Part shown: piece by piece, positions 1 through 54,301 of the stretch | Numbering within the stretch: the first letter of the stretch is position 1 | How the letters are laid out: every line of letters starts with the position of its first letter | Source: a bacterium | GTDB lineage: Bacteria > Patescibacteriota > UBA1384 > 2-12-FULL-50-11 | Length of the DNA: 54,301 bases | Direction: 5' to 3' | Assembly: GCA_021463485.1 (NCBI GenBank) | Contig: JAJTYJ010000004.1 | Location: 1 to 54,301, forward strand | Translations under genes and position numbers: made by a program | The notes under the pieces: model-generated | The model's input: the letters and a program-made list of their open reading frames with translations, nothing else | Databases searched by the model: none | Told to the model about the DNA's origin: nothing

Positions 1-86
1 GGGCGCACTCCGTCTCCCCCACACCCCCGCCGGTGCGCCCGCGCGAGCGGACAGGTTCAGCCCTTCAACTCCGTTCGAATTTTTTC
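1..86 (+). other. GC-rich structured 3' end of an unidentified transcript, ending in an intrinsic-terminator-like hairpin
   Basis: Perfect 8-bp stem GGGCGCAC(1-8)/GTGCGCCC(33-40). Second stem CGAGCGGA(44-51)/TCCGTTCG(70-77) is followed by a T-run at 80-85. No credible ORF. Confidence 0.35.
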
Positions 87-254
87 GTACAATGTCTGCA
101 AAGAAAAGTGTCGAGCTGCTGCTCGGCATTTTTCTTTGCGGTAGTTACGCGAACCTGGTTGCGAAGCAACGGGTGCGACTACGAACGAGCATCGCGAGTG
201 AGGAGCTGAGCGAAGCGAAGATCCTGTCACCCCTGCAAAGAGTTGTATTATTCA

Positions 255-283
255 TTGATTGTCATGCGAAAATATGGTAAAAA
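255..283 (+). promoter_or_regulatory. sigma70-like promoter upstream of the 348 CDS
   Basis: TTGATT(255-260), 17-nt spacer, TAAAAA(278-283). Confidence 0.35.
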
Positions 284-347
284 TATGTGTCTCAAAAAGA
301 GGTAATAGTTTTTGCAATTTTACAAATACGCATACAGGAGGTTTTAA

Positions 348-1727
348 ATGTGGAAAAACCCTGAGCCAGTCATCGCGTGGTGTCGATACGTAATAAAGAA
401 CCAGATTGTCAGTGAAAGGTTCGAGCGACATAAGTTCCCGGTAATTGATCATAAAGCGGTGGATGTAGCCTACGCAACAGCAAAGAATATCTTTGACGAA
501 ATGGCTGCTGCTAGGAATAAAGATATCGAGCAGAACCGTGACACTCAAGAGAGTGTAAATATGATCTGTTCTCTTTTTTCGCGACATGTTGTGAATCTGG
601 CGAGTAACATCGAAGAAACAAAGAACTGGTCGTTCTTGAGTGATCTTTGGTCGCTATCTGCCAGAATTCAACGGAATCTTCTAGAGGGGCAGGAGATCAC
701 CGAACCAGCATTTGATCTCTGTGTTATGCTTGCAGAGTCAGTCCACCTGCTCGTTGGGACAGACTCTTCAGTGCTAGTGGGTACTCGTCACGGCAACGTC
801 GCTTTTCAGAAACTAAAATACCCCGTCTTTAAGATGAGCGACTTGCCAAGAGCTCTAAAGATGGCTTTCACATTGGAATATTTCGGGCCAGAAGACTTAG
901 ATATTCTTCCCGAGGTTGGATGCTGGCTCAGCCAGCACGATGTATCATCTTCAGATACCGACGATCGTTTCCCGGCCATTATAGATCCGTGGTTAAAAAT
1001 TGCTGACTTACTGGAATCATCCTACTATAATCAGCAATTTATGCCTCACCCAAGCGGATCGGTTGTAAAGATCCTAGGCGTTCCTGGAGTTGAGCAGGTG
1101 GTGTTGAAAGCTAAGAAAAGTGTTGCTGATCGCAATTACATTGACTTAGTTGGAATCTTCACGATCGACAATAGGCAATTCCCTTGCGTTTTAGATGGTG
1201 ACATAGCTACACGGCGGGTGGCTGGGGACATGGTAACTTGGAGCGATCTACAATCCAGAACGATGCATTTCATGCGTTGGCTACTCGCTCAACTCTATCA
1301 CGATCTGGTGACTGCCAAGGATGTGGTGCCAGGGCGTGAAAGAAGGTTAGGCAATAAAGCCAAGGCTGCCGCCAAGCTGCCGGAAAAAGTAGCTGAAGAT
1401 CTCAAGTGGATCTACATTCCACGTAAGCGCAAGAAAGAGACGCTCGAAATTCGCCGTCCAGCAGTCAACCCACGTTCAATGTCGCCGCACCGGGTTAGTG
1501 GTCATAAGCGCCGGGCCAACATGACCGATCGTCAACGCGAGGCGGTCCGGGCCTTGGAACAGGAATCTGGTATCGAGATCTTGCGCTGGATTCCAGAAGG
1601 CTACACTTTCGTTCGGCCGCACATTGTTCCAGCCGACGGTTCGGCCTCAATCATGCAATTGCCGCGGTTCATCCGAACCCGGATTCAAGAGGATATTAAG
1701 AGTCTCCTTTTGGGTTCTGACGAATAA
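348..1727 (+). CDS. hypothetical protein (459 aa) with a basic C-terminal module
   Basis: Long ORF with SD-like AGGAGG just upstream. C-terminus reads IPRKRKK...SPHRVSGHKRRANMTDRQREAV...GYTFVRPHIVP. I recognise no family. Confidence 0.7.
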   Translation: MWKNPEPVIAWCRYVIKNQIVSERFERHKFPVIDHKAVDVAYATAKNIFDEMAAARNKDIEQNRDTQESVNMICSLFSRHVVNLASNIEETKNWSFLSDLWSLSARIQRNLLEGQEITEPAFDLCVMLAESVHLLVGTDSSVLVGTRHGNVAFQKLKYPVFKMSDLPRALKMAFTLEYFGPEDLDILPEVGCWLSQHDVSSSDTDDRFPAIIDPWLKIADLLESSYYNQQFMPHPSGSVVKILGVPGVEQVVLKAKKSVADRNYIDLVGIFTIDNRQFPCVLDGDIATRRVAGDMVTWSDLQSRTMHFMRWLLAQLYHDLVTAKDVVPGRERRLGNKAKAAAKLPEKVAEDLKWIYIPRKRKKETLEIRRPAVNPRSMSPHRVSGHKRRANMTDRQREAVRALEQESGIEILRWIPEGYTFVRPHIVPADGSASIMQLPRFIRTRIQEDIKSLLLGSDE

Positions 1728-1745
1728 CGACTCAAATTATACAAA

Positions 1746-1770
1746 GGTTCTGCTTGCAGAACCTTTTTTT
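1746..1770 (+). terminator. intrinsic terminator of the 348-1727 CDS
   Basis: GGTTCT-GCTTGC-AGAACC followed by T7. Confidence 0.7.
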
Positions 1771-1775
1771 GATTT

Positions 1776-1804
1776 AAAAAAAGCCCCGAAGGGCTACTCG
1801 GGGC
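1776..1804 (-). terminator. intrinsic terminator of the 1794-2108 CDS
   Basis: Stem GCCCCGA(1783-1789)/TCGGGGC(1798-1804). The A-run at 1776-1782 is a U-run on the minus strand. The stem includes the last codons of the gene. Confidence 0.6.
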
Positions 1805-2108
1805 GAAGTGAGTCGGCAGGGACTCGGAACTGACGCGGCGGGATGCCGACAAGTCCCCAGAGATGCGGAACGTACTCGGCGATCGGTTCGACGACCGCGC
1901 TCGTTCGGGACTGTGCGACCTTTCGGACGTTGATTCGACCGTCGTGGATGTCGCGATCGTTCAAAACGAAGCCAACCTTTCCTTTGGGGGTGGTGTTGGT
2001 ACGGCGACACTTAACCACCACGATACGCTGGTTTTCGATAAGTTCGCCCTCCCAGCTGCAAGGGTGAACTTCTACGGGGACGCTGAAGGTGAATGGATGT
2101 GTGAACAT
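1794..2108 (-). CDS. hypothetical small protein (104 aa), visibly G+C-richer than its neighbours
   Basis: The ATG at 2108 is preceded by TAGGAG with a 5-nt spacer. The track's longer form starts at a TTG (2171) with no SD. Confidence 0.55.
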   Translation of the reverse strand: MFTHPFTFSVPVEVHPCSWEGELIENQRIVVVKCRRTNTTPKGKVGFVLNDRDIHDGRINVRKVAQSRTSAVVEPIAEYVPHLWGLVGIPPRQFRVPADSLRPE

Positions 2109-2247
2109 AGGTGCTCCTAATGTACTGAGTAAATTATATTCCGACTCGGACAAGTCATCAATAATTTTCAAGGGTGTTTTTGGGCGTTGACAAGCAAAAT
2201 TCTTCTCCGTAGTCTGGAAATAAGTAGTAAAAACTTAGGAGGGGACT

Positions 2248-2823
2248 GTGGATCAGGAAAAACAACCAGCAAATCGCGCCCAAGATGCAATCGCTTCGTT
2301 AGAGTCTGGGATTAGCGCCTTCGAGACCTTCGGTCGCGTTATCTTTTTTGTCGTACTAGTTGAGGTAGCGTTGATAATGGGACTTAACTTTTATCAGAAG
2401 AGTCGAATTAATACCTACACGCAAAAAATCGACCAAATTACTGCCGAGATTAACACCCCAGAATACTCCACGATCAACACTCAAGTTGAACAAGTTCTGG
2501 CTGGCAGCGAGAAACTTCGAGTAGCGTTAGACAGTAAAGTTCAATGGAGTAAATTTTACAGCCAACTTAATGCTGTTACACCAAAAGATGTACGGGTTAC
2601 CTCTGTTTCGATTGCAGATGGCGGTTCTGTTAAGTTAGATGGTGAGACGGCGAGCTTGAGTAGCTTGGCGAAACTGATTGTAGCTTGGAACCAAGGAACG
2701 CCGGCCGCTACTACGCCATTCACTGGAGTTACGTTGGCATCGAATGGTTACGCTGAAGAAGAAGGATCCCGACGGGTAATTTTCTCAGTGACTGGTCAAA
2801 TTAATACTGGGGGATTGCGATGA
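2248..2823 (+). CDS. PilN-like type IV pilus assembly membrane protein
   Basis: GTG start after TAGGAGGGG. One N-terminal TM followed by a coiled region. First gene of the pilus operon, overlapping the next gene by 4 nt. Confidence 0.55.
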   Translation: MDQEKQPANRAQDAIASLESGISAFETFGRVIFFVVLVEVALIMGLNFYQKSRINTYTQKIDQITAEINTPEYSTINTQVEQVLAGSEKLRVALDSKVQWSKFYSQLNAVTPKDVRVTSVSIADGGSVKLDGETASLSSLAKLIVAWNQGTPAATTPFTGVTLASNGYAEEEGSRRVIFSVTGQINTGGLR

Positions 2824-3323
2824 AAGGTATGAAGCATATCGGAATAATTCTAATTCTAATCTCAATCTTAGGTTGGTTTGGTCTGGTTCGACCACAAATT
2901 AAGAAATTCTCCGAGAACTCGCTACTTGCTGAGGCTCGCTCGGAGGAAGTGACTTCGTACCAGACACGACTCGATCACTTAAAACAGATCAAGGAACAGG
3001 GAGAAGCTGTAACTAGTACGCTCGACGCGTTGTTTCTAGCTATGCCGAAAGAGGCCCAAATTCCGGAGGTGTTGGTGATGATGGAGAGTATCGGCGCAAA
3101 TACCGGAGTTGTGTTTAGCTCGTTTAGCGTTGGCGCACCCGCCAGCGGTGAGGTACCTGTCTCCATTTCATTTAGCGGTAATCTAACGTCAGTGAACGCG
3201 TTTCTAGATGCCTTGGCTCGAAATGTTCGTACCGCCACTATTAAGTCACAATCCATGACCTCAGACAGTTCTGGTAATTTATCGATCTCGATGCAAGTCG
3301 GGCTAATCTATCAAGGAGAATAA
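2820..3323 (+). CDS. PilO-like type IV pilus assembly membrane protein
   Basis: N-terminal TM plus coiled coil plus C-terminal beta-rich domain. Translationally coupled within the pilus operon. Confidence 0.55.
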   Translation: MKGMKHIGIILILISILGWFGLVRPQIKKFSENSLLAEARSEEVTSYQTRLDHLKQIKEQGEAVTSTLDALFLAMPKEAQIPEVLVMMESIGANTGVVFSSFSVGAPASGEVPVSISFSGNLTSVNAFLDALARNVRTATIKSQSMTSDSSGNLSISMQVGLIYQGE

Positions 3324-3324
3324 T

Positions 3325-3591
3325 ATGAAGGGATTAAAGTTAGATACGATTATCGGTGTTGGACTCCTCATTATTACCGTTCTTGGTTTCTTAATTTCAG
3401 TGATAGTTCAATTACCAAAGAAGGAACAAATCGATCAAGTCGCACAGCCACTACCGACGATTCCAGCCAATATGTTTTCGTCGGATAATGAGCTAACAAA
3501 AGCTGTCCGTGCATTATCGAAGCCTAACGGCGTTCCAGTAACAGTTGATCCTTCGACGATCGGTCGCACGAATGTCTTTGAGAACTTTTAA
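3325..3591 (+). CDS. small single-pass membrane protein of the pilus operon
   Basis: 88 aa with the TM segment IIGVGLLIITVLGFLISVIV. Tightly packed between the pilO-like gene and pilB. Confidence 0.5.
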   Translation: MKGLKLDTIIGVGLLIITVLGFLISVIVQLPKKEQIDQVAQPLPTIPANMFSSDNELTKAVRALSKPNGVPVTVDPSTIGRTNVFENF

Positions 3592-3594
3592 TGC

Positions 3595-6099
3595 ATGCCA
3601 TTAAATGTTGCTCAGGCTCCTAGTCCGGTAAACACTCGAAATTTTGTCGATTTTCTCGTAAACAGAAACTTGATTAAGCCGGGTTTCAGGCAGATTTTGC
3701 GCGGCAAAGATATCCTGGAGGTAGATCGGTATCTCTTAGAAAAACGACTCTTTACGCCAGAAAGACTCCAAGAGCTATACGGCGAGTATTTCCGATTACC
3801 GTATTCTCACATTCTCAATACCCCGATACAGCCAGCAGTTGTTAATTTAATTCCAGCAGACGTTGCCAGGCGGTATAAGGTACTAGCCGTCAAGCTTGAA
3901 GGAAATGTTTTAACGCTAGCAGTTGGCGAGCCAGCGTTTCTTCAGAAAAACGCTCCAAACGCGCTATTAAATCTTCGCAAACAGAAAGGACTTCGAATCC
4001 AGTTAATGATTGTACCGGAGGCCGAAGTGATGGCGGCGATTAACAAAATATATCATCCGGCTCCGGTTACATCCGAAGCTAAAACCGAAGCACCAGAACA
4101 GTCGCAGGTAACTATCGAATCGCTCGGTACGCCACCGGTGGTGCAACCGCACGAGATTACACATCAACAGGCCCCGCGTGCAACTAATAAGGAAGATCTA
4201 ATTAAAGAAGTCGAACCACGAAAAACCGTTGATTTACGGGGGATGGAGATTCCACCTGAGACGCTCAATAAACTGCCGTACGCGGTGGCTAAAAAGTACA
4301 AGATAATTGTATTTGGCTCGCACGGCTCGAAGAGTAAGTTTGAACAGCCGCTCATCAAAGTAGCGCTCGTGAATCCAGCCGATATCCATGTTCGTGAGAT
4401 TCTAAGTTACATCGAGCAGCGTAATAAAGTACTTGTTCAGCGGCACGAGACCACTGAAGAGTCGTTTAACGCCGCACTTGAGCAGTACCCAGAATCCAAA
4501 GCCGAAAAAGCACTAAAACAAAGCCAAGAAATAAAAGAAAAAGAAACGATCGTTGCTGAACCACCAAAACCGAAAACACCAAGTTTAGCTGAAGAAGTTT
4601 CTCGCGCCTCACAGGTAAAAATCGACCCAAGCGCGAAGATCGAGACTACAACCGAAAATCTTCAGCCAGCTGCTAGTGAGCCAGTACAGAAGCCGGTTAG
4701 TCAAAAACTGAGCGATCAGGGATTATCTATCTCGGCAGCTGATATTATTAACCGACCGACAGAGGAGTCTGCGAGTGAACTTCAGCAATTGGCCAAACAA
4801 CAACAGACAACTATCGAGGATCAAAATCTAGATAAACTACTAAAACAACCAGTAACAAGCCCAGAGGATTTAGCCAAGTCATTCCGTACCGGTTTTGTAC
4901 CAGAAATCGTCGCTGCCACATTGTTTTTAGCGATTCGGATGAAGGCGAGTGACGTCCATATCGAGTCTGGCCAGGAGACGGTACGGGTCCGTTACCGAAT
5001 TGATGGCATTCTTCATGACGTTATCCGTGTACCGGCGTTCTTACACGCACCGCTAATCTCAAGAATAAAGATCCTCGCCAAGATGAAGATCGACGAACAA
5101 CGGGTTCCGCAAGACGGTCGTTTTGATGTTGTTATCGACAGTCGCCAAGTTGACTTACGTGTCTCGACGCTACCGACTGTACACGGCGAAAAGGTTGTGA
5201 TGAGACTTCTGGATAAGAGCGAAGGCATTATGACACTAGAGCAACTAGGTGTGACGGGCTCTAATTTCGATACATTAATCGCCAACATCAAAAAACCGTA
5301 CGGCGTCATTCTCTCAACCGGGCCGACTGGTTCAGGAAAATCGACGACGCTATACGCAATTCTTTCGCGCATTAGTAAGCCTGGTGTGAATATCATTACA
5401 CTAGAGGATCCGGTTGAGTACGAGTTGCCGGGGATCAACCAAGCACAAGTAAAACCGGGTATCGGTTTCACCTTCGCCGAAGGTCTACGCTCTGTATTAC
5501 GACAAGACCCAAATATCATCATGGTTGGAGAAATCCGCGATCTAGAGACGGCGGCGATGGCGACGCACGCGGCGCTGACAGGCCACTTAGTGCTTTCAAC
5601 GCTTCACACTAACGACGCATCGGGCGCTCTGCCACGTCTTATCAATATGGGCGTCGAGCCGTTCTTAATTACTTCCTCAATTAACGCCGTAATTGGCCAG
5701 CGATTAGTACGAAAAGTCTGCGACAACTGTCGTGAAAAAGTTGAGATTCCGCCAGCCGTAAAGACGTTTGTTAAAAAACAGCTCTCAGAAGTCCCGTCTG
5801 GCCAATTGAAAAATCTCGATCTCGAACAATTAACTTTCTACCACGGCAAAGGCTGCCCGAACTGTACAAACGGTTATCGAGGACGGATCGGAATATTTGA
5901 AGTCTTGGCGATGAATGAGAAGATAGAAGAGCTCGCAGTTAAAAAAGCGCCGGCGTCAGAGATAAAACGGGCGGCGATCGATGCGGGGATGATAACTATG
6001 ACACAAGATGGTTTAATAAAAGCATTAAAGGGAATCACAACCATCGACGAAGTGATGCGAGTGACTACCGCGGATAGTAAAGAATTACCAGGAGGATAA
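3595..6099 (+). CDS. pilB: type IV pilus assembly ATPase PilB/GspE family, long form (834 aa)
   Basis: Walker A GPTGSGKSTT, Asp/His boxes, and a C-terminal tetracysteine CDNC...CPNC. Two N-terminal GspE-N-like segments are separated by a long K/E/P/Q-rich linker. Confidence 0.9.
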   Translation: MPLNVAQAPSPVNTRNFVDFLVNRNLIKPGFRQILRGKDILEVDRYLLEKRLFTPERLQELYGEYFRLPYSHILNTPIQPAVVNLIPADVARRYKVLAVKLEGNVLTLAVGEPAFLQKNAPNALLNLRKQKGLRIQLMIVPEAEVMAAINKIYHPAPVTSEAKTEAPEQSQVTIESLGTPPVVQPHEITHQQAPRATNKEDLIKEVEPRKTVDLRGMEIPPETLNKLPYAVAKKYKIIVFGSHGSKSKFEQPLIKVALVNPADIHVREILSYIEQRNKVLVQRHETTEESFNAALEQYPESKAEKALKQSQEIKEKETIVAEPPKPKTPSLAEEVSRASQVKIDPSAKIETTTENLQPAASEPVQKPVSQKLSDQGLSISAADIINRPTEESASELQQLAKQQQTTIEDQNLDKLLKQPVTSPEDLAKSFRTGFVPEIVAATLFLAIRMKASDVHIESGQETVRVRYRIDGILHDVIRVPAFLHAPLISRIKILAKMKIDEQRVPQDGRFDVVIDSRQVDLRVSTLPTVHGEKVVMRLLDKSEGIMTLEQLGVTGSNFDTLIANIKKPYGVILSTGPTGSGKSTTLYAILSRISKPGVNIITLEDPVEYELPGINQAQVKPGIGFTFAEGLRSVLRQDPNIIMVGEIRDLETAAMATHAALTGHLVLSTLHTNDASGALPRLINMGVEPFLITSSINAVIGQRLVRKVCDNCREKVEIPPAVKTFVKKQLSEVPSGQLKNLDLEQLTFYHGKGCPNCTNGYRGRIGIFEVLAMNEKIEELAVKKAPASEIKRAAIDAGMITMTQDGLIKALKGITTIDEVMRVTTADSKELPGG

Positions 6100-6102
6100 A
6101 TT

Positions 6103-7170
6103 ATGGCCGAGGCAATGACCACGCAGATGAAGCAACTACTCGATACAGCTATCGAGAAGGGCGCGAGCGACTTACATATCACGGTCGGTCTGGCACCGAC
6201 GATCCGAATTGATGGTAAGCTGTTTCCGCTCACCGACGCGGGCGTGATTACACCGGAAGTAGCGCAGCGCTTACTGCTTAGTATTATGACTAGTGAGCAG
6301 GCTGAGCGTCTCCAACAACGTCGCGAGCTCGACTTCTCATTTGGGTATCAAAAGATGCGATTTCGAACCAACGCCTTTTATCAAAAAGGTAATGTCTCGG
6401 CGGCGCTTCGTTTAATTCCCGTTGCGATTAAAAGTATGGAAGAGTTAGGTGTTCCGCCGATTCTCGAGAGGTTTGCCGAGCCGAGTCAAGGTTTTGTAAT
6501 TATTACGGGCCCAACGGGTCACGGTAAATCTACTACACTCGCAGCCCTAGTCCAGAGTATTAACGCTAAGCGTGCCGAGCATATTATTACCATCGAAGAT
6601 CCGATCGAATACGTGTTTGAACATAATAAATCGATGATCGTCCAACGAGAAGTCGGCTCGGACACTAACTCGTTCTCAAGAGCGTTGCGCTCAGCCTTGC
6701 GCGAAGACCCAAACGTTGTTCTAGTTGGTGAGATGCGCGATCTGGAAACGATCGAAGCGGCGTTAACGCTGGCCGAAACTGGTCACTTGGTATTTACGAC
6801 GCTCCACACTAACTCAGCTGCGCAAACTGCCGATAGAATTATCGACGTATTTCCGCCGCACCAGCAACAACAAGTTCGAATGCAGTTAGCAAACGTTTTG
6901 TTAGGGGTTGTGTCTCAGCGATTACTACCGAGAGTACAGGGTGGACGGGTTCTAGCAACAGAAATTATGATCGCTAACTCTGCTGTTCGTAACACTATTC
7001 GCGAAGGTAAGACGCATCAGTTGCCAAATATTATTCAAACATCAGCATCAGAAGGCATGATATCGCTCGACAAAGTTTTGGCGGAGTTGGTTTCTCGCGG
7101 TGAGATTACGATTGACACCGCGTTGGCCTGGGCAATCGATCCAAAAGCCTTTAAGATGATGGTGTATTAA
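6103..7170 (+). CDS. pilT: twitching-motility retraction ATPase PilT
   Basis: Walker A GPTGHGKSTT, LVGEMRDLETI, AHLVFTTLHTNSA-type motifs. 355 aa. Confidence 0.9.
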   Translation: MAEAMTTQMKQLLDTAIEKGASDLHITVGLAPTIRIDGKLFPLTDAGVITPEVAQRLLLSIMTSEQAERLQQRRELDFSFGYQKMRFRTNAFYQKGNVSAALRLIPVAIKSMEELGVPPILERFAEPSQGFVIITGPTGHGKSTTLAALVQSINAKRAEHIITIEDPIEYVFEHNKSMIVQREVGSDTNSFSRALRSALREDPNVVLVGEMRDLETIEAALTLAETGHLVFTTLHTNSAAQTADRIIDVFPPHQQQQVRMQLANVLLGVVSQRLLPRVQGGRVLATEIMIANSAVRNTIREGKTHQLPNIIQTSASEGMISLDKVLAELVSRGEITIDTALAWAIDPKAFKMMVY

Positions 7171-7276
7171 GGAAAAAGAGGAGGGGAAGATATCGAGCGT
7201 ATCGGTTACTGTTAATAACTGGCTGGGTAGAATCACATTTCAGGAACGCTCTTTTGTAGCGCGCCAACTGGCGGTC

Positions 7277-8263
7277 ATGCTCGATGCCGGCTTACCGCTA
7301 GCACAGGCAGTGCGCTCTATTTCTGAGCAAACAGAAAATAAGGCGCTTCAGGAAGCGATGCTGGTTGTTTTGCGCGATCTCGAAAACGGATACAAACTCT
7401 CCGAAGCGGTCGAAAAGCATCCGAAAGTGTTTAATCACGTCTTCGTCTCGGTGGTCGCCGCTGGCGAATCTTCGGGTAAACTCGACGTCGCCCTTAACTT
7501 ACTAGCAGAAGAGTTAGAGCGAGATTACGGTTTCCGTAACCGTGTAATTGGGTCGTTAATGTATCCGGCTTTTATTATCGCTGCCATGATTGTCGTAGGA
7601 ATTATTATGGTTACGCGGATCGTTCCGGCGCTCCAGTCGGTGTTCGAAGAATCGGGCGCAGAGTTGCCATGGACAACCAAAACAGTTGTTTTTATTACTA
7701 ATAGTTTAATTAGTTACTGGTTCTTTTACGTCATTGGATTAGGAATTCTGGTCTTCCTATTTATCCGTTACATCTCGTCGGATGAAGGTCGCCGAGGGTT
7801 CAATAACTTTCTCCTTAAGATTCCGGCAGTAAATTCGCTGATCGTCAGTCTTGAGATGGCGCGTTTTACTCGAATCCTTGGGATTCTTATTCAAGCCGGC
7901 GTACCAATTATTCAAGCGATCGATTCTGTGGCGCTGGTATTAGATAGTATTGTTTACCGAGAGGCGCTGCATCAAGTTGCCAGAAACGTTGAACGCGGCG
8001 CACCGATCTCACAAACCCTTATTCGGTATCCAATTTTTCCGGCAACAATCACCGAGATGATCGCCGCTGGCGAAAAAACAGGTAAGCTGGAACAGGTTCT
8101 CGGTAAACTGGCAGATTTTTACGAGTCACAAACGAACCAAGCCATCCGGAACATGTCAGCGTTAGTTGAACCAGTTGTCTTTGTAATAGTAGGTCTTGGA
8201 GTAGCATTTCTGGTGTTCTCGATCATTGTACCGATCTACAACCTAGCTAATATTATTCAGTAA
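7277..8263 (+). CDS. pilC: type IV pilus platform protein PilC (GspF family). The conservative ATG start is given; the frame is open and PilC-like from 7160.
   Basis: Two T2SS-F repeats and three TM segments. The conserved block FQERSFVARQLAVML straddles the annotated ATG, so the true start is probably upstream (see finding). Confidence 0.85.
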   Translation: MLDAGLPLAQAVRSISEQTENKALQEAMLVVLRDLENGYKLSEAVEKHPKVFNHVFVSVVAAGESSGKLDVALNLLAEELERDYGFRNRVIGSLMYPAFIIAAMIVVGIIMVTRIVPALQSVFEESGAELPWTTKTVVFITNSLISYWFFYVIGLGILVFLFIRYISSDEGRRGFNNFLLKIPAVNSLIVSLEMARFTRILGILIQAGVPIIQAIDSVALVLDSIVYREALHQVARNVERGAPISQTLIRYPIFPATITEMIAAGEKTGKLEQVLGKLADFYESQTNQAIRNMSALVEPVVFVIVGLGVAFLVFSIIVPIYNLANIIQ

Positions 8264-8266
8264 TGC

Positions 8267-8297
8267 TTGACAGACAAGATGGATAGAATGATATTGA
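8267..8297 (+). promoter_or_regulatory. sigma70-like promoter of the major pilin gene
   Basis: TTGACA(8267-8272), 17-nt spacer, GATATT(8290-8295). Confidence 0.45.
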
Positions 8298-8379
8298 ATG
8301 TAATGGCTTTCACCGATCTTTTCAGAACGAGAGGGGCGGTCGACGAAAGTTTACATTTATATTCTCAAAAGGAGGAGAA

Positions 8380-8910
8380 ATGAAACTAAATATGAAAAAA
8401 GGGTTTACGCTCATCGAGCTGTTGGTGGTAATCGCCATTATTGGTATTCTCGCCGCTTTAATTATCGTTTCGCTTTCGGGTGCACGACAAAAAGCACAGG
8501 ATACCCAAATCAAGAATAATGTTCGAAATCTTGCAACAGCTATCGAGCAGTATGCCTTAGATCAGCCAAACCCCGTCTATCATGGAGCTGGGACAGGGAT
8601 CATCTTTAGTAACGCTGGCTTAGTTGCTGCGTTAGATGACTATATGGGTGGCGGTGCTAACTCAACGGTCTTTAATACGGGTACTGGCACTGTTTATACT
8701 GGTGCGACCACAGGAGACACCATGTATCGAACAAATGCGTTAACTCCATTCACGAGTTGGGCTGCCGGGGCACGTTTGCGAAGCGCCTCAGACAACGGTG
8801 CTAATGTTGTTGCAGGTGTTGCTACAACTGGCCCTACGGTTGGTGGTATCGCACTGAACGGATTCACTACAACAACTGCTAAGTACTTTACGGCATTTGG
8901 TCCGCAGTAA
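8380..8910 (+). CDS. type IV pilin (prepilin), paralog 1
   Basis: [29 protein letters not shown] class III signal peptide with N-methylation site. Strong SD AAGGAGG. Confidence 0.9.
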
Positions 8911-8989
8911 TCTGGTTTGAATTCCAGGGGAACACGTTCCCTTGGATTCAGTTCAGAACGAACTTGAAATATTAGAAATTAGGAGGGAT

Positions 8990-9463
8990 ATGAAAAAAGG
9001 TTTTACGCTCATCGAGCTGTTGGTGGTAATCGCCATTATTGGTATTCTTGCGGCATTAATTATTGTCTCGCTTTCAGGTGCACGACAGAAAGCACAGGAT
9101 ACCCAATACAAAAATAACTTAAGAAATATTGCTACGGCTGTAGAGCAGTACGCGGCAGATCAGACCAACCCGGTTTATCCGTCATTGACTGAAAGTACTA
9201 TTTCCGAAGCCAACTTAGGGGCATCGTTGAATGCGTACTTAGGTGGTGGGGCGACGTCTGAGGCTTGGAATTATGATTCGCAAACAACTGCCTATATGTC
9301 TTGTTCAACTGATGCGGCTTGGGGGGCTGGTGTGACGCTGCTTAGCGCAACTGATAACGGTGCTAATGTTGTAGACGGTGCTGCATCGTTAGATATCGGT
9401 GCCTGCACAGGCTTCCTAACGTTAACCACTGGTAAAGTCTTTACAGTCAGCGGTCCGAACTAA
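8990..9463 (+). CDS. type IV pilin (prepilin), paralog 2
   Basis: [34 protein letters not shown] sits before the ATG at 8990. The track's 8942 start has no SD. Confidence 0.9.
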
Positions 9464-9483
9464 AAAATACTTATTTAAAAAAA

Positions 9484-9511
9484 GAAGAACCCATTCGGGT
9501 TCTTCTTTTTT
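9484..9511 (+). terminator. intrinsic terminator after the pilin genes
   Basis: GAAGAACCC-ATTC-GGGTTCTTC followed by T6. Confidence 0.8.
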
Positions 9512-9537
9512 ATGCCGGAAATAAGTAATGTAGAGTT

Positions 9538-10344
9538 ATGGTTGAGGTTGGCACGATTGCCGCGTTTATCTTCGGACTAGTGTTTGGCTCGTTTCTGAAC
9601 GTGGTGATTTATCGTTACGATCAATGGCTTTCAATTTTAAAAGATCGTTCTGCCTGTATGCATTGCAAACAACAACTTCGCTGGTACGATTTGGTACCGT
9701 TACTAAGTTACGTTACGCTCGGTGGCAAATGTCGGTATTGCCGTAAACCTATTTCGTGGCAATATCCCGTCGTCGAGTTATCCACAGCATTGTTAGTAGC
9801 TGTTTTTTATAGTCGAATCTTTGAGTCTGGCATTTTCACCCTGCCACTTGGTGTAATTGCGTTTATCGGTGCAATTGTAGCGGTCGGTGCGATGATTGTG
9901 ATTTTTGTCCACGATCTCTACGAGCAGATGGTTCCTGATCTAATGGCGTACTTACTCTTAGTTGGTGCCGTGCTGTTTTCTGTTGTGTATTACGATTCGC
10001 TCCTGAACACGGCGCTCGGCCTGCTAGTTGGTGTGACGCCGATCGCGCTGATCGTTTACCCAAGCAAGGGTAAATGGATGGGGGAGGGCGATGTTAAGAT
10101 CGCTGCGGCGCTTGGCGCCTTAGTTGGTTATCCGAATGCTTTTGTGTTTCTTGTCAGCACTTTTCTGGTTGGTGGTCTATTTGGCTCGCTGGCGATTGCT
10201 AGCAAACAAGCCAAGCTGAAAACAGCGATACCGTTTGTGCCGTTTATGATCGTCGGCGCATTAATCGCTTTTTTCTGGGGTGATCAGCTAGTTACCTGGT
10301 ATCTTGGGTTAATTGGCATTCCGACATACGTCATCGGGTCGTAG
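9538..10344 (+). CDS. pilD: prepilin peptidase / N-methyltransferase (A24 family)
   Basis: N-terminal CxxC...CxxC (CMHCKQ...CRYCRK), polytopic membrane protein with a GEGDVK catalytic Asp motif. Confidence 0.9.
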   Translation: MVEVGTIAAFIFGLVFGSFLNVVIYRYDQWLSILKDRSACMHCKQQLRWYDLVPLLSYVTLGGKCRYCRKPISWQYPVVELSTALLVAVFYSRIFESGIFTLPLGVIAFIGAIVAVGAMIVIFVHDLYEQMVPDLMAYLLLVGAVLFSVVYYDSLLNTALGLLVGVTPIALIVYPSKGKWMGEGDVKIAAALGALVGYPNAFVFLVSTFLVGGLFGSLAIASKQAKLKTAIPFVPFMIVGALIAFFWGDQLVTWYLGLIGIPTYVIGS

Positions 10345-10379
10345 TCAACAGATGAACAATTCGCTACGCTAGAAAGAAC

Positions 10380-11021
10380 ATGAGAGGGGATTTTAGACTG
10401 AAAGTTCGTCGAGGCTTTACTTTAATTGAGTTAGTTATATCAATGGCCATCATCGGTCTTTTAATTGCGCTCATAATTCCTGGTATCGATCGCTCGCTCT
10501 CGAAAAACAGTGTCGCAAACGACGCCGAGTTATTTAAAGCAAAGCTCGAAGAAGTACGTTTGCTGTCTGGCTCAACACAACAAATTGACGAGACGGGCGG
10601 AAATAGTGGTTCGCTTGGTGTTGATGACGTCGGTTATTACGCGATACTGCTCGATAACATTAATACCAACAACTATTTCTCGATCGTTCGTATTTCTTAT
10701 CCCGCTAACTCCACCACGGCTGCGTGCAGGCCGCTAGCCGCCAGAACACAAGCTCGGTTACAATCTGGTCCATGTTTTGTGCAACGTGTAACGTTTACTG
10801 CTAGGTCTCGGAAGATTTATGACCAAGATTCGTTCTTTATCGCGTTTAAGTCCCCTACACAGCAGCTTTTTCTGCTTGAAAGACCAGGAAACATCGGTAC
10901 CATCTGGCAGGAGCTGCCACCAATCTTTCCAGAAGATATTTTTCATTTGACTTACCAAGATAAAAGAGCAAAAGTTAAATTAGATGACTACACTGGGAGG
11001 GTACAGGTGGAGTATGAATAG
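10380..11021 (+). CDS. minor pilin / pseudopilin
   Basis: RRG/FTLIELVISMAIIGLLIALI prepilin-type N-terminus. Confidence 0.75.
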   Translation: MRGDFRLKVRRGFTLIELVISMAIIGLLIALIIPGIDRSLSKNSVANDAELFKAKLEEVRLLSGSTQQIDETGGNSGSLGVDDVGYYAILLDNINTNNYFSIVRISYPANSTTAACRPLAARTQARLQSGPCFVQRVTFTARSRKIYDQDSFFIAFKSPTQQLFLLERPGNIGTIWQELPPIFPEDIFHLTYQDKRAKVKLDDYTGRVQVEYE

Positions 11022-11802
11022 ATTGAAGCGAGCCTTCACGCTTTTAGAAGTATTAGTCGCTGGCGGCATACTTTTTGTTGTTTCCGCTGCTGTTGTTGGG
11101 TTGAGTAACTCTATAATCCAAGGAACCGTTATTAGTAGCGATACTACGGTAACAAACCGCTGGGCGGCTGAAGGTATCGAATTTGCCACGAAGATTCGTG
11201 ACGACAACTCAAGGATACAGGGCTTCTCCCAGGGACAACAGTATTGGTTTCACACACCAAATCTAACTTCAGATCGCTACGGCTGGCACTATTTAGTAGC
11301 CAACGCTGACGGGATTACTTGGAGATTACAGTCGTTGCCGACCGAATATAAAAATGTTCTGGAGTATAAAACGGCCACATTTGATCCAGCGCCGCTAACC
11401 GGTGATGAAATTCAAGCAGAGAATCTACGTGGCTACAGGTTTATCTGTGTAGAAGCAGTCGGTGCGATCCGAACTGCGAACCAAAATACGAATAAACTTC
11501 ACTGCAATACAAACGGCGACGATACGACAACCAAAATTGTCACGGACGGCCCACGTAACGCTGCGGCAACCACTTGCTATCAGGAAGCGCCAACTGTCGA
11601 TCAATTACGTTTCGATAGATATTGTTTGCTGACACAACCAAGCTTAAATCGCGAAGGCCTTGGTACTAACAGTCCGAAGTTAATTCTAGACGGCAACGCT
11701 GTGAAAGTTCGGTCGGTTGTGTTGTGGAACGATCGCGGCGAGTACCGCTTTACCGACATCGCAACGATGCTGACAAATTGGCGAAGCGTCGGCGATTTAT
11801 AA
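11014..11802 (+). CDS. minor pilin / pseudopilin
   Basis: MNRLKRA/FTLLEVLVAGGILFVV. SD GGTGGAG sits before the ATG at 11014. 8-nt overlap with the upstream gene. Confidence 0.7.
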   Translation: MNRLKRAFTLLEVLVAGGILFVVSAAVVGLSNSIIQGTVISSDTTVTNRWAAEGIEFATKIRDDNSRIQGFSQGQQYWFHTPNLTSDRYGWHYLVANADGITWRLQSLPTEYKNVLEYKTATFDPAPLTGDEIQAENLRGYRFICVEAVGAIRTANQNTNKLHCNTNGDDTTTKIVTDGPRNAAATTCYQEAPTVDQLRFDRYCLLTQPSLNREGLGTNSPKLILDGNAVKVRSVVLWNDRGEYRFTDIATMLTNWRSVGDL

Positions 11803-11805
11803 TCT

Positions 11806-12492
11806 ATGCAAGAGAAACGAAACGGCTTCACGTTACTGGAGTTATTGGTCGCGGTCGCGATCTTTTCTGGCCTAGCAATCTTGACGCTAGGTATCTTTGC
11901 CCGAAGCGCCGCTTCGTCGCTTAAAAGCGGAGAGACACGTCGCCGGACAGAAGTTGCGCGCTCAGTTATCGATCGAGTTACTAACGATCTTCGATACGTT
12001 TACACCAACGAATTAATTACGAACGAACAAGGTCAGGGTAACTGTGTTCAAGCTGGCGGCGAATTCGTCGGTTACGATTTTAGTGACAGTTGTTTAAAAA
12101 TTGTGTTGAAATATCCACGCTCGACCGATTATGTTTACAAGGTTTTTAATGTTGAGCCAACAGGTGACGTAACCCTAAGAGAACATCGGGGCTGTACGAT
12201 CCGAACTCAGGGTAACTCCCGGGTGTTGAGCTGTTCAGAGTCGTCACCAGCGGTGTCAATTCTTTCTAACGGATATAAGGTAGAGACTGGTTTAATTGGT
12301 ACCCCATTTTTCTCTGGGAGTAATCCTAAAGATGCCACAACCCCAACTCCTCCGACAGTTCCTCACTCGCCGTTCATACGTTTGTCGTTTACCTTTAAGC
12401 CAATCGATATCACAACGATTTGTACTAGCGCAGAAGTCCGAGCGAAGTGTTATAGTGTTAGTACAACAATCACAACAGGTGGATCGCGATGA
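11806..12492 (+). CDS. minor pilin / pseudopilin
   Basis: MQEKRNG/FTLLELLVAVAIFSGL prepilin-type N-terminus. Confidence 0.75.
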   Translation: MQEKRNGFTLLELLVAVAIFSGLAILTLGIFARSAASSLKSGETRRRTEVARSVIDRVTNDLRYVYTNELITNEQGQGNCVQAGGEFVGYDFSDSCLKIVLKYPRSTDYVYKVFNVEPTGDVTLREHRGCTIRTQGNSRVLSCSESSPAVSILSNGYKVETGLIGTPFFSGSNPKDATTPTPPTVPHSPFIRLSFTFKPIDITTICTSAEVRAKCYSVSTTITTGGSR

Positions 12493-13415
12493 GGGGAATA
12501 ATAAAACAACAAAAAACCGGTAGTAGCATCTTGATGGTTCTATTAATCATTAGCGGTGTTTTGGTGGTAGTATTTGCCGCCCAGCGCATTAGTTTGGTGC
12601 AGTTCAGCCAATCTTCTCGCGAAGAAGATAATATTCTAGCCTACTACGCCGCTAAAGCGGGGATCGAAGATGGCTTGGCTAGATATCGGTTTAACCGTGA
12701 CGTACAGACGTTGAGCGGTAAGGCTTTTCGTTACGGTATAACAAGCGCAAGGTATCCGCAGACTGCCACATTCGAGGTAGATAACAACGAAGATCTCTCG
12801 AGTACTACTGGCTTGAATTACGACCCGAAAGAACAGTATTACGATTTAGAAGTTAAGTACAAAGTACCAAGCATCGGTATCGCTACTAATGGTACTCTCG
12901 ACTGGGCTTCGGCCAAAACAGCGACGAAAGATACTGCGGTAGAACTGACAGGATTTGAGGATAGGGTTGATAGCTTACCGTATTATCTGCGACACGCCTT
13001 CCAGTTTCAGTGTAGCGATAATCGAGCGTTCATTCAGTTAGAGCAGATCACCGAAAGCGGACAAGTTTTAACGCAAAAACAGGTTCGTTGGGGTGGCAAC
13101 CCAATTTACGACTCAATGGGGGTTAATGAAAACTGGGATATAAAAACCACAAACGACATTACAACCACATTGCGATTCCGACCGTATTTCTGCGATGTTA
13201 AGTTTGCTTTAATTACTTCCACCACTACTAGCGGTAGCGGCGTCGGTACAACTCGCGGACCGGAAATCGATTCGTTGACAACCGTTGTTACCGCAACCGG
13301 GTATTACGGATCGAGTAAACGAACATTGGTGGCAGAAGTTAATAGAATTAGTGGCGCGTTAATCGGAATTTACGACTATAACCTCTACGCAGGTGGCGGT
13401 AACGTTAGTCGATAG
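12489..13415 (+). CDS. PilX-like pilus-associated protein
   Basis: N-terminal hydrophobic anchor GSSILMVLLIISGVLVVVFA without the G/F cleavage motif. Last gene of the minor-pilin set, with a 4-nt overlap. Confidence 0.5.
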   Translation: MRGIIKQQKTGSSILMVLLIISGVLVVVFAAQRISLVQFSQSSREEDNILAYYAAKAGIEDGLARYRFNRDVQTLSGKAFRYGITSARYPQTATFEVDNNEDLSSTTGLNYDPKEQYYDLEVKYKVPSIGIATNGTLDWASAKTATKDTAVELTGFEDRVDSLPYYLRHAFQFQCSDNRAFIQLEQITESGQVLTQKQVRWGGNPIYDSMGVNENWDIKTTNDITTTLRFRPYFCDVKFALITSTTTSGSGVGTTRGPEIDSLTTVVTATGYYGSSKRTLVAEVNRISGALIGIYDYNLYAGGGNVSR

Positions 13416-13459
13416 TCGCTTCTAGACGTATTAGATAATAAACCGTATATTGCACTTAG

Positions 13460-13882
13460 ATGCGATCTATTTCTATACACACCGACGGGGCTTCGCGAGG
13501 CAACCCCGGCCCCGCAGCGATCGCTTACACGATCCAAGGGCTGAAGGAATTACTGGTTGAGCGCTTTGAAAGTATCGGTAAAACAACAAACAATCAGGCA
13601 GAGTATCGGGCAATGGTCGCTGCGCTTGAGTATTTGATTACAAATAATATTAGCGACTCAACGATCCAGTGTTACTCCGATAGCGAATTAATGGTGAAAC
13701 AGATTCAGGGTGTTTATAAGGTAAAAGATGCGCTTCTTAAGCCGCATTACGAGAAGATTCTTGGCTACATCAACCAACTCCAAAAAAGTGGTAATACGAT
13801 CGAATTTAACGCCGTAAGACGCGAGGCGAACCGACGAGCCGATTATTTAGCTAATTGCGCGCTCGACAACGTTCTTCCGTAA
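13460..13882 (+). CDS. rnhA: ribonuclease HI
   Basis: HTDGASRGNPGPAA, NNQAEYRA, SDSELMVKQ and RRADYLAN motifs of type 1 RNase H. Confidence 0.85.
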   Translation: MRSISIHTDGASRGNPGPAAIAYTIQGLKELLVERFESIGKTTNNQAEYRAMVAALEYLITNNISDSTIQCYSDSELMVKQIQGVYKVKDALLKPHYEKILGYINQLQKSGNTIEFNAVRREANRRADYLANCALDNVLP

Positions 13883-13897
13883 GGTTACTACAGTAGT

Positions 13898-15010
13898 ATG
13901 CGTAGGTTTTGGAGTCTACCAATCGAGTGGTTTGTATTGTTGGTTCCGATTGTTCTAACAGTCACCGGAATTATAACTATCTACACGATTACATTTCATC
14001 AATACGGCAATCGTTTGGCGATCGATCAAGGAGTATTTGCCCTCGTAGCCATATTGGCGATGGTTGTAATGATGTCGATCGACTATCGAGCCCTACGCTC
14101 ATTTAACGTTTTGCTCTTTGTGATTGGCATCCTACTTCTTATACCGCTATTACCGTTTCTAGCACCGAGTCTTCCATTTGTTCTAAAAGTCTTTGGTGCG
14201 TATCGATGGTTAGATTTTGGTTTCTTTCAGCTCCAGCCCTCGGAGATTTTTAAATTAATCGGCGCAATTACGGGCGCGGCATTTTTAGCCCAACATATCG
14301 GCGTAATGGGTTGGAGACGGATTGTTGGTTTTTTACTTATCGCAGCTGTGCCAGTTAGTTTAGTGATGCTGCAGCCGGATCTTGGTACGGCCTCAGTGTT
14401 GTTGATAGTCTTTTTATCGATTTTTCTTGCAGCAAAACCGTCACGCAGGATATTAGCGCTACTTGCCGGTATTATCGTAGTGGCGCTGCCGATACTTTTT
14501 TTCAATTTGCAGCCGTATCAGCGGCAACGGGTTGAGACATTTCTTAATCCGATGAGCGACCCGTTGGGCGAAGGCTACAACGTTCGACAGTCACTCATCG
14601 CGGTCGGTAGTGGCGGCTTATTTGGCCGAGGTTTCGGTCAGGGATCTCAAACAGTTTTGAATTTTTTGCCGGTCGCTCACGCCGATTTTATTTTCGCTGG
14701 TTTTGCCGAAGCAACCGGCTTTGTCGGGTCGGTGTTAGCTGTTAGTTTGTATACCCTGTTAATTTTTCGAATCTTGGCCGTTGCCCGTGAAGCGGATGAT
14801 CCGTTTGCGCAATTACTTTGTATTGGAATCGCTGCCAAGTTCTTTTTTCAGGGATTCGTTCACATCTCTATGAATATCGGTTTACTGCCGGTAACTGGTA
14901 TACCGCTGCCGTTTATGTCGTACGGCGGTACGGCATTAATTGTAGATTTCGCAGCGATCGGAATTGTGGAGAGTATCGCAATTCGGCATAAAAAAATCCT
15001 TTTTCACTAA
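13898..15010 (+). CDS. SEDS-family peptidoglycan polymerase (FtsW/RodA)
   Basis: About 10 TM segments with QPSEIFK, DLGTA, FIFAGFAEATGF and PLPFMSYGGT motifs. Confidence 0.9.
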   Translation: MRRFWSLPIEWFVLLVPIVLTVTGIITIYTITFHQYGNRLAIDQGVFALVAILAMVVMMSIDYRALRSFNVLLFVIGILLLIPLLPFLAPSLPFVLKVFGAYRWLDFGFFQLQPSEIFKLIGAITGAAFLAQHIGVMGWRRIVGFLLIAAVPVSLVMLQPDLGTASVLLIVFLSIFLAAKPSRRILALLAGIIVVALPILFFNLQPYQRQRVETFLNPMSDPLGEGYNVRQSLIAVGSGGLFGRGFGQGSQTVLNFLPVAHADFIFAGFAEATGFVGSVLAVSLYTLLIFRILAVAREADDPFAQLLCIGIAAKFFFQGFVHISMNIGLLPVTGIPLPFMSYGGTALIVDFAAIGIVESIAIRHKKILFH

Positions 15011-15023
15011 TTGGTTCGTTGCA

Positions 15024-15052
15024 TTGACGTAATAGGGTATTTTTCGTACAAT
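15024..15052 (+). promoter_or_regulatory. sigma70-like promoter of the rplU-secE-nusG-rplK operon
   Basis: TTGACG(15024-15029), 17-nt spacer, TACAAT(15047-15052). Confidence 0.6.
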
Positions 15053-15075
15053 ATAATCCGTTAATTATAAAAAGT

Positions 15076-15426
15076 ATGAGCAATTCCGAACACAAATTGG
15101 CAGTTGTAACAGCCGGCGGCAAACAGCACGTTGTTCGTGCTGGTAAAAAAATTACTGTTAACCAAGTTGCCGATAAAGAGGGCGCGACAATTTCTCTGAA
15201 GGATCAGTTAAGCAATCAACAGATTCAGCTTAAAGTTTTGCGACATTTCTTAGGCGAAAAAGTAAGCGGCTTAAAGTTTAAAAATAAGGTTCGTTATTTA
15301 AAGCGCTACGGTCATAGGCAGCAGCTCTCCGAGCTTGAAGTTGTAGCGATCGGTGCCGTTGCTAAGACAGAAACGAAGAAGCCTGTGGCTAAAGCTAAGA
15401 CCACAAAAAAGGTGAAGAATGGTTAA
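15076..15426 (+). CDS. rplU: 50S ribosomal protein L21 with a Lys-rich tail
   Basis: LAVVTAGGKQHVVRAGKKITV is an L21 N-terminal signature. Confidence 0.8.
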   Translation: MSNSEHKLAVVTAGGKQHVVRAGKKITVNQVADKEGATISLKDQLSNQQIQLKVLRHFLGEKVSGLKFKNKVRYLKRYGHRQQLSELEVVAIGAVAKTETKKPVAKAKTTKKVKNG

Positions 15427-15607
15427 AGTACCAGGAGTCGCATTCGTTGGATCGCTTATCGAAGAAGCGCGAAAGGTAATTTGGCCGAAGCGCGAGACAG
15501 TTATCCGCCATACCTTAATGGTTCTTTTGAGTGTAGCTGTAGCTACTGTAATTTTCGGCGCCTTTGATTTGGGTTTACAAAAACTAGTGTTATTGGCGGT
15601 TAAATAA
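15419..15607 (+). CDS. secE: preprotein translocase subunit SecE
   Basis: 62 aa with KVIWPKRETVIRHT followed by a single TM. Lies immediately upstream of nusG. Confidence 0.8.
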   Translation: MVKVPGVAFVGSLIEEARKVIWPKRETVIRHTLMVLLSVAVATVIFGAFDLGLQKLVLLAVK

Positions 15608-16182
15608 TGAGCGATACTATCGATTCAATCCCAGAGACACAAGAGCGACGCCAAAGTGGCGAAGCTGGTTGGTACGTAATTCACACTTATGCTGGATACG
15701 AGGATCAAGTCGCTGAGAATCTAAAGCAACGCGCGGCTACTTTAAAGCTGCAAGACTATATTTTTGAAGTGATTGTACCGAAAGAAAAGCAGGTTGAGAT
15801 TAAGAACGGCAAGCGCAAAACTGTCGAGAAGCGTAGCTTCCCGGGATACGTTTTCGTTCACATGATTGTTACCGATGAGTCTTGGTACGTCGTCCGAAAT
15901 ACCCCGAGCGTAACAGGATTTTTGGGTAGTGGTATCCGACCGACGCCAATTCCTGAATCGGAAGTAGTAGCAATTAAGGCAAAAATGGCAAAAGACGAGC
16001 CGGAGCATACCGTCGATCTAGCGAAAGACGATCTTGTTCGCATTAGCGATGGTCCACTTAAGGGCTACGAAGGCAAAATTACCGAAGTTGATCCAGAAAA
16101 AGGCAAGATTAAAGTTTCTGTTTCGATGTTCGGCCGCGAAACTCCGGTTAACCTCGATTTTCTCCAAGTTAAAAAAATCTAA
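15607..16182 (+). CDS. nusG: transcription termination/antitermination factor NusG
   Basis: WYVIHTYAGYE NGN domain and a C-terminal KOW (GPLKGYEGKITEV). Confidence 0.9.
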   Translation: MSDTIDSIPETQERRQSGEAGWYVIHTYAGYEDQVAENLKQRAATLKLQDYIFEVIVPKEKQVEIKNGKRKTVEKRSFPGYVFVHMIVTDESWYVVRNTPSVTGFLGSGIRPTPIPESEVVAIKAKMAKDEPEHTVDLAKDDLVRISDGPLKGYEGKITEVDPEKGKIKVSVSMFGRETPVNLDFLQVKKI

Positions 16183-16190
16183 TTAAATAA

Positions 16191-16616
16191 ATGGCAAAGA
16201 AAGTAAAAACAATTATTAAACTTCAAGCACCAGCCGGTAAGGCGACGCCTGGTCAACAAATCGGTACTGCTCTTGGTCCGCACGGCGTTAATATGATGGA
16301 TTTCATCACTCAGTTTAACGAGCAAACTCGGGCGATGGGTGATACGATCGTTCCAGTTGAGATCTCAATTTACGAAGATCGAACGTTTAGCTTTATTACT
16401 AAAACTCCGCCGGCAGCGATTCAACTACTAAAAGCAGCTGGTTTAGAAAAAGGTTCGCAGACACCGCGTAAAGAAAAGGTTGGCAAAGTTACTAAAGCTC
16501 AGATTGCAGCAATCGCTGAGAACAAACTTACAGACTTAAACGCTCGCACCGTCGAACAAGCTTCAAAAATTATTGAAGGTACTGCCCGCTCGATGGGTAT
16601 TGAAGTCGAGAAGTAA
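16191..16616 (+). CDS. rplK: 50S ribosomal protein L11
   Basis: [26 protein letters not shown] and ITKTPPAA motifs. Confidence 0.95.
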
Positions 16617-16628
16617 AAACACCCTAGC

Positions 16629-17870
16629 TCAGTAGCTAACCTCTAAATTGCCTTCAGAAGTAAGTATGAGGATCTTTGGTGGTTGCGAGAATATCTCAGC
16701 GCCAACTTCTTGTATTTCTTTTTTCGTAATTGATTCAAATTGTTTCTTAGTCTGCAGTGGCTCGATAATTTTTCCTAAGCTTAATAAATCAAATGCGTAT
16801 GCCCCAGTTCGCATTTCGTTTAGTTCGTAATTGAATAGCTCGTCTGAAGAAGCGATCCTGATTCCGCGGTCGAGTTCTTCGTCGCTTACATACTCATCTG
16901 AAATTTTTTCAACTTCTTCCTTAATTATTTTTAATGCCTTACTAAGCCTTCCGTTGTCTACAGCAGTGGTGATACTTGTCATCCCCCCGAAACCAGCCGA
17001 AGTATAAAAACCACGGAGAGAATAAATCATCGCTTCTTGTATTCGTAACCGAGTATATAATCGAGATGAAAAACCTCTGGTTAGTATTCGCATCATTACT
17101 TGAGCACTATATTTCTTGTCGTTATCAACAGTGAAACCGGGGTAGCTGATAAACAAGTGACATTGTTTAATGCTCGTTCTCTGTTCTATTACCACAGACC
17201 TTTCCTGATTGATGATGGCATTAAGTAACTTCTGTGGTGTTCCCGGGGGCATTGCACTAAAGTATTTCTCAGCCAATGCCTGGACTTGATCGACATCGAC
17301 GTTACCACTAACAACAAGGACAAAGTTGCTCGCAACATAATATTCTTGCCAGAATTCTCGTAACTGTTGTGCTTGGAGCCTCCGAACATCATTCACGTCA
17401 CCTGTGGTGAAGCGGCCGAGCGGTGAGCTTGGGTATAGTTGTGCAAAAATTTTTCTGGGCAAGTAAAGCGATGGGTCGTCCTTAAAACGATTTATTTCTT
17501 GTTCGATAATTGTTTTTTCACGTTCAAAGTCGTGGTCACGCAGTAAGGGATTTATCAGCATTTCACTTAAATAGATAAAGCTTGACTCAATTTCATCAGG
17601 TAGCGATTTAACGAAATAACGAGCGTAGTCTTTATTGGTCATACCATTTCCACGACTGCCCCTATCTCTAATAATCGAATCAAATTGGGTAATTTCTGGA
17701 TAATTTTTAGTACCATCAAACAGTAAGTGTTCAAGAAAGTGAGCGGCGCCAGCCTTCTTCCCCTCGTAACCGCTTCCAGCTAATCCACATATCTCAACAC
17801 TAACCGATTGATCTTCTGCGCTCGGCATTATACATACTCGAAGACCGTTGCTAAGCTTAAAATTGTTCAT
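16629..17870 (-). CDS. M16 (pitrilysin/insulinase) family zinc peptidase
   Basis: Inverted zincin motif HFLEHLLFDGT near the N-terminus. 413 aa. Confidence 0.85.
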   Translation of the reverse strand: MNNFKLSNGLRVCIMPSAEDQSVSVEICGLAGSGYEGKKAGAAHFLEHLLFDGTKNYPEITQFDSIIRDRGSRGNGMTNKDYARYFVKSLPDEIESSFIYLSEMLINPLLRDHDFEREKTIIEQEINRFKDDPSLYLPRKIFAQLYPSSPLGRFTTGDVNDVRRLQAQQLREFWQEYYVASNFVLVVSGNVDVDQVQALAEKYFSAMPPGTPQKLLNAIINQERSVVIEQRTSIKQCHLFISYPGFTVDNDKKYSAQVMMRILTRGFSSRLYTRLRIQEAMIYSLRGFYTSAGFGGMTSITTAVDNGRLSKALKIIKEEVEKISDEYVSDEELDRGIRIASSDELFNYELNEMRTGAYAFDLLSLGKIIEPLQTKKQFESITKKEIQEVGAEIFSQPPKILILTSEGNLEVSY

Positions 17871-17895
17871 ACTCGTACTCTAGCACCGGATACGG

Positions 17896-17920
17896 AAAAA
17901 GCCATCGCTTGCGCGATGGC
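17896..17920 (-). terminator. intrinsic terminator lying upstream of the M16 peptidase start codon
   Basis: GCCATCGC(17901-08)-TTGC-GCGATGGC(17913-20). On the minus strand it is followed by U5 (A-run 17896-17900). Confidence 0.65.
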
Positions 17921-18066
17921 CTTTCCCTTACCCCTCATCACTCTCGACACCTGCGAATGCAATTTTTCCCGACCGAAATTTATAGGGCCAGGGGTGCCGT
18001 AGCGAAGAAGGCAGCGGAGCTACTAACGTAACGCCGGTGTCTTCTGTCGAGTTAGACTCGACAAGT
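17896..18066 (-). ncRNA. candidate ~170-nt leader or small RNA, family unknown
   Basis: Bounded by a near-consensus promoter and the terminator above. Long-range helix GACACCGGCG/CGCAGGTGTC (one mismatch) plus local hairpins. No ORF. Confidence 0.4.
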
Positions 18067-18072
18067 TCGGAT

Positions 18073-18101
18073 AAATTACCATACGCTAATAACAATGTCA
18101 A
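18073..18101 (-). promoter_or_regulatory. near-consensus sigma70 promoter on the minus strand, overlapping the dprA start
   Basis: Minus strand reads TTGACA(18101-18096), 17-nt spacer, TAATTT(18078-18073), with TGG immediately upstream. Confidence 0.55.
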
Positions 18102-19171
18102 CAACCCCACGCTTCTTTTTGGGGATTACTGAGTCTGAAATACTATCTTTAGCAGCGATTGAAGCGATCGGACCGATTGCGTGGCATAAAACATACGAGC
18201 AGTATCAAACACTTCGGGAGGCGCTCGACGACAACGGTCAAAAAGTGCTAACTAGTACGCAATCGGCGGCGCTCAAGAGTCGGAAACTTGATCAAAAAAG
18301 CGAGCTAGGTTGTTTAAAAAAGTACGGTATCGGTATTATCCTCCTAGGTAGCCGGCAGTACCCGAAACTATTATCCGAGATACCGGATCCGCCGCTCTGG
18401 TTGTTTTACCGAGGGGATTTATCGGCGCTGCAACGACCAATAATATCTGTAGTCGGCAGCCGTAAATGTTCAACGTACGGCACTAGCGTTATTGAGACGC
18501 TCTTCCCGTCGTCGTTGCTCTCGAAGTTGACGACGGTTTCCGGCCTAGCCTACGGAATCGATAAAAAAATACACGAGCGCTCCTTGGATTCAGGAGGCCA
18601 GACAGTAGCAGTTATGGCCGGCGGCTTAGACGAGATTTATCCAATCGACCACACCCAACTAGCAACAAATATTATCGCGAGAAGCGGCCTATTACTAAGC
18701 GAGTACCCTCCGTTGTCTCGACCGAAAGGCTACAGATTTCCGATACGAAATCGTATTATCGCTGGGTTATCGCGCGTTACAGTTGTTGTTGAAGCGATAA
18801 TAAAATCTGGTTCGCTCACAACCGCAAAAAGCGCGATCGATTATAATCGTGATCTTATGGCGGTGCCGGGAGATATTACACGCAGCAGCGCAGCTGGTAC
18901 TAATTTGTTAATACAGCACGGGGCTACAGCCCTAGTTAATGCTGATCAATTATTTGAATATTTCGACTTGGAGCGCTCAGAGGTTGTTGATAGTAGTCTT
19001 GACAGTGAGTTACGCCAGGTTCTAGACTTACTCATTCAGGACCCAAAAAATATTGAGCAGTTAGCGGTTGTAGTTAATAAGCCGATTGAGGTAGTCTTAG
19101 GATTGGTAACTCAGCTTGAGCTGCTCGATCGAGTATATCAGCCGAAACCGGGATACTATCTTCGAAAATAA
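18095..19171 (+). CDS. dprA: DNA-processing protein DprA (Smf)
   Basis: GLAYGIDKKIHE, VAVMAGGLDEIYP and IAGLSRVTVVVEA motifs. Confidence 0.9.
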   Translation: MSTTPRFFLGITESEILSLAAIEAIGPIAWHKTYEQYQTLREALDDNGQKVLTSTQSAALKSRKLDQKSELGCLKKYGIGIILLGSRQYPKLLSEIPDPPLWLFYRGDLSALQRPIISVVGSRKCSTYGTSVIETLFPSSLLSKLTTVSGLAYGIDKKIHERSLDSGGQTVAVMAGGLDEIYPIDHTQLATNIIARSGLLLSEYPPLSRPKGYRFPIRNRIIAGLSRVTVVVEAIIKSGSLTTAKSAIDYNRDLMAVPGDITRSSAAGTNLLIQHGATALVNADQLFEYFDLERSEVVDSSLDSELRQVLDLLIQDPKNIEQLAVVVNKPIEVVLGLVTQLELLDRVYQPKPGYYLRK

Positions 19172-21393
19172 TGTCAAAGAAATTAGTTATCGTAGAATCA
19201 CCAGCCAAAGCCAAGACCATCGGTCAGTATCTCGGCAAGGATTTTGTTGTGAGAGCGTCTTACGGGCACGTTCGTGACTTACCGAAAAGCAAGTTAGGGA
19301 TTGATGTCGACGACGATTTCGAAGTTTCGTATCAACTTATTCCTAAAGCTAAGAAGGTTGTGAGCGAAATAAAAAAAGAGTTAGATGCGAGCGAAGAGTT
19401 GTATCTTGCCACCGACCCGGACCGAGAAGGAGAGGCGATTGCCTGGCACTTAGTAGAGCAGCTCAAAACCAAGAAACCGATACATCGAATTAGTTTTACC
19501 GAAATTACAAAATCTGCCGTCCAAAACGCGATCGAAAAACCGAGACAAGTTTCGCGCGATCTCGTTGACGCACAACAAGCGAGACGAATTCTCGACCGCT
19601 TAGTTGGATACAAGCTCTCACCGTTGCTCTGGAAAAAAGTTTATCGCGGGCTATCAGCCGGAAGGGTCCAATCGGTAGCTGTTCGCTTGGTTGTTGAGCG
19701 TGAGCGTGAAATTAAGGCGTTTGTAACGAAGGAGTTTTGGACGCTTGAAGTTCAGCTAAAAACTAAATCAGCGCACTTCCCGGCAATTATTCTTGGAAGC
19801 GGCGCTAGCAAGTTAGAGCTCAAAACTGAAAAAGAAGCACAGCTCCTAGCAAAAAAACTCTCCGCAGCCGATATATCAGTTGAGACTATTACAACATCTG
19901 AAAGCAAACTAAAACCGCAGCCGCCACTAATCACCTCAACCTTACAACAAATGGCGGCTCGTGTTTGTAGTTTCTCCGCTAAAAAAACGATGAAAATTGC
20001 CCAAGATCTATACGAGGGCATCGATATCCCGGGCAAGGGTACGGTTGGTTTGATTACGTATATGCGAACCGACTCACACAACATAGCCGATTCAGCTAAG
20101 CGTCAAGCTGAACAACAAGTTAGCTCGATGTTCGGACAGCGCTATATTCCGTCAACGCCGAATACTTTTACAAAGAAAGTTCGGGGCGCTCAGGAAGCGC
20201 ACGAAGCGATCAGACCAACCGATTTTTCGATCTTGCCTAAGGAGCTAGAGGGCAAGGTCTCCCGCGATCATTACCGCCTCTATAACTTAATTTGGCAGGT
20301 CGCAACCGCTTCGATGATGAGTCCAGCTGAAGTTAAAACAACAGCTGTGCGTATTAAAACTTCAGCCGGCGTCTCACTTTCTGCGCGTGGTCGAGAGTTA
20401 ACTTTTGATGGTTTTCTAAAAGTCTACCCGGATTCCGAAGAACGATTTGAACGATTACCAGAGCTTGTCGAGGGCGAAAAGCTGGGTCTAAAATCTGCAG
20501 ATCCGATGCAGCATTTTACTGAACCGCCAGCTCGTTACTCAGAAGCAACACTCGTTCGCGAGCTTGAAAAACGCGGTATCGGCAGACCGTCGACATACGC
20601 TCCGATTATGAGCACGATTGTGGATCGCGGCTACGTTACTCGCCAAACCGGCCGGTTCTTTCCGGAAAAAGTAGCTGAAGTCGTTACGGATTTACTGGTC
20701 GAGAACTTTCCAAGCATCGTCGATTATAACTTCACTGCCGAGATGGAGGAGAGTTTAGACGATATCGCTGAGGGAAAAAAGGAGCTAGTTCCCGTTCTCA
20801 GGAGTTTCTACCAACCATTCGAGAAATTGCTTCAGGAGAAAGAAAAAACCATCGAGAAAAAAGCGATCGTTGAAGAGGCGACAGATAAAGTCTGTCCGAA
20901 GTGCGGCAAGCCGGTAGTGATAAAATTGGGGCGCTTCGGTAAGTTTTACGCTTGTAGCGGTTACCCAGAGTGCGATTACCGAGCACCGTTTTTAGACGAT
21001 GTATTCTCACCGGAGCAAGAGAAGCAGATTGCAGAGGAAGTAAAAGAAAACTGCCCTGATTGCGGCAAGTCGCTCGCTATTAAACAAGGTCGGTTTGGAA
21101 CATTCTTAGGTTGTTCTGACTATCCGAAATGCAAATTCACGAAACCGATTGTTATTAGTTCTGGTGTTACCTGTCCAAATTGTGGCAAGGATTTGGTGCG
21201 AAAAACCACGAAACGTGGTAAATATTTCTGGGGATGCAGCGGTTATCCGAGCTGTAAAACGGCGTTTTGGGACGAACCGATAAATAAAAAATGCCCTCGC
21301 TGTCAAAATATTTTATTAAAGAAAAAAGCTGGCATCAGTTGTAGTCAGTGCGACTATTCGGAAGAAGAAGGAGCTCCAGCCAAGGGGAAATAA
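19171..21393 (+). CDS. topA: DNA topoisomerase I
   Basis: Toprim LVIVESPAKAKTI, the catalytic-Tyr region YMRTDS, and four C-terminal zinc ribbons (CPKCG...CSGYPEC). Confidence 0.95.
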   Translation: MSKKLVIVESPAKAKTIGQYLGKDFVVRASYGHVRDLPKSKLGIDVDDDFEVSYQLIPKAKKVVSEIKKELDASEELYLATDPDREGEAIAWHLVEQLKTKKPIHRISFTEITKSAVQNAIEKPRQVSRDLVDAQQARRILDRLVGYKLSPLLWKKVYRGLSAGRVQSVAVRLVVEREREIKAFVTKEFWTLEVQLKTKSAHFPAIILGSGASKLELKTEKEAQLLAKKLSAADISVETITTSESKLKPQPPLITSTLQQMAARVCSFSAKKTMKIAQDLYEGIDIPGKGTVGLITYMRTDSHNIADSAKRQAEQQVSSMFGQRYIPSTPNTFTKKVRGAQEAHEAIRPTDFSILPKELEGKVSRDHYRLYNLIWQVATASMMSPAEVKTTAVRIKTSAGVSLSARGRELTFDGFLKVYPDSEERFERLPELVEGEKLGLKSADPMQHFTEPPARYSEATLVRELEKRGIGRPSTYAPIMSTIVDRGYVTRQTGRFFPEKVAEVVTDLLVENFPSIVDYNFTAEMEESLDDIAEGKKELVPVLRSFYQPFEKLLQEKEKTIEKKAIVEEATDKVCPKCGKPVVIKLGRFGKFYACSGYPECDYRAPFLDDVFSPEQEKQIAEEVKENCPDCGKSLAIKQGRFGTFLGCSDYPKCKFTKPIVISSGVTCPNCGKDLVRKTTKRGKYFWGCSGYPSCKTAFWDEPINKKCPRCQNILLKKKAGISCSQCDYSEEEGAPAKGK

Positions 21394-21440
21394 CGAGATG
21401 TCTGTTCAACCCCGTGTCTAAAGCGTGCTTGGGGTTGGGG

Positions 21441-21490
21441 TGCAGGGGATAGGGGTAGCGCTTCGCAAATAGCACCCCCTGTCCCCTGCA
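21441..21490. repeat. GC-rich palindromic intergenic element, copy 1
   Basis: TGCAGGGGATAGGGGT-loop(AGCGCTTCGCAAATAGC)-ACCCCCTGTCCCCTGCA. A near-identical copy lies at 27559-27606. Confidence 0.8.
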
Positions 21491-21519
21491 TAAAAAATGG
21501 CTAATATAACAAATGATAA

Positions 21520-22155
21520 ATGAGTAAAGTACTACCAAAATCCATTCAAGCACTAGCTGAAGTTCTTGGATCCTTGCCGGGGATCGGACCAAAGACAGCA
21601 AACCGTCTCACGTTTTATCTACTAGGGCGCGAATCACACGAGTTACAGCGCTTCGCTCAGGCGTTTAGCGAATTACGAGAGAACTTAACTACTTGTTCTG
21701 TTTGCCAAATAATCGCTGAGAGCGATCCGTGTCCGATATGCAGCGATAGTACACGCGACCAACAAAAGTTAGCAGTGGTTGAAGAGGCGCTTGATGTTTT
21801 AGCACTTGAAAAAGCAAGATTTAACGGTCGCTACCACGTTCTCGGCGGCCAGATCTCGCCGATCAACCACGTCGGTCCAGAGGACTTAGCGATCTCACAG
21901 TTACTCGAGCGACTCAATTCTAACGAAATCAAAGAGGTTATTTTAGCAACCGACCCGTCTTTAGAGGGCGAGGCGACAGCGCTATATATCGACGAGCAAA
22001 TTAAATCCGCGGTTGAATTAGGAACGATTAAAGAGCTTTCGGTAACAAGATTAGCACGCGGACTGCCAGTCGGTGGTGACTTGGAGTACGCCGACGAGTT
22101 AACGCTGAGTCGAGCGCTTGAAGGCCGTCGCTCGTATTCACAAAAAGACCAATAG
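21520..22155 (+). CDS. recR: recombination protein RecR
   Basis: LPGIGPKTANRL HhH motif, C4 zinc finger CSVCQ...CPIC, and a Toprim domain. Confidence 0.95.
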   Translation: MSKVLPKSIQALAEVLGSLPGIGPKTANRLTFYLLGRESHELQRFAQAFSELRENLTTCSVCQIIAESDPCPICSDSTRDQQKLAVVEEALDVLALEKARFNGRYHVLGGQISPINHVGPEDLAISQLLERLNSNEIKEVILATDPSLEGEATALYIDEQIKSAVELGTIKELSVTRLARGLPVGGDLEYADELTLSRALEGRRSYSQKDQ

Positions 22156-22172
22156 TTGGATACAATACTAAT

Positions 22173-22442
22173 ATGGAAGAACAAACAACCGCCGAAGAAT
22201 TTATCTGTGAGGATTGCGGAACGACAACACCCGTTGCGAACGAGTCGTGTACCAGCTGTGGCGGGCGACTTGTCCCGGTTGATGCGATGCGCGAACCAAC
22301 AGACCACGAACTCTCTGCAGAAGACGATGATCTTTCGGTGCCAGTTGATGAAAGCGGTTCGGAGTCGCTTGAGTCACTCGCGGAAAAAGAATTAAACGAA
22401 GACCAGCGGTCTTATAACGAAGACAGTTACGGCGACGAGTAG
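22173..22442 (+). CDS. zinc-ribbon protein with an acidic tail (89 aa)
   Basis: CEDCG...CTSCGG followed by a D/E/S-rich C-terminus. Confidence 0.55.
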   Translation: MEEQTTAEEFICEDCGTTTPVANESCTSCGGRLVPVDAMREPTDHELSAEDDDLSVPVDESGSESLESLAEKELNEDQRSYNEDSYGDE

Positions 22443-22500
22443 GACCGCAATTTAGTATCGCTTGACCGCTCCTCACTTCCAGCGAGCTCGTCGCTGAATT

Positions 22501-22538
22501 CTCAGCTGAAATTTGCTTCGCAAAACCAATCTTTCAGC
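22501..22538 (+). repeat. conserved two-stem RNA-like motif, copy A (upstream of cysS)
   Basis: CTCAGCTGAAATTTGCTTCGCAAAACCAATCTTTCAGC. Related copy at 31260-31299. Confidence 0.6.
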
Positions 22539-22603
22539 CCGCGTATGTCAAGCGACTACTTAATTGCTTTTTAAGTAAGAATAATTAAGGTACAAAGAAG
22601 AGG

Positions 22604-23938
22604 ATGTTTCGGATCTATAACACACTTACGGGTACAAAAGACGAGTTTAAACCAATTACCGACGGTGAGGTTCGAATGTACGTTTGCGGACCAACCGTTT
22701 ACGACTACGACCACCTCGGTCACGCCCGAACATATTTAGGGTTTGATTTACTGGTTCGTTTCTTAACCTATCTGGGCTATAAAGTTACATATATCCAGAA
22801 TATTACCGATGTTGGGCATATGGTTAACGACGCCGAAGTCGGAGCAGATAAGGTTCAAAAGAAAGCCCACGAAACAGGTCAAACGGTACGCCAGATTGTT
22901 GATCACTTTACTCAAGCACACTTGAGAGATTTAGAAGCGCTTCAGGTTCGATTACCTAATAATTTCCCTAAAGCTTCTGAACACATCAACGACATTATTG
23001 AGTTCGTTGAGGGACTAATTAAGGAAGGATATGCCTATACAACTGCTGCTGGGAACGTCTACTTTAGTGTCGCGAAAAAGAAAGATTACGGTAAGCTAAG
23101 CCATCGCGGCTTAACCGAGATACTTACTGGCACGCGAGTAGAAGCTGCTGGAGACAAACGTTCACCGGCAGATTTTGCCCTGTGGAAAGCTGCTCCAGTC
23201 TCAATTAACGAGATGACTTGGGATTCGCCTTGGGGTAGAGGTTACCCTGGTTGGCATATCGAGTGTTCTGCTATGAGTCGTAAGTATCTTGGCGACACTT
23301 TTGATCTACACGGATCAGGTCTAGAGCACGTGTTTCCTCATCACGAGAACGAGATCGCTCAGTCAGAGAGTTTAACAGGTAAAACCATGGCTAATTACTG
23401 GGTTCACACTGGGATGCTGAGTGTAGGCGGTCAGAAGATGAGTAAATCTCTTCACAACAGTCTTACTGTTCAAGAAGCACTAAAGCAGTATAGCGCTAAT
23501 GAATTAAGGCTCGCCTTTTACCAAACACATTATCGTAAGCCATTTGATTACACAAAAACAGTTATGGAGCAAGGAATCGCTCTGCGTCGCAAGATATTTC
23601 AGGCATATGCTATTTCTCCTGAAAAAACAGATATGCAAGTATTTGACGCAATTATAGACGCGTTAAACGACGATCTCGATAGCCCGAAAGCACTGCAACT
23701 CTGGGGTGAGAATGCTCAACTTATCAATAAAGCTGATACCGATAAGTTATTTGACATCTTTGGTTTAAGGTATATGCCAATTGAAAATAGTGACTCGGCG
23801 AAGCGATTAGCCGAAGATCGGGACGCAGCCCGAGCTAAGAACGATTTTCTCACTGCCGACAACCGCAAAGCAGAGATCGAGCAGGTTGGCTACGAAGTGG
23901 TTGATACCGTCAACGGTACAATTTATATACCGCGATAA
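22604..23938 (+). CDS. cysS: cysteine--tRNA ligase
   Basis: HLGHARTY (HIGH) and KMSKS motifs, plus WHIECSAM. Confidence 0.95.
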
Positions 23939-23955
23939 AAATTGCCTCACATTCA

Positions 23956-23984
23956 TTGACATCTTAACTAGCATATGCTATTGT
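23956..23984 (+). promoter_or_regulatory. sigma70-like promoter ahead of a structured non-coding region
   Basis: TTGACA(23956-61), 17-nt spacer, TATTGT(23979-84). Confidence 0.55.
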
Positions 23985-23990
23985 TCGTGC

Positions 23991-24400
23991 ACACTCAAAA
24001 AGTGTACTGCACCAAAACAAAACAGAAGTTGAAACAGTCGTGAGATCGCATCGGTAGTGCGCAGCGGAACCTACTTTCTAGTAGCTGTTCTGTCTACCAC
24101 GGCTTTTTATTTTACTTACGTTTGGATGTTTCGAATTACATCGTAGCGTTGCGCTCCCAGTGGGACGTATCCAACGCAATGATGTCGAAACAACCACTCG
24201 CAGGTATCTAAAACTTCCTTTATATAGTGCAGTCGCTTCGCAAGAAGCCTGCCGTGCGACGAATGTCCAAAGAGCTTTCGTTCATAGCGGCACACTTTAA
24301 CATTTAGTTCTCTCCAACTAGCTCATGAACGCGTGGTTACATTAATACCGCCTGTAACGTGAGCTGATTGGAGCGAACGTACCTTTCGCTCAATATGAAA
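23991..24400 (+). ncRNA. about 400 nt of ORF-free, hairpin-dense sequence. Candidate structured RNA(s), family unknown.
   Basis: Long imperfect hairpin 24128-24191. Stem CTCCAACTAGCTCA(24312-25)/TGAGCTGATTGGAG(24360-73) encloses GTTAC...GTAAC. Stem GAGCGAA(24371-77)/TTCGCTC(24385-91). Possible T-run stop near 24105-24115. Confidence 0.35.
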
Positions 24401-24402
24401 AT

Positions 24403-24541
24403 GGGGGCGTAAGGGTTCGACAGAGAGGGTAAGAGCGGTGTCTGAGCGTGGTAGCTCGAGTTGGGAAAATGCCTAAACAAAAACCAACGACAATCGTGTT
24501 TCTCTTTTTGGAACCGGGTTCAATTCCCGGCGCCTCCACCA
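24403..24541 (+). ncRNA. ssrA: tmRNA-like gene with a complete tRNA-like domain but only 139 nt long
   Basis: GGGGGCG pairs with CGCCTCC, including a G3:U pair, followed by ACCA. GGGTTCGAC D-analogue. T-arm CCGGG-TTCAATT-CCCGG. Helix-2-like AGAGAGG(24422-28)/TTTCTCT(24499-505). Confidence 0.7.
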
Positions 24542-24581
24542 ATCTTTGCCTTTGGCGCCGGGGATCACACAGTTACGGCGT

Positions 24582-24602
24582 ATTCCCGGCGCCTCCACCA
24601 AT
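24582..24602 (+). repeat. direct repeat of the tmRNA 3' end (att-like)
   Basis: ATTCCCGGCGCCTCCACCAAT is identical to 24523-24543. Confidence 0.85.
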
Positions 24603-24627
24603 ATCCTCGGCGAGTTTATCTCGCTTT

Positions 24628-24680
24628 CTCCAACCCGCTCGCAATTAATATCTACCGATGAGATTGCGAGTGGATTGGAG
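24628..24680. other. 18-bp imperfect hairpin at the tmRNA/island junction
   Basis: CTCCAACCCGCTCGCAAT(24628-45)/ATTGCGAGTGGATTGGAG(24663-80), two mismatches, no U-tract. Confidence 0.6.
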
Positions 24681-24868
24681 AGAGTAATAGTATATGTCTT
24701 CGTAGTTTCTGTTTGTCGGTGCCCTCTCGGCTGGGATTAGGGAGAGCTGTCATTACAGGCTGAGCTTGCTCGACCTCGACAGTTTCCCTCCTTCCCTCTT
24801 CCTGGCTGAGATGGCGCTGACAAGAGCGTCACCGCGATCCGCGGAATGCACGCACAGGAGTTACAAAG

Positions 24869-26041
24869 ATGAAGAAATCCGCAATTCTGATGGCGGTGGT
24901 TCTTGCCATTGCCCCAACTTTCGCAAAGGCACAGTTGCTCGAGTCGTTGCTCTTCGGAGCAATCAGCTCGGGTATCAACGCCCGGATCGCCCAAACGCAA
25001 GAACGTCCGATTTCGGCCGTCAAGGTCGTTTTCGACGTTTACATCGTCAAGGGTGATCAACCGACATATTTCACGAGCTGGGACCCCACCACTCAGACTT
25101 CGGTCTGGTTTGGTGACAAGGTTCTGCTGAAGGTGAAAGCCTTCACGAACAGTTCGCCTGCTCACGACCATACAATCTACGTCAACGACAAGCTAGTCGA
25201 GTGGCGGAAGGTCGAAGGTGGCAGGGTGGTGAGAGGTAGACCCAGCGGCGCTCAGGGCGTGGTTGGCGACTATCCGTTCATCGCCGTCAGCGACCTAGAT
25301 CTTGGAATCAACCAGATCAAGGTTCGTACGAGCCGTACGGAGTGGGGGAGCGCGACGTTTATTCGTCTCGATATCCGCCAGTTTCTCCAAATGGCCGCTG
25401 ACGAGCAAGCTCGCCTGGCTACGGCCGGCGCGGGTGGAAGTATGTATCCGGTCGTTCAGTCTTACACGGCTCAGATGCCGGACGGAACGATTCGGAACTT
25501 CACTTCGCTTGAGGAGTTCCAGATTGCCCTGCAGGGTCGACCGGCTAACCAGCCGCCGACTACGCAGACAGGCAACACCGCTTTGCCCGGTGGTTTTCCA
25601 ACTGGTGCAAACGTCGGTAACGCAGGAAACGCTGGAACGGCCGGTGCTAACCAGCCTCCAGTCGAGTTTTGTGCTGTTACTGTTGGTGCGATGCAAACAA
25701 GTTCGGAGCAGAAGTTCGACTTCCTCCGTTCAGAGCTGAACACCACCGAGCAGCAACTACTCGGAGATGCACGTCGTCACACGTTCGCACCGGAGGTAAC
25801 TGAGATCCAGTTATCCTCCCGTCGGAATCAGGTGGTACTGACGTTGAGCGACTCTAGGCCGTTTACAGCGGTGCTCAGACTCGACGACAAAGACCATCCG
25901 CTTTCGGTGCGTCGAAGCGGCGATCGCCACGAAGCGATAGCCTGGGGAAGTATCAAGCGCTTCCTTGGAGCGACGATCACACTGATCGACGCCGACGGAC
26001 GAGAGCGAACTCTCGTCTTCCGCTTGAGCGAGGAGAACTAA
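24869..26041 (+). CDS. secreted hypothetical protein (390 aa), high G+C
   Basis: SD AGGAG. Sec signal MKKSAILMAVVLAIAPTFAKA/Q. Central G/N/A/T/P low-complexity linker. I recognise no family. Confidence 0.7.
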   Translation: MKKSAILMAVVLAIAPTFAKAQLLESLLFGAISSGINARIAQTQERPISAVKVVFDVYIVKGDQPTYFTSWDPTTQTSVWFGDKVLLKVKAFTNSSPAHDHTIYVNDKLVEWRKVEGGRVVRGRPSGAQGVVGDYPFIAVSDLDLGINQIKVRTSRTEWGSATFIRLDIRQFLQMAADEQARLATAGAGGSMYPVVQSYTAQMPDGTIRNFTSLEEFQIALQGRPANQPPTTQTGNTALPGGFPTGANVGNAGNAGTAGANQPPVEFCAVTVGAMQTSSEQKFDFLRSELNTTEQQLLGDARRHTFAPEVTEIQLSSRRNQVVLTLSDSRPFTAVLRLDDKDHPLSVRRSGDRHEAIAWGSIKRFLGATITLIDADGRERTLVFRLSEEN

Positions 26042-26042
26042 G

Positions 26043-26795
26043 ATGAAACTGATCCACACCCCTCTCGTCATTGTCGCTCTGATCTGCGCCAGCCTCGCTG
26101 GTGCGCAGAGCATTGACCCAACAACGAGTTCTGGGACTCGGGAGTTCATCCGAGAGTACCAGGAAGGCCCGGACCTTCTGCTCTCCAAGGACTACCAATG
26201 GTCCTACTCGCGACTTCCGGTGAGCAACGAGGGCACGTACCGACGTGCCGGTCGTCAGGGCGAGTACGGTTGGGTTCACTACCGCAACCGTAACGAGTTC
26301 AAGTACGAATCACTCGCTGGTCGCCAGGTTCTCTGCGATCGCAAGACTGACCTTCCTCTTCAAATTGTCGCTTGCGGCAATCTGATCTGGCAGCGAAGCG
26401 CGGTCAAGACTGAGACCCGAACGCTGACGTACCAACGCACTTTGGTTCGAGAGTACCGAGTGACGGTACCTGGTCCCGAACGACGGGTCGAAGTGCCGGT
26501 CTACGTGCCGGTCGATCGGCCGGTCGAAGTGCCGAAGTACATTCCTGTCATGTTGCTGCCCACGCAACAGCAACACATCGCCAACCTGGGCGCTCCGACG
26601 GTGATCTCGCCGGTGATCGGCGGCGTCTCCTTCAATGCCCAGCTGGGCAAGGGCAATACGTTCAACGTTGCAGCTCTTGCTTTCGGCGGTGCAGGTGGCG
26701 CGGGCGGGAGCTCGTCTTCGAGCTCCAGCTCTTCCAGTTCTTCCTCTTCGTCGTCATCGTCGAGCTCCAGCTCGGCAGCAGCGGCAGGGGGATAG
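26043..26795 (+). CDS. secreted hypothetical protein (250 aa) with VEVP repeats and a C-terminal poly-Ser tract, high G+C
   Basis: Signal MKLIHTPLVIVALICASLAGA/QS. VEVPVYVPVDRPVEVPKYIPV repeats. Ends in about 30 Ser then AAAAGG. Start is 1 nt after the upstream stop. Confidence 0.65.
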   Translation: MKLIHTPLVIVALICASLAGAQSIDPTTSSGTREFIREYQEGPDLLLSKDYQWSYSRLPVSNEGTYRRAGRQGEYGWVHYRNRNEFKYESLAGRQVLCDRKTDLPLQIVACGNLIWQRSAVKTETRTLTYQRTLVREYRVTVPGPERRVEVPVYVPVDRPVEVPKYIPVMLLPTQQQHIANLGAPTVISPVIGGVSFNAQLGKGNTFNVAALAFGGAGGAGGSSSSSSSSSSSSSSSSSSSSSSAAAAGG

Positions 26796-26803
26796 AACAT
26801 CCT

Positions 26804-26849
26804 TTCCGAGGTGCAGGCCTTAAAACCTGTGCCTCGGAACATTTCTTTT
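26804..26849 (+). terminator. intrinsic terminator after the two high-G+C genes
   Basis: TTCCGAGGTGCAGG/CCTGTGCCTCGGAA (2-nt internal mismatch) followed by a T-rich tract. Confidence 0.6.
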
Positions 26850-26943
26850 CCGACTAATTAGAAGTCGAGATTAGTCTGAAAAGTGAATGAAAAAATATAA
26901 GCACACTTGCCTCAGGGCAAGTGAGATGATAATAGGAGATATA

Positions 26944-27486
26944 ATGAAATATATATTAGTTTCCATCTTAGTTGCCTTAACAGTAGCCTTTACTAGCCCT
27001 GCGCTAGTTGCCGCTGCTTCAAGTTCTAGTTCTTCGAGCTCAAGCTCGTCTGCTAGTTCTTCAAGCGCTGCTTCGGCTAGTGTTGGTGGCGTATCAGCTT
27101 CTGCTGGTGCCGGTGCTTCTGCTGGTTCGGCCGCTTCAAGCGGTTCGTCTAGCTCTAGCGGTTCGAGTTCATCTAGTTCTTCAAGTTCTAGTTCAAGCTC
27201 GAGCTCAAGTTCTTCGTCTGCAACAAGCGGTGGTAACACCGTAACTCAGACGGCGGATTGTCCGAGCGCTTTTGCTTCAGCCAGCTCCGCTGCTAGCTCG
27301 TCTTCGAGCGCCAGCGCAGCTAAAGCTGCTGCGAAGTGTGCCAACAAAGTGGTAGTTAGCAAGACTGTCACCACCTTACCAAAGGCTGGTGCGGAAGCTG
27401 CTATCCTTCCGGGTGCGTTAACAACCCTAGCGGTTGCTTTACGTCGCTACATGTTAGCTCGCAAAGAAGCTAACTTACTTGCGTAA
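26944..27486 (+). CDS. Ser/Ala-rich surface protein with a sortase-like C-terminal sorting signal
   Basis: SD AGGAG. Signal MKYILVSILVALTVAFTSPALVAA. Long S/A/G tracts. C-terminus is LPKAG plus a hydrophobic stretch plus RRYMLARKE. Confidence 0.65.
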   Translation: MKYILVSILVALTVAFTSPALVAAASSSSSSSSSSSASSSSAASASVGGVSASAGAGASAGSAASSGSSSSSGSSSSSSSSSSSSSSSSSSSATSGGNTVTQTADCPSAFASASSAASSSSSASAAKAAAKCANKVVVSKTVTTLPKAGAEAAILPGALTTLAVALRRYMLARKEANLLA

Positions 27487-27504
27487 TAACAAGTAAACAA
27501 AGGA

Positions 27505-27528
27505 AGACCCAGAAATGGGTCTTTTTTT
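27505..27528 (+). terminator. intrinsic terminator
   Basis: AGACCC-AGAAAT-GGGTCT followed by T7. Confidence 0.75.
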
Positions 27529-27558
27529 GTTACCCAAAAACTTACTAATTAATATTTT

Positions 27559-27606
27559 GTGGGGATAAGGGTAGCGCTTCGCAAGTAGCACCCCCTGTCC
27601 CCTGCA
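27559..27606. repeat. GC-rich palindromic intergenic element, copy 2
   Basis: GTGGGGATAAGGGTAGCGCTTCGCAAGTAGCACCCCCTGTCCCCTGCA. The right arm and loop are almost identical to 21441-21490. Confidence 0.8.
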
Positions 27607-27633
27607 ATAGATTAAAAGTAGAATATTTATGTA

Positions 27634-28620
27634 ATGAATAATCGTAAAAAAGAACTAGAAATACTACTTGGCATCCCATCTAAGCAAGAGCGTCTTGCCT
27701 ATATTCAAGAACAGATGAAAAACCCGGAGTTCTGGAGCGATCATCAACAAGCCGCCAAGTTGACTCAGGAATACAAACATCTTGAAGACATGCTACTTAG
27801 ATTTGAACTAGCTGAAAGCGATCACGACCTCGACGAACTAGAGCGCGAAGCAGTTTTCACTGGCGAACACGACGACGCAAATGCGTATCTATCTGTCCAC
27901 GCTGGCTCTGGTGGAACCGAAGCTCAGGATTGGGCCGAAATGCTCTTACGTCTCTACACTCGTTATTGTGAACGCGCTAACTTTAAAGTGGAGTTGCTAG
28001 AAAAAAGCGCCGGTGAAGAAGCGGGGATTAAAAGTGCGATGCTGCAAGTTAAAGGCTTTCGAGCGTACGGCAAGCTCAAAGGAGAAGGCGGAGTTCATAG
28101 ACTTGTCCGAATCTCGCCGTTTGATGCTAGCAAATCTCGGCACACCTCGTTTGCGCTTGTAGAGGTTGTTCCAGAAGTTGAAAAATCAGAGTTGGTAATT
28201 AATCCAGACGAGCTTAAGATCGATGTTTATCGAGCCGGCGGCCACGGCGGTCAAGGCGTTAATACCACCGACTCAGCTGTTCGAATCACCCATCTGCCGT
28301 CAAAGATCGTAGTTACCTGTCAAAACGAACGCAGTCAGTTGCAAAATAAACTGCAGGCTATGAAAATCCTTCAAGCAAAGCTACAATTACTCGAGGAAGA
28401 ACGACAGCGCGCCGAAGAACAAAAGCATAAAGGCGAGCCAGTCTTAGCTTCCTGGGGAAACCAGATTCGATCGTACGTATTACAGCCTTATCAACTCGTT
28501 AAAGATGTGCGCAGCGGTTTTGAAACCAGCGCTGTTAACGACGTGCTCGACGGTGAGATCGAACCGTTCATCGACGCTTACGCAAAATATTTATTACTAA
28601 GAAGAAAGGAAACTAAATAA
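27634..28620 (+). CDS. prfB: peptide chain release factor 2, single uninterrupted frame
   Basis: SPF tripeptide (RISPFDA), GGQ motif (GGHGGQGVNTTDSAVRITH). 328 aa. Confidence 0.9.
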   Translation: MNNRKKELEILLGIPSKQERLAYIQEQMKNPEFWSDHQQAAKLTQEYKHLEDMLLRFELAESDHDLDELEREAVFTGEHDDANAYLSVHAGSGGTEAQDWAEMLLRLYTRYCERANFKVELLEKSAGEEAGIKSAMLQVKGFRAYGKLKGEGGVHRLVRISPFDASKSRHTSFALVEVVPEVEKSELVINPDELKIDVYRAGGHGGQGVNTTDSAVRITHLPSKIVVTCQNERSQLQNKLQAMKILQAKLQLLEEERQRAEEQKHKGEPVLASWGNQIRSYVLQPYQLVKDVRSGFETSAVNDVLDGEIEPFIDAYAKYLLLRRKETK

Positions 28621-28931
28621 TGGCATTACCAAATTTCGGACAGATGAAAGATATGTATCAGCTCCAAAAGAAAGCCAAACAGCTACAGAAAGAGCTTAAA
28701 GAGCTAGAGATCGAAGCGCGTTCTACTGACAACCTGGTTGGTGTTGTAGTTAGCGGCGAGATGAAAATTGTCGCAATTGAAATTGCTGACGAGTTACTAA
28801 CACCCGATAAAAAGAACGAGCTTGAAGCTAACCTTAAAGACACGATCGGCCAAGCGATGAGCCGTGCTCAGACCGAATCTGCAACTCGTATGCAGCCTTT
28901 ACTTAAGGATATGAAACTCCCAGGTATGTAA
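28620..28931 (+). CDS. ybaB: YbaB/EbfC-family nucleoid-associated protein
   Basis: 103 aa with MKDMYQLQKKAKQLQKEL...GVVVSGEMKIVAIEI, the typical YbaB architecture. Confidence 0.75.
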   Translation: MALPNFGQMKDMYQLQKKAKQLQKELKELEIEARSTDNLVGVVVSGEMKIVAIEIADELLTPDKKNELEANLKDTIGQAMSRAQTESATRMQPLLKDMKLPGM

Positions 28932-29083
28932 ATGACGTTCGCCAAGCTCGCATTGCAACCGTTTGCTCGTCCAGCGACTCGCTGCACTTCCGTCCTCGAC
29001 AATTTTTCGCATTCTGCGAAACCATGCAAATCGTCTGCGGAAGTTGCAACACAATCTTGGCTCACCAGAGAAATAACAAACTA

Positions 29084-29662
29084 ATGCTGACAATAATTGG
29101 CTTGGGGAATCCAGGCGATCGTTACGACGGCACAAGACATAATATCGGCTTCGATATTATCGAAGCGCTAGCCAAGCAGTTAGGTGAAACGCATTGGCAT
29201 CGTCAAAAGCACTTACTTAATAGCGACGAAATCACGTTTCAATTTCGGGGTGAGAAAGTCCAGCTGATTAAGCCTGGTACATACATGAACGAATCGGGGC
29301 ATGTGATTGAAGCATTACTAGAAAAGCACGGGCTAGATCGCGAACGACTTTGGGTTATCCACGACGACACCGAGTTCCCGTTTGGCGAAGTTCGCATTAA
29401 ACACGGCGGTACTAGCGGTGGACATAACGGCATTAAATCGATTGATAACGAGATCGGACCGGACTACTGGCGTATTCGTATTGGTATCGGTCGTCCCGAA
29501 CATCACGATCACGACTTGGCCGAGTATGTATTATCAAAATTTAGTTCCAATGAGCGTCGGGAGCTTGGTGCGATCGTTGACCGAGTCGTCTCTTATCTGA
29601 TAAAATCTATGGAAGAACAACTAGAACCGAATACTTTTAATGCCAAAGAAAAAAACAACTAA
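29084..29662 (+). CDS. pth: peptidyl-tRNA hydrolase
   Basis: MLTIIGLGNPGDRYDGTRHNIGF and GGHNGIKS motifs. The conserved N-terminus begins at the ATG at 29084. Confidence 0.9.
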   Translation: MLTIIGLGNPGDRYDGTRHNIGFDIIEALAKQLGETHWHRQKHLLNSDEITFQFRGEKVQLIKPGTYMNESGHVIEALLEKHGLDRERLWVIHDDTEFPFGEVRIKHGGTSGGHNGIKSIDNEIGPDYWRIRIGIGRPEHHDHDLAEYVLSKFSSNERRELGAIVDRVVSYLIKSMEEQLEPNTFNAKEKNN

Positions 29663-30539
29663 TAACGCCGTCGACCAAGAAAAATCTGCCATCGAAGAAG
29701 CAGAAGTTTTAACAGCGCGTGCTGACGAAGCTTCGCAAGACGAGGTCGAAAATAATCCAGACGAAGAAGCCGAGAAAGCTCTGATTGCTGAGGAAGCAGC
29801 TGATGCCGATGCAGTTGTGCCAGCCGAAGTTGCTGCCATTCACACAGACAACGAATCTGCTGAGGCAGTAAATAAGAAATCACCGAAGAAAAGCGCAAAA
29901 CCTGCAAAGGTTGTGCCGAAGAAAAAGCGCTCAGCCAAATATGCTGCCGCAACTGTCCATATCGAAAAAGGCAAGCTGTACGATTTGGAAGAAGCGATCG
30001 AATTAATTAAAAAAACTTCGTACTCAAAATTTGATGGTAGTGTTGAGCTGCATCTAAAGTTGCTTAAAAAGAAAAGTAAAGGCAGTACAGAATCTTCTAA
30101 GAGCGTTATTCATTTACCGCACGGCACCGGCAAAGAGAAAAAGATTATTATTCTCGATGAAGCCAAGATCGAAGAGATCGCTAAAACAAAAAAGATCGAT
30201 TTTGATGTCGCGATCGCTTTGCCTGAGCTGATGCCAAAGGTTGGTAAAATCGCTAAGATCTTAGGACCGAAAGGCAAGATGCCAGATCCAAAATCCGGTA
30301 CCGTCACCAACGATCCGAAAAAAGCGATTGAAGAAATTAACTCCGGTAAAGTTGAGTATCGAATTGATAGCAGCGATAACATTCACCAGATAATTGGTAA
30401 AGTTTCCTGGGATACCGCTAAACTCAAAGAAAACGCTGCTGCGATGTTAGGTAGTATGCAAAAGAGCCGAATTTCTGCTGCCTACGTTACTTCTACAATG
30501 AGCCCTTCGGCAGCCATTGATTTAACGTTTCTGAAATAA
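29640..30539 (+). CDS. rplA: 50S ribosomal protein L1 with an in-frame ~91-aa acidic/Lys-rich N-terminal extension
   Basis: The canonical L1 N-terminus KKKRSAKYAAA...GKLYDLEEAIELIKK begins at residue ~94. An in-frame GTG at 29913 would give a canonical-length L1. Confidence 0.85.
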   Translation: MPKKKTTNNAVDQEKSAIEEAEVLTARADEASQDEVENNPDEEAEKALIAEEAADADAVVPAEVAAIHTDNESAEAVNKKSPKKSAKPAKVVPKKKRSAKYAAATVHIEKGKLYDLEEAIELIKKTSYSKFDGSVELHLKLLKKKSKGSTESSKSVIHLPHGTGKEKKIIILDEAKIEEIAKTKKIDFDVAIALPELMPKVGKIAKILGPKGKMPDPKSGTVTNDPKKAIEEINSGKVEYRIDSSDNIHQIIGKVSWDTAKLKENAAAMLGSMQKSRISAAYVTSTMSPSAAIDLTFLK

Positions 30540-30566
30540 CGAAATGGGCAGAGGGGCCCGCAAAAG

Positions 30567-31082
30567 ATGAACCGGCTTATACTGCCGGTCATTTTTGTGC
30601 TCTCAATTATTGTTGTTGGGATTTTCCTAAGTGGTACGAGCGAAACTGTAAATACAAAAATTGACCCAAACGACATTACGCCATTTGCAGTTGACGATGC
30701 GCTGCCAGCATCGTCGATTATCGATGCTCAAGGGAAGAGAGTTGCGATCGAACAGGTGGTTGGTTCGCCAACGCTCGTAACCTTCTGGAATAGCAGCTGT
30801 AACGAATGCACCCTGTTATTAACAGAACAAAAGAATATACTAACGGGCACTGCTTTAAAGCCAGTATTAATTAATATTCAGGATCAGCCAGATGTGGCGG
30901 CGCAAAAACTTAGCGAGCTCGGTGTAACTTTTCCCAATTATTTCGATGAGCAGGGAACGACGTTTAGAAGTTGGTCCGGAACTATTCCGGCTAGCTATTA
31001 CATCAGCGGCAATAAGATTAAATACTTTTTCCCTGGCCGGATGTCGGCCGAGCATTTACGGGCTTTATTGACACTCAATTAG
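30567..31082 (+). CDS. membrane-anchored TlpA/ResA-like thiol-disulfide oxidoreductase
   Basis: N-terminal TM and a thioredoxin-fold CxxC (FWNSSCNECT). Confidence 0.7.
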   Translation: MNRLILPVIFVLSIIVVGIFLSGTSETVNTKIDPNDITPFAVDDALPASSIIDAQGKRVAIEQVVGSPTLVTFWNSSCNECTLLLTEQKNILTGTALKPVLINIQDQPDVAAQKLSELGVTFPNYFDEQGTTFRSWSGTIPASYYISGNKIKYFFPGRMSAEHLRALLTLN

Positions 31083-31351
31083 TTTTTTGGGAAAATTACT
31101 CTGTTCCAAAGAAAGTAGGTGGCCCTCGCAAGAGACAAGCCGTAAATCCTGCCGAGGACGAAGCCGCAAGCGACGTCTCTTTGGGCGTCAATTTGTTACA
31201 TTTACATGTTTCTTCACAGACGTAGTTATGTCGCTCCAGCGGCAACATACTACTTGGCGCTCAGCTGAATTTTGCCTACGGCAAACCAATCAATTCAGCT
31301 TCCGCGACACTGTTCAGAATCATATAAATGCAACCTAGAATTATAAGATAA
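31083..31351 (+). promoter_or_regulatory. long structured 5' region of rplJ-rplL, a possible L10-type autoregulatory leader
   Basis: 269 nt with no credible ORF and several helices (for example AGAGAC...GTCTCT). Contains motif copy B at 31260-31299. The L10-leader assignment rests on position only. Confidence 0.35.
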
Positions 31352-31867
31352 ATGGCATTACTACGAGCACAAAAAGTCGCGTTAGTTGAGCAGCTTACCA
31401 GCGAGCTCGAAGCCTCACGCATTAGTATTATCTTTGCGTACACAGCGCTTAACGCTAAGGCGAACTTAGCGCTTCGAGATAAGGCGTTTGAAGAGCAGGG
31501 TAAGGTTCGAATGTTGAGTAATAATCTCCTTCGCCTGATCTTAAAAAACCAGAAACGCGAACTGGAAATTCCAGAGAAACAGCTCGCAATTGCTTACGGC
31601 TTTCACGACGAAGTTGTAGCGGCAAAAATGCTAAGCGATTTCGCGAAAGAAACTGAATCGTTAGAGATTCTCGGCGGTTGGATCGACGGCAATTTCTTTG
31701 ACTCTTCAGCCGTTAAAACCCTCGCCTCACTCCCAAGTAAAGAAACCTTACAAGCTCAGGTTGTTGGCCGTCTCCACGGTTTAATCCAAGGATTGGTTTA
31801 CAACTTAAACTTCCCACTACAGCAGTTTGCCTACGTGGTAAGAGCGGTTGAGGAATCAAAGAAATAA
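31352..31867 (+). CDS. rplJ: 50S ribosomal protein L10
   Basis: 171 aa immediately upstream of rplL. L10-like N-terminus KVALVEQLTSEL. Confidence 0.85.
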   Translation: MALLRAQKVALVEQLTSELEASRISIIFAYTALNAKANLALRDKAFEEQGKVRMLSNNLLRLILKNQKRELEIPEKQLAIAYGFHDEVVAAKMLSDFAKETESLEILGGWIDGNFFDSSAVKTLASLPSKETLQAQVVGRLHGLIQGLVYNLNFPLQQFAYVVRAVEESKK

Positions 31868-31893
31868 TAAATAGAAAATAAGAAAGGAAATAA

Positions 31894-32274
31894 ATGAGTA
31901 ACGTAGAAAAAATTATCGAACAGGTTGGTGAGCTTTCCGTAATGGAGCTCTCAGAGTTAGTAAAAGGTTTAGAAGAGAAGTTTGGTGTTAGCGCTATGCC
32001 AGTAATGGCAGCCGGTGCTGCTCCAGCTGCTGGTGGCGCTGCTGCGGCCGAGGCTGAAGAGAAGTCTGAGTACAACGTTGTGCTCGCTGCTTCTGGCGAC
32101 CAAAAGATTGCTGTCATTAAGGCAGTCCGTGAGATAAAACAAGAGCTCGGCCTTAAAGAAGCCAAGGATCTAGTTGATGCCGCTCCAAAAGAGCTCGGCA
32201 CAATGAAGAAGGAAGACGCTGAAGCTGCTAAGAAGAAACTCGAAGAAGCCGGCGCAACCGTAGAACTTAAGTAA
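31894..32274 (+). CDS. rplL: 50S ribosomal protein L7/L12
   Basis: Ala-rich hinge [19 protein letters not shown] and C-terminal [11 protein letters not shown]...LKEAKDLVD...[12 protein letters not shown]. Confidence 0.95.
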
Positions 32275-32298
32275 TAACTTATTAATAAGTGAAAAAAA

Positions 32299-32322
32299 GG
32301 AGCCATTTTGGCTCCTTTTTTG
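32299..32322 (+). terminator. intrinsic terminator of rplJL
   Basis: GGAGCCA-TTT-TGGCTCC followed by T6. Confidence 0.8.
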
Positions 32323-32336
32323 TTACAATCGCGCTG

Positions 32337-32891
32337 ATGAGAATCAGTATTGGCGATCGAAAATGTTTAGTGTGTTCGGGTAAGTTACCCACCGAGGTAG
32401 TTATCAGCCACAAGGGAATAGGAGAAACTAAGTGTGCGATTTGTGGAAATAGTACCAATGAGATCTTTGCGCATAGTATATGGTTTAGGACTATGCATAA
32501 TTCACAAAAGTTGCTGAGAGATAAAGAATATAGGGGTGCAGTAATAGAAATATTTTCAGCTTGGGAATCGTTTATAACTCAAAGGATTCGTTTGTGGTTA
32601 TATAAACACAAATCATCAAGCAATGATCTAAAAAAATGCGTACAAGTAGCTGCCGTGATTGGAAAAAGGCAATTAGCACAACAAATGCACAGAATCCTTT
32701 ATCCAAAATTGGCTATTCCGAACGATAACAATTGGGCTGCTTTAAGGAACAAAGTCGCACATGGTGGTTACATCCCAGATGAAAATGAAGCTAGAGAAAT
32801 TGTGGAGGAATTATCAAAAGCAATATTTAGAATATACGACCCCCCAAATGGCGACAGCAACTCGCTATTTTTGGATGAGTATTGGAGATAG
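32337..32891 (+). CDS. zinc-ribbon plus HEPN-like domain protein (184 aa)
   Basis: CLVCSG...CAICGN ribbon. C-terminal LRNKVAHGG fits the HEPN R-x4-H motif. AT-rich. Extended -10 TGTTACAAT at 32321-32329 lies 8 nt before the ATG. Confidence 0.6.
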   Translation: MRISIGDRKCLVCSGKLPTEVVISHKGIGETKCAICGNSTNEIFAHSIWFRTMHNSQKLLRDKEYRGAVIEIFSAWESFITQRIRLWLYKHKSSSNDLKKCVQVAAVIGKRQLAQQMHRILYPKLAIPNDNNWAALRNKVAHGGYIPDENEAREIVEELSKAIFRIYDPPNGDSNSLFLDEYWR

Positions 32892-33120
32892 CGTGAGAAA
32901 CTATTCCTGCCAATTCAGTTTCAGCGATTTATTCCGAGCGCGGTTTGGGCGGGAGATGAATCAAGACGAAAAAGACGAACTATATGCTTTATCCCAGAAA
33001 AAACGCAATAAAAGAGTAGGGGAGTGGGCAAAAGAAGCGGGGTGGTATACTGAAGACCGAAAAGGAAGTGATGGTGTTATATACACCGCATTTTGGAACG
33101 GAGGTGAAAAAAATGAGTGA
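32875..33120 (+). CDS. hypothetical small protein (81 aa)
   Basis: Overlaps the HEPN gene by 17 nt and the next gene by 8 nt. The start choice (32875 vs 32848/32761) is uncertain. Confidence 0.4.
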   Translation: MSIGDSVRNYSCQFSFSDLFRARFGREMNQDEKDELYALSQKKRNKRVGEWAKEAGWYTEDRKGSDGVIYTAFWNGGEKNE

Positions 33121-33289
33121 GCACTATGTTTGTCGAGGAACGTGCGGCGGTAAAAGTGATGTCCCAAAGGCGTGCGATACGGATTCTTGCACGATGGTTG
33201 GTGCGATGATGGAAGCGTGCAACTGTTTTGACGATTTACACGTAAAAGCTGTTGCCGAAGAGCTAACGGACGAAAACGAAGTGGTATAA
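33113..33289 (+). CDS. Cys-rich miniprotein (58 aa), possibly metal-binding
   Basis: Strong SD GGAGGTG. YVCRGTCGG...PKACDTDSC...EACNC carries seven Cys in the first 40 residues. Confidence 0.55.
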   Translation: MSEHYVCRGTCGGKSDVPKACDTDSCTMVGAMMEACNCFDDLHVKAVAEELTDENEVV

Positions 33290-33321
33290 AAAAGTCCTCG
33301 CGCACTTACGGGCGCGAGGAG
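33287..33321 (-). terminator. intrinsic terminator of the hydroxylase-family gene
   Basis: Perfect 10-bp stem GTCCTCGCGC(33294-303)/GCGCGAGGAC(33312-321). U-run on the minus strand (A-run 33287-93). Confidence 0.75.
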
Positions 33322-34262
33322 GACTGGTGCACGGCGAGACGCCGTTTGGCTTCTTGCTTTTTGATGCGGGCTGCGCGGGCATCGACTTTTTCGTCAAGCC
33401 ACTGGAGCCAGCGAGGCGGTTTCGGGGGCTTGAGCGTGTCGGGATCGATCTCCACACCTTCGAGTGGTAGCTCGGAAGGGATATAGAGTGAGCCGAATAG
33501 CTTGTCCCATAGCCAGTAGCCGAATACGCCGCTAATCGCTAGGTTGGTTCTACTGCAACCACGGACGTGGTGCATGAGATGGAACCCGTAGATCGTTCGC
33601 CAAGCCTTCGAGGTTTCGACGCGCTTTTTCCAGTGCTTGTCGTAATCCAGATGCCAGATGGCGTGGATAATCTCGTAGAGACCGAACGAAAACACAACCG
33701 ACATGTAGCCGGTTATAACGATCGGCTGCGATCGCAAGAGTAGCTGCAGTGGGACGAGAACAAGACTGAAGATCCCCCAGAAGGTGACCAGGGCGTAGGC
33801 CGGAAAGGCCGACGACTGAATTTGGTCGCCGTCCTTGATCGCGTACTTGTTTCGAACTTTGCTCCTCGACGCCACTTCAGTGCTACCCTTAAGGTCGGTG
33901 ACGTGCGTAAGGCCGTGATGTTCCTCGTGCTTCCGATGGAGAAACCAGAGGAATTTCCAGAACAGCCCGTGGAGCGTGTAGCGATGAAAGAAGTACTCGA
34001 ACAGTCCCATAAACGCGTGAGCGACGACGAAACAGATCACGTACTCGTACCACGGCGAGTTAAACTGTACGGCAAAGAGCTCCGGCGAGATGCGATGATA
34101 CAGCCACAGTACGAGGCTGATGCACGTGGCTGACTGCAGCACTAGAAACGTACTGAACCAATTGAATTTGAATTCAACGTGTTCTCGGCTTCTGTAGAGG
34201 ACGAGCGGTTTGAGCACGAAAGTTAATAGCCACTTCCATGCAGATTTGACTACGTTGATCAT
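33306..34262 (-). CDS. membrane fatty-acid hydroxylase / sterol-desaturase superfamily protein
   Basis: Histidine boxes HRYTLH, HRKHEEHH, HAIWH and HLMHH within a polytopic membrane protein. G+C-richer than its neighbours. Confidence 0.75.
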   Translation of the reverse strand: MINVVKSAWKWLLTFVLKPLVLYRSREHVEFKFNWFSTFLVLQSATCISLVLWLYHRISPELFAVQFNSPWYEYVICFVVAHAFMGLFEYFFHRYTLHGLFWKFLWFLHRKHEEHHGLTHVTDLKGSTEVASRSKVRNKYAIKDGDQIQSSAFPAYALVTFWGIFSLVLVPLQLLLRSQPIVITGYMSVVFSFGLYEIIHAIWHLDYDKHWKKRVETSKAWRTIYGFHLMHHVRGCSRTNLAISGVFGYWLWDKLFGSLYIPSELPLEGVEIDPDTLKPPKPPRWLQWLDEKVDARAARIKKQEAKRRLAVHQSSSRP

Positions 34263-34319
34263 GCTTTTCTCCTGTAAATCGGTAGGTGCAGATTAGTCAC
34301 AGTGTAGGGAAAACCTAAC

Positions 34320-34359
34320 AAAAAAAGAAGCCCCGCGTATTTGCGTACACGGGGACTTC
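34320..34359 (-). terminator. strong intrinsic terminator inside the 5' leader of the hydroxylase-family gene (attenuator candidate)
   Basis: Minus strand reads GAAGUCCCCG...CGGGGCUUC followed by U7. It lies about 58 nt upstream of the ATG at 34262. Confidence 0.65.
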
Positions 34360-34673
34360 TTCCGTAATTGCGTCGCGTGCGAACCACAAGACAGATACGG
34401 CCACAACCCATCTCGGAGAGATCGCAAAATCTCTAACTACCACACGGCAGCACTTTCGCCTACGGACAGCAGTGCATCCTATCTATGCTGCTACTCACCT
34501 CAAAATTCCTAACGAACAAACTAACAGTGTGAGTTGCGACGCTCAAGGTAAGTCAAAAGTTGCTTAGTGGCCAACTTTTCAAGTCCTTAATGAAGGACAC
34601 TTTTAGTATACACAATTTTCAGATAGCGATAGCTGTCGGCGACAAACTACCCTGAAGATGGTAAAATTTATGG

Positions 34674-36319
<1,646 letters not shown>

Positions 36320-36356
36320 GACTTACAAAAGAGACGGGGACTGGTATATTTATGTT

Positions 36357-36686
36357 ATGGAGGGTAAACCAAGGTTCTCCGGAGTTGCTCCGGAGTCTGA
36401 TCAGAGAGTAGGTCCAGAGGTATCGCAGTGGCGAGAACGGCTCAACGAAGGCCCTTGGATCGGTCAACAACCAGAAACCGGAGGTGGGGCTGCTGAACAG
36501 ACAAGAGTAGTTCAGGAAGTACAACAAAAAGAAGTCGAACCCGCAAAAAGTAGCCAACAGCAGCCTGAGTCGGAGTCCTCGGCGCCTAAAGCTGCCATCG
36601 ACGAGGCACTTACAGACTCAAAAGCCGATATCGGTGCCGTTCAAGCGATGATGGAGCACTTCTTCGAGGCCAATAAAGATGTTTGA
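36357..36686 (+). CDS. small, mostly low-complexity protein, translationally coupled to the following ATPase
   Basis: 109 aa, rich in Q/E/P/S. Its stop overlaps the next ATG (ATGTTTGA). Confidence 0.5.
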   Translation: MEGKPRFSGVAPESDQRVGPEVSQWRERLNEGPWIGQQPETGGGAAEQTRVVQEVQQKEVEPAKSSQQQPESESSAPKAAIDEALTDSKADIGAVQAMMEHFFEANKDV

Positions 36687-39075
36687 CGGCCTACCTAATT
36701 ACTTATTTTTTACAATTATTGCCGTCATCGCGATTGTACCGATCATCTTGACGCTGTTTTTACGCTACTTCCAGAAAAAAGATACATTTGATGATGTAAA
36801 AAGTCTTGTAGCGATGACGGTAACAGTACCGCGCGATACACAGAAACGAACTGATCAAGCTAACGAGCCGATCAAAGACTTTAAAGACTTAATCTCGCCG
36901 ATGGAGCAGTTCTACTCTTCATTAACCACCACCATTCATCAGAAACATTTTATCGATTGGTTATTTAGTACGCCGGCGCACGTTAGTTTGGAAATCGTTT
37001 CGGTCGGTAACGTGATTCAGTTTTTAATAATTTGTCCGAAGCGCATTCAATCGATCGTTGAGAGACAACTGCATAGTTACTTTCCGACCGCGGAAATTCA
37101 GTACGATGTGCCGCCGCCGATTTTTACCGCCGAAGCTCCAGCAGTTAGCGGCGTAGTAATGGAACAAGCTAAAAGTTTTATCTTACCGTTAAAAACGTAC
37201 CGTTATTTGGAGACCGATCCGCTCTCGGCGATGACGAACGCACTAACGAAATTAAAAGACAACGGTACAGCCGCGGTCCAACTGCTTATTCGACCGATCA
37301 ACGACTCGTGGCGTCAGCATACCGTTGTGGCTACTGGACACGTTACTAACAATAAGATGCATTTAGTTAATCGCTCTAAAACCGGGCGCGTTGCCGGTAT
37401 GATCGGCGAAGTTGTACGACCTACTAAAGTGGAAGAAAAGCCGCAGCCACTCAACCCTCAGCAGGAAGAGCTGATTAAAGGTCTGCAGGAAAAAGGCGCT
37501 AAGACGGGATTTGAAGTTATAATTAGGATTGTGGCGACCGGAAAAGACGAAGCGTCTGCTGACGCTAATTTAAATATTATTATTTCGTCGATGGCGCAGT
37601 TTTACTCGCCGCAATTTAATAGTTTGAAATATAAAAAAGTGGCGCCGCAAAAGATTGCCCGCGATTATTTGCTGCGTCTATTTACCGGGGCGCCGCGGAT
37701 GATCCTAAACGTTGAAGAGATAAGTAGTATTTTTCATCTGCCGAACCGTTCGTTAGAGACACCGGGCGTTAAGTGGTTAGTCGCTCGCTCCTTACCGGCG
37801 CCGGCGAATTTGCCAAACGACGGCGTGGTGTTGGGTGAGTCGATTTATCGCGGTACGCGTCAGTTGGTTCGACTTAAAGACGAAGATCGGCGTCGACACT
37901 TATTCATGATCGGAAAAACTGGTGTTGGGAAAACGACGTTGTTTGAGACGATGATTGAGCAAGACATGCACGCCGGTAAGGGGCTGTGTTTTATTGATCC
38001 GCTCGGTGACGCGATTGAAAGTTTACTAAAGAAGGTTCCAACTCACCGCGCTAAAGACGTTATCCTATTTGACCCATCAGATACCGAGTATCCACTCGGA
38101 CTGAACTTACTAGAGTACAGTCGACCGGAGGAAAAAGACTTTCTAATTCAAGAAGTAATCGAAATTTTCTACAAGCTTTTTGACCCTAACCGTACCGGCA
38201 TCGTCGGACCGCAGTGGGAGCACTGGGCACGTAACGCAGCGCTGACGGTAATGAGTAACCCAGACGGCGGCAGTTTGATCGATCTGCCACGACTCTTTAC
38301 CGACGACGCGTTCCGGGAAAAATCTGTCGCCAACGTTACCGATCCGGTTGTGAAAGCCTTTTGGCAGCAGCAATTAGCCAAAACCTCCGATTTCCATAAA
38401 TCGGAGATGTATAACTATTTTATCTCGAAGTTCGGTCGCTTTATGACCAATGATTTAATGCGCAATATTATCGGCCAGAAAAAGAGTTCGTTTGATTTTC
38501 GCGAAATAATGGACGGTAAAAAGATCCTGCTGATCAACTTAGCCAAGGGTAAGATCGGTGAAATTAACTCGAATCTACTCGGGCTTATTCTTGTTTCGAA
38601 AATGCAAGTGGCTGCGTTTAGTCGTGCCGATATTCCAGAGGAAGAGCGCCAAGATTTCTATCTATACGTTGATGAGTTTCAGAATTTTACGACCGATACG
38701 TTTGCAACAATTTTAGCCGAAGCACGAAAGTACAGACTCTGTTTGAATATTACGAACCAGTATTTTGCGCAGTTAACCGAAAAAATACGCGATGCGGTGA
38801 TTGGTAACGTCGGTACATTAATTGCGTATCGCGTCGGCGCTGAAGACGCCGAGTACCTTAGCCACGAGATGGTCGGCTTGTCCGTTGAGGATCTAACCAA
38901 CCTTGACCGGTTTCAGGCCTATGTTAAGCTGCTCGTGGACCTAACGCCAACCAAACCGTTCAGTCTCCGAGGCGTAAAGAGCCCAAACAAGGGTACAATA
39001 GAGATGTCTAACTGGATTCGCACTGCCGCACGTAAGCAATACTCGTTGCCACCAGTTGACGCAATTTCACTCTAA
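36679..39075 (+). CDS. membrane-anchored VirD4/TraD/TraG-like (coupling-protein-type) P-loop ATPase, paralog 1
   Basis: N-terminal TM. Walker A GKTGVGKTT. Walker B/arginine region DFYLYVDEFQNF...EARKYRLCL...NQY. Confidence 0.75.
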   Translation: MFDGLPNYLFFTIIAVIAIVPIILTLFLRYFQKKDTFDDVKSLVAMTVTVPRDTQKRTDQANEPIKDFKDLISPMEQFYSSLTTTIHQKHFIDWLFSTPAHVSLEIVSVGNVIQFLIICPKRIQSIVERQLHSYFPTAEIQYDVPPPIFTAEAPAVSGVVMEQAKSFILPLKTYRYLETDPLSAMTNALTKLKDNGTAAVQLLIRPINDSWRQHTVVATGHVTNNKMHLVNRSKTGRVAGMIGEVVRPTKVEEKPQPLNPQQEELIKGLQEKGAKTGFEVIIRIVATGKDEASADANLNIIISSMAQFYSPQFNSLKYKKVAPQKIARDYLLRLFTGAPRMILNVEEISSIFHLPNRSLETPGVKWLVARSLPAPANLPNDGVVLGESIYRGTRQLVRLKDEDRRRHLFMIGKTGVGKTTLFETMIEQDMHAGKGLCFIDPLGDAIESLLKKVPTHRAKDVILFDPSDTEYPLGLNLLEYSRPEEKDFLIQEVIEIFYKLFDPNRTGIVGPQWEHWARNAALTVMSNPDGGSLIDLPRLFTDDAFREKSVANVTDPVVKAFWQQQLAKTSDFHKSEMYNYFISKFGRFMTNDLMRNIIGQKKSSFDFREIMDGKKILLINLAKGKIGEINSNLLGLILVSKMQVAAFSRADIPEEERQDFYLYVDEFQNFTTDTFATILAEARKYRLCLNITNQYFAQLTEKIRDAVIGNVGTLIAYRVGAEDAEYLSHEMVGLSVEDLTNLDRFQAYVKLLVDLTPTKPFSLRGVKSPNKGTIEMSNWIRTAARKQYSLPPVDAISL

Positions 39076-41990
39076 TGTTGTTACTAACGATCAATTTACT
39101 ATTTACTGCCTTCTTTATCGGCGGTGCTGTTTACTTCTGGCGACGTAGCTCGACAGTCAAGCAAGAAGTAGCCGAACACCTCGGTCCGAGCGATCGGATA
39201 TTAGTTTCGATATCGGTACCAAAAAACAACGACCGCACGCCACAAGCGGCAGAGCAGATGTTCGCCGCGTTGCACGGCATTTTTCGTGAAAGCGTATCAC
39301 AGCAACAGCATATTAGTTTTGAAGTAATCTCTAAAAACAAAACCATCACATTCTTTGCTCAGATGCCAGCGGAGCTGAAAGAATTTGTGACAAGTCAGAT
39401 TTACGCGCAGTATCCGAACGTTGAGATTTCTGTAGTACCGACCGATCAAGATTACGCAATTGCGCCGGAAGAAAAAGCGGTGGCGGCAACTGAACTCGTT
39501 CTTAAAAAACCGCCTGTTTACCCAATTAAAACGTTCCAAAACTTTGAAGTTGACCCGCTTTCATCGATTACCGGGGTGCTTAGTTCGGCTGGCGATCACG
39601 AGGAAATTTGGGTTCAGTTGATCGTCCGACCGATCGACGACGACTGGCAAAAGCTCGGAGACGCTGAGATTAAAAACGTTAAAGAACCGCCAGCCAAACA
39701 AGTTGGCGCCGTCGAGTTGGTCGCTAAAGAAATGAAGAACTTCACGGTCGATTTTATTAAGAGCGTCGCTACCGGTGCTGGCAGCGCTCCGGAAGAGAAA
39801 AAAGAGAGCAAGGCAAAAGAATTAAGCGGCCCGGTTCAACAATCGCTTAAGGGAATCGAAGAGAAAATTACAAAACTCGGATTTGGCTCTACGATTCGTA
39901 TCGTGGCGATCGCGCCGGAGCAGTACGCCGCCAGCGCCAAACTAGAGCAAATTGTCGGCGCTTATAAGCAATACAATACGCTTAACTTAAACGGGTTTGC
40001 ATCAAAAGAAATTGTAACCGATCACGATGTAACCACGCTCTACCGAAATCGTGATATCGGCGCTGGCGATATGATTTTTAACATCACCGAGCTAGCGTCG
40101 CTTTACCATTTCCCGTCAGAAACAGTGGCTACGCCGACGATCGCGTGGGCAGGCTCCAAAAAAGGGGAACCGCCGTCGAACTTGCCGCTAATTGGGACCG
40201 TGCCGGCGGACGAGCTAACAGTATTTGCGCAAACAAACTTCCGTAACGAAATTCGCAAGTTCGGCATTAAAAAGAAAGATCGTCGTTTACACGCATATAT
40301 CATCGGTAAAACCGGAACCGGTAAGTCGACGCTAATGGAAAACATGATCTATGACGATATTCGCGAAGGTAGGGGGGTCGCTGTTGTTGATCCGCACGGC
40401 GAGCTGATTGATCACGTACTAGATTTTATTCCGGAAGAACGCATTCACGACGTCGTTTACTTCAACCCAGCCGATCACGATTTCCCGATCGGTTTTAACA
40501 TCTTAGAAAACGTTCAACCGGAGATGCAAAACGTTGTCGCCTCCGGTGTTGTCGGAATCTTTAAAAAGATCTTCGGCGAATCTTGGGGTCCGCGCTTGGA
40601 GTATATCTTACGTAATTCCGTATTGGCGTTGCTTGAATATCCGAACTCGACGCTACTGGGTGTAATGCGAATTCTTACCGACAACGCCTATCGTCGAAAA
40701 GTAATTAGCGTACTGAAAGACCCGGTCATTAAGGACTTCTTTGTGAACGAGTACGAAAAGTACGAACCGAAGTTTAGGCAAGAAGCTATCGCACCGATCC
40801 AAAACAAAGTTGGCCAGTTCCTCTCGTCTTCAACAATTCGGAATATTGTCGGACAACCGCGATCGACGATGGATATCCGGAAAATTATGGACGAAGGCAA
40901 GATTCTACTTGCCGATCTCTCGACCGGAAAAATTGGCGAAGATAACTCGGCGCTGCTTGGGTCGATGTTAATTACTAAGATTCAACTTGCAGCGATGGGA
41001 CGAACAAACGTTGCAGAAGAAGATCGACGTGATTTCTACTTATACGTAGACGAGTTTCAGAATTTTGCGACCGACTCGTTTGCAACAATTCTTTCTGAAG
41101 CTCGTAAATACCGACTCAATTTGGTGATGATTAACCAGTACATCAGCCAGATGCCGGAGACTGTCGCTAACGCTGTATTCGGGAACGTTGGTACGATGGT
41201 AGCGTTTCGTGTCGGCGCGGCCGACGCCGAGGCGCTAAAAAATGAGTTCCAGCCAGTTTTCGATGTGAACGATCTAGTGAACCAGCCGAACCGCCAGATT
41301 TACTTAAAGATGGCGATCGACGGCGTTACGGTGCCGGCGTTCTCCGCCGCAACGCTACCGCCGCCAACCGAAAAAGCGATGCTGAAGGATCAAGTTGTAA
41401 TTGCCAGTCGGGAGGCGTTTGCTACACCAAAAAGTGACGTCGAAGATTACATTACTGATTGGTCGTCACCGATCAACTTAAGCGAAGAAGAGGATAAAAA
41501 TCCGCACAGCGTCGAAAACGCAAAAAAGATGGATCGGATTGTCACCCTGCCCACAGAAAAAAATCAAACCGAGGCCGAACCTGTTAAATCATATATCCAA
41601 ACAGAGGAGCAACAAGAGATCGTAAAGGAAACTGAGTTTATCTTGCCGAAGAAGATGGAGATACTGAAAGATCGTTTTAATCGACAATGGTACGCGGTTT
41701 CTCCAGAAGGGGATATGGTTGAAAAACCGACTGAAGCAGGGGAGTCCCCAGTTTCTGAGAGTTCCTCGCTTGTGAGTCCAGCACCAGAAGCGGCGATTAG
41801 CGAACAAGTGATCGAAGAATTACATCTAGACACCGAGCCGCAGAGTGGGGGAGCAGGGGAGAGTGACGAAGAATTGACGCATTTAATTACCTGGGATCAA
41901 GCTGACTCGCTGGGTCTGAAACTAGATTCGACGCACGTTGACAGACCTAAAATTAACGACGATTACGAGCCGATCGACGAAATAAAATAA
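39075..41990 (+). CDS. membrane-anchored VirD4/TraD/TraG-like P-loop ATPase, paralog 2, with an acidic C-terminal tail
   Basis: Same architecture: GKTGTGKST, DFYLYVDEFQNF...EARKYRLNL...NQY. Extra ~190-aa E/S/P-rich tail. Confidence 0.75.
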   Translation: MLLLTINLLFTAFFIGGAVYFWRRSSTVKQEVAEHLGPSDRILVSISVPKNNDRTPQAAEQMFAALHGIFRESVSQQQHISFEVISKNKTITFFAQMPAELKEFVTSQIYAQYPNVEISVVPTDQDYAIAPEEKAVAATELVLKKPPVYPIKTFQNFEVDPLSSITGVLSSAGDHEEIWVQLIVRPIDDDWQKLGDAEIKNVKEPPAKQVGAVELVAKEMKNFTVDFIKSVATGAGSAPEEKKESKAKELSGPVQQSLKGIEEKITKLGFGSTIRIVAIAPEQYAASAKLEQIVGAYKQYNTLNLNGFASKEIVTDHDVTTLYRNRDIGAGDMIFNITELASLYHFPSETVATPTIAWAGSKKGEPPSNLPLIGTVPADELTVFAQTNFRNEIRKFGIKKKDRRLHAYIIGKTGTGKSTLMENMIYDDIREGRGVAVVDPHGELIDHVLDFIPEERIHDVVYFNPADHDFPIGFNILENVQPEMQNVVASGVVGIFKKIFGESWGPRLEYILRNSVLALLEYPNSTLLGVMRILTDNAYRRKVISVLKDPVIKDFFVNEYEKYEPKFRQEAIAPIQNKVGQFLSSSTIRNIVGQPRSTMDIRKIMDEGKILLADLSTGKIGEDNSALLGSMLITKIQLAAMGRTNVAEEDRRDFYLYVDEFQNFATDSFATILSEARKYRLNLVMINQYISQMPETVANAVFGNVGTMVAFRVGAADAEALKNEFQPVFDVNDLVNQPNRQIYLKMAIDGVTVPAFSAATLPPPTEKAMLKDQVVIASREAFATPKSDVEDYITDWSSPINLSEEEDKNPHSVENAKKMDRIVTLPTEKNQTEAEPVKSYIQTEEQQEIVKETEFILPKKMEILKDRFNRQWYAVSPEGDMVEKPTEAGESPVSESSSLVSPAPEAAISEQVIEELHLDTEPQSGGAGESDEELTHLITWDQADSLGLKLDSTHVDRPKINDDYEPIDEIK

Positions 41991-42013
41991 CAGATTAATT
42001 TTTTGTTTGCTAC

Positions 42014-42046
42014 CTTCTCCCCCGCCGGCAGTGGGGGAGAAGTGTT
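42014..42046 (+). terminator. hairpin terminator candidate after the ATPase pair
   Basis: Perfect 10-bp stem CTTCTCCCCC/GGGGGAGAAG with only a weak T tract. Confidence 0.45.
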
Positions 42047-42510
42047 AAAAATTTTGCAATTTCTACTTTTCTCAGGGAGGTCCCCGGGGGTCACAGCTGC
42101 GCTGCACCACTATTTCCGCTTATTTAGGGACCGGCTCTTATGGCTAATATTTTTAATAATTTAATCGCCATCTGTTCTTAAGTGTCGCACAAGATACATT
42201 GTACGACACTAAATATATTGTTAATCACCGTATGTTCACTTATACTTCCCCTGTGAATCAGCTCCTTAATCGGTTTGGTGAGTATCTTCTAGGGTTTCTT
42301 CTCATCCTTGCTATGCTATTTGCCGAACTTCGCCAACTCTTAATTCGTTGGGGTCTAGCCGAGGCTTACCCCGATGAATAAGCATCGACGGCTTTAGCTA
42401 ACCAGCTCAAAGCCTATTTTATATCTGTAAAAAACAACTTTACCGTTAAATTTGCGTTTTAAGCGCAGTTTATATTTTTAATGATTAAGTACTCGTTGAG
42501 TACCCAATTT

Positions 42511-43428
42511 CTACGAGCGTTGTTTATTAAAAACGCGTTGTTGCCACAAAACTAGCAGCGGCGTGGCGGTGAATATCGATGAGTACGTGCCGATGAAAAT
42601 TCCGACTAATAAAGTCACCACAAAACCACGGATACTTTCGCCGCCGAGAATCGCCAACGCACTTAAGGTGAAGATAACGGTTAAGCTGGTAGCGATTGAG
42701 CGGTTGAGCGTCTCACCAAGCGAGTCGTCGGCAACCTGTTCGAACTCTGCAGCGGTTGCGACTCGGTTTTTCGTTAAATTTTCTCGGATACGATCGAACA
42801 CTACAATTGTGTCGTGAACCGAGAAGCCCATGATGGTTAACATCGCCGTAATAAAGGAGCTATCAACCTCATAATTAAAGTAGTGAGCGAGAATCGCAAA
42901 TACGCCGATCGAGATTAACAAGTCATGCAAAAGCGCCACGGCGGCTACTAAGCCGAATCTCCAGGAAGAAACAGGGTGGGAGACGCCCCTGAACGAGTAA
43001 GCAAGGTAGAGGATAATTAACAGAGTAGCAATTACAACAGCTGTGATCGCTTTTCGGGTTAAATCTTTCGAGACACTCGGTCCAACCGATTGAAACTGTT
43101 TCTCAGTGTATGTGCCGAAATCTGTCTCTAATTTTTTAGAAATTTCCTTATACTCCCCTTCGCTAATCGGCAGGACGCGAACGATGAACGACTCCCCCTC
43201 CGCTGTTGTTACAGTCACTCCCCTAGCCTCTGGGTAGCTGGTAATTTTCTGTTTGAGCGCTTCCTGTGTTGGCGTTTTGTCGAATTTCAACTCAAACTGT
43301 GCGCCGCCCCTGAAGTCGATACCAAGTGGTAACTTCCAAACACTTAAGGCGATGATACCAGGGATCATAATTGCCACAGAGATCGCCAACCAAAGTATTT
43401 TCTTCTTACCTAAAAATCTATAGATCAT
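42511..43428 (-). CDS. secF: protein-export membrane protein SecF
   Basis: 305 aa. LGIDFRGG motif and six TM segments. 4-nt overlap with secD. Confidence 0.9.
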   Translation of the reverse strand: MIYRFLGKKKILWLAISVAIMIPGIIALSVWKLPLGIDFRGGAQFELKFDKTPTQEALKQKITSYPEARGVTVTTAEGESFIVRVLPISEGEYKEISKKLETDFGTYTEKQFQSVGPSVSKDLTRKAITAVVIATLLIILYLAYSFRGVSHPVSSWRFGLVAAVALLHDLLISIGVFAILAHYFNYEVDSSFITAMLTIMGFSVHDTIVVFDRIRENLTKNRVATAAEFEQVADDSLGETLNRSIATSLTVIFTLSALAILGGESIRGFVVTLLVGIFIGTYSSIFTATPLLVLWQQRVFNKQRS

Positions 43429-44681
43429 ACTCTCTCCAACATCCTTCGTAGGCCGCCGTTAAGGGCGAATATGCGTAGTAGCGAACGACTAACGGTAATC
43501 GAACTAAATAGCGAAACGATAACACCAACTGCCAGAGTTAACGCAAAACCTTTTACCACCCCCGTTGTAAAGAAGAAAAGAATCGCACAAGTAATGATCG
43601 TTGCCATATTCGAGTCGCGAACCGACGGCCAAGCGCGACGGAAGCTCTCCTCCATTGCTATTTTAATATCTTTACCCAATGCTAACTCTTCGCGCATCCG
43701 CTCAAACATTAAAATATTGGCGTCAACAGCCATACCGATCGACAGAATAAAACCAGCGATTCCAGCAAGTGTTAACGTTACTGGAATAAACTTGAATAAA
43801 CCGAAAGTGATAACGGTATAGGCTAACAGCGCCAAGACCGCCACGATCCCTGCAACTCGGTAGTTGATCAACATAAAGATTACAACCAAAATCAGTCCGA
43901 CCAGGCCGGCTACTAGGCTCCGTTTTACCGAATCTTCACCGAGGGTGGCGCCAACAGTTCGTTGTTCAACTAGTTTGATCGGTACATCCAGCGCCCCGGC
44001 GTTTAGTAAACTGACGATCTCTTTTACTTCTTGAATACTAAATTGACCAGTAATAACCGCTTCGCCAGCAGTAATTTTATCCTGAACAGTCGGCGCCGAC
44101 AGAACTTCTTCGTCTAGAAAAATCGCAACGGGCTTGCCGATATTTCTCCCGGTAATGTCGCCGAATAACTGTTTACCTTCGTTATTGAACGTTAGGCTAA
44201 TTTGCGGCGCGTTAGTGGTTTGATCGAAAGTAACTGTCGCCCGAGATAGCTGCTTGCCAGTTAAACCAGTTGGAAGCCATTTGTCATCGGAGTTCGGATC
44301 GGCTTCTCGAAAATCTAGTTGAGCGGTCTTACCGATTAGATCGGTCGCTTCGTTGACGTCGGTAATTCCCGGCAGCTCAACAATTAACGTTTGTTTAGTG
44401 CCGAGCTTGCCCGGTTGAATTAACGGCTCCGTTACCCCGGTACTATTAACGCGACGTTCGATTACCTGTCGAGTTGACTCAATTGCGCTAGTTCGATCGT
44501 CGTCGTTGGTTCGGCTTAAATCAAGCTCGTAAACTAACCGTGCCCCACCTTGGAGGTCGAGTCCCTGTCGTACTGTTGTATCGCGACCGAGGAACTGTTC
44601 GGTCGACGGCAAGCTCACGTACGCGCCGAGTCCAATTAAACCAAGTATTAAAATAAAACCGATCCAGAAATTTCTTCGCAT
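43425..44681 (-). CDS. secD: protein-export membrane protein SecD
   Basis: 418 aa. LGLDLQGG motif and a periplasmic-type domain followed by six TM segments. Confidence 0.9.
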   Translation of the reverse strand: MRRNFWIGFILILGLIGLGAYVSLPSTEQFLGRDTTVRQGLDLQGGARLVYELDLSRTNDDDRTSAIESTRQVIERRVNSTGVTEPLIQPGKLGTKQTLIVELPGITDVNEATDLIGKTAQLDFREADPNSDDKWLPTGLTGKQLSRATVTFDQTTNAPQISLTFNNEGKQLFGDITGRNIGKPVAIFLDEEVLSAPTVQDKITAGEAVITGQFSIQEVKEIVSLLNAGALDVPIKLVEQRTVGATLGEDSVKRSLVAGLVGLILVVIFMLINYRVAGIVAVLALLAYTVITFGLFKFIPVTLTLAGIAGFILSIGMAVDANILMFERMREELALGKDIKIAMEESFRRAWPSVRDSNMATIITCAILFFFTTGVVKGFALTLAVGVIVSLFSSITVSRSLLRIFALNGGLRRMLERV

Positions 44682-44690
44682 AAGTGTGAA

Positions 44691-45749
44691 TTACAGCAGG
44701 TGTTCTCTTCCCTGCTCCTGCAATTGTTCTACAATTTTTTTAACGTCTTGTACACTCCCCTTCTCGCAGATCAGAATGACGTCGTCCGTGTCGATAACAA
44801 CAATGTCTTTTACTCCTACTGTTACGATTAGTTTGTTCCCACCCATTACTAAGGTATTACTTGTTTTATCTGAGATACTATCCCCTATCACAACTTCGGT
44901 ACTTTTCCCCTGTTCTGAGAGAATTTCGTGTAGCGTTGCCCAATTGCCGATATCGCTCCAATCCATATCGACCGGAATCACTGCTAAATTAGAAAGCTTC
45001 TCCGAAATCGCTTTATCGATCGGCTCAGATGGAACACTGTTATATAACTCGACAGTCGGGTCTTCGATGTATTCGCCAACAGTTCGCAATATCTCCGGAG
45101 CAAGCTGCTCGTAATACTCGATCATTTTGGCGCCGTTAAATAGATAGTAGCCGCCGTTCCATAAGTACTCACCGCTCGTCACGAACTCTTCAGCTGTTGC
45201 CTGGTTAGGTTTCTCATGAAACGATTCGACATGGAAGATCGCTCGTTTCTGAATCGATTCAAGCTTGTCGCCCATTTTGATATACCCAAGTCCGGTATTC
45301 GGTTCGGTCGGTCGAACTCCAATAGTAACCACGTATTCTGGATGTTTTTCGATAAACGAGAAAACTGCCTTGGTTGCTTCTGCGAAGACTTTCGGCTTGC
45401 CGACGTAATGATCGGCTGGTAATAAGCCAAATAAGACGGCTTCGGGATCTTCCTTTAATATACTTAGGGTCGCCAATGCTGTTGCCGGTGCAGTGTTTCG
45501 TCCAACTGGTTCGGTAATAACATGAGCAGCTAAAATCTCCGGCAGCTGTTCGATAACCAACTCTTTATACTGCTCGCCGGTCACCACCCAAACTTGTTCT
45601 GGGTCGATGATGCCGCGAATACGATCGTAGGTTTGTTGTAGTAGCGTTCGTTCTCCAATTAATTTCTGGAACTGTTTTGGTGTAGATTTTCGGCTAAGTG
45701 GCCAGAGTCGTGTTCCGGTTCCACCAGCCATAATTACTGCGTGTCGCAT
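44691..45749 (-). CDS. mannose-1-phosphate guanylyltransferase (GDP-mannose pyrophosphorylase)
   Basis: MAGGTGTRLWPLSR nucleotidyltransferase motif. 352 aa with no C-terminal isomerase domain. Confidence 0.8.
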   Translation of the reverse strand: MRHAVIMAGGTGTRLWPLSRKSTPKQFQKLIGERTLLQQTYDRIRGIIDPEQVWVVTGEQYKELVIEQLPEILAAHVITEPVGRNTAPATALATLSILKEDPEAVLFGLLPADHYVGKPKVFAEATKAVFSFIEKHPEYVVTIGVRPTEPNTGLGYIKMGDKLESIQKRAIFHVESFHEKPNQATAEEFVTSGEYLWNGGYYLFNGAKMIEYYEQLAPEILRTVGEYIEDPTVELYNSVPSEPIDKAISEKLSNLAVIPVDMDWSDIGNWATLHEILSEQGKSTEVVIGDSISDKTSNTLVMGGNKLIVTVGVKDIVVIDTDDVILICEKGSVQDVKKIVEQLQEQGREHLL

Positions 45750-45776
45750 TGGTGAATCGTACCAAGAAGATCCCCG

Positions 45777-46484
45777 TTACTCAACGTAGTCGATCCCGGC
45801 AGCGCTAAGCGATTCGATTAGCTCTTTCGGTAGTTTGGCGTGGTAGCAATCTGTGTTTGGTAGACAAAGCTCGGTTGCGTGAAGAAACTGACGGCTGATA
45901 TGTAATTTTTTTGCGAGCGTGTCGGTCGATTTTTCGCCGTAAAGCTCATCGCCGATAATCGGATGTCCGATCGCCTTTAGGTGAACGCGGATTTGATGAG
46001 TTCTACCAGTTATCGGATGCGCCTGCACTAAACTACACCGTAACGAATCGGTACCGCCGATAGCGATTCGCTCGTAATCGGTAATCGCCGCTCGAGCGCG
46101 CTGGTCGATTAGCCAGGCAACGGCTTGGCGATCGTTTTTATTATCGCGCACCAACGGAAGTTCGATCGTTCCGTTTTGCGGACATTCCCCTATCACCAAT
46201 GCCAAGTAAGTTTTTTTAACGGCCCTCCCCTGCCAGAGCTGTTTCAAGTTTTGTTGTGACGTTGGGTTTTTTGCCCAAATAATAACGCCTGATGTGTCGG
46301 TATCAAGCCTGTGGACTACGCCGTATCGACTTTCCGGCTCCCAACCGTCAGTAGATATTCTTTTGGTTTGTAGTAGCCAATCCAGTAATGTTTTTTGCTT
46401 TGATGGCGGCTCTACCGCCATATCAGCCGGCTTGTTTATCACAAAGTAGTCGTTAGTTTCAGCGATAATCTCTGGTTGATTCAT
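45777..46484 (-). CDS. RluA-family pseudouridine synthase
   Basis: HRLDTDTSGVIIWAK catalytic-Asp motif. No S4 domain. Confidence 0.85.
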   Translation of the reverse strand: MNQPEIIAETNDYFVINKPADMAVEPPSKQKTLLDWLLQTKRISTDGWEPESRYGVVHRLDTDTSGVIIWAKNPTSQQNLKQLWQGRAVKKTYLALVIGECPQNGTIELPLVRDNKNDRQAVAWLIDQRARAAITDYERIAIGGTDSLRCSLVQAHPITGRTHQIRVHLKAIGHPIIGDELYGEKSTDTLAKKLHISRQFLHATELCLPNTDCYHAKLPKELIESLSAAGIDYVE

Positions 46485-46497
46485 AGTGTTAGTGTAT

Positions 46498-46757
46498 AAA
46501 AAAAGACCCCCTCACGCACCAAACAGGAGGGCGGTATTGGGGGCTCGGGCGCCAGGGCCCGATCGGATTACCGTTCGACGACGAACGCTTACCGCGTGAG
46601 ACGCGGGGGGACCGTATCGGCTTGTGAGACGCTTGGTGGCCTCTACCGACAGGGTGGTTGTCGTCACCTTTCCAGGTACGGTTGCGCTCCTGAAAGGAGC
46701 AGCTGCACCGCGACTGTGGGTCGCGGCTCGTCTCCGGTCTCGTTGCCTTTGACGAGG
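46498..46757 (-). ncRNA. about 260-nt G+C-rich structured RNA gene, family unresolved
   Basis: Own promoter and U7 terminator. Hairpins CCGCGAC-CCACA-GTCGCGG, ACCU-GGAA-AGGU, CCGCG-UCUCA-CGCGG and CGUUCG-UCGU-CGAACG. A spot count on line 46561 gives 38/60 G+C. Confidence 0.55.
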
Positions 46758-46763
46758 TACGAA

Positions 46764-46792
46764 TATTTTGAATGATCGGTAAATTATTGTCA
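46764..46792 (-). promoter_or_regulatory. sigma70-like promoter of the G+C-rich RNA
   Basis: Minus strand reads TTGACA(46792-87), 17-nt spacer, CAAAAT(46769-64). Confidence 0.55.
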
Positions 46793-46839
46793 AGAGGCCG
46801 ACTTGGAGAGAACTACGAAAAGCATTAGACTAACCCTCG

Positions 46840-49773
46840 ATGAGCGAAAACCGTTTTACAAAAGAGTTGCGTAAACTTAACACTGCTCAACGACAAGCTG
46901 TTGAAGCGATCGAAGGTCCGGTAATGGTAGTAGCTGGGCCAGGTACGGGTAAAACACAAGTTGTCGCGCTTAGAATTGCAGCTATCTTACAGAGCACTCA
47001 GCTGTCGGCAAAAAATATTTTAGCGCTTACTTTTACTGAAGCTGGTGTCGTGGCGCTAAGAGAGCGTCTTAGTAAATATATCGGTGCTGTTTCGTATCAA
47101 GTAACGATCGCGACGTTCCACAGTTTTGCTAACGAAGTTATCGGTACATTCCCTCATATTTTTTCAACCGCTCGTACACTCACTCAACTAGATGATCTTG
47201 AGCGCCTACTACTGCTTGAGAAGATCATCAAAAAAAATCCATCAGTGAAATTACTACGTCCACTTCGAAGCGAAACTGCGCATGTTCGCGATATTGCTAG
47301 CGCGATTAGGACGGCTAAGCAGGAAGCGATCAAGGTTGATCAGATAGTAACGTACGCCCAAGCGCTCGGTCAGAAAGAAGTAAAAAGTAAAGCTGAAGCC
47401 GAACGAGTCAAAAGAACGAGCCAGATCCTGCTTGAGTTCGCAGAGATTTTAACGGAGTACCAAAAAGAGTTGGAACGTCGCTCTGTCTACGATTACGAAG
47501 ATATGATTCTACTGGTACTCTCGGCGCTACAAGAAAACGCAGAAGTTAAAGCATATTTTCAGGAGCGGTATCAATATATTTTAGTTGATGAGTATCAAGA
47601 TACTAACAACGCTCAGAATAGATTAGTTGAGTTACTCGCTGATTTTTTCGAGACACCAAACTTATTTGTTGTCGGTGACGATAAACAAGCCATCTACCGC
47701 TTCCAAGGCGCTTCAGTGACAAATATGTTGAATTTTTATCGAAGGTATCCCGATCTTACAATGATTTCACTAACTCAAAACTACCGAAGCACTCCAGAAA
47801 TTCTGGAAACAGCTCACGAATTAATTTCTTACAACAGCCAGCAACTCTCAAGACAAATCCCAGCCGTGGCTGACTCCCTACTAGCAACTGTAAACCCAGG
47901 GCCACAGCCAGATATTTTAGTAGCTACGACTCAAATTGCTGAACATTTTGTGCTCATCGATCGTCTGAACCGTTTACACAAGGGCGGAATCGCTTGGGAG
48001 GAGATGGCGGTACTTTTTCGAACTAACAGAGAAGCGAATGATTTTCGTGATGCAGCTGAGAAAGCTGGTTTGGTGGTTGCTGGTCTACAGAGTACGGATT
48101 TACTAAAAGAAAGAGAGGTTCAAGTACTAATCCAGCTACTACGAGCAATCAACGATCCGAATAACGACGTGGCAGTTGCCAGCGCGCTTCGAGCTCTTGT
48201 GGGTACAGCTGAGACACTTAATGTATTAGAGGTAATCAAAACTGCCCGTGAATCAAAAAAGAAAATAATCGCAGCTGCCCTTGAAACTACGAAACAGGGC
48301 GTGAAGAGTGTGGCTGATCGTTTTATTGATTGGCATCACCGGCAGGAGCTGCTATCTGTGCCGGAGCTTGTCGAAGAAGTGTTATATCGTGGCGGTGTCC
48401 TCGACGCTGTCCGGAAGCGGCCGCAACACTTATCGAGCCTTGAGTTAATTGCGACGCTAATTGAAAATTGCCGCGAGTTCGCCAAGCGAAACCAAACTGC
48501 GCAGCTCTCTGATTGGCTCGAATACCTTGAACTACATCGGACGTACGGTCTGTCTTTTTCGGTTAATCGATCCCGTGCTGAAACTGCGGGCGTGTTTATT
48601 AATACTGTTCACCAGGCAAAGGGACTCGAATTCGACGTTGTATTTATTCCTCATGCCACCGATCGCGTTTGGCGCGTTAAGCCGAATCGTTCTACGGTAA
48701 AAATTCCTGGTGAGCTGATCGGTGCGGCCGGTACTGATAACGATGAGTTAGAAGATATGAGACGACTGTTTTATGTGGCGATAACTCGTGCAAGAAAGCA
48801 ACTAATTATTTCGTATTCGCAAATCGGCGCTGATGGTCGCGATGAGCTTCCAAGCCAGTTAGTTAAAGAAATAGAATCGACTACTAGGTCGGAGATGCTG
48901 ACGATTAAAGAAACACAACTTAGCCGGTTCATTACTCTACAACTCTCCCCTACTCCCGACTCCTCAATCAACTCCGCCGAACTCTCTTTTATTCGGGAGC
49001 GTGTGGCTCAAGCCCCATTCTCATTCACAGCGTACTGGGACTATAAAAAATGCCCACGAACTTACTTGCTTAAACACGTTTACAAATTACCAACGCCGTT
49101 CACGCCAAGCTTGGCTTACGGCGACTCAGTCCACGCCGCTCTTGAGCGTTTTAATCGAGACTATAAGGCGTTCAAGAAATTACCAGCTAAACAAAAACTG
49201 CTCCAATATTTTAAAGAAGAGATACATAAGAGTATTCCGTACGCCAACCGAGACACTTTTCTTGAGCAGGGCATCGATGTACTAAATGAGTTTTACGACT
49301 CCCACGTATCTGTATGGGTTAGGCCGCTTGGAACTGAGTACAGTTTTAGGCCGCATCAGGTGATGTTAGAAAAGGTTTGGCTAAACGGTAAAATCGATTG
49401 CATTGAGCCGATTAACTCAACAACAAAAAATGTTCGGATTATCGACTATAAAACTGGTTCCCAATCGAGAACTGCAAACTATATCGAGGGGAAAACCCAG
49501 GATTCTGACGGTAAAATGAAAGCACAGCTAGTATTCTACGCTATGCTGTGTGAACTCGACCCACTTTTTCCGTATCAAGCAAAAGAATTCGCCATCCAAT
49601 TTATCGATGATAAAAAGACGTTTCGTTGCGAAGTTTTTCAGATTACTACTGATGAAATTAAACAAATGAAGCGAGATGTTGTAGATTCCTACAACGAGAT
49701 ACTCTCAAGAAAAGAATTTCCTATCGGTGACGAGGAGTCAGAAATCGTTCAACTGTTCCAACAATTAACTTAG
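46840..49773 (+). CDS. UvrD/PcrA-type SF1 helicase fused to a C-terminal PD-(D/E)XK (RecB/Cas4-like) nuclease
   Basis: AGPGTGKTQ Walker A, DEYQDTN, and VHQAKGLEFD motifs. C-terminal KIDCIE...IIDYKTG nuclease motif. Confidence 0.85.
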   Translation: MSENRFTKELRKLNTAQRQAVEAIEGPVMVVAGPGTGKTQVVALRIAAILQSTQLSAKNILALTFTEAGVVALRERLSKYIGAVSYQVTIATFHSFANEVIGTFPHIFSTARTLTQLDDLERLLLLEKIIKKNPSVKLLRPLRSETAHVRDIASAIRTAKQEAIKVDQIVTYAQALGQKEVKSKAEAERVKRTSQILLEFAEILTEYQKELERRSVYDYEDMILLVLSALQENAEVKAYFQERYQYILVDEYQDTNNAQNRLVELLADFFETPNLFVVGDDKQAIYRFQGASVTNMLNFYRRYPDLTMISLTQNYRSTPEILETAHELISYNSQQLSRQIPAVADSLLATVNPGPQPDILVATTQIAEHFVLIDRLNRLHKGGIAWEEMAVLFRTNREANDFRDAAEKAGLVVAGLQSTDLLKEREVQVLIQLLRAINDPNNDVAVASALRALVGTAETLNVLEVIKTARESKKKIIAAALETTKQGVKSVADRFIDWHHRQELLSVPELVEEVLYRGGVLDAVRKRPQHLSSLELIATLIENCREFAKRNQTAQLSDWLEYLELHRTYGLSFSVNRSRAETAGVFINTVHQAKGLEFDVVFIPHATDRVWRVKPNRSTVKIPGELIGAAGTDNDELEDMRRLFYVAITRARKQLIISYSQIGADGRDELPSQLVKEIESTTRSEMLTIKETQLSRFITLQLSPTPDSSINSAELSFIRERVAQAPFSFTAYWDYKKCPRTYLLKHVYKLPTPFTPSLAYGDSVHAALERFNRDYKAFKKLPAKQKLLQYFKEEIHKSIPYANRDTFLEQGIDVLNEFYDSHVSVWVRPLGTEYSFRPHQVMLEKVWLNGKIDCIEPINSTTKNVRIIDYKTGSQSRTANYIEGKTQDSDGKMKAQLVFYAMLCELDPLFPYQAKEFAIQFIDDKKTFRCEVFQITTDEIKQMKRDVVDSYNEILSRKEFPIGDEESEIVQLFQQLT

Positions 49774-50043
49774 CGCTTTATCGATGGCGTCGGCGAGAGT
49801 CTTTTTGCTCTGAGCGCCGACGAACTGCTGTACCACTTCTCCGTCTTTTTCAATAAAGTACGTTGGCATCGCCATGACCTGGTATTTCTGAACGACAGAC
49901 TGATTCGTAGGATCATCAACGTCGTATTTCGTAACGGTCAGTTTACCGCTGTATTCTTTTTCGAGCTCTTCTACGATCGGATGCATCACTTTACACGGTC
50001 CGCACCAAGCCGCCCAGAAATCTATTAGTGTTACGTTGCTCAT
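49765..50043 (-). CDS. trxA: thioredoxin
   Basis: WAAWCGPCK active site. SD AGGAGG sits before the ATG at 50043. The track's longer 50097 start overlaps the neighbouring gene. Confidence 0.9.
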   Translation of the reverse strand: MSNVTLIDFWAAWCGPCKVMHPIVEELEKEYSGKLTVTKYDVDDPTNQSVVQKYQVMAMPTYFIEKDGEVVQQFVGAQSKKTLADAIDKALS

Positions 50044-50050
50044 TTTCCTC

Positions 50051-50605
50051 CTATTTAATCCTCGCCAACTGTAACGATCGGACCGCCCAATTGTCAAACG
50101 CGGTTTTTACTGCAGTTTTGTGAGCGTACTGATACATCGCGAAGAATCCGACGCCGAACAACACATCCCCGATTACCATATTACGCAGAAACGGTAAACC
50201 CATAACATAACATTGGTATAAACCGGCTGTGGTTTTTGGATAGAGCGCTGAACTTGCCCAGACGCCGAAATTGGTAATGATAAAGAATGATACTGCGTTT
50301 ACAACGGAGATGATGGCTACAAGCTTTAAGTTCGCAGACTTCTTTAAAAACGACTCAGCCAGAAATACTCCGATTGCGATACTGGCGTAGACGTACGGCA
50401 TCGTAGCATGGAAACCGAGAAAAATATCAGTTACAAACATCGTTAGAAGCGGTAATAAGTAATTCCATGGTCTGGCAACCATCGCACCACCAAATAAGCT
50501 ACTAGCCCCAATCGGCGTCATATTGGCGGGATGCGGAATTAATCTACCGAGCGCAGCAATACAGGTTAAAACGATGGCAGTTGGTGAGTTTGACTCGCTT
50601 CTCAT
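50051..50605 (-). CDS. small polytopic membrane protein, putative vitamin/cofactor transporter
   Basis: 184 aa, about 6 TM segments. The N-terminal GRLIPHPANMTPIGASSLFGGA motif is one I associate with a DUF-type putative transporter family. The substrate is inferred from context only. Confidence 0.6.
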   Translation of the reverse strand: MRSESNSPTAIVLTCIAALGRLIPHPANMTPIGASSLFGGAMVARPWNYLLPLLTMFVTDIFLGFHATMPYVYASIAIGVFLAESFLKKSANLKLVAIISVVNAVSFFIITNFGVWASSALYPKTTAGLYQCYVMGLPFLRNMVIGDVLFGVGFFAMYQYAHKTAVKTAFDNWAVRSLQLARIK

Positions 50606-50753
50606 GTGTCTATCAGGATATCATAGCCGCCGTATTAATAAAGAAGCCCTCGGGATTAACCGAGGGCTTCTTGTTGTTTTCTAAAGACGGTAGTACTGGA
50701 AACGACGGGAGGGGATCGACCGTTTCCAGCACTACCGTCCCTATTAACTTAAC
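50606..50753 (-). promoter_or_regulatory. structured 5' leader with a 19-bp hairpin and an intrinsic terminator (riboswitch/attenuator candidate)
   Basis: Stem 50686-50704/50721-50739 has a G:U pair only when read on the minus strand. Terminator GAAGCCCTCGG(50643-53)/CCGAGGGCTTC(50660-70) plus a U-rich tract. Confidence 0.5.
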
Positions 50754-50759
50754 GCCACC

Positions 50760-50788
50760 ACTATACCGATTTTTCTCCAGAAAGTCAA
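50760..50788 (-). promoter_or_regulatory. near-consensus sigma70 promoter for the transporter leader
   Basis: Minus strand reads TTGACT(50788-83), 17-nt spacer, TATAGT(50765-60). Confidence 0.6.
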
Positions 50789-50799
50789 CTCAATTACAC

Positions 50800-51339
50800 C
50801 TAATCTCTTGTGTACTTCCAAATCGCCTCAGGCTGCTTTTGGAGGAAATTGTAATACCTCGCAGCTTGAAAAAGGTAATCAGAAAGCCGGTTGAGGTACA
50901 CACCGATTTCAAGGATTTTCTGATCGCTGTCCAGACGATGATAATTTCTCTCGGCTTGTCGTATAAACGTTCGGGCTTGGTGTATGGTAGCGCCTGCAAC
51001 GGAGCCACCGGCTAAGATAAAATTTTTCAATTCGGGCAACTGTTTATCCCAGATATCAATTTGATGTTCCAGGTGCTTGGTTAGAGCCGGCAACTCGGCA
51101 ATTATTGGCATCTCTAACGGTTTTTCGGAGGCAAGCGTCGCCCCGATCGCCAAAAAATGGCGCTGAATATTTTGTAACTCGTCGCGTAACCCTTTGTCTT
51201 TTATTTGCGCTACTGCTAACCCGATTGTGGCGCTGGTTTGGTCTAGGCCTCCTAGTACCTCGAAGAGACGATCGGCTTTGCTAAGCCGTCGTCCTCCGGG
51301 TAACCCAGTCTCACCGTTATCCCCTTTTTTGGTGTATAT
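50800..51339 (-). CDS. PduO-type ATP:cob(I)alamin adenosyltransferase, apparently initiated at ATA
   Basis: The frame is open from the RNR stop. The conserved N-terminus (I)YTKKGDNGETGLPGGRRLSKAD precedes the first ATG (51153) by about 60 codons. GGAG lies 8 nt before the ATA at 51339. Confidence 0.75.
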   Translation of the reverse strand: MYTKKGDNGETGLPGGRRLSKADRLFEVLGGLDQTSATIGLAVAQIKDKGLRDELQNIQRHFLAIGATLASEKPLEMPIIAELPALTKHLEHQIDIWDKQLPELKNFILAGGSVAGATIHQARTFIRQAERNYHRLDSDQKILEIGVYLNRLSDYLFQAARYYNFLQKQPEAIWKYTRD

Positions 51340-51357
51340 CGGTATTACTCCGCCTCG

Positions 51358-54301
51358 CTAGCTACAGCCACCGGTAGTCGAACCGCACGACAAACAAGTG
51401 TAACAGGTACCGGTTTTAGTTGTCATCGATCCACAGGTTGGACACGGCGGAGCGTCTGAGGAGGTTGCTGGCGGCGGTGAGGTAATATCAGAATCGTCTT
51501 GATCTTCTTCTACGTCTTTCTCGCTTTCGCCGAGCTTAATCGGTACAGCGACGCCCGGTCCGTTTGTTTCTAGCTCAAGCGGCGCCTGACTCGAAGCGGC
51601 AGGGTTATCGGATTTAATACCGATCTCTTGTTGTTCTGCGGTGGAGAGGAACTTAATTCCAAGGTAGCGCGCGATGTAGTCTACGATCGATTTGGCGATG
51701 CGAATCTGTGGGTTGGAAGTGAACCCGTACGGCTCGAAACGACTATTGGCAAATTTTCTAATAATAACGGATAACGGTACGCCGTATTGCAGCGCCATCG
51801 AGATCGAAGTAGCAAAAGCGTCCATCAAACCGCTAATCACACTCCCCTGTTTTGCCATAGTAATAAAGATCTCGCCGGGTTGACCGTCTTCGTAGAGACC
51901 GACGGTGATATAGCCCTCATGTCCAGCGATGCTGAATTTATGAGTGATCGCCTGGCGTTCGTCGCTAAGGCGTCGGCGTCGTGGCTTATAAACAACAACA
52001 GTTTCTTGCGATTTTTCCTCTTTCTCCTCCTCTTTTTTCGTGTTGAGTGGTTGAGACAACTTCGATCCATCGCGGTACAAGGCTAGCGCTTTAATGCCTA
52101 ATTTCCAGGATTGGATATAAACGTCTTTAACATCCTCTACTGTCGCCTCGCGAGGCATGTTGATAGTTTTCGAGATTGCTCCTGAGATAAATGGCTGAAC
52201 TGCGGCCATCATATGAACGTGAGCCATCGCTTTAATATAGCGAGTCCCCTTTGATCCACACTTGTTAGCACAGTCGAAAACTGGGTAGTGCTCAACCTTT
52301 AGGTGAGGTGCCCCTTCCAACATCTGCGTACCGCAAATAACCTCGTTTGTCTGGGTAACCTCGGAGTCGGTAAAGCCAATATGTTTAAGGAAGGAAAAGC
52401 CCGATTTTTGCTCGATCTCAGGAGTAATTCCGAGACGATTAAACGCGTCTTCACCAAGCGAAAAACGGTTGAATGCGTAGGTAATGTCGAACGCGCTTTT
52501 TAATGAATCCTCAATCTTTTGGATCTCACTATCAAGTAGTCCCTTTTTCACTAACGAGGCTCTATTAATCGGTGTACTGCCGTCGAGGCTGCCAGTACCA
52601 ACCGCGTAGTCGATAATTTCTTTACGTTGTGTTTCTGTGTACCCAAGATTTTTTAGCGCTTGTTGGACAGCGTTATTAACAATTTTCATCGAGCCGCCAC
52701 CAGCGAGCTTTTTGAATTTAACTAACGCAAAATCCGGCTCAACACCGGTAGTATCACAATCCATCAGTAGTCCAATCGTCCCAGTCGGAGCGATAACCGT
52801 TGCTTGTGAGTTTCGGTAACCGAACTGTTCGCCGAGCGCTACCGCTTCGTCCCAGTCTTGTTTGGCGGCTTCAAATAGATCGGTTGGGCAGTGTTTCTCG
52901 TTGATTTTATAAGCAGCGGCTCGGTGTTTCTTCATAACATTTAACATCGGCGCGCGGTTGCGTACGAAACCGTTAAACGGACCCTTAACGGCAGCGATTT
53001 CCGCTGACGTTTTATAGGCGTGGCCGCACATAATAGCGGTTAACGCTCCACCGATGGCAAAGCCCTCTTCTGAGTCGTAGGGTACGCCTTTGAGCATCAA
53101 TAGCGCACCAAGATTGGCGTAGCCGAGGCCGAGCGGTCGGTAGTCGTGGCTGTTTTTGGCGATCGTTGCGGTTGGGTACGAAGATAAATCTACTTCTATT
53201 TCTTGGCCGATAAACATTATGCGGCAAGCGTGACGATAACCAGCAATATCAAACTCGCCGTTCTCGTTAATGAACTTACCCAAGTTAATCGACGCTAAAT
53301 TACAAGCCGAGTCGTCGAGAAACATATATTCCGAGCACGGGTTGGAGGCGTTGATTCGGTCGGTATTTGGGCAGGTGTGCCATTCGTTAATAGTCGTATC
53401 AAATTGAACGCCAGGGTCTGCGCACTTCCAGGCTGCCTGTGCGATTCGATCCATTAACTCCCGGGCCTTAAATGTTTTTATAGGCTCTTTAGTAGTAACG
53501 CTTCGGGTTTGCCATTCGCCGTCATTTTCGTAGGCGTGCATAAATTCGTCGGTAATCCGAACTGAATTGTTGGAATTTTGCCCAGAAACAGTGCTGTACG
53601 CCTCACCGTTAAAATCCGACTCGTAGCCAGCGTCAATTAGTATCTGAACTTTTCTCTCTTCTTTTACCTTCCACTCAATAAAGTCCTCGATTTCAGGGTG
53701 ATCAATGTTAACGACCACCATTTTTGCTGCTCGTCTGGTAGTACCGCCGGATTTAGTTGCGCCTGCCGCACGGTCAAAAACACGTAGAAAACTCATCATC
53801 CCGCTTGAGTAACCGCCGCCGCTCAATCGTTCAAAGCGACTTCTAAGCGTGGAGAAATTGGCGCCAGCTCCCGAGCCGTACTTAAAGATATGCGACTCTG
53901 TTTTTACTAACTCAAAGATTCCCGGCAACGTGTCGGTAACCGATAAAATAAAACAAGCCGAACATTGCGGATTACGATAAGCAGTTTTTGTTTCTAAAAC
54001 TTTATCTTCTTTGAAATCCCAGTAGAAAGATCCACCCTGCCCTTGTATTCCGTATTGGTGATATAAACCGCAGTTAAACCATACCGGTGAGTTGAAGGCC
54101 GCTCGTTGCGTAAGAAGTAGATAAATAAGTTCTTCCTCATAAGCCTGGCGGTCACCGGCGCTGGCGAAGTAACCGAATTTCTCGCCGAAATCTGCGATCG
54201 TGTGAGCGATACGAAAAATCGGTTGTTTAACCGATGTCTCTCTCCCCTCTTTCGTTGGTAACCCTGCTTTGCGAAAATATTTATAAGCGATAATATCAGT
54301 A
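51358..54301 (-). CDS. nrdJ: adenosylcobalamin-dependent (class II) ribonucleotide reductase. The 5' end runs off the window.
   Basis: NPCSEYMFLDDSACNLASINL, QCSACFILSV, and a C-terminal CPTCGS...CYTCLSCGS ribbon. The frame is open to 54300 (TDIIAYKYFRKAG...). Confidence 0.9.
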   Translation of the reverse strand, partial: TDIIAYKYFRKAGLPTKEGRETSVKQPIFRIAHTIADFGEKFGYFASAGDRQAYEEELIYLLLTQRAAFNSPVWFNCGLYHQYGIQGQGGSFYWDFKEDKVLETKTAYRNPQCSACFILSVTDTLPGIFELVKTESHIFKYGSGAGANFSTLRSRFERLSGGGYSSGMMSFLRVFDRAAGATKSGGTTRRAAKMVVVNIDHPEIEDFIEWKVKEERKVQILIDAGYESDFNGEAYSTVSGQNSNNSVRITDEFMHAYENDGEWQTRSVTTKEPIKTFKARELMDRIAQAAWKCADPGVQFDTTINEWHTCPNTDRINASNPCSEYMFLDDSACNLASINLGKFINENGEFDIAGYRHACRIMFIGQEIEVDLSSYPTATIAKNSHDYRPLGLGYANLGALLMLKGVPYDSEEGFAIGGALTAIMCGHAYKTSAEIAAVKGPFNGFVRNRAPMLNVMKKHRAAAYKINEKHCPTDLFEAAKQDWDEAVALGEQFGYRNSQATVIAPTGTIGLLMDCDTTGVEPDFALVKFKKLAGGGSMKIVNNAVQQALKNLGYTETQRKEIIDYAVGTGSLDGSTPINRASLVKKGLLDSEIQKIEDSLKSAFDITYAFNRFSLGEDAFNRLGITPEIEQKSGFSFLKHIGFTDSEVTQTNEVICGTQMLEGAPHLKVEHYPVFDCANKCGSKGTRYIKAMAHVHMMAAVQPFISGAISKTINMPREATVEDVKDVYIQSWKLGIKALALYRDGSKLSQPLNTKKEEEKEEKSQETVVVYKPRRRRLSDERQAITHKFSIAGHEGYITVGLYEDGQPGEIFITMAKQGSVISGLMDAFATSISMALQYGVPLSVIIRKFANSRFEPYGFTSNPQIRIAKSIVDYIARYLGIKFLSTAEQQEIGIKSDNPAASSQAPLELETNGPGVAVPIKLGESEKDVEEDQDDSDITSPPPATSSDAPPCPTCGSMTTKTGTCYTCLSCGSTTGGCS

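Follow-up and report, generated by a model that had tools for sequence, protein, structure and literature searches.

A miniature tmRNA-type gene in a Patescibacteria chromosome and its probable family of structurally conserved relatives

We describe here a 139-nt gene of a Patescibacteria bacterium that probably encodes a selectively maintained, miniature RNA of the tmRNA type. As judged from its sequence and predicted fold, this RNA would combine an alanine-type tRNA-like domain with a long helix 2, a hairpin in the place of pseudoknot 1 (PK1) and an Ala codon presented in a 19-nt loop, and would do without PK2-4, helix 5 or a real tag reading frame. The gene lies at positions 24403-24541 of the forward strand of the window, by which we mean the whole 54,301-nt stretch of DNA analysed.

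The Rfam tmRNA model RF00023 matches the gene over its full length (24403-24541, plus strand; 70.9 bits, E 1.2e-25, gathering score 47, model positions 1-374), in agreement with the original prediction of a miniature 139-nt tmRNA-like gene at this position. In the alignment, 52 nt stand in for 278 internal model positions. This is the sole Rfam match in the 54-kb window. A weak match to the tmRNA_permuted model at 24514-24577 (21.6 bits vs 47) is explained by the T arm and a G-run. Infernal and ARAGORN, which had been proposed for the whole genome, gave a divided outcome on the window, since RF00023 recovers the gene and ARAGORN finds no tmRNA. The elements of the gene are as follows.

24403-24541 (+): mini-tmRNA gene, 139 nt including the encoded CCA; 70.9 bits with RF00023 and 149.7 bits with our own covariance model R1
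24403-24409 (+): acceptor stem 5' strand GGGGGCG, pairing with 24531-24537 (CGCCUCC) in 7 bp with G3:U; read from the sequence
24413-24421 (+): GGGUUCGAC, D-loop analogue of the tRNA-like domain; read from the sequence and aligned to the RF00023 consensus GGaUUCGAC
24422-24442 (+): helix 2, 5' strand, pairing with 24489-24509 in 8+3+5+3 bp; minimum-free-energy fold
24443-24458 (+): hairpin A, stem UGAGC/GCUCG, loop GUGGUA; stem covarying in a plain MAFFT alignment
24460-24488 (+): hairpin B, stem GUUGG/CCAAC, 19-nt loop GAAAAUGCCUAAACAAAAA; fold, and compensatory changes in the family
24471-24476 (+): GCC-UAA, a conserved Ala codon (putative resume codon) after an A-rich leader, then a stop; conservation in relatives
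24514-24530 (+): T arm CCGGG-UUCAAUU-CCCGG; read from the sequence, 99.7% paired in the family with compensatory changes
24538 and 24539-24541 (+): discriminator A and encoded CCA; read from the sequence

The alanine-type tRNA-like domain is complete in both the sequence and the Rfam alignment (posterior *), comprising an acceptor stem with G3:U70, the T arm, the D-loop analogue, the discriminator A and the CCA; the earlier description, which named GGGUUCGAC, the T arm and ACCA next to an acceptor stem of 7 bp containing G3:U, was accurate. The D-loop analogue is the region that contacts SmpB in canonical tmRNA. The minimum-free-energy fold of the whole gene has an energy of -52.7 kcal/mol (z = -2.8). 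Numbering from 24403 as position 1, helix 2 in this fold pairs positions 20-40 with 87-107, giving an interrupted 19 bp that enclose 46 nt where a helix of 7 bp had been proposed, and it closes on hairpin A (positions 41-56) and hairpin B (58-86) to form a three-way junction. Hairpin A occupies the place that PK1 takes in canonical tmRNA, so that the pseudoknot is absent and a simple hairpin stands in its stead. Neither the RF00023 alignment nor the fold contains a counterpart of helix 5 or of PK2-PK4, and the 46 nt inside helix 2 consist of hairpins A and B only. The retention of the long helix 2 and of two conserved hairpins also argues against the suggestion that this is a tRNA-like-domain-only RNA. 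We considered a pseudoknot between loops A and B (GGUA with UGCC), for which 3-4 bp are possible in the window; it fails in one of the nearest relatives (L108) and shows no covariation, because loop A is invariant.

Relatives were sought by scanning metagenome contigs for the tRNA-like-domain pattern with 80-110 nt between GGNUUCGAC and the T arm. The scan, of public contigs, identified 71 loci. Set aside before modelling were tRNA-like-domain-only genes of 63-68 nt fused to tRNAs, three chance hits, and L118, an enterobacterial ssrA that adjoins smpB and has lost about 230 nt from its interior. A covariance model was built with a hand-drawn structure from five sequences, namely the window gene, a sister allele from other strains, and the nearest relatives L152, L139 and L108 (72-78% identical), and this model recovered 59 distinct sequences of 121-146 nt, which score 36-155 bits. 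They have a common architecture of tRNA-like domain, long helix 2, hairpin A with loop GUGGUA and hairpin B with loop AAAAN-GCC.

Pairing is well maintained across these sequences. In an alignment that was itself fitted to the model, 94.8% of cells are paired, compared with 61.5% after shuffling and 44-55% when partners are slid by 1-3 columns, and the covariation score is 0.596, compared with 0.13 for shuffled alignments (0 of 500 shuffles reach 0.596) and 0.05-0.07 for slid partners. Compensatory changes occur in all seven helices of this model alignment, including 14 of 14 modelled pairs in family helices 2-4 and 5 of 5 pairs in the hairpin B stem, 94.4% of whose cells are paired. The acceptor stem is 99.8% paired, with G3:U in 59 of 59 sequences, but the search pattern prescribed the four bases at either end of the stem as well as the T loop and the size range, so that the tRNA-like-domain features of the metagenome relatives are imposed. 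Helix 2 and hairpin B lie outside the search pattern, and hairpin A covaries in a plain MAFFT alignment that is independent of the model. In the 20 sequences of the latter alignment the loop GUGGUA is invariant or nearly so. Common internal hairpins with invariant loop motifs are not what would be expected of independent internal deletions such as that in L118. On this comparative evidence we consider it reasonably likely that the mini-tmRNAs form a structurally conserved and widespread family, and that the gene in the window functions in its miniature form instead of being defective.

The window derives from a bacterial chromosome, not a phage or plasmid, as indicated by its CysS match and its housekeeping gene context, with dprA, topA, recR and cysS upstream of the locus, prfB and pth downstream, and ribosomal protein genes also nearby on the strain contigs. 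CysS is 100% identical to that of Patescibacteria group bacterium BroJett034 (BOKZ01000001.1, 685 kb), and 12 contigs in the JGI, Logan and NCBI assemblies encode an identical CysS. Megablast searches with the locus returned no match in phages, plasmids or the genomes of E. coli. No smpB was found by tblastn in the 54-kb window, from a genome of ~0.69 Mb, and a 4.5-kb extension past the window edge contained nothing relevant.

Two alleles of the mini-tmRNA gene, 139 and 138 nt long and 97% identical, are found in independent assemblies (the sister allele in L001, L003, L005 and L007), and the gene is intact on every strain contig seen. The three differences between the alleles are GUG -> AAG in a helix 2 strand, G -> A at the base of hairpin A, and a 1-nt bulge, and all helices are kept in both. 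ARAGORN does call a tmRNA in the sister allele, but places its 5' end 45 nt before the point at which the Rfam match begins. Directly 5' of the gene, between 24377 and 24402, the strains diverge, with 24 nt here vs 203 nt containing a 70-aa ORF in L001; the three genes downstream are barely alignable between strains. The gene thus sits in a variable slot between conserved hairpins at 24307-24378 and 24621-24684, in the following setting.

24307-24378 (+): upstream hairpin HP1, CUCCAAC...GAUUGGAG, bounding the variable slot that holds the gene; -35 kcal/mol, z = -6.3
24523-24543 (+): repeat copy 1, ATTCCCGGCGCCTCCACCAAT, beginning with the final 3 nt of the T loop and extending 2 nt beyond the CCA; repeat search
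24554-24602 (+): downstream hairpin, 3' strand formed by repeat copy 2 (24582-24602), 5' strand by the complementary GGCGCCGGGGAT (24554-24565)
24621-24830 (+): hairpin HP2 (CUCCAAC...AUUGGAG, 24621-24684) and a long structured leader, before secreted-protein genes; z = -6.05 and -5.25
24869-27486 (+): three signal-peptide protein genes (390, 250 and 199 aa), strain-variable; context only

Two more distant loci, L012 and L013 (CysS 68-69% identical), bear on the history of this slot. Both keep cysS, diverged orthologues of the three secreted-protein genes, a hairpin of the HP2 type (CUCCAAC...AUUGGAG) and the long structured leader; HP2 and the leader lie outside the tmRNA and belong to its context, and they are maintained in these loci with compensatory changes. 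In L012 the orthologues lie downstream of cysS in the same order, and the strain-variable genes are therefore not an island, which rules out our candidate genomic island at 24824-27360. No tmRNA, mini or canonical, was detected at the L012 and L013 locus at permissive thresholds with filters off. Since these loci have the same flanks and no tmRNA, the position of the mini-tmRNA is not ancestral over that distance.

The 3' end of the gene is followed by a copy of itself. The recurrence of the 21 nt at 24523-24543 at 24582-24602, noted in the original prediction, is exact (21/21 nt), and its 18-mer occurs twice in the window, even with 3 mismatches allowed, vs 0.05 expected. The second copy folds as had been claimed into a 12-bp minihelix, GGCGCCGGGGAU / AUUCCCGGCGCC (z = -3.75). 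The copies are separated by 38 nt and the repeat is present in both alleles; in the sister allele (L001) the downstream hairpin is longer, with GGAG pairing CUCC. Positional counterparts of this hairpin are found at 8573-8604 in L012 and 9131-9166 in L013, both loci without a tmRNA, and their 3' strands, CCCCCACCUCCAUCA and CCCCCACCUCCCUCA respectively, contain T-stem-like and acceptor-like strands. Other mini-tmRNA loci have no 3'-end repeats. The neighbouring ORFs of the window contain no integrase domains and have no PHROG matches.

Williams is said to have described, in 2002 and 2003, such a layout as the product of integrases whose crossover falls within the T loop of a tRNA or tmRNA gene. 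The direct repeat running from the T loop to just past the CCA, directly downstream of the gene, resembles the att sites that genomic islands and prophages have at the ssrA 3' end, and by this analogy the copy is best read as the scar of site-specific recombination of the T-loop type. It differs from those att sites in its 38-nt spacing, the lack of an integrase, its presence in both alleles and the hairpin counterpart in relatives without the gene. The gap, the missing integrase, the sharing between alleles and the longer sister hairpin fit poorly with a recent event; the scar would be old and kept as a stable hairpin, which may serve as a terminator or 3'-end structure, and subsequent recombination with the gene may reset the sequence of this hairpin. 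Of the earlier proposal that the locus is a deleted remnant of integration and excision, this leaves the part that concerns the 21-nt copy plausible, while the gene itself does not fit it.

The family has both cellular and phage-like carriers. The nearest relatives with context sit among cellular genes: L152 neighbours genes for UvrC and an Nfo-type endonuclease, and L121, on a 309-kb contig, neighbours genes for EF-P, SSB, a Xer-type recombinase and methyltransferases. Many other members head or adjoin tRNA arrays on phage-like contigs, with 32 tRNA genes in L147 and L153, 11 in L091 and 10 in L141. The proteins encoded beside these array-linked members match phage families (phrog_62, phrog_19, phrog_17 and phrog_2319; SNF2 and DnaB helicases, family A polymerase). 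Seven members are present in IMG/VR. In viral contigs by far the most frequent reduced form is the tRNA-like-domain-only gene of 63-92 nt, with at least 120 among the matches listed vs 7-9 in each of three larger size bins, and these genes are a size class separate from the 121-146-nt mini-tmRNAs. A tblastn search beside about 77-78 mini-tmRNA loci found no smpB, the sole match being at the unrelated enterobacterial L118, and the window has no proteins in common with L108, L121 or L152. BLAST of the gene against cultured phages matched only the generic 3' end. A Cellulophaga phage tmRNA, found with a marine relative, proved to be full length (362 nt) and not a mini form. The 34 matches of the 19-nt 3' end in viral contigs are ordinary or permuted tmRNAs of other bacteria; because this end is common to ordinary tmRNAs of unrelated bacteria, that search is uninformative.

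The many members in tRNA arrays on phage-like contigs make a horizontal origin possible. In its fullest form this explanation holds that the gene is an accessory mini-tmRNA of phage origin, carried into the variable slot on a mobile element now decayed, and that it competes with or modifies trans-translation by a canonical ssrA encoded elsewhere, either through rescue without proteolytic tagging or through inhibition. We regard this, the main alternative, as unlikely, although much of the distribution speaks for it: the members in and beside tRNA arrays of up to 32 genes with phage-family neighbours, the seven members in IMG/VR and the abundance of reduced tmRNA-like genes in viral contigs. 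The locus itself adds the strain divergence right at the gene's 5' end, the L012 and L013 flanks that lack the gene and the att-like repeat, and the tRNA-like-domain-only RNA of phage DS6A provides a precedent (PMC11915505). However, no integrase or phage gene lies near the locus in the window, where the neighbouring genes lack PHROG matches and are diverged orthologues of L012 genes instead of an island. The three closest relatives with usable context are also found among housekeeping genes, and the gene is intact in every strain contig.

It is very unlikely that the gene is a non-functional pseudogene, left when a canonical ssrA lost its middle by deletion, for example during integration or excision. 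L118 is a one-off case of exactly such an internal deletion, and the att-like repeat shows that recombination has occurred at the locus. Against this, every helix is kept in both alleles, whose differences fall in a helix 2 strand, at a hairpin stem end and in a bulge, and 59 distinct relatives have the same two hairpins, loop motifs and compensatory changes. A covarying family of this size and two intact alleles argue that the gene is not a deletion remnant, and of the options originally offered it is the drastically reduced tmRNA that this evidence supports.

The coding capacity of the RNA appears to be minimal. In the 20-sequence MAFFT alignment the loop-B motif AAAAN-GCN is strongly maintained, the A-rich stretch and the GC being fully invariant or conserved to at least 90% and the third base differing between sequences (GCC, GCG, GCU, GCA); an invariant GC followed by a variable base looks like an Ala codon, and the motif resembles the leader and resume codon consensus of RF00023, AAAAAAUAAuU-GCa. 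In the window the conserved GCC is directly followed by UAA. About half of the family lacks an in-frame stop after the conserved GCN, and in L109, L141, L151 and L168 every frame stays open as far as the 3' end; a conserved tag frame in any of the three frames from the conserved GC is ruled out across the family. The GCC-UAA arrangement occurs in only a few relatives and could be due to chance here.

The original prediction had identified GCG(24435)...UAA, encoding AVSERGSSSWENA, as the only Ala-initiated frame. The frame exists, but it is not the only one, as GCC(24471)-UAA is nested in frame within it. In L152, L139 and L108 neither the conserved-GC frame nor the frame equivalent to AVSERGSSSWENA terminates, so the proposed frame is not conserved even in the nearest relatives. 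ARAGORN calls the same frame in the sister allele, as AKSERGSSSWENA; in relatives the ends that it assigns are wrong or the tags spurious. We regard the AVSERGSSSWENA frame as spurious: on the structural model its start falls within the 5' strand of helix 2, and it then runs across hairpin A. An ordinary tagging tmRNA with this 13-residue tag is very unlikely, since the frame, although it is open, ends at UAA, is reported by ARAGORN in L001 and contains one of the three allele differences as a synonymous change (TCG -> TCA), has no A-rich single-stranded leader before it and no hydrophobic C-terminus, in addition to its position within helix 2 and hairpin A and the missing stop in the three relatives.

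How might such an RNA act? The intact tRNA-like domain predicts processing by RNase P, charging by AlaRS, binding of SmpB and EF-Tu, and entry into the A site. RNase P and 3' processing would yield a CCA-ended RNA of about 139 nt, which AlaRS would charge through G3:U, and the charged mini-tmRNA, with SmpB and EF-Tu, would enter a stalled ribosome at its vacant A site and take over the nascent chain. The ring of canonical tmRNA, which measures 81 x 97 A and encircles the 30S beak, is built from the mRNA-like domain, helix 5 and the four pseudoknots (PMC8363625). With its 46 nt, the segment enclosed by helix 2 would be too short for such a ring; even fully unfolded it would barely span the ring's perimeter, and on this geometric argument canonical message loading is unlikely and a normal degradation tag would not be templated. 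Nameki in 2000 and Tanner in 2006 reportedly found that PK2-4 of E. coli tmRNA are replaceable and that PK1 can be replaced by a hairpin, and by this token hairpin A and, 13 nt further on, the GCC codon would make a plausible minimal resume module. In the species here at most Ala-Ala would be added (GCC-UAA) before release, and otherwise the chain would be freed by another factor; rescue would be essentially tag-free either way. Under this model the most likely function is a rescue in which the chain receives Ala (in the species here Ala-Ala, at GCC-UAA) but no degradation tag.

We also put forward, as a tentative and rather doubtful extension, that mini-tmRNAs of about 120-146 nt, with a tRNA-like domain, helix 2, one or two hairpins and neither a pseudoknot ring nor a conserved tag frame, are a distinct natural class common to ultra-small (Patescibacteria-type) bacteria and large phages that carry tRNA arrays, that the mini-tmRNA is the sole ssrA here, and that it rescues ribosomes without tagging and with no coding region threaded around the 30S head. 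If it is the sole ssrA, this would be a natural minimal trans-translation system. tmRNA has been described as needing a large pseudoknot ring, wrapped around the 30S beak, for entry of the coding region to the mRNA channel. A conserved natural RNA without this ring would define a minimal functional core, in which the tRNA-like domain and helix 2 are joined by a single hairpin and an Ala codon, and would offer a natural test case for the tag-free rescue that has also been suggested for mitochondrial tmRNAs. Through such an RNA, the streamlined translation machinery of Patescibacteria would be connected with RNAs that large phages carry. For annotation, such genes would be missed or mis-modelled by standard gene finders, as illustrated by the ARAGORN null result in the window and the spurious tags in relatives, and predicted tag peptides of mini-tmRNA genes are not to be trusted.

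Set beside known systems, the RNA has several parts in common with canonical one-piece tmRNA (SsrA, RF00023; 363 nt in E. coli): helix 2, an A-rich leader before a GCN codon, and a tRNA-like domain whose 7-bp acceptor stem contains G3:U and which includes GGNUUCGAC, the T arm and ACCA. It differs in having none of PK2, PK3, PK4 and helix 5, in having a 4-5-bp hairpin for PK1, and in enclosing 46 nt within helix 2, compared with about 280 model positions in RF00023, with no conserved tag frame.

In our incomplete search of the literature we found no description of a one-piece tmRNA family of roughly 130 nt, and in the literature on huge phages tmRNAs were mentioned only as ARAGORN calls. The 2025 tmRNA database lists 5252 standard tmRNAs in 6765 Patescibacteria genomes, together with nine sequences overall classed as 'Standard NoCDS', three instances of which are in Patescibacteria, and names 9FT-COMBO-53-11 sp001772805 as possibly without a tag reading frame (PMC11915505). 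The few 'Standard NoCDS' entries may belong to the family described here: they too are one-piece genes, in the same phylum, that may lack tag frames, a likeness drawn from their description, as the paper gives no sequences or sizes and describes no mini architecture or phage distribution (PMC11915505).

Reduced, tRNA-like-domain-only relatives are known from jakobid and oomycete mitochondria, from genes of about 65 bp in Mallomonadaceae plastids and from mycobacteriophage DS6A, whose RNA is reported to inhibit E. coli tmRNA (PMC11915505). Like the mini-tmRNA, these forms are reduced, have no usable tag frame and are presumed to be limited in activity to the tRNA-like half; they are, however, 65-100 nt long or permuted and lack helix 2 extensions and internal hairpins, whereas the mini-tmRNA, at 139 nt, retains hairpins A and B, an Ala codon that is conserved, and a helix 2 of 19 bp. 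Minimal coding capacity is also seen in the tmRNAs of Fermentibacterota, which have tags of two residues (Ala-Ala) (PMC11915505). GCC-UAA here would encode a single Ala, but the Fermentibacterota tmRNAs are otherwise of standard form as described, whereas in the mini-tmRNA the pseudoknot ring is missing and relatives do not conserve the short frame.

The region between the mini-tmRNA gene and the three strain-variable secreted-protein genes contains a structured element with counterparts in two relatives, L012 and L013, that share the flanking genes. The elements of this region, together with a repeat found on either side of it, are as follows.

Window 24621-24830: hairpin and long-range stem, directly 5' of the first secreted-protein gene
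L012 8655-8824 and L013 9450-9624: counterparts of this leader
L012 8573-8604 and L013 9131-9166: GC-rich hairpins at the position of the second copy of the mini-tmRNA 3' end in the window
Window 21445-21490 and 27561-27606: 46-nt hairpin-forming repeat GGGGATAGGGGTAGCGCTTCGCAAATAGCACCCCCTGTCCCCTGCA, copies 96% identical

The leader combines a long hairpin (CUCCAAC...AUUGGAG, z = -6.05) with a long-range stem of ~110 nt (-64 kcal/mol, z = -5.25). Both are retained with compensatory changes in L012 and L013, at a CysS identity of only 69%. The leader has no match in Rfam. It is a candidate for a structured 5' leader, or for a cis-regulatory RNA, in Saccharibacteria-like bacteria. Within the strain-variable genes that follow, positions 26465-26548 and 26709-27315 have a 12-nt tandem periodicity and encode Ser-rich or acidic low-complexity repeats.

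The 3' strands of the GC-rich hairpins in L012 and L013 (CCCCCACCUCCAUCA and CCCCCACCUCCCUCA) have the appearance of a T-stem plus acceptor 3' strand, and neither of these loci carries a tmRNA. Within the mini-tmRNA itself, hairpin A (window 24443-24458, GAGC-GUGGUA-GCUC) appears similar to the D arm of a tRNA (GCUC-AGUGGUA-GAGC); the GG and the closing A are shared as well.

The 46-nt repeat lies upstream of recR and upstream of prfB, and a partial core is also present at window 24234-24248. The prfB ORF as listed (window 27634-28620) covers TIGR00020 positions 92-352, and its first residue corresponds to approximately residue 58 of the PCRF domain. Since it begins inside that domain, the N-terminal part must be in another frame, fitting the programmed +1 frameshift expected for RF2.

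Elsewhere, a 146-nt mini-tmRNA gene is followed directly by an array of 32 tRNA genes on two contigs (L147 1248-5183; L153 7474-11409), and smaller arrays of this kind are found on five others (L091, L106, L130, L141 and L132). Two further mini-tmRNA contigs, L133 (14.5 kb) and L095 (9.7 kb), contain 0 or 1 ORF of at least 170 aa under genetic code 11, and may use a reassigned stop codon. An IMG/VR scan placed tmRNA-like genes of 63-92 nt, comprising the tRNA-like domain only, on more than 120 viral contigs among the matches listed (L206-L285 and further loci), with 8, 7 and 9 matches on viral contigs at 95-125, 121-149 and 152-185 nt, respectively. In uncultured phages, tiny tmRNA-like genes seem to be common. 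An enterobacterial contig (L118 5461-6219; SmpB 91% identical to that of E. coli) carries an ssrA lacking ~230 internal nt, from the 3' side of PK1 to helix 2. This gap reflects either a genuine deletion or an assembly error.

In sister strains (L001 11774-11986) the mini-tmRNA gene is abutted by a 70-aa ORF, without a family match, whose UAA stop codon forms bases 8-10 of the tmRNA. By cutting at the 5' end of the tmRNA, RNase P would turn the message of this ORF into a non-stop mRNA, a situation that has been discussed for Carsonella (Hudson et al. 2014).

Follow-up and report, generated by a model that had tools for sequence, protein, structure and literature searches.

Directly downstream of the ribosomal protein gene rplL, a Saccharimonadales bacterium (Patescibacteria) carries three overlapping open reading frames. 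Do these genes work together as one cassette, or is one of them a strain-specific arrival among resident neighbors? A sequence-only reading of the window, the whole 54,301-nt stretch of DNA analyzed here, had described them as an AT-rich trio of a zinc-ribbon–HEPN protein (gene A) and two miniproteins (genes B and C), possibly a toxin or defense module. The three frames lie where that reading had placed them, in the following setting.

31894 to 32274, plus strand: rplL, encoding ribosomal protein L7/L12; Pfam Ribosomal_L12 is found on the same gene in sister contigs; conserved left flank of a variable slot.
32293 to 32321, plus strand: intrinsic terminator hairpin of rplL, with an A-tract, a GGAGCC/GGCTCC stem and a T-tract; a perfect 13-nt inverted repeat.
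32321 to 32329, plus strand: TGTTACAAT, an extended -10-like box, predicted from sequence only to be the native promoter-like box of the B–C unit.
32337 to 32891, plus strand: gene A, an ORF of 184 aa with a predicted zinc ribbon and HEPN domain, pI 9.2.
32875 to 33120, plus strand: gene B, an ORF of 81 aa; a resident gene and member of a small-protein family.
33113 to 33289, plus strand: gene C, an ORF of 58 aa; an acidic miniprotein with six Cys and two His, resident and paired with B.
33295 to 33320, minus strand: terminator hairpin of a convergent 318-aa gene, found by terminator scan; it marks the end of the A–B–C transcription unit.

Gene B overlaps A by 17 nt, and C overlaps B by 8 nt. 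The rplL terminator expected ahead of the locus is present. Its arms match perfectly, and its folding energy of -20.4 kcal/mol gives z = -3.9 against shuffled sequence. An Rfam scan of the region returned nothing above threshold, the weak matches being terminator look-alikes. On the far side, the convergent 318-aa gene (window 33306–34262, minus strand) has no Pfam match at E ≤ 1. Its counterparts share 99% identity with it in the species representative and 35–36% in other Saccharimonadales species. Being kept in relatives, it belongs to the conserved right flank.

The drop in G+C that had been ascribed to the whole trio is limited to its first gene. The 60-nt line starting at 32521 does contain 19 G+C, and gene A is 38.0% G+C, but the conserved part of B (43%) and C (48%) are genome-like in a window of 46.8%. 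Because A alone is AT-rich, the AT-rich block stops near 32900 rather than extending over the whole trio. The miniproteins also differ in part from their first description. B is aromatic, as described (12 of 81 residues), but not basic, with 14 K+R against 14 D+E and a pI of 6.3. The strong Shine–Dalgarno sequence of C is there (GGAGG, 8 nt before the ATG), but C has six Cys (positions 7, 11, 21, 26, 36, and 38), not seven, plus two His.

We therefore asked what each gene is, beginning with A. Three features are recognized within it.

32364 to 32444, plus strand: predicted zinc ribbon of A, C10-x2-C13 ... C33-x2-C36, with C10, C13, and C33 invariant in homologs.
32478 to 32837, plus strand: predicted HEPN domain of A, approximately residues 48–167, all-helical in the AlphaFold model.
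32745 to 32762, plus strand: Rx4H motif of A, R137-N-K-V-A-H142, of the catalytic type, with R, N, and H invariant in homologs.

The CxxC...CxxC ribbon noted earlier (Cys at 10, 13, 33, and 36) and the LRNKVAHGG stretch, which fits Rx4H, are both borne out, and two profile matches extend them. A matches PF18735 (HEPN_RiboL-PSP) at 30.5 bits and E = 4.2e-7, above the curated Pfam threshold of 28.4 bits, with the best stretch confined to residues 128–157. It also matches the phage family phrog_19381 at E = 4.5e-7, residues 20–163 aligning with profile positions 23–167 of 264. The C-terminal part of that profile is missing from A, which is about 60 aa shorter than family members of 233–245 aa. 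In eight aligned homologs, C10, C13, C33, E77, R137, N138, H142, G144, and P147 are invariant, and either Cys or His serves as the fourth zinc ligand. These homologs share 21–32% identity yet keep the R-N-x3-H motif and the zinc ligands. Among four family members, two match PF18735 and two match Zn_ribbon_8. Two homologs of A match Csx1/Csm6 HEPN models in PADLOC (E ~6e-5), and the weaker matches of A itself are all to the HEPN parts of Csx1/Csm6 and Cas13. On these profile and motif matches, A is a predicted zinc-ribbon plus HEPN protein and a short relative of phrog_19381, as its motifs had first suggested. The shared zinc-ribbon and Rx4H architecture in turn links phrog_19381, an uncharacterized family, to the HEPN superfamily, with A as a putative new, short member.

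The start of A was placed by its relatives. The homologs P0006, P0007, and P0009 align from Met1 of A. A GTG at 32289 was considered as an alternative start and ruled out, since all homologs align from the ATG at 32337.

The HEPN fold is a four-helix up-and-down bundle found in endoribonucleases, which normally act as dimers. The AlphaFold model of A has a small β-ribbon followed by six helices (48–61, 65–90, 95–111, 117–125, 132–141, and 149–167), at a mean pLDDT of 60.6, which is low confidence. In a Foldseek search of the PDB with this model, the HEPN proteins 2q00, 2hsb, 6tug, 1ufb, 4nqf, and 9bj5 were among the top matches, although the best E value, 0.45, is not significant. The ribbon gave local matches to viral zinc ribbons in a viral library, at a probability of 0.97–1.0 but with E > 0.06. 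Neither the A model nor a model of B gave a Foldseek match at E ≤ 0.001. Profiles of the A and B families, searched against the PDB, yielded only chance-level zinc-finger or helical matches.

The family is sparsely populated. A full HMMER search of 1.8 billion representative proteins found four relatives of A, which indicates that the short form is rare. A word-indexed search returned A itself only, and tblastn of A against GenBank phages gave no match. A scan of viral contigs added five further distant relatives of 233–245 aa. The four of these that were tested score as clear members of phrog_19381 (1e-44 to 1e-58); the fifth, on contig L038, is near-identical in sequence to that on L037.

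A has no conserved partner gene. The neighborhoods of four homologs are unrelated to one another and contain no common neighbor and neither B nor C. One phrog_19381 gene (L036:4848–5633) lies between antiterminator Q and holin on a lambdoid-type viral contig of 52% G+C; the gene is 36% G+C, against 53–59% in its neighbors. A second member is flanked by the tail gene Dit and by a large unidentified ORF of 1258 aa. The Q–holin interval is a common cargo-gene site in lambdoid phages, and the phage relatives of A occupy typical accessory-gene positions of prophages. The A relative P0009 (242 aa; L006/L007:30–4192), is found within a run of uncharacterized genes, of 472 aa (with a faint AAA_22 match) and then of 252, 200, and 136 aa. 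This run could be a defense-island-like cluster.

A HEPN fold need not imply defense. A might instead be a selfish gene, a decaying remnant, or an accessory protein that processes or binds RNA. It has no significant family match in the PADLOC 2.0 defense catalog, where its best hit (E = 0.0024) is to the HEPN part of Csx1/Csm6 only. Its shorter length than phrog_19381 members and the rarity of the family, with its four relatives among so many proteins, point the same way. Against this, the R-N-x3-H motif and the zinc ligands are invariant in homologs of 21–32% identity. Three independent short-form members have the same length and a conserved C-terminal L-x-L-D-x-Y-W tail. Variability between strains, AT-richness, and accessory positions in prophages also fit conflict genes. 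We consider an A without a role in defense unlikely.

To see whether A, B, and C travel together, we compared the region after rplL across strains. All three genes together were found only in identical copies of this strain. Among contigs of sister strains, located through B and C, at least 14 (L011–L017, 14 contigs read) instead carry an empty allele, consisting of rplL, terminator, B, and C, in which only 63 nt separate rplL from B. The species representative (L030, Patescibacteria group bacterium BroJett034, L10 99% identical) has the empty allele as well. In a third allele, found in L001 and L002, an unrelated 203-aa membrane-anchored protein encoded at 35% G+C occupies the same spot. Other Saccharimonadales species carry different AT-rich genes right after rplL, either one of 205 aa or a pair of 192 aa and 160 aa, each with a hydrophobic N-terminal segment. 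Kinship among the variable post-rplL genes of strains and species was considered and rejected, as they are unrelated to one another. The position after the rplL terminator is a strain-variable slot, and two further features describe its contents in this strain.

32328 to 32900, strand not applicable: strain-specific segment of about 573 nt and 38% G+C, replacing about 15 nt of the empty allele, from alignments with L011, L030, L001, and L002.
32343 to 32357, plus strand: left copy of a 15-nt direct repeat, with the right copy at 32875–32889 (the start of B); 13 of 15 bases match.

Relative to the empty allele, homology is kept through the terminator stem and GTTACA, is lost at about 32328, and returns with codon 10 of B, at TATTCCTGCC (about 32901). 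The first nine codons of B (MSIGDSVRN) are therefore supplied by the insert. On either flank, the match to the empty allele weakens with proximity to the slot. On the left, identity is 98.8% in rplJ, 95.8% in the 5′ half of rplL, and 91.6% in the 3′ half; on the right it is 92.4% in B, 95.5% in C, and 96.7% in the next gene. This pattern fits the import of a diverged allele by homologous recombination and not site-specific insertion. The direct repeat was weighed as a mark of site-specific insertion and set aside, being near chance (an estimated 0.3 or so expected in 800 nt); as a link between the 5′ ends of A and B it is only suggestive. Small AT-rich palindromes between the rplL stop codon and the terminator also differ by allele: ACTTATTAATAAGT (window 32275–32292) in this strain versus GAATTCTAATTTAGAATTC in the empty allele (L011 3939–3958).

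These alleles bear on the proposal that A, B, and C form one toxin–antitoxin or defense cassette, with B and/or C as an unconventional antitoxin or partner of a HEPN toxin. The genes do overlap and are probably co-transcribed in this strain. The earlier remark that no MNT antitoxin is present also stands, as no nucleotidyltransferase gene adjoins A or any homolog, which leaves room for a partner of another kind. But B and C do without A in the sister strains and the species representative, follow an unrelated gene in L001 and L002, and occur as a pair without A in a more distant relative, L029. Homologs of A are never found near B or C, and the AT-richness is limited to A. When co-occurrence was surveyed, the trio was essentially never found together elsewhere, and neither the three-gene unit nor B or C as a partner of A survives that survey. 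We regard the cassette proposal as very improbable. A, B, and C are not a three-gene cassette; B and C are resident neighbors of a strain-specific A.

The start signals of A follow the same division. As the first reading had it, the -10-like box lies just before the A start, with TACAAT ending at 32329, the ATG at 32337, seven bases between, and no Shine–Dalgarno sequence. The empty allele has TTTTTGTTACATT, then 8 nt, then the ATG of B, with the same terminator stem upstream. Since terminator and box precede B when A is missing, the box belongs to B–C, and A sits between the box and B. The layout is not peculiar to this locus. Of the 45 long-ORF starts in the window, 10 have a TAnnnT hexamer beginning 12–14 nt before the ATG, compared with 4.9% of other ATGs, an enrichment of about 4.5-fold (p = 5e-5). 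Such enrichment makes a leaderless-type layout ordinary for this genome. From the same 45 starts, about 60% of window genes are missing a Shine–Dalgarno sequence. The letters of the window thus suggest that many mRNAs of this Saccharimonadales genome may be leaderless, and a leaderless start of A is plausible. None of the RNA runs searched contains A. In the metatranscriptome of a relative with the empty allele, rplL, the intergenic region, and B–C lie on one RNA contig. Because this contig crosses the terminator, the unit may also be fed by read-through from rplL, besides any leaderless promoter.

We next consider what the resident genes are. At least 74 clusters of 66–89-aa proteins, mostly from candidate-phylum bacteria, make up the family of B; organism names on two of the clusters are Levybacteria and Gemmatimonadota. 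B is conserved from Y10-S-C-Q-F-S-F onward, and its model (pLDDT 78) has three helices and a β-hairpin. A Foldseek search of the PDB with this model gave no significant match. Neither B nor C has a significant match in Pfam, NCBIfam, or PADLOC. A genome-collection scan with B and a blastn search of GenBank phages with B–C also gave none. C is 97% identical in sister strains, and its placement behind B is limited to this species group and L029. All six Cys and both His are retained in the L029 homolog of C, at an identity of 51%, suggesting that C is a metal-binding miniprotein. A PDB profile search with C returned one match, to a designed repeat protein, judged to be chance.

Outside the species group, B has various upstream neighbors. 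In one clade (L008–L010 and L021–L028) it is always directly behind a DUF2130 gene. Elsewhere the gene ahead of it encodes either an XRE-type HTH protein or a membrane protein of 480 aa that matches DUF2157 below threshold. The DUF2130-linked clade has a conserved block of RNase_T, DUF4112, DUF2130, and B, with an AAA-like protein carrying an OmpR-type Trans_reg_C domain nearby. B-family genes of 44% identity are also present on L041 and L042, contigs binned as IMG/VR 'GVMAG' giant-virus MAGs, which may be viral or may be mis-binned candidate-phylum DNA.

One idea is that B serves as a generic small partner (a regulator or an antitoxin of the toxin-first type) for whatever effector adjoins it upstream. 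A and B would then be a pair, and C would be irrelevant. Tight junctions recur as this would predict: the 17-nt overlap with A, an ATGA overlap with the 203-aa membrane protein, a 1-nt gap to the 480-aa protein, and either an overlap or a 12–26-nt gap behind DUF2130 in many contigs. The topology of the B model is known in small DNA-binding proteins, though the fold match is not significant. In the commonest allele, however, B comes first, behind a terminator, with no upstream partner, and in L029 the upstream gene is on the opposite strand. DUF2130–B synteny looks vertically inherited and not mobile, and homologs of A occur without B. A partnership of A and B thus has a low probability. A broader version would make the post-rplL site a dedicated exchange slot in Saccharimonadales, in which AT-rich conflict genes from outside (a HEPN RNase in this strain, single-pass membrane proteins elsewhere) take the resident leaderless promoter and couple translationally to B as a common regulator or neutralizer. 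We hold this to be a long shot as well. If true, the slot would act as a mix-and-match, toxin-first module among bacteria regarded as having few defense systems. Saccharibacteria and other candidate-phylum bacteria have tiny genomes and few recognized anti-phage systems.

The reading that we find probable is that A is a stand-alone, Abi-like HEPN RNase in a slot after rplL that is swapped by recombination. The resident order is rplL, terminator, -10-like box, B, and C, with B beginning 8 nt past the box and lacking a Shine–Dalgarno sequence, in a leaderless-type layout (step 1). In this strain, a 573-nt AT-rich segment with A lies between the box and codon 3 of B, having arrived most likely by homologous recombination through the rplL and B–C flanks (step 2). 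A would now take the resident start signals, and B would be reached by translational coupling via the 17-nt overlap (step 3). The A protein would probably be a dimeric, metal-independent endoribonuclease acting through R137 and H142. It would remain latent until switched on, probably by a phage component that the zinc ribbon helps to sense (step 4). The outcome would be a single-gene abortive-infection or exclusion defense in which B and C are neither antitoxin nor partner (step 5). A HEPN RNase without regulation would be toxic, which counts against a stand-alone A, and no candidate regulator was identified.

As a solo HEPN gene that is present in some strains and absent from others at one fixed slot, A would be a further candidate for a defense gene in candidate-phylum bacteria. 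The locus would also give a clear case of within-species gene swapping at a ribosomal-protein locus. The leaderless-type start seen there is that of the resident genes, and starts of this kind are frequent in this genome. Current understanding is unchanged by these results, as solo HEPN defenses and variable accessory slots are both established themes.

How does A compare with known systems? PF18735 is the 'Ribo L-PSP-HEPN' family of Anantharaman et al. (2013), named for fusion to endoRNase L-PSP and found in operons with ParB (PMC3710099). A reading of 'RiboL' as ribosomal protein L7/L12 was rejected, because the term refers to endoRNase L-PSP (PMC3710099), so the position of A beside rplL carries no family meaning. 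A has in common with this family the conserved Rx4H motif and a score above threshold. It differs in that no match to an L-PSP fusion or a ParB operon is found in A or its neighbors, in having an N-terminal zinc ribbon instead, and in aligning best at the motif helix only.

With phrog_19381, A shares a CxxC...Cx2-3(C/H) ribbon, the predicted HEPN domain, and the motif F/L-R-N-K-V-x-H-K-G-x-I-P, and members of that family are likewise AT-rich accessory genes. They differ from A in length (~233–245 aa), in their C-terminal extension, in using His as the fourth zinc ligand, and in location, being found on viral or prophage contigs and not, like A, on the chromosome of a candidate-phylum bacterium. 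HEPN–MNT toxin–antitoxin systems of type II/VII likewise rely on a HEPN RNase with Rx4H; they differ from A and its homologs in the adjoining nucleotidyltransferase.

The closest functional models for A are HepS of the Gifsy-1 prophage (PMC13043305) and Tha of S. aureus prophages (PMC11087260), each a single HEPN defense without an antitoxin that is turned on by a phage tail protein. Both are accessory, stand-alone HEPN proteins with an Rx4-6H motif and no co-occurring partner, and both are harmless until a phage protein triggers them. Neither has detectable sequence similarity to A or is among its PDB sequence or fold matches. The text of neither the HepS (PMC13043305) nor the Tha (PMC11087260) paper mentions a zinc ribbon. 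Given the lack of sequence similarity, the likeness of A to HepS and Tha would lie in how the proteins may work and not in family membership.

Follow-up and report, generated by a model that had tools for sequence, protein, structure and literature searches.

What is a short, G+C-rich segment packed with potential hairpins doing between rluA and a divergently transcribed helicase gene in a genome of the Patescibacteriota? It might be an RNA gene in its own right, a leader of rluA, a small coding region, a diverged housekeeping RNA or a remnant of foreign DNA. The segment was found in the window, that is, the whole 54,301-nt stretch of DNA that was analysed, taken from an assembly (G000) of 722,001 bases in 35 contigs, which is 94% complete and has a G+C content of 47.5%. 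The candidate RNA gene sits within a 355-nt spacer (46485-46839) and is present as a single copy in the genome. Coordinates are collected in Table 1; in the table and the text, RNA position p corresponds to window coordinate 46763 - p.

Table 1. Features of the candidate RNA gene and its neighbours (window coordinates).
Feature	Position	Strand	Remarks
rluA, RluA-type pseudouridine synthase, 235 aa	45777..46484	-	Downstream neighbour; PF00849, 106 bits
-10 box of rluA, TACACT	46491..46496	-	-12 to -7 from the A of ATG; outside the RNA, marks its 3' boundary
Predicted transcript, ~255-263 nt	46498..46760	-	From promoter and terminator geometry
Intrinsic terminator	46498..46544	-	C5/G5 outer stem, inner stem, UC, U7 (46504-46498)
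Hairpin H8 (RNA 201-218), UCGGGC-CCUGGC-GCCCGA	46545..46562	-	Pair probability 1.00
Hairpin H7 (RNA 176-191), CGUUCG-UCGU-CGAACG	46572..46587	-	Pair probability 0.81; followed by second CGGUAA
Hairpin H6 (RNA 157-171), CCGCG-UCUCA-CGCGG	46592..46606	-	Pair probability 0.98; followed by first CGGUAA
Domain H5 (RNA 108-152), long stem plus inner hairpin with two registers	46611..46655	-	Outer stem 0.99
Hairpin H4 (RNA 83-101), GNRA tetraloop GGAA cap	46662..46680	-	Pair probability 0.98
Hairpin H3 (RNA 60-79), GCUCC-UUUCA-GGAGC	46684..46703	-	Pair probability 0.99; in consensus fold
Hairpin H2 (RNA 37-55), CCGCGAC/GUCGCGG stem, loop CCACA	46708..46726	-	Pair probability 1.00
-10 hexamer of RNA promoter, CAAAAT	46765..46770	-	CAGAAT in G001; 17-nt spacer
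-35 hexamer of RNA promoter, TTGACA	46788..46793	-	Same in G001
UvrD-type helicase with C-terminal PD-(D/E)XK nuclease, 977 aa	46840..49773	+	Divergent neighbour; PF00580, PF13361, PF12705

Promoter, Terminator, and Predicted Transcript

A preliminary description of the segment had proposed a minus-strand promoter, TTGACA-17-CAAAAT, and a C5/G5 stem with a U7 tail as terminator, and both were recovered. The promoter lies at 46793-46765 and matches the consensus at 10 of 12 positions; in a 1.8-kb region, five promoter-like sites were counted, versus 1.5 ± 1.2 in shuffled sequences. In the terminator, the outer stem is formed by CCCCC (46543-46539) and GGGGG (46511-46507), and a folding energy of -18.0 kcal/mol (z -2.29) was computed for the 51-nt piece; a simple terminator scan missed it because its loop is larger than the 8-nt limit of the scan. 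Judging from these signals, transcription would start at G46760 or A46758 and end within the U tract, giving an RNA composed of 34% C, 29% G, 19% A, and 18% U.

On the opposite strand, a promoter-like site of the helicase gene (TTGACG-16-AATGAT, 46749-46776, plus strand) is arranged back to back with the RNA promoter and overlaps it, and thus both may compete for RNA polymerase. Four RNA-labelled sequencing runs (X14, X16, X18, and X20) cover 45700-47500 with single contigs of 13-66 kb whose depth is flat across the genes and the spacer; these contigs are uninformative on the start, end, strand or level of a transcript, and were used purely as strain variants.

Base Composition

The contrast in G+C content noted in the preliminary description holds, with values of 0.63-0.64 in 150-nt intervals versus 0.39-0.55 alongside. 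The ~260-nt candidate as a whole has 64% G+C, versus the genome mean given above; its 200-nt peak is 0.66, and only 0.09% of the 200-nt intervals of the genome reach 0.64. Among 174 ORF-free segments of the genome (at least 120 nt long and not covered by any open frame of 130 aa), the candidate ties for the highest 120-nt G+C content (0.68). When ten other G+C-rich segments of this kind were searched against Rfam, five contained tRNA or 16S genes (eight tRNAs and one 16S), indicating that a peak of this kind is often the sign of a structured RNA gene in this genome.

In the remaining five, Rfam found nothing at E<=0.1, and three of these segments touch contig ends. They are L158 (C12:185300-185700), L159 (C20:700-1191), L162 (C4:1500-2211), L164 (C23:800-2200), and L166 (C1:115800-116450), and may be other unclassified RNAs or small genes.

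Predicted Fold

The minimum free energy of the whole RNA was computed as -108.1 kcal/mol (z -2.49), a value equalled by 2 of 200 shuffles. The partition function describes a string of eight local hairpins, seven of them with pair probabilities of at least 0.98 and the other, H7, with 0.81. For the 23-nt piece with H2, the folding energy is -13.9 kcal/mol (z -5.13; 0 of 200 shuffles equally good). The H5 piece reaches -17 kcal/mol with z -3.13, and its two inner registers are predicted at probabilities of 0.51 and 0.49. A long-range interaction of RNA positions 29-34, with either 160-165 or 132-137, may also be possible. H6 belongs to an 18-nt direct repeat shared with 46624-46641. Two sequence details noted earlier were located exactly, namely the GNRA-capped ACCU-GGAA-AGGU hairpin, at 46677-46666, and the two CGGUAA repeats, at 46594-46589 and 46573-46568.

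Coding Potential

The preliminary description mentioned a 93-aa minus-strand frame as the only ORF. This frame exists (46512..46793), but it is not the sole one, as a 59-aa ORF occurs on the plus strand (46596..46775). The accompanying view that the 93-aa frame does not code for a protein was borne out by the failure to find either a Pfam family or a homologue, and by 1-nt indels in strains. Thus, the possibility that the segment encodes a small protein, be it this Arg/Ala/Thr-rich product or a shorter one, has in its favour that the frame is open, and against it that several open frames are to be expected at such a base composition; the candidate, with a G+C content of about 64%, has three or more. 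The TTG start codon coincides with the opening TTG of the -35 hexamer, and so lies upstream of the presumed transcript start. No Pfam family matched the 93-aa product, and no homologue was found among approximately 5.8 billion proteins. In strain contigs, the variants listed include single-nucleotide insertions following 46530 and 46708, as well as the loss of one nucleotide at 46605, all of which shift the frame. A coding function is therefore close to negligible in probability.

Known RNA Classes

The RNA could not be assigned to a family when it was first described, and a search with the 4227 models of Rfam 15 agrees, giving no match at the gathering score. Nor was any match obtained at E<=10 with lax filters over the 701-nt region 46300-47000. 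RNase P RNA was rejected, as the genome has its own copy at C23:49335-49691 (195 bits, RF00010) and the candidate gives no match; the same applies to tmRNA, of which a full copy is present at C1:112-492 (118 bits, RF00023). No stop codon in the candidate is preceded by Ala-Ala-type codons, as would be expected of a tmRNA tag frame.

Several regulatory classes were considered as well. A sponge of the CsrB/RsmZ type does not fit, with a single GGA in a hairpin loop and no CsrA (PF02599) found in the genome; Hfq was not found either. A TIGR guide-RNA array was discarded because tandem repeats do not occur in the candidate and the Nop-domain PF01798 was not found in the genome. The substrate motif of RluA is a UUNNAAA loop, and this loop is absent from the candidate, so that mimicry of an RluA substrate was also rejected. 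A search for antisense or paralogous partners in the rest of the genome returned none, the longest matches being 13 nt, equal to those of 20 shuffles.

Neither SRP RNA model (RF00169 or RF01854) gave a match anywhere in the genome, or in any of 61 genomes of the class; in 14 control genomes, RF00169 matched 12 and RF01854 matched seven. The Ffh M domain (PF02978) had no match in the genome, and the best match of the SRP54 GTPase domain (PF00448) was 20.9 bits, below the cut-off, so that neither Ffh nor FtsY was found. Among 41 genomes of the class, PF00448 retrieved P-loop fragments only, with weak matches in 19; two matches nominally above the cut-off cover no more than positions 3-43 and 3-69 of the 196 of the model. 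With no SRP GTPase or Ffh found, an SRP RNA would be left without a protein partner, and the SRP pathway seems to be missing from the lineage. For Parcubacteria, the loss of ffh and ffs has been published before (PMC4508563).

The 6S RNA model RF00013 matched neither the candidate nor any other part of the genome. It is a weak model, matching just 5 of 14 control genomes; 6S RNA was also rejected on shape, since eight local hairpins are predicted in place of an end-to-end rod with a central bubble. The reading that the candidate is a very diverged housekeeping RNA, either an RNA polymerase-binding RNA of the 6S or Ms1 type or an SRP RNA, draws on the failure to find 6S and SRP RNAs anywhere in this genome, and the size of 260 nt, the strong sigma-70-type promoter, and the GGAA tetraloop are compatible with it. 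Set against this are, for SRP RNA, the missing Ffh M domain and the lack of an SRP54-type GTPase over the cut-off, and for 6S RNA, the negative RF00013 search and the multi-hairpin predicted fold. Overall, such an identity is highly improbable.

A second, truncated tmRNA-like gene of 139 nt was observed elsewhere in the window (24403-24541, plus strand; see also 24524-24603). RF00023 matches it at 70.9 bits, with 52 nt in place of 278 model positions, and ARAGORN does not call it. The last 20 nt at its 3' end, TTCCCGGCGCCTCCACCAAT, recur 60 nt further downstream, resembling an attachment-site scar, and the three ORFs that follow (390, 250, and 199 aa, in a stretch of 60-64% G+C) belong to no Pfam family.

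Strain Variants and Selection

A copy of the RNA is also found in G001, the one relative at species level, where 5 of 265 positions differ (1.9%). The surroundings have diverged further: 45 of 708 positions in rluA (6.4%), 80 of 1145 in the 5' part of the helicase gene (7.0%), 42 of 1059 in the next gene (4.0%), and 83 of 618 third codon positions of rluA and the helicase gene (13.4%). The difference between the RNA and the flanking third positions is significant (Fisher p = 6e-9), as is that between the RNA and all flanking coding sites (p = 0.006). In the X14 contig, which is ~95% identical, the variants listed amount to 3 of 265 positions in the RNA versus 33 of 708 in rluA (p = 0.007). The conserved block in the comparison of G000 and G001 coincides with the extent of the RNA, and purifying selection looks to be acting on a block of RNA length, although low local divergence could in principle result from recombination instead of selection.

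The substitutions are distributed in a way that spares the predicted helices. In G001, A23 is replaced by C at a position that is unpaired in the consensus fold, where the change breaks just an alternative 7-11/20-24 hairpin; G123 and C132 become A and U, which swaps a G-C pair for an A-U pair in one of the two registers of H5; C176 becomes U, turning the closing C176-G191 pair of H7 into U-G; and A194, which is unpaired, becomes C. In X14, U227 is replaced by C, so that the U227-G250 pair of the terminator becomes C-G, and a C-to-T change at 46672 (plus strand) converts the H4 loop from GGAA to GAAA, still a GNRA tetraloop. None of the seven substitutions among the variants listed (five in G001 and two in X14) breaks a helix of the consensus fold, H2 to H8 included. 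This pattern agrees with a structured RNA as modelled here, seven variants being far too few for a covariation test. Because all copies are near-identical, there is neither statistically testable covariation nor a family alignment. More diverged copies may occur in the DNA runs X6-X13 and X15, which contain 49-86% of the words of the stretch.

Distribution of the RNA and of the Helicase-rluA Slot

The collection of homologues from relatives, suggested in the preliminary description as a source of covariation, could be made by BLASTN in 60 genomes, and it yielded G001 and two matches of chance size (25 and 19 nt), from which a covariation alignment was not buildable. A covariance model of the RNA (R1) matched 2 of 41 genomes, again G000 and G001; it found nothing significant in 17 syntenic loci with filters off, and had no match in any of five named genomes. 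RluA-led scans of metagenome and genome contigs brought up no closer relative, with one locus at 95% identity and the next at 60%. As far as searched, the candidate is thus confined to one species-level cluster, and the suggestion of a housekeeping RNA, made from its size and composition, was not supported. It is missing from the same-genus genomes G002 and G003, so that this type of cell can do without it; presence in 2 of 41 genomes combined with absence from two of the same genus does not suit a housekeeping RNA.

An rluA orthologue was present in all 19 genomes of the family, and the divergent helicase gene was located in 17 of them. The spacer between the two is 41-67 nt in four (G002, G003, G005, and G006), 509 nt with an MsrA-like ORF in one (G009), and 271-793 nt and non-coding in the remaining 12, which include G000 and G001. 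A perfect TTGACA was read in 7 of 13 spacers and a strict 9-of-12 promoter in 6 of 13, and the RNAs predicted in the slot fold with z values of -2.0 to -5.1 (40 mononucleotide shuffles each). Rfam gave no match at E<=1 in the loci of 16 relatives.

The bodies of these RNAs could not be aligned, sequence being shared by three loci of genus g4 only. A second model (R2), based on the RNA of genus g4, had matches in 3 of 61 genomes, which all belong to that genus and do not include G000; the sharing of a 9-mer and an 8-mer between the RNAs of G000 and genus g4 does not exceed chance. Similarity between slot RNAs does not track that between RluA proteins: the RNA blocks of loci L019 and L021 are 88-95% identical at an RluA identity of 52%, whereas L017 and L021 share promoter and terminator alone, at an RluA identity of 78%. 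Even within one genus, slot RNA bodies can be unrelated in sequence.

The structured RNA of genus g4 that lies upstream of rluA is 264-333 nt long (L021:2196-2459, minus strand; L019:1054-1386, plus strand) and has no Rfam match. Between L019 and L021, 62 of 62 predicted pairs are kept, three of them changed on both sides, a result equalled in 55 of 500 shuffles. The spacers of L028 (G008) and L024 (G010), of 661 and 793 nt, each seem to contain two promoter-hairpin-terminator units in succession; the slot would then comprise two RNA genes in these genomes.

That the slot between helicase and rluA is a site dedicated to fast-evolving structured RNA genes throughout the family is a doubtful proposal. 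Were the slot RNAs functionally equivalent, they would form a class of RNA conserved in position and free in sequence. One possibility would then be a regulator associated with RNA polymerase or the ribosome, in a lineage where SRP, Hfq, CsrA, and a recognisable 6S RNA were not found.

The patchy occupation of the slot, empty in four genomes, holding an MsrA-like ORF in one and unrelated structured sequences in others, could also be read as a sign of non-functional G+C-rich DNA, the relic of inserted foreign DNA or of a mobile element in decay, with the promoter and the terminator as chance occurrences or leftovers. The distance of its G+C content from the genome mean points in the same direction. 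Such DNA would hardly be expected to differ by 1.9% where flanking third positions differ by 13.4%, with the conserved block equal to the RNA; moreover, the segment is a single copy with no tandem repeats, and phage and plasmid collections contain no match to it. Decayed or inserted DNA is, therefore, a very unlikely explanation, and a functional RNA gene remains the preferred one.

Relation to rluA

The RNA and rluA lie on the same strand, and the U tract ends 14 nt before the ATG of rluA. In addition, a long structured spacer upstream of rluA occurs in the 12 of 17 family genomes counted above. These observations would suit a cis-regulatory leader, in which the upstream promoter drives rluA and the hairpins together with the terminator constitute an attenuator or riboswitch-like switch.

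The start of rluA argues for a different arrangement. The gene has no Shine-Dalgarno sequence, and a -10 box is located immediately upstream of its start codon (Table 1). In the whole genome, TAnnnT was found at -15 to -5 in 26% of 462 crudely called starts versus a background of 9%, an enrichment suggesting that leaderless starts are a real class in this organism; Shine-Dalgarno-like words at -18 to -4 precede 23% of the same starts, versus 5% in the background. Among the rluA orthologues of the family, nearly all spacers read have a -10 box at a distance of 6-8 nt from the ATG, and this geometry is the same in the four genomes with the short spacer, which lack the RNA. With a leaderless -10 box of its own, rluA could do without the upstream promoter, which makes a separate gene the best reading of the RNA.

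The remaining evidence also weighs against the leader. A read-through transcript would leave the AUG of rluA internal and without a ribosome-binding site, and the four genomes just mentioned evidently run rluA, leaderless, from a spacer of 41-67 nt. Spacer bodies are unalignable between genera, unlike a ligand-sensing aptamer, and no cis-regulatory family of Rfam matches. A riboswitch or attenuator was rejected more specifically for want of a conserved sensor domain, the best result of model R1 in the 17 syntenic loci being E 0.67 at 6.5 bits; dependence of rluA on read-through is likewise not supported, given its putative own -10 box. A leader function is thus unlikely, if somewhat less so than the other alternatives to a separate RNA gene.

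Discussion

The claim that an independent RNA gene of ~260 nt occupies this spacer is supported by the signals that bracket it, by the lack of a match to any Rfam family, and by the separate -10 box of rluA. On sequence evidence, the candidate is probably (about 0.7) an independent, lineage-restricted, trans-acting structured non-coding RNA gene, and it looks like one that is selectively maintained and outside known families.

A working scheme can be outlined. RNA polymerase with a sigma-70-type factor would start at ~46760/46758 on the minus strand and transcribe eight G+C-rich local hairpins, joined by the C-rich single-stranded runs CAACCACCC and GUCCCCCC. Transcription would stop at the C5/G5 hairpin and its U7 tail, a short way ahead of the leaderless promoter from which rluA would be transcribed separately. 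The RNA may then act in trans, either as a protein-binding scaffold or decoy or by pairing of its C-rich runs with G-rich ribosome-binding sites; for the predicted RNA, these two modes of action have roughly the same probability.

Taken alone, the candidate is one more orphan sRNA candidate of bacteria. Its 260 nt have, however, changed about seven times less than synonymous-type sites nearby, and the literature search turned up no regulatory RNA specific to the Patescibacteria (CPR). Such constancy, in a genome where Hfq, CsrA, and SRP were not found, makes it a concrete candidate for studies of RNA-based regulation. The hosts are uncultured, ultra-small bacteria, for which the variable counterparts in the helicase-rluA slot provide a natural comparison set.

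Comparison With Known Systems

Terminator-type leaders and riboswitches resemble the candidate in that a structured region with an intrinsic terminator at its end immediately precedes a gene of the same strand. They differ in that the gene downstream of the candidate has a putative leaderless promoter of its own, and in that the candidate has no aptamer core shared across genera.

6S RNA (RF00013), a widespread bacterial RNA with no match in this genome, is comparable in its size range and its sigma-70-type promoter. It is built from a closing stem, a central bubble, and a terminal stem, unlike the candidate, which is moreover missing from genomes of the same genus. The large SRP RNA of the Bacillus type (RF01854) shares a length of ~260-270 nt and a GGAA-capped hairpin with the candidate, which nevertheless has no match to that model and comes from a genome where Ffh and FtsY were not found.

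RsaE/RoxS and 6C RNA are C-rich base-pairing sRNAs of Gram-positive bacteria that work without Hfq and have Rfam models. Like them, the candidate offers C-rich runs, predicted to be unpaired, to which G-rich ribosome-binding sites could anneal; these sRNAs are much shorter, and none of their Rfam models matches the candidate.

Another parallel is with the lineage-specific structured RNAs of unknown function that have been catalogued by comparative genomics (PMC2864571, PMC8632094). Those motifs rest on covariation alignments, whereas the candidate is known from near-identical copies. Like them, it has a narrow taxonomic range and no known partner, and it likewise combines an intergenic location and a G+C content high for its genome with a predicted multi-hairpin fold, a promoter of its own, and an intrinsic terminator.
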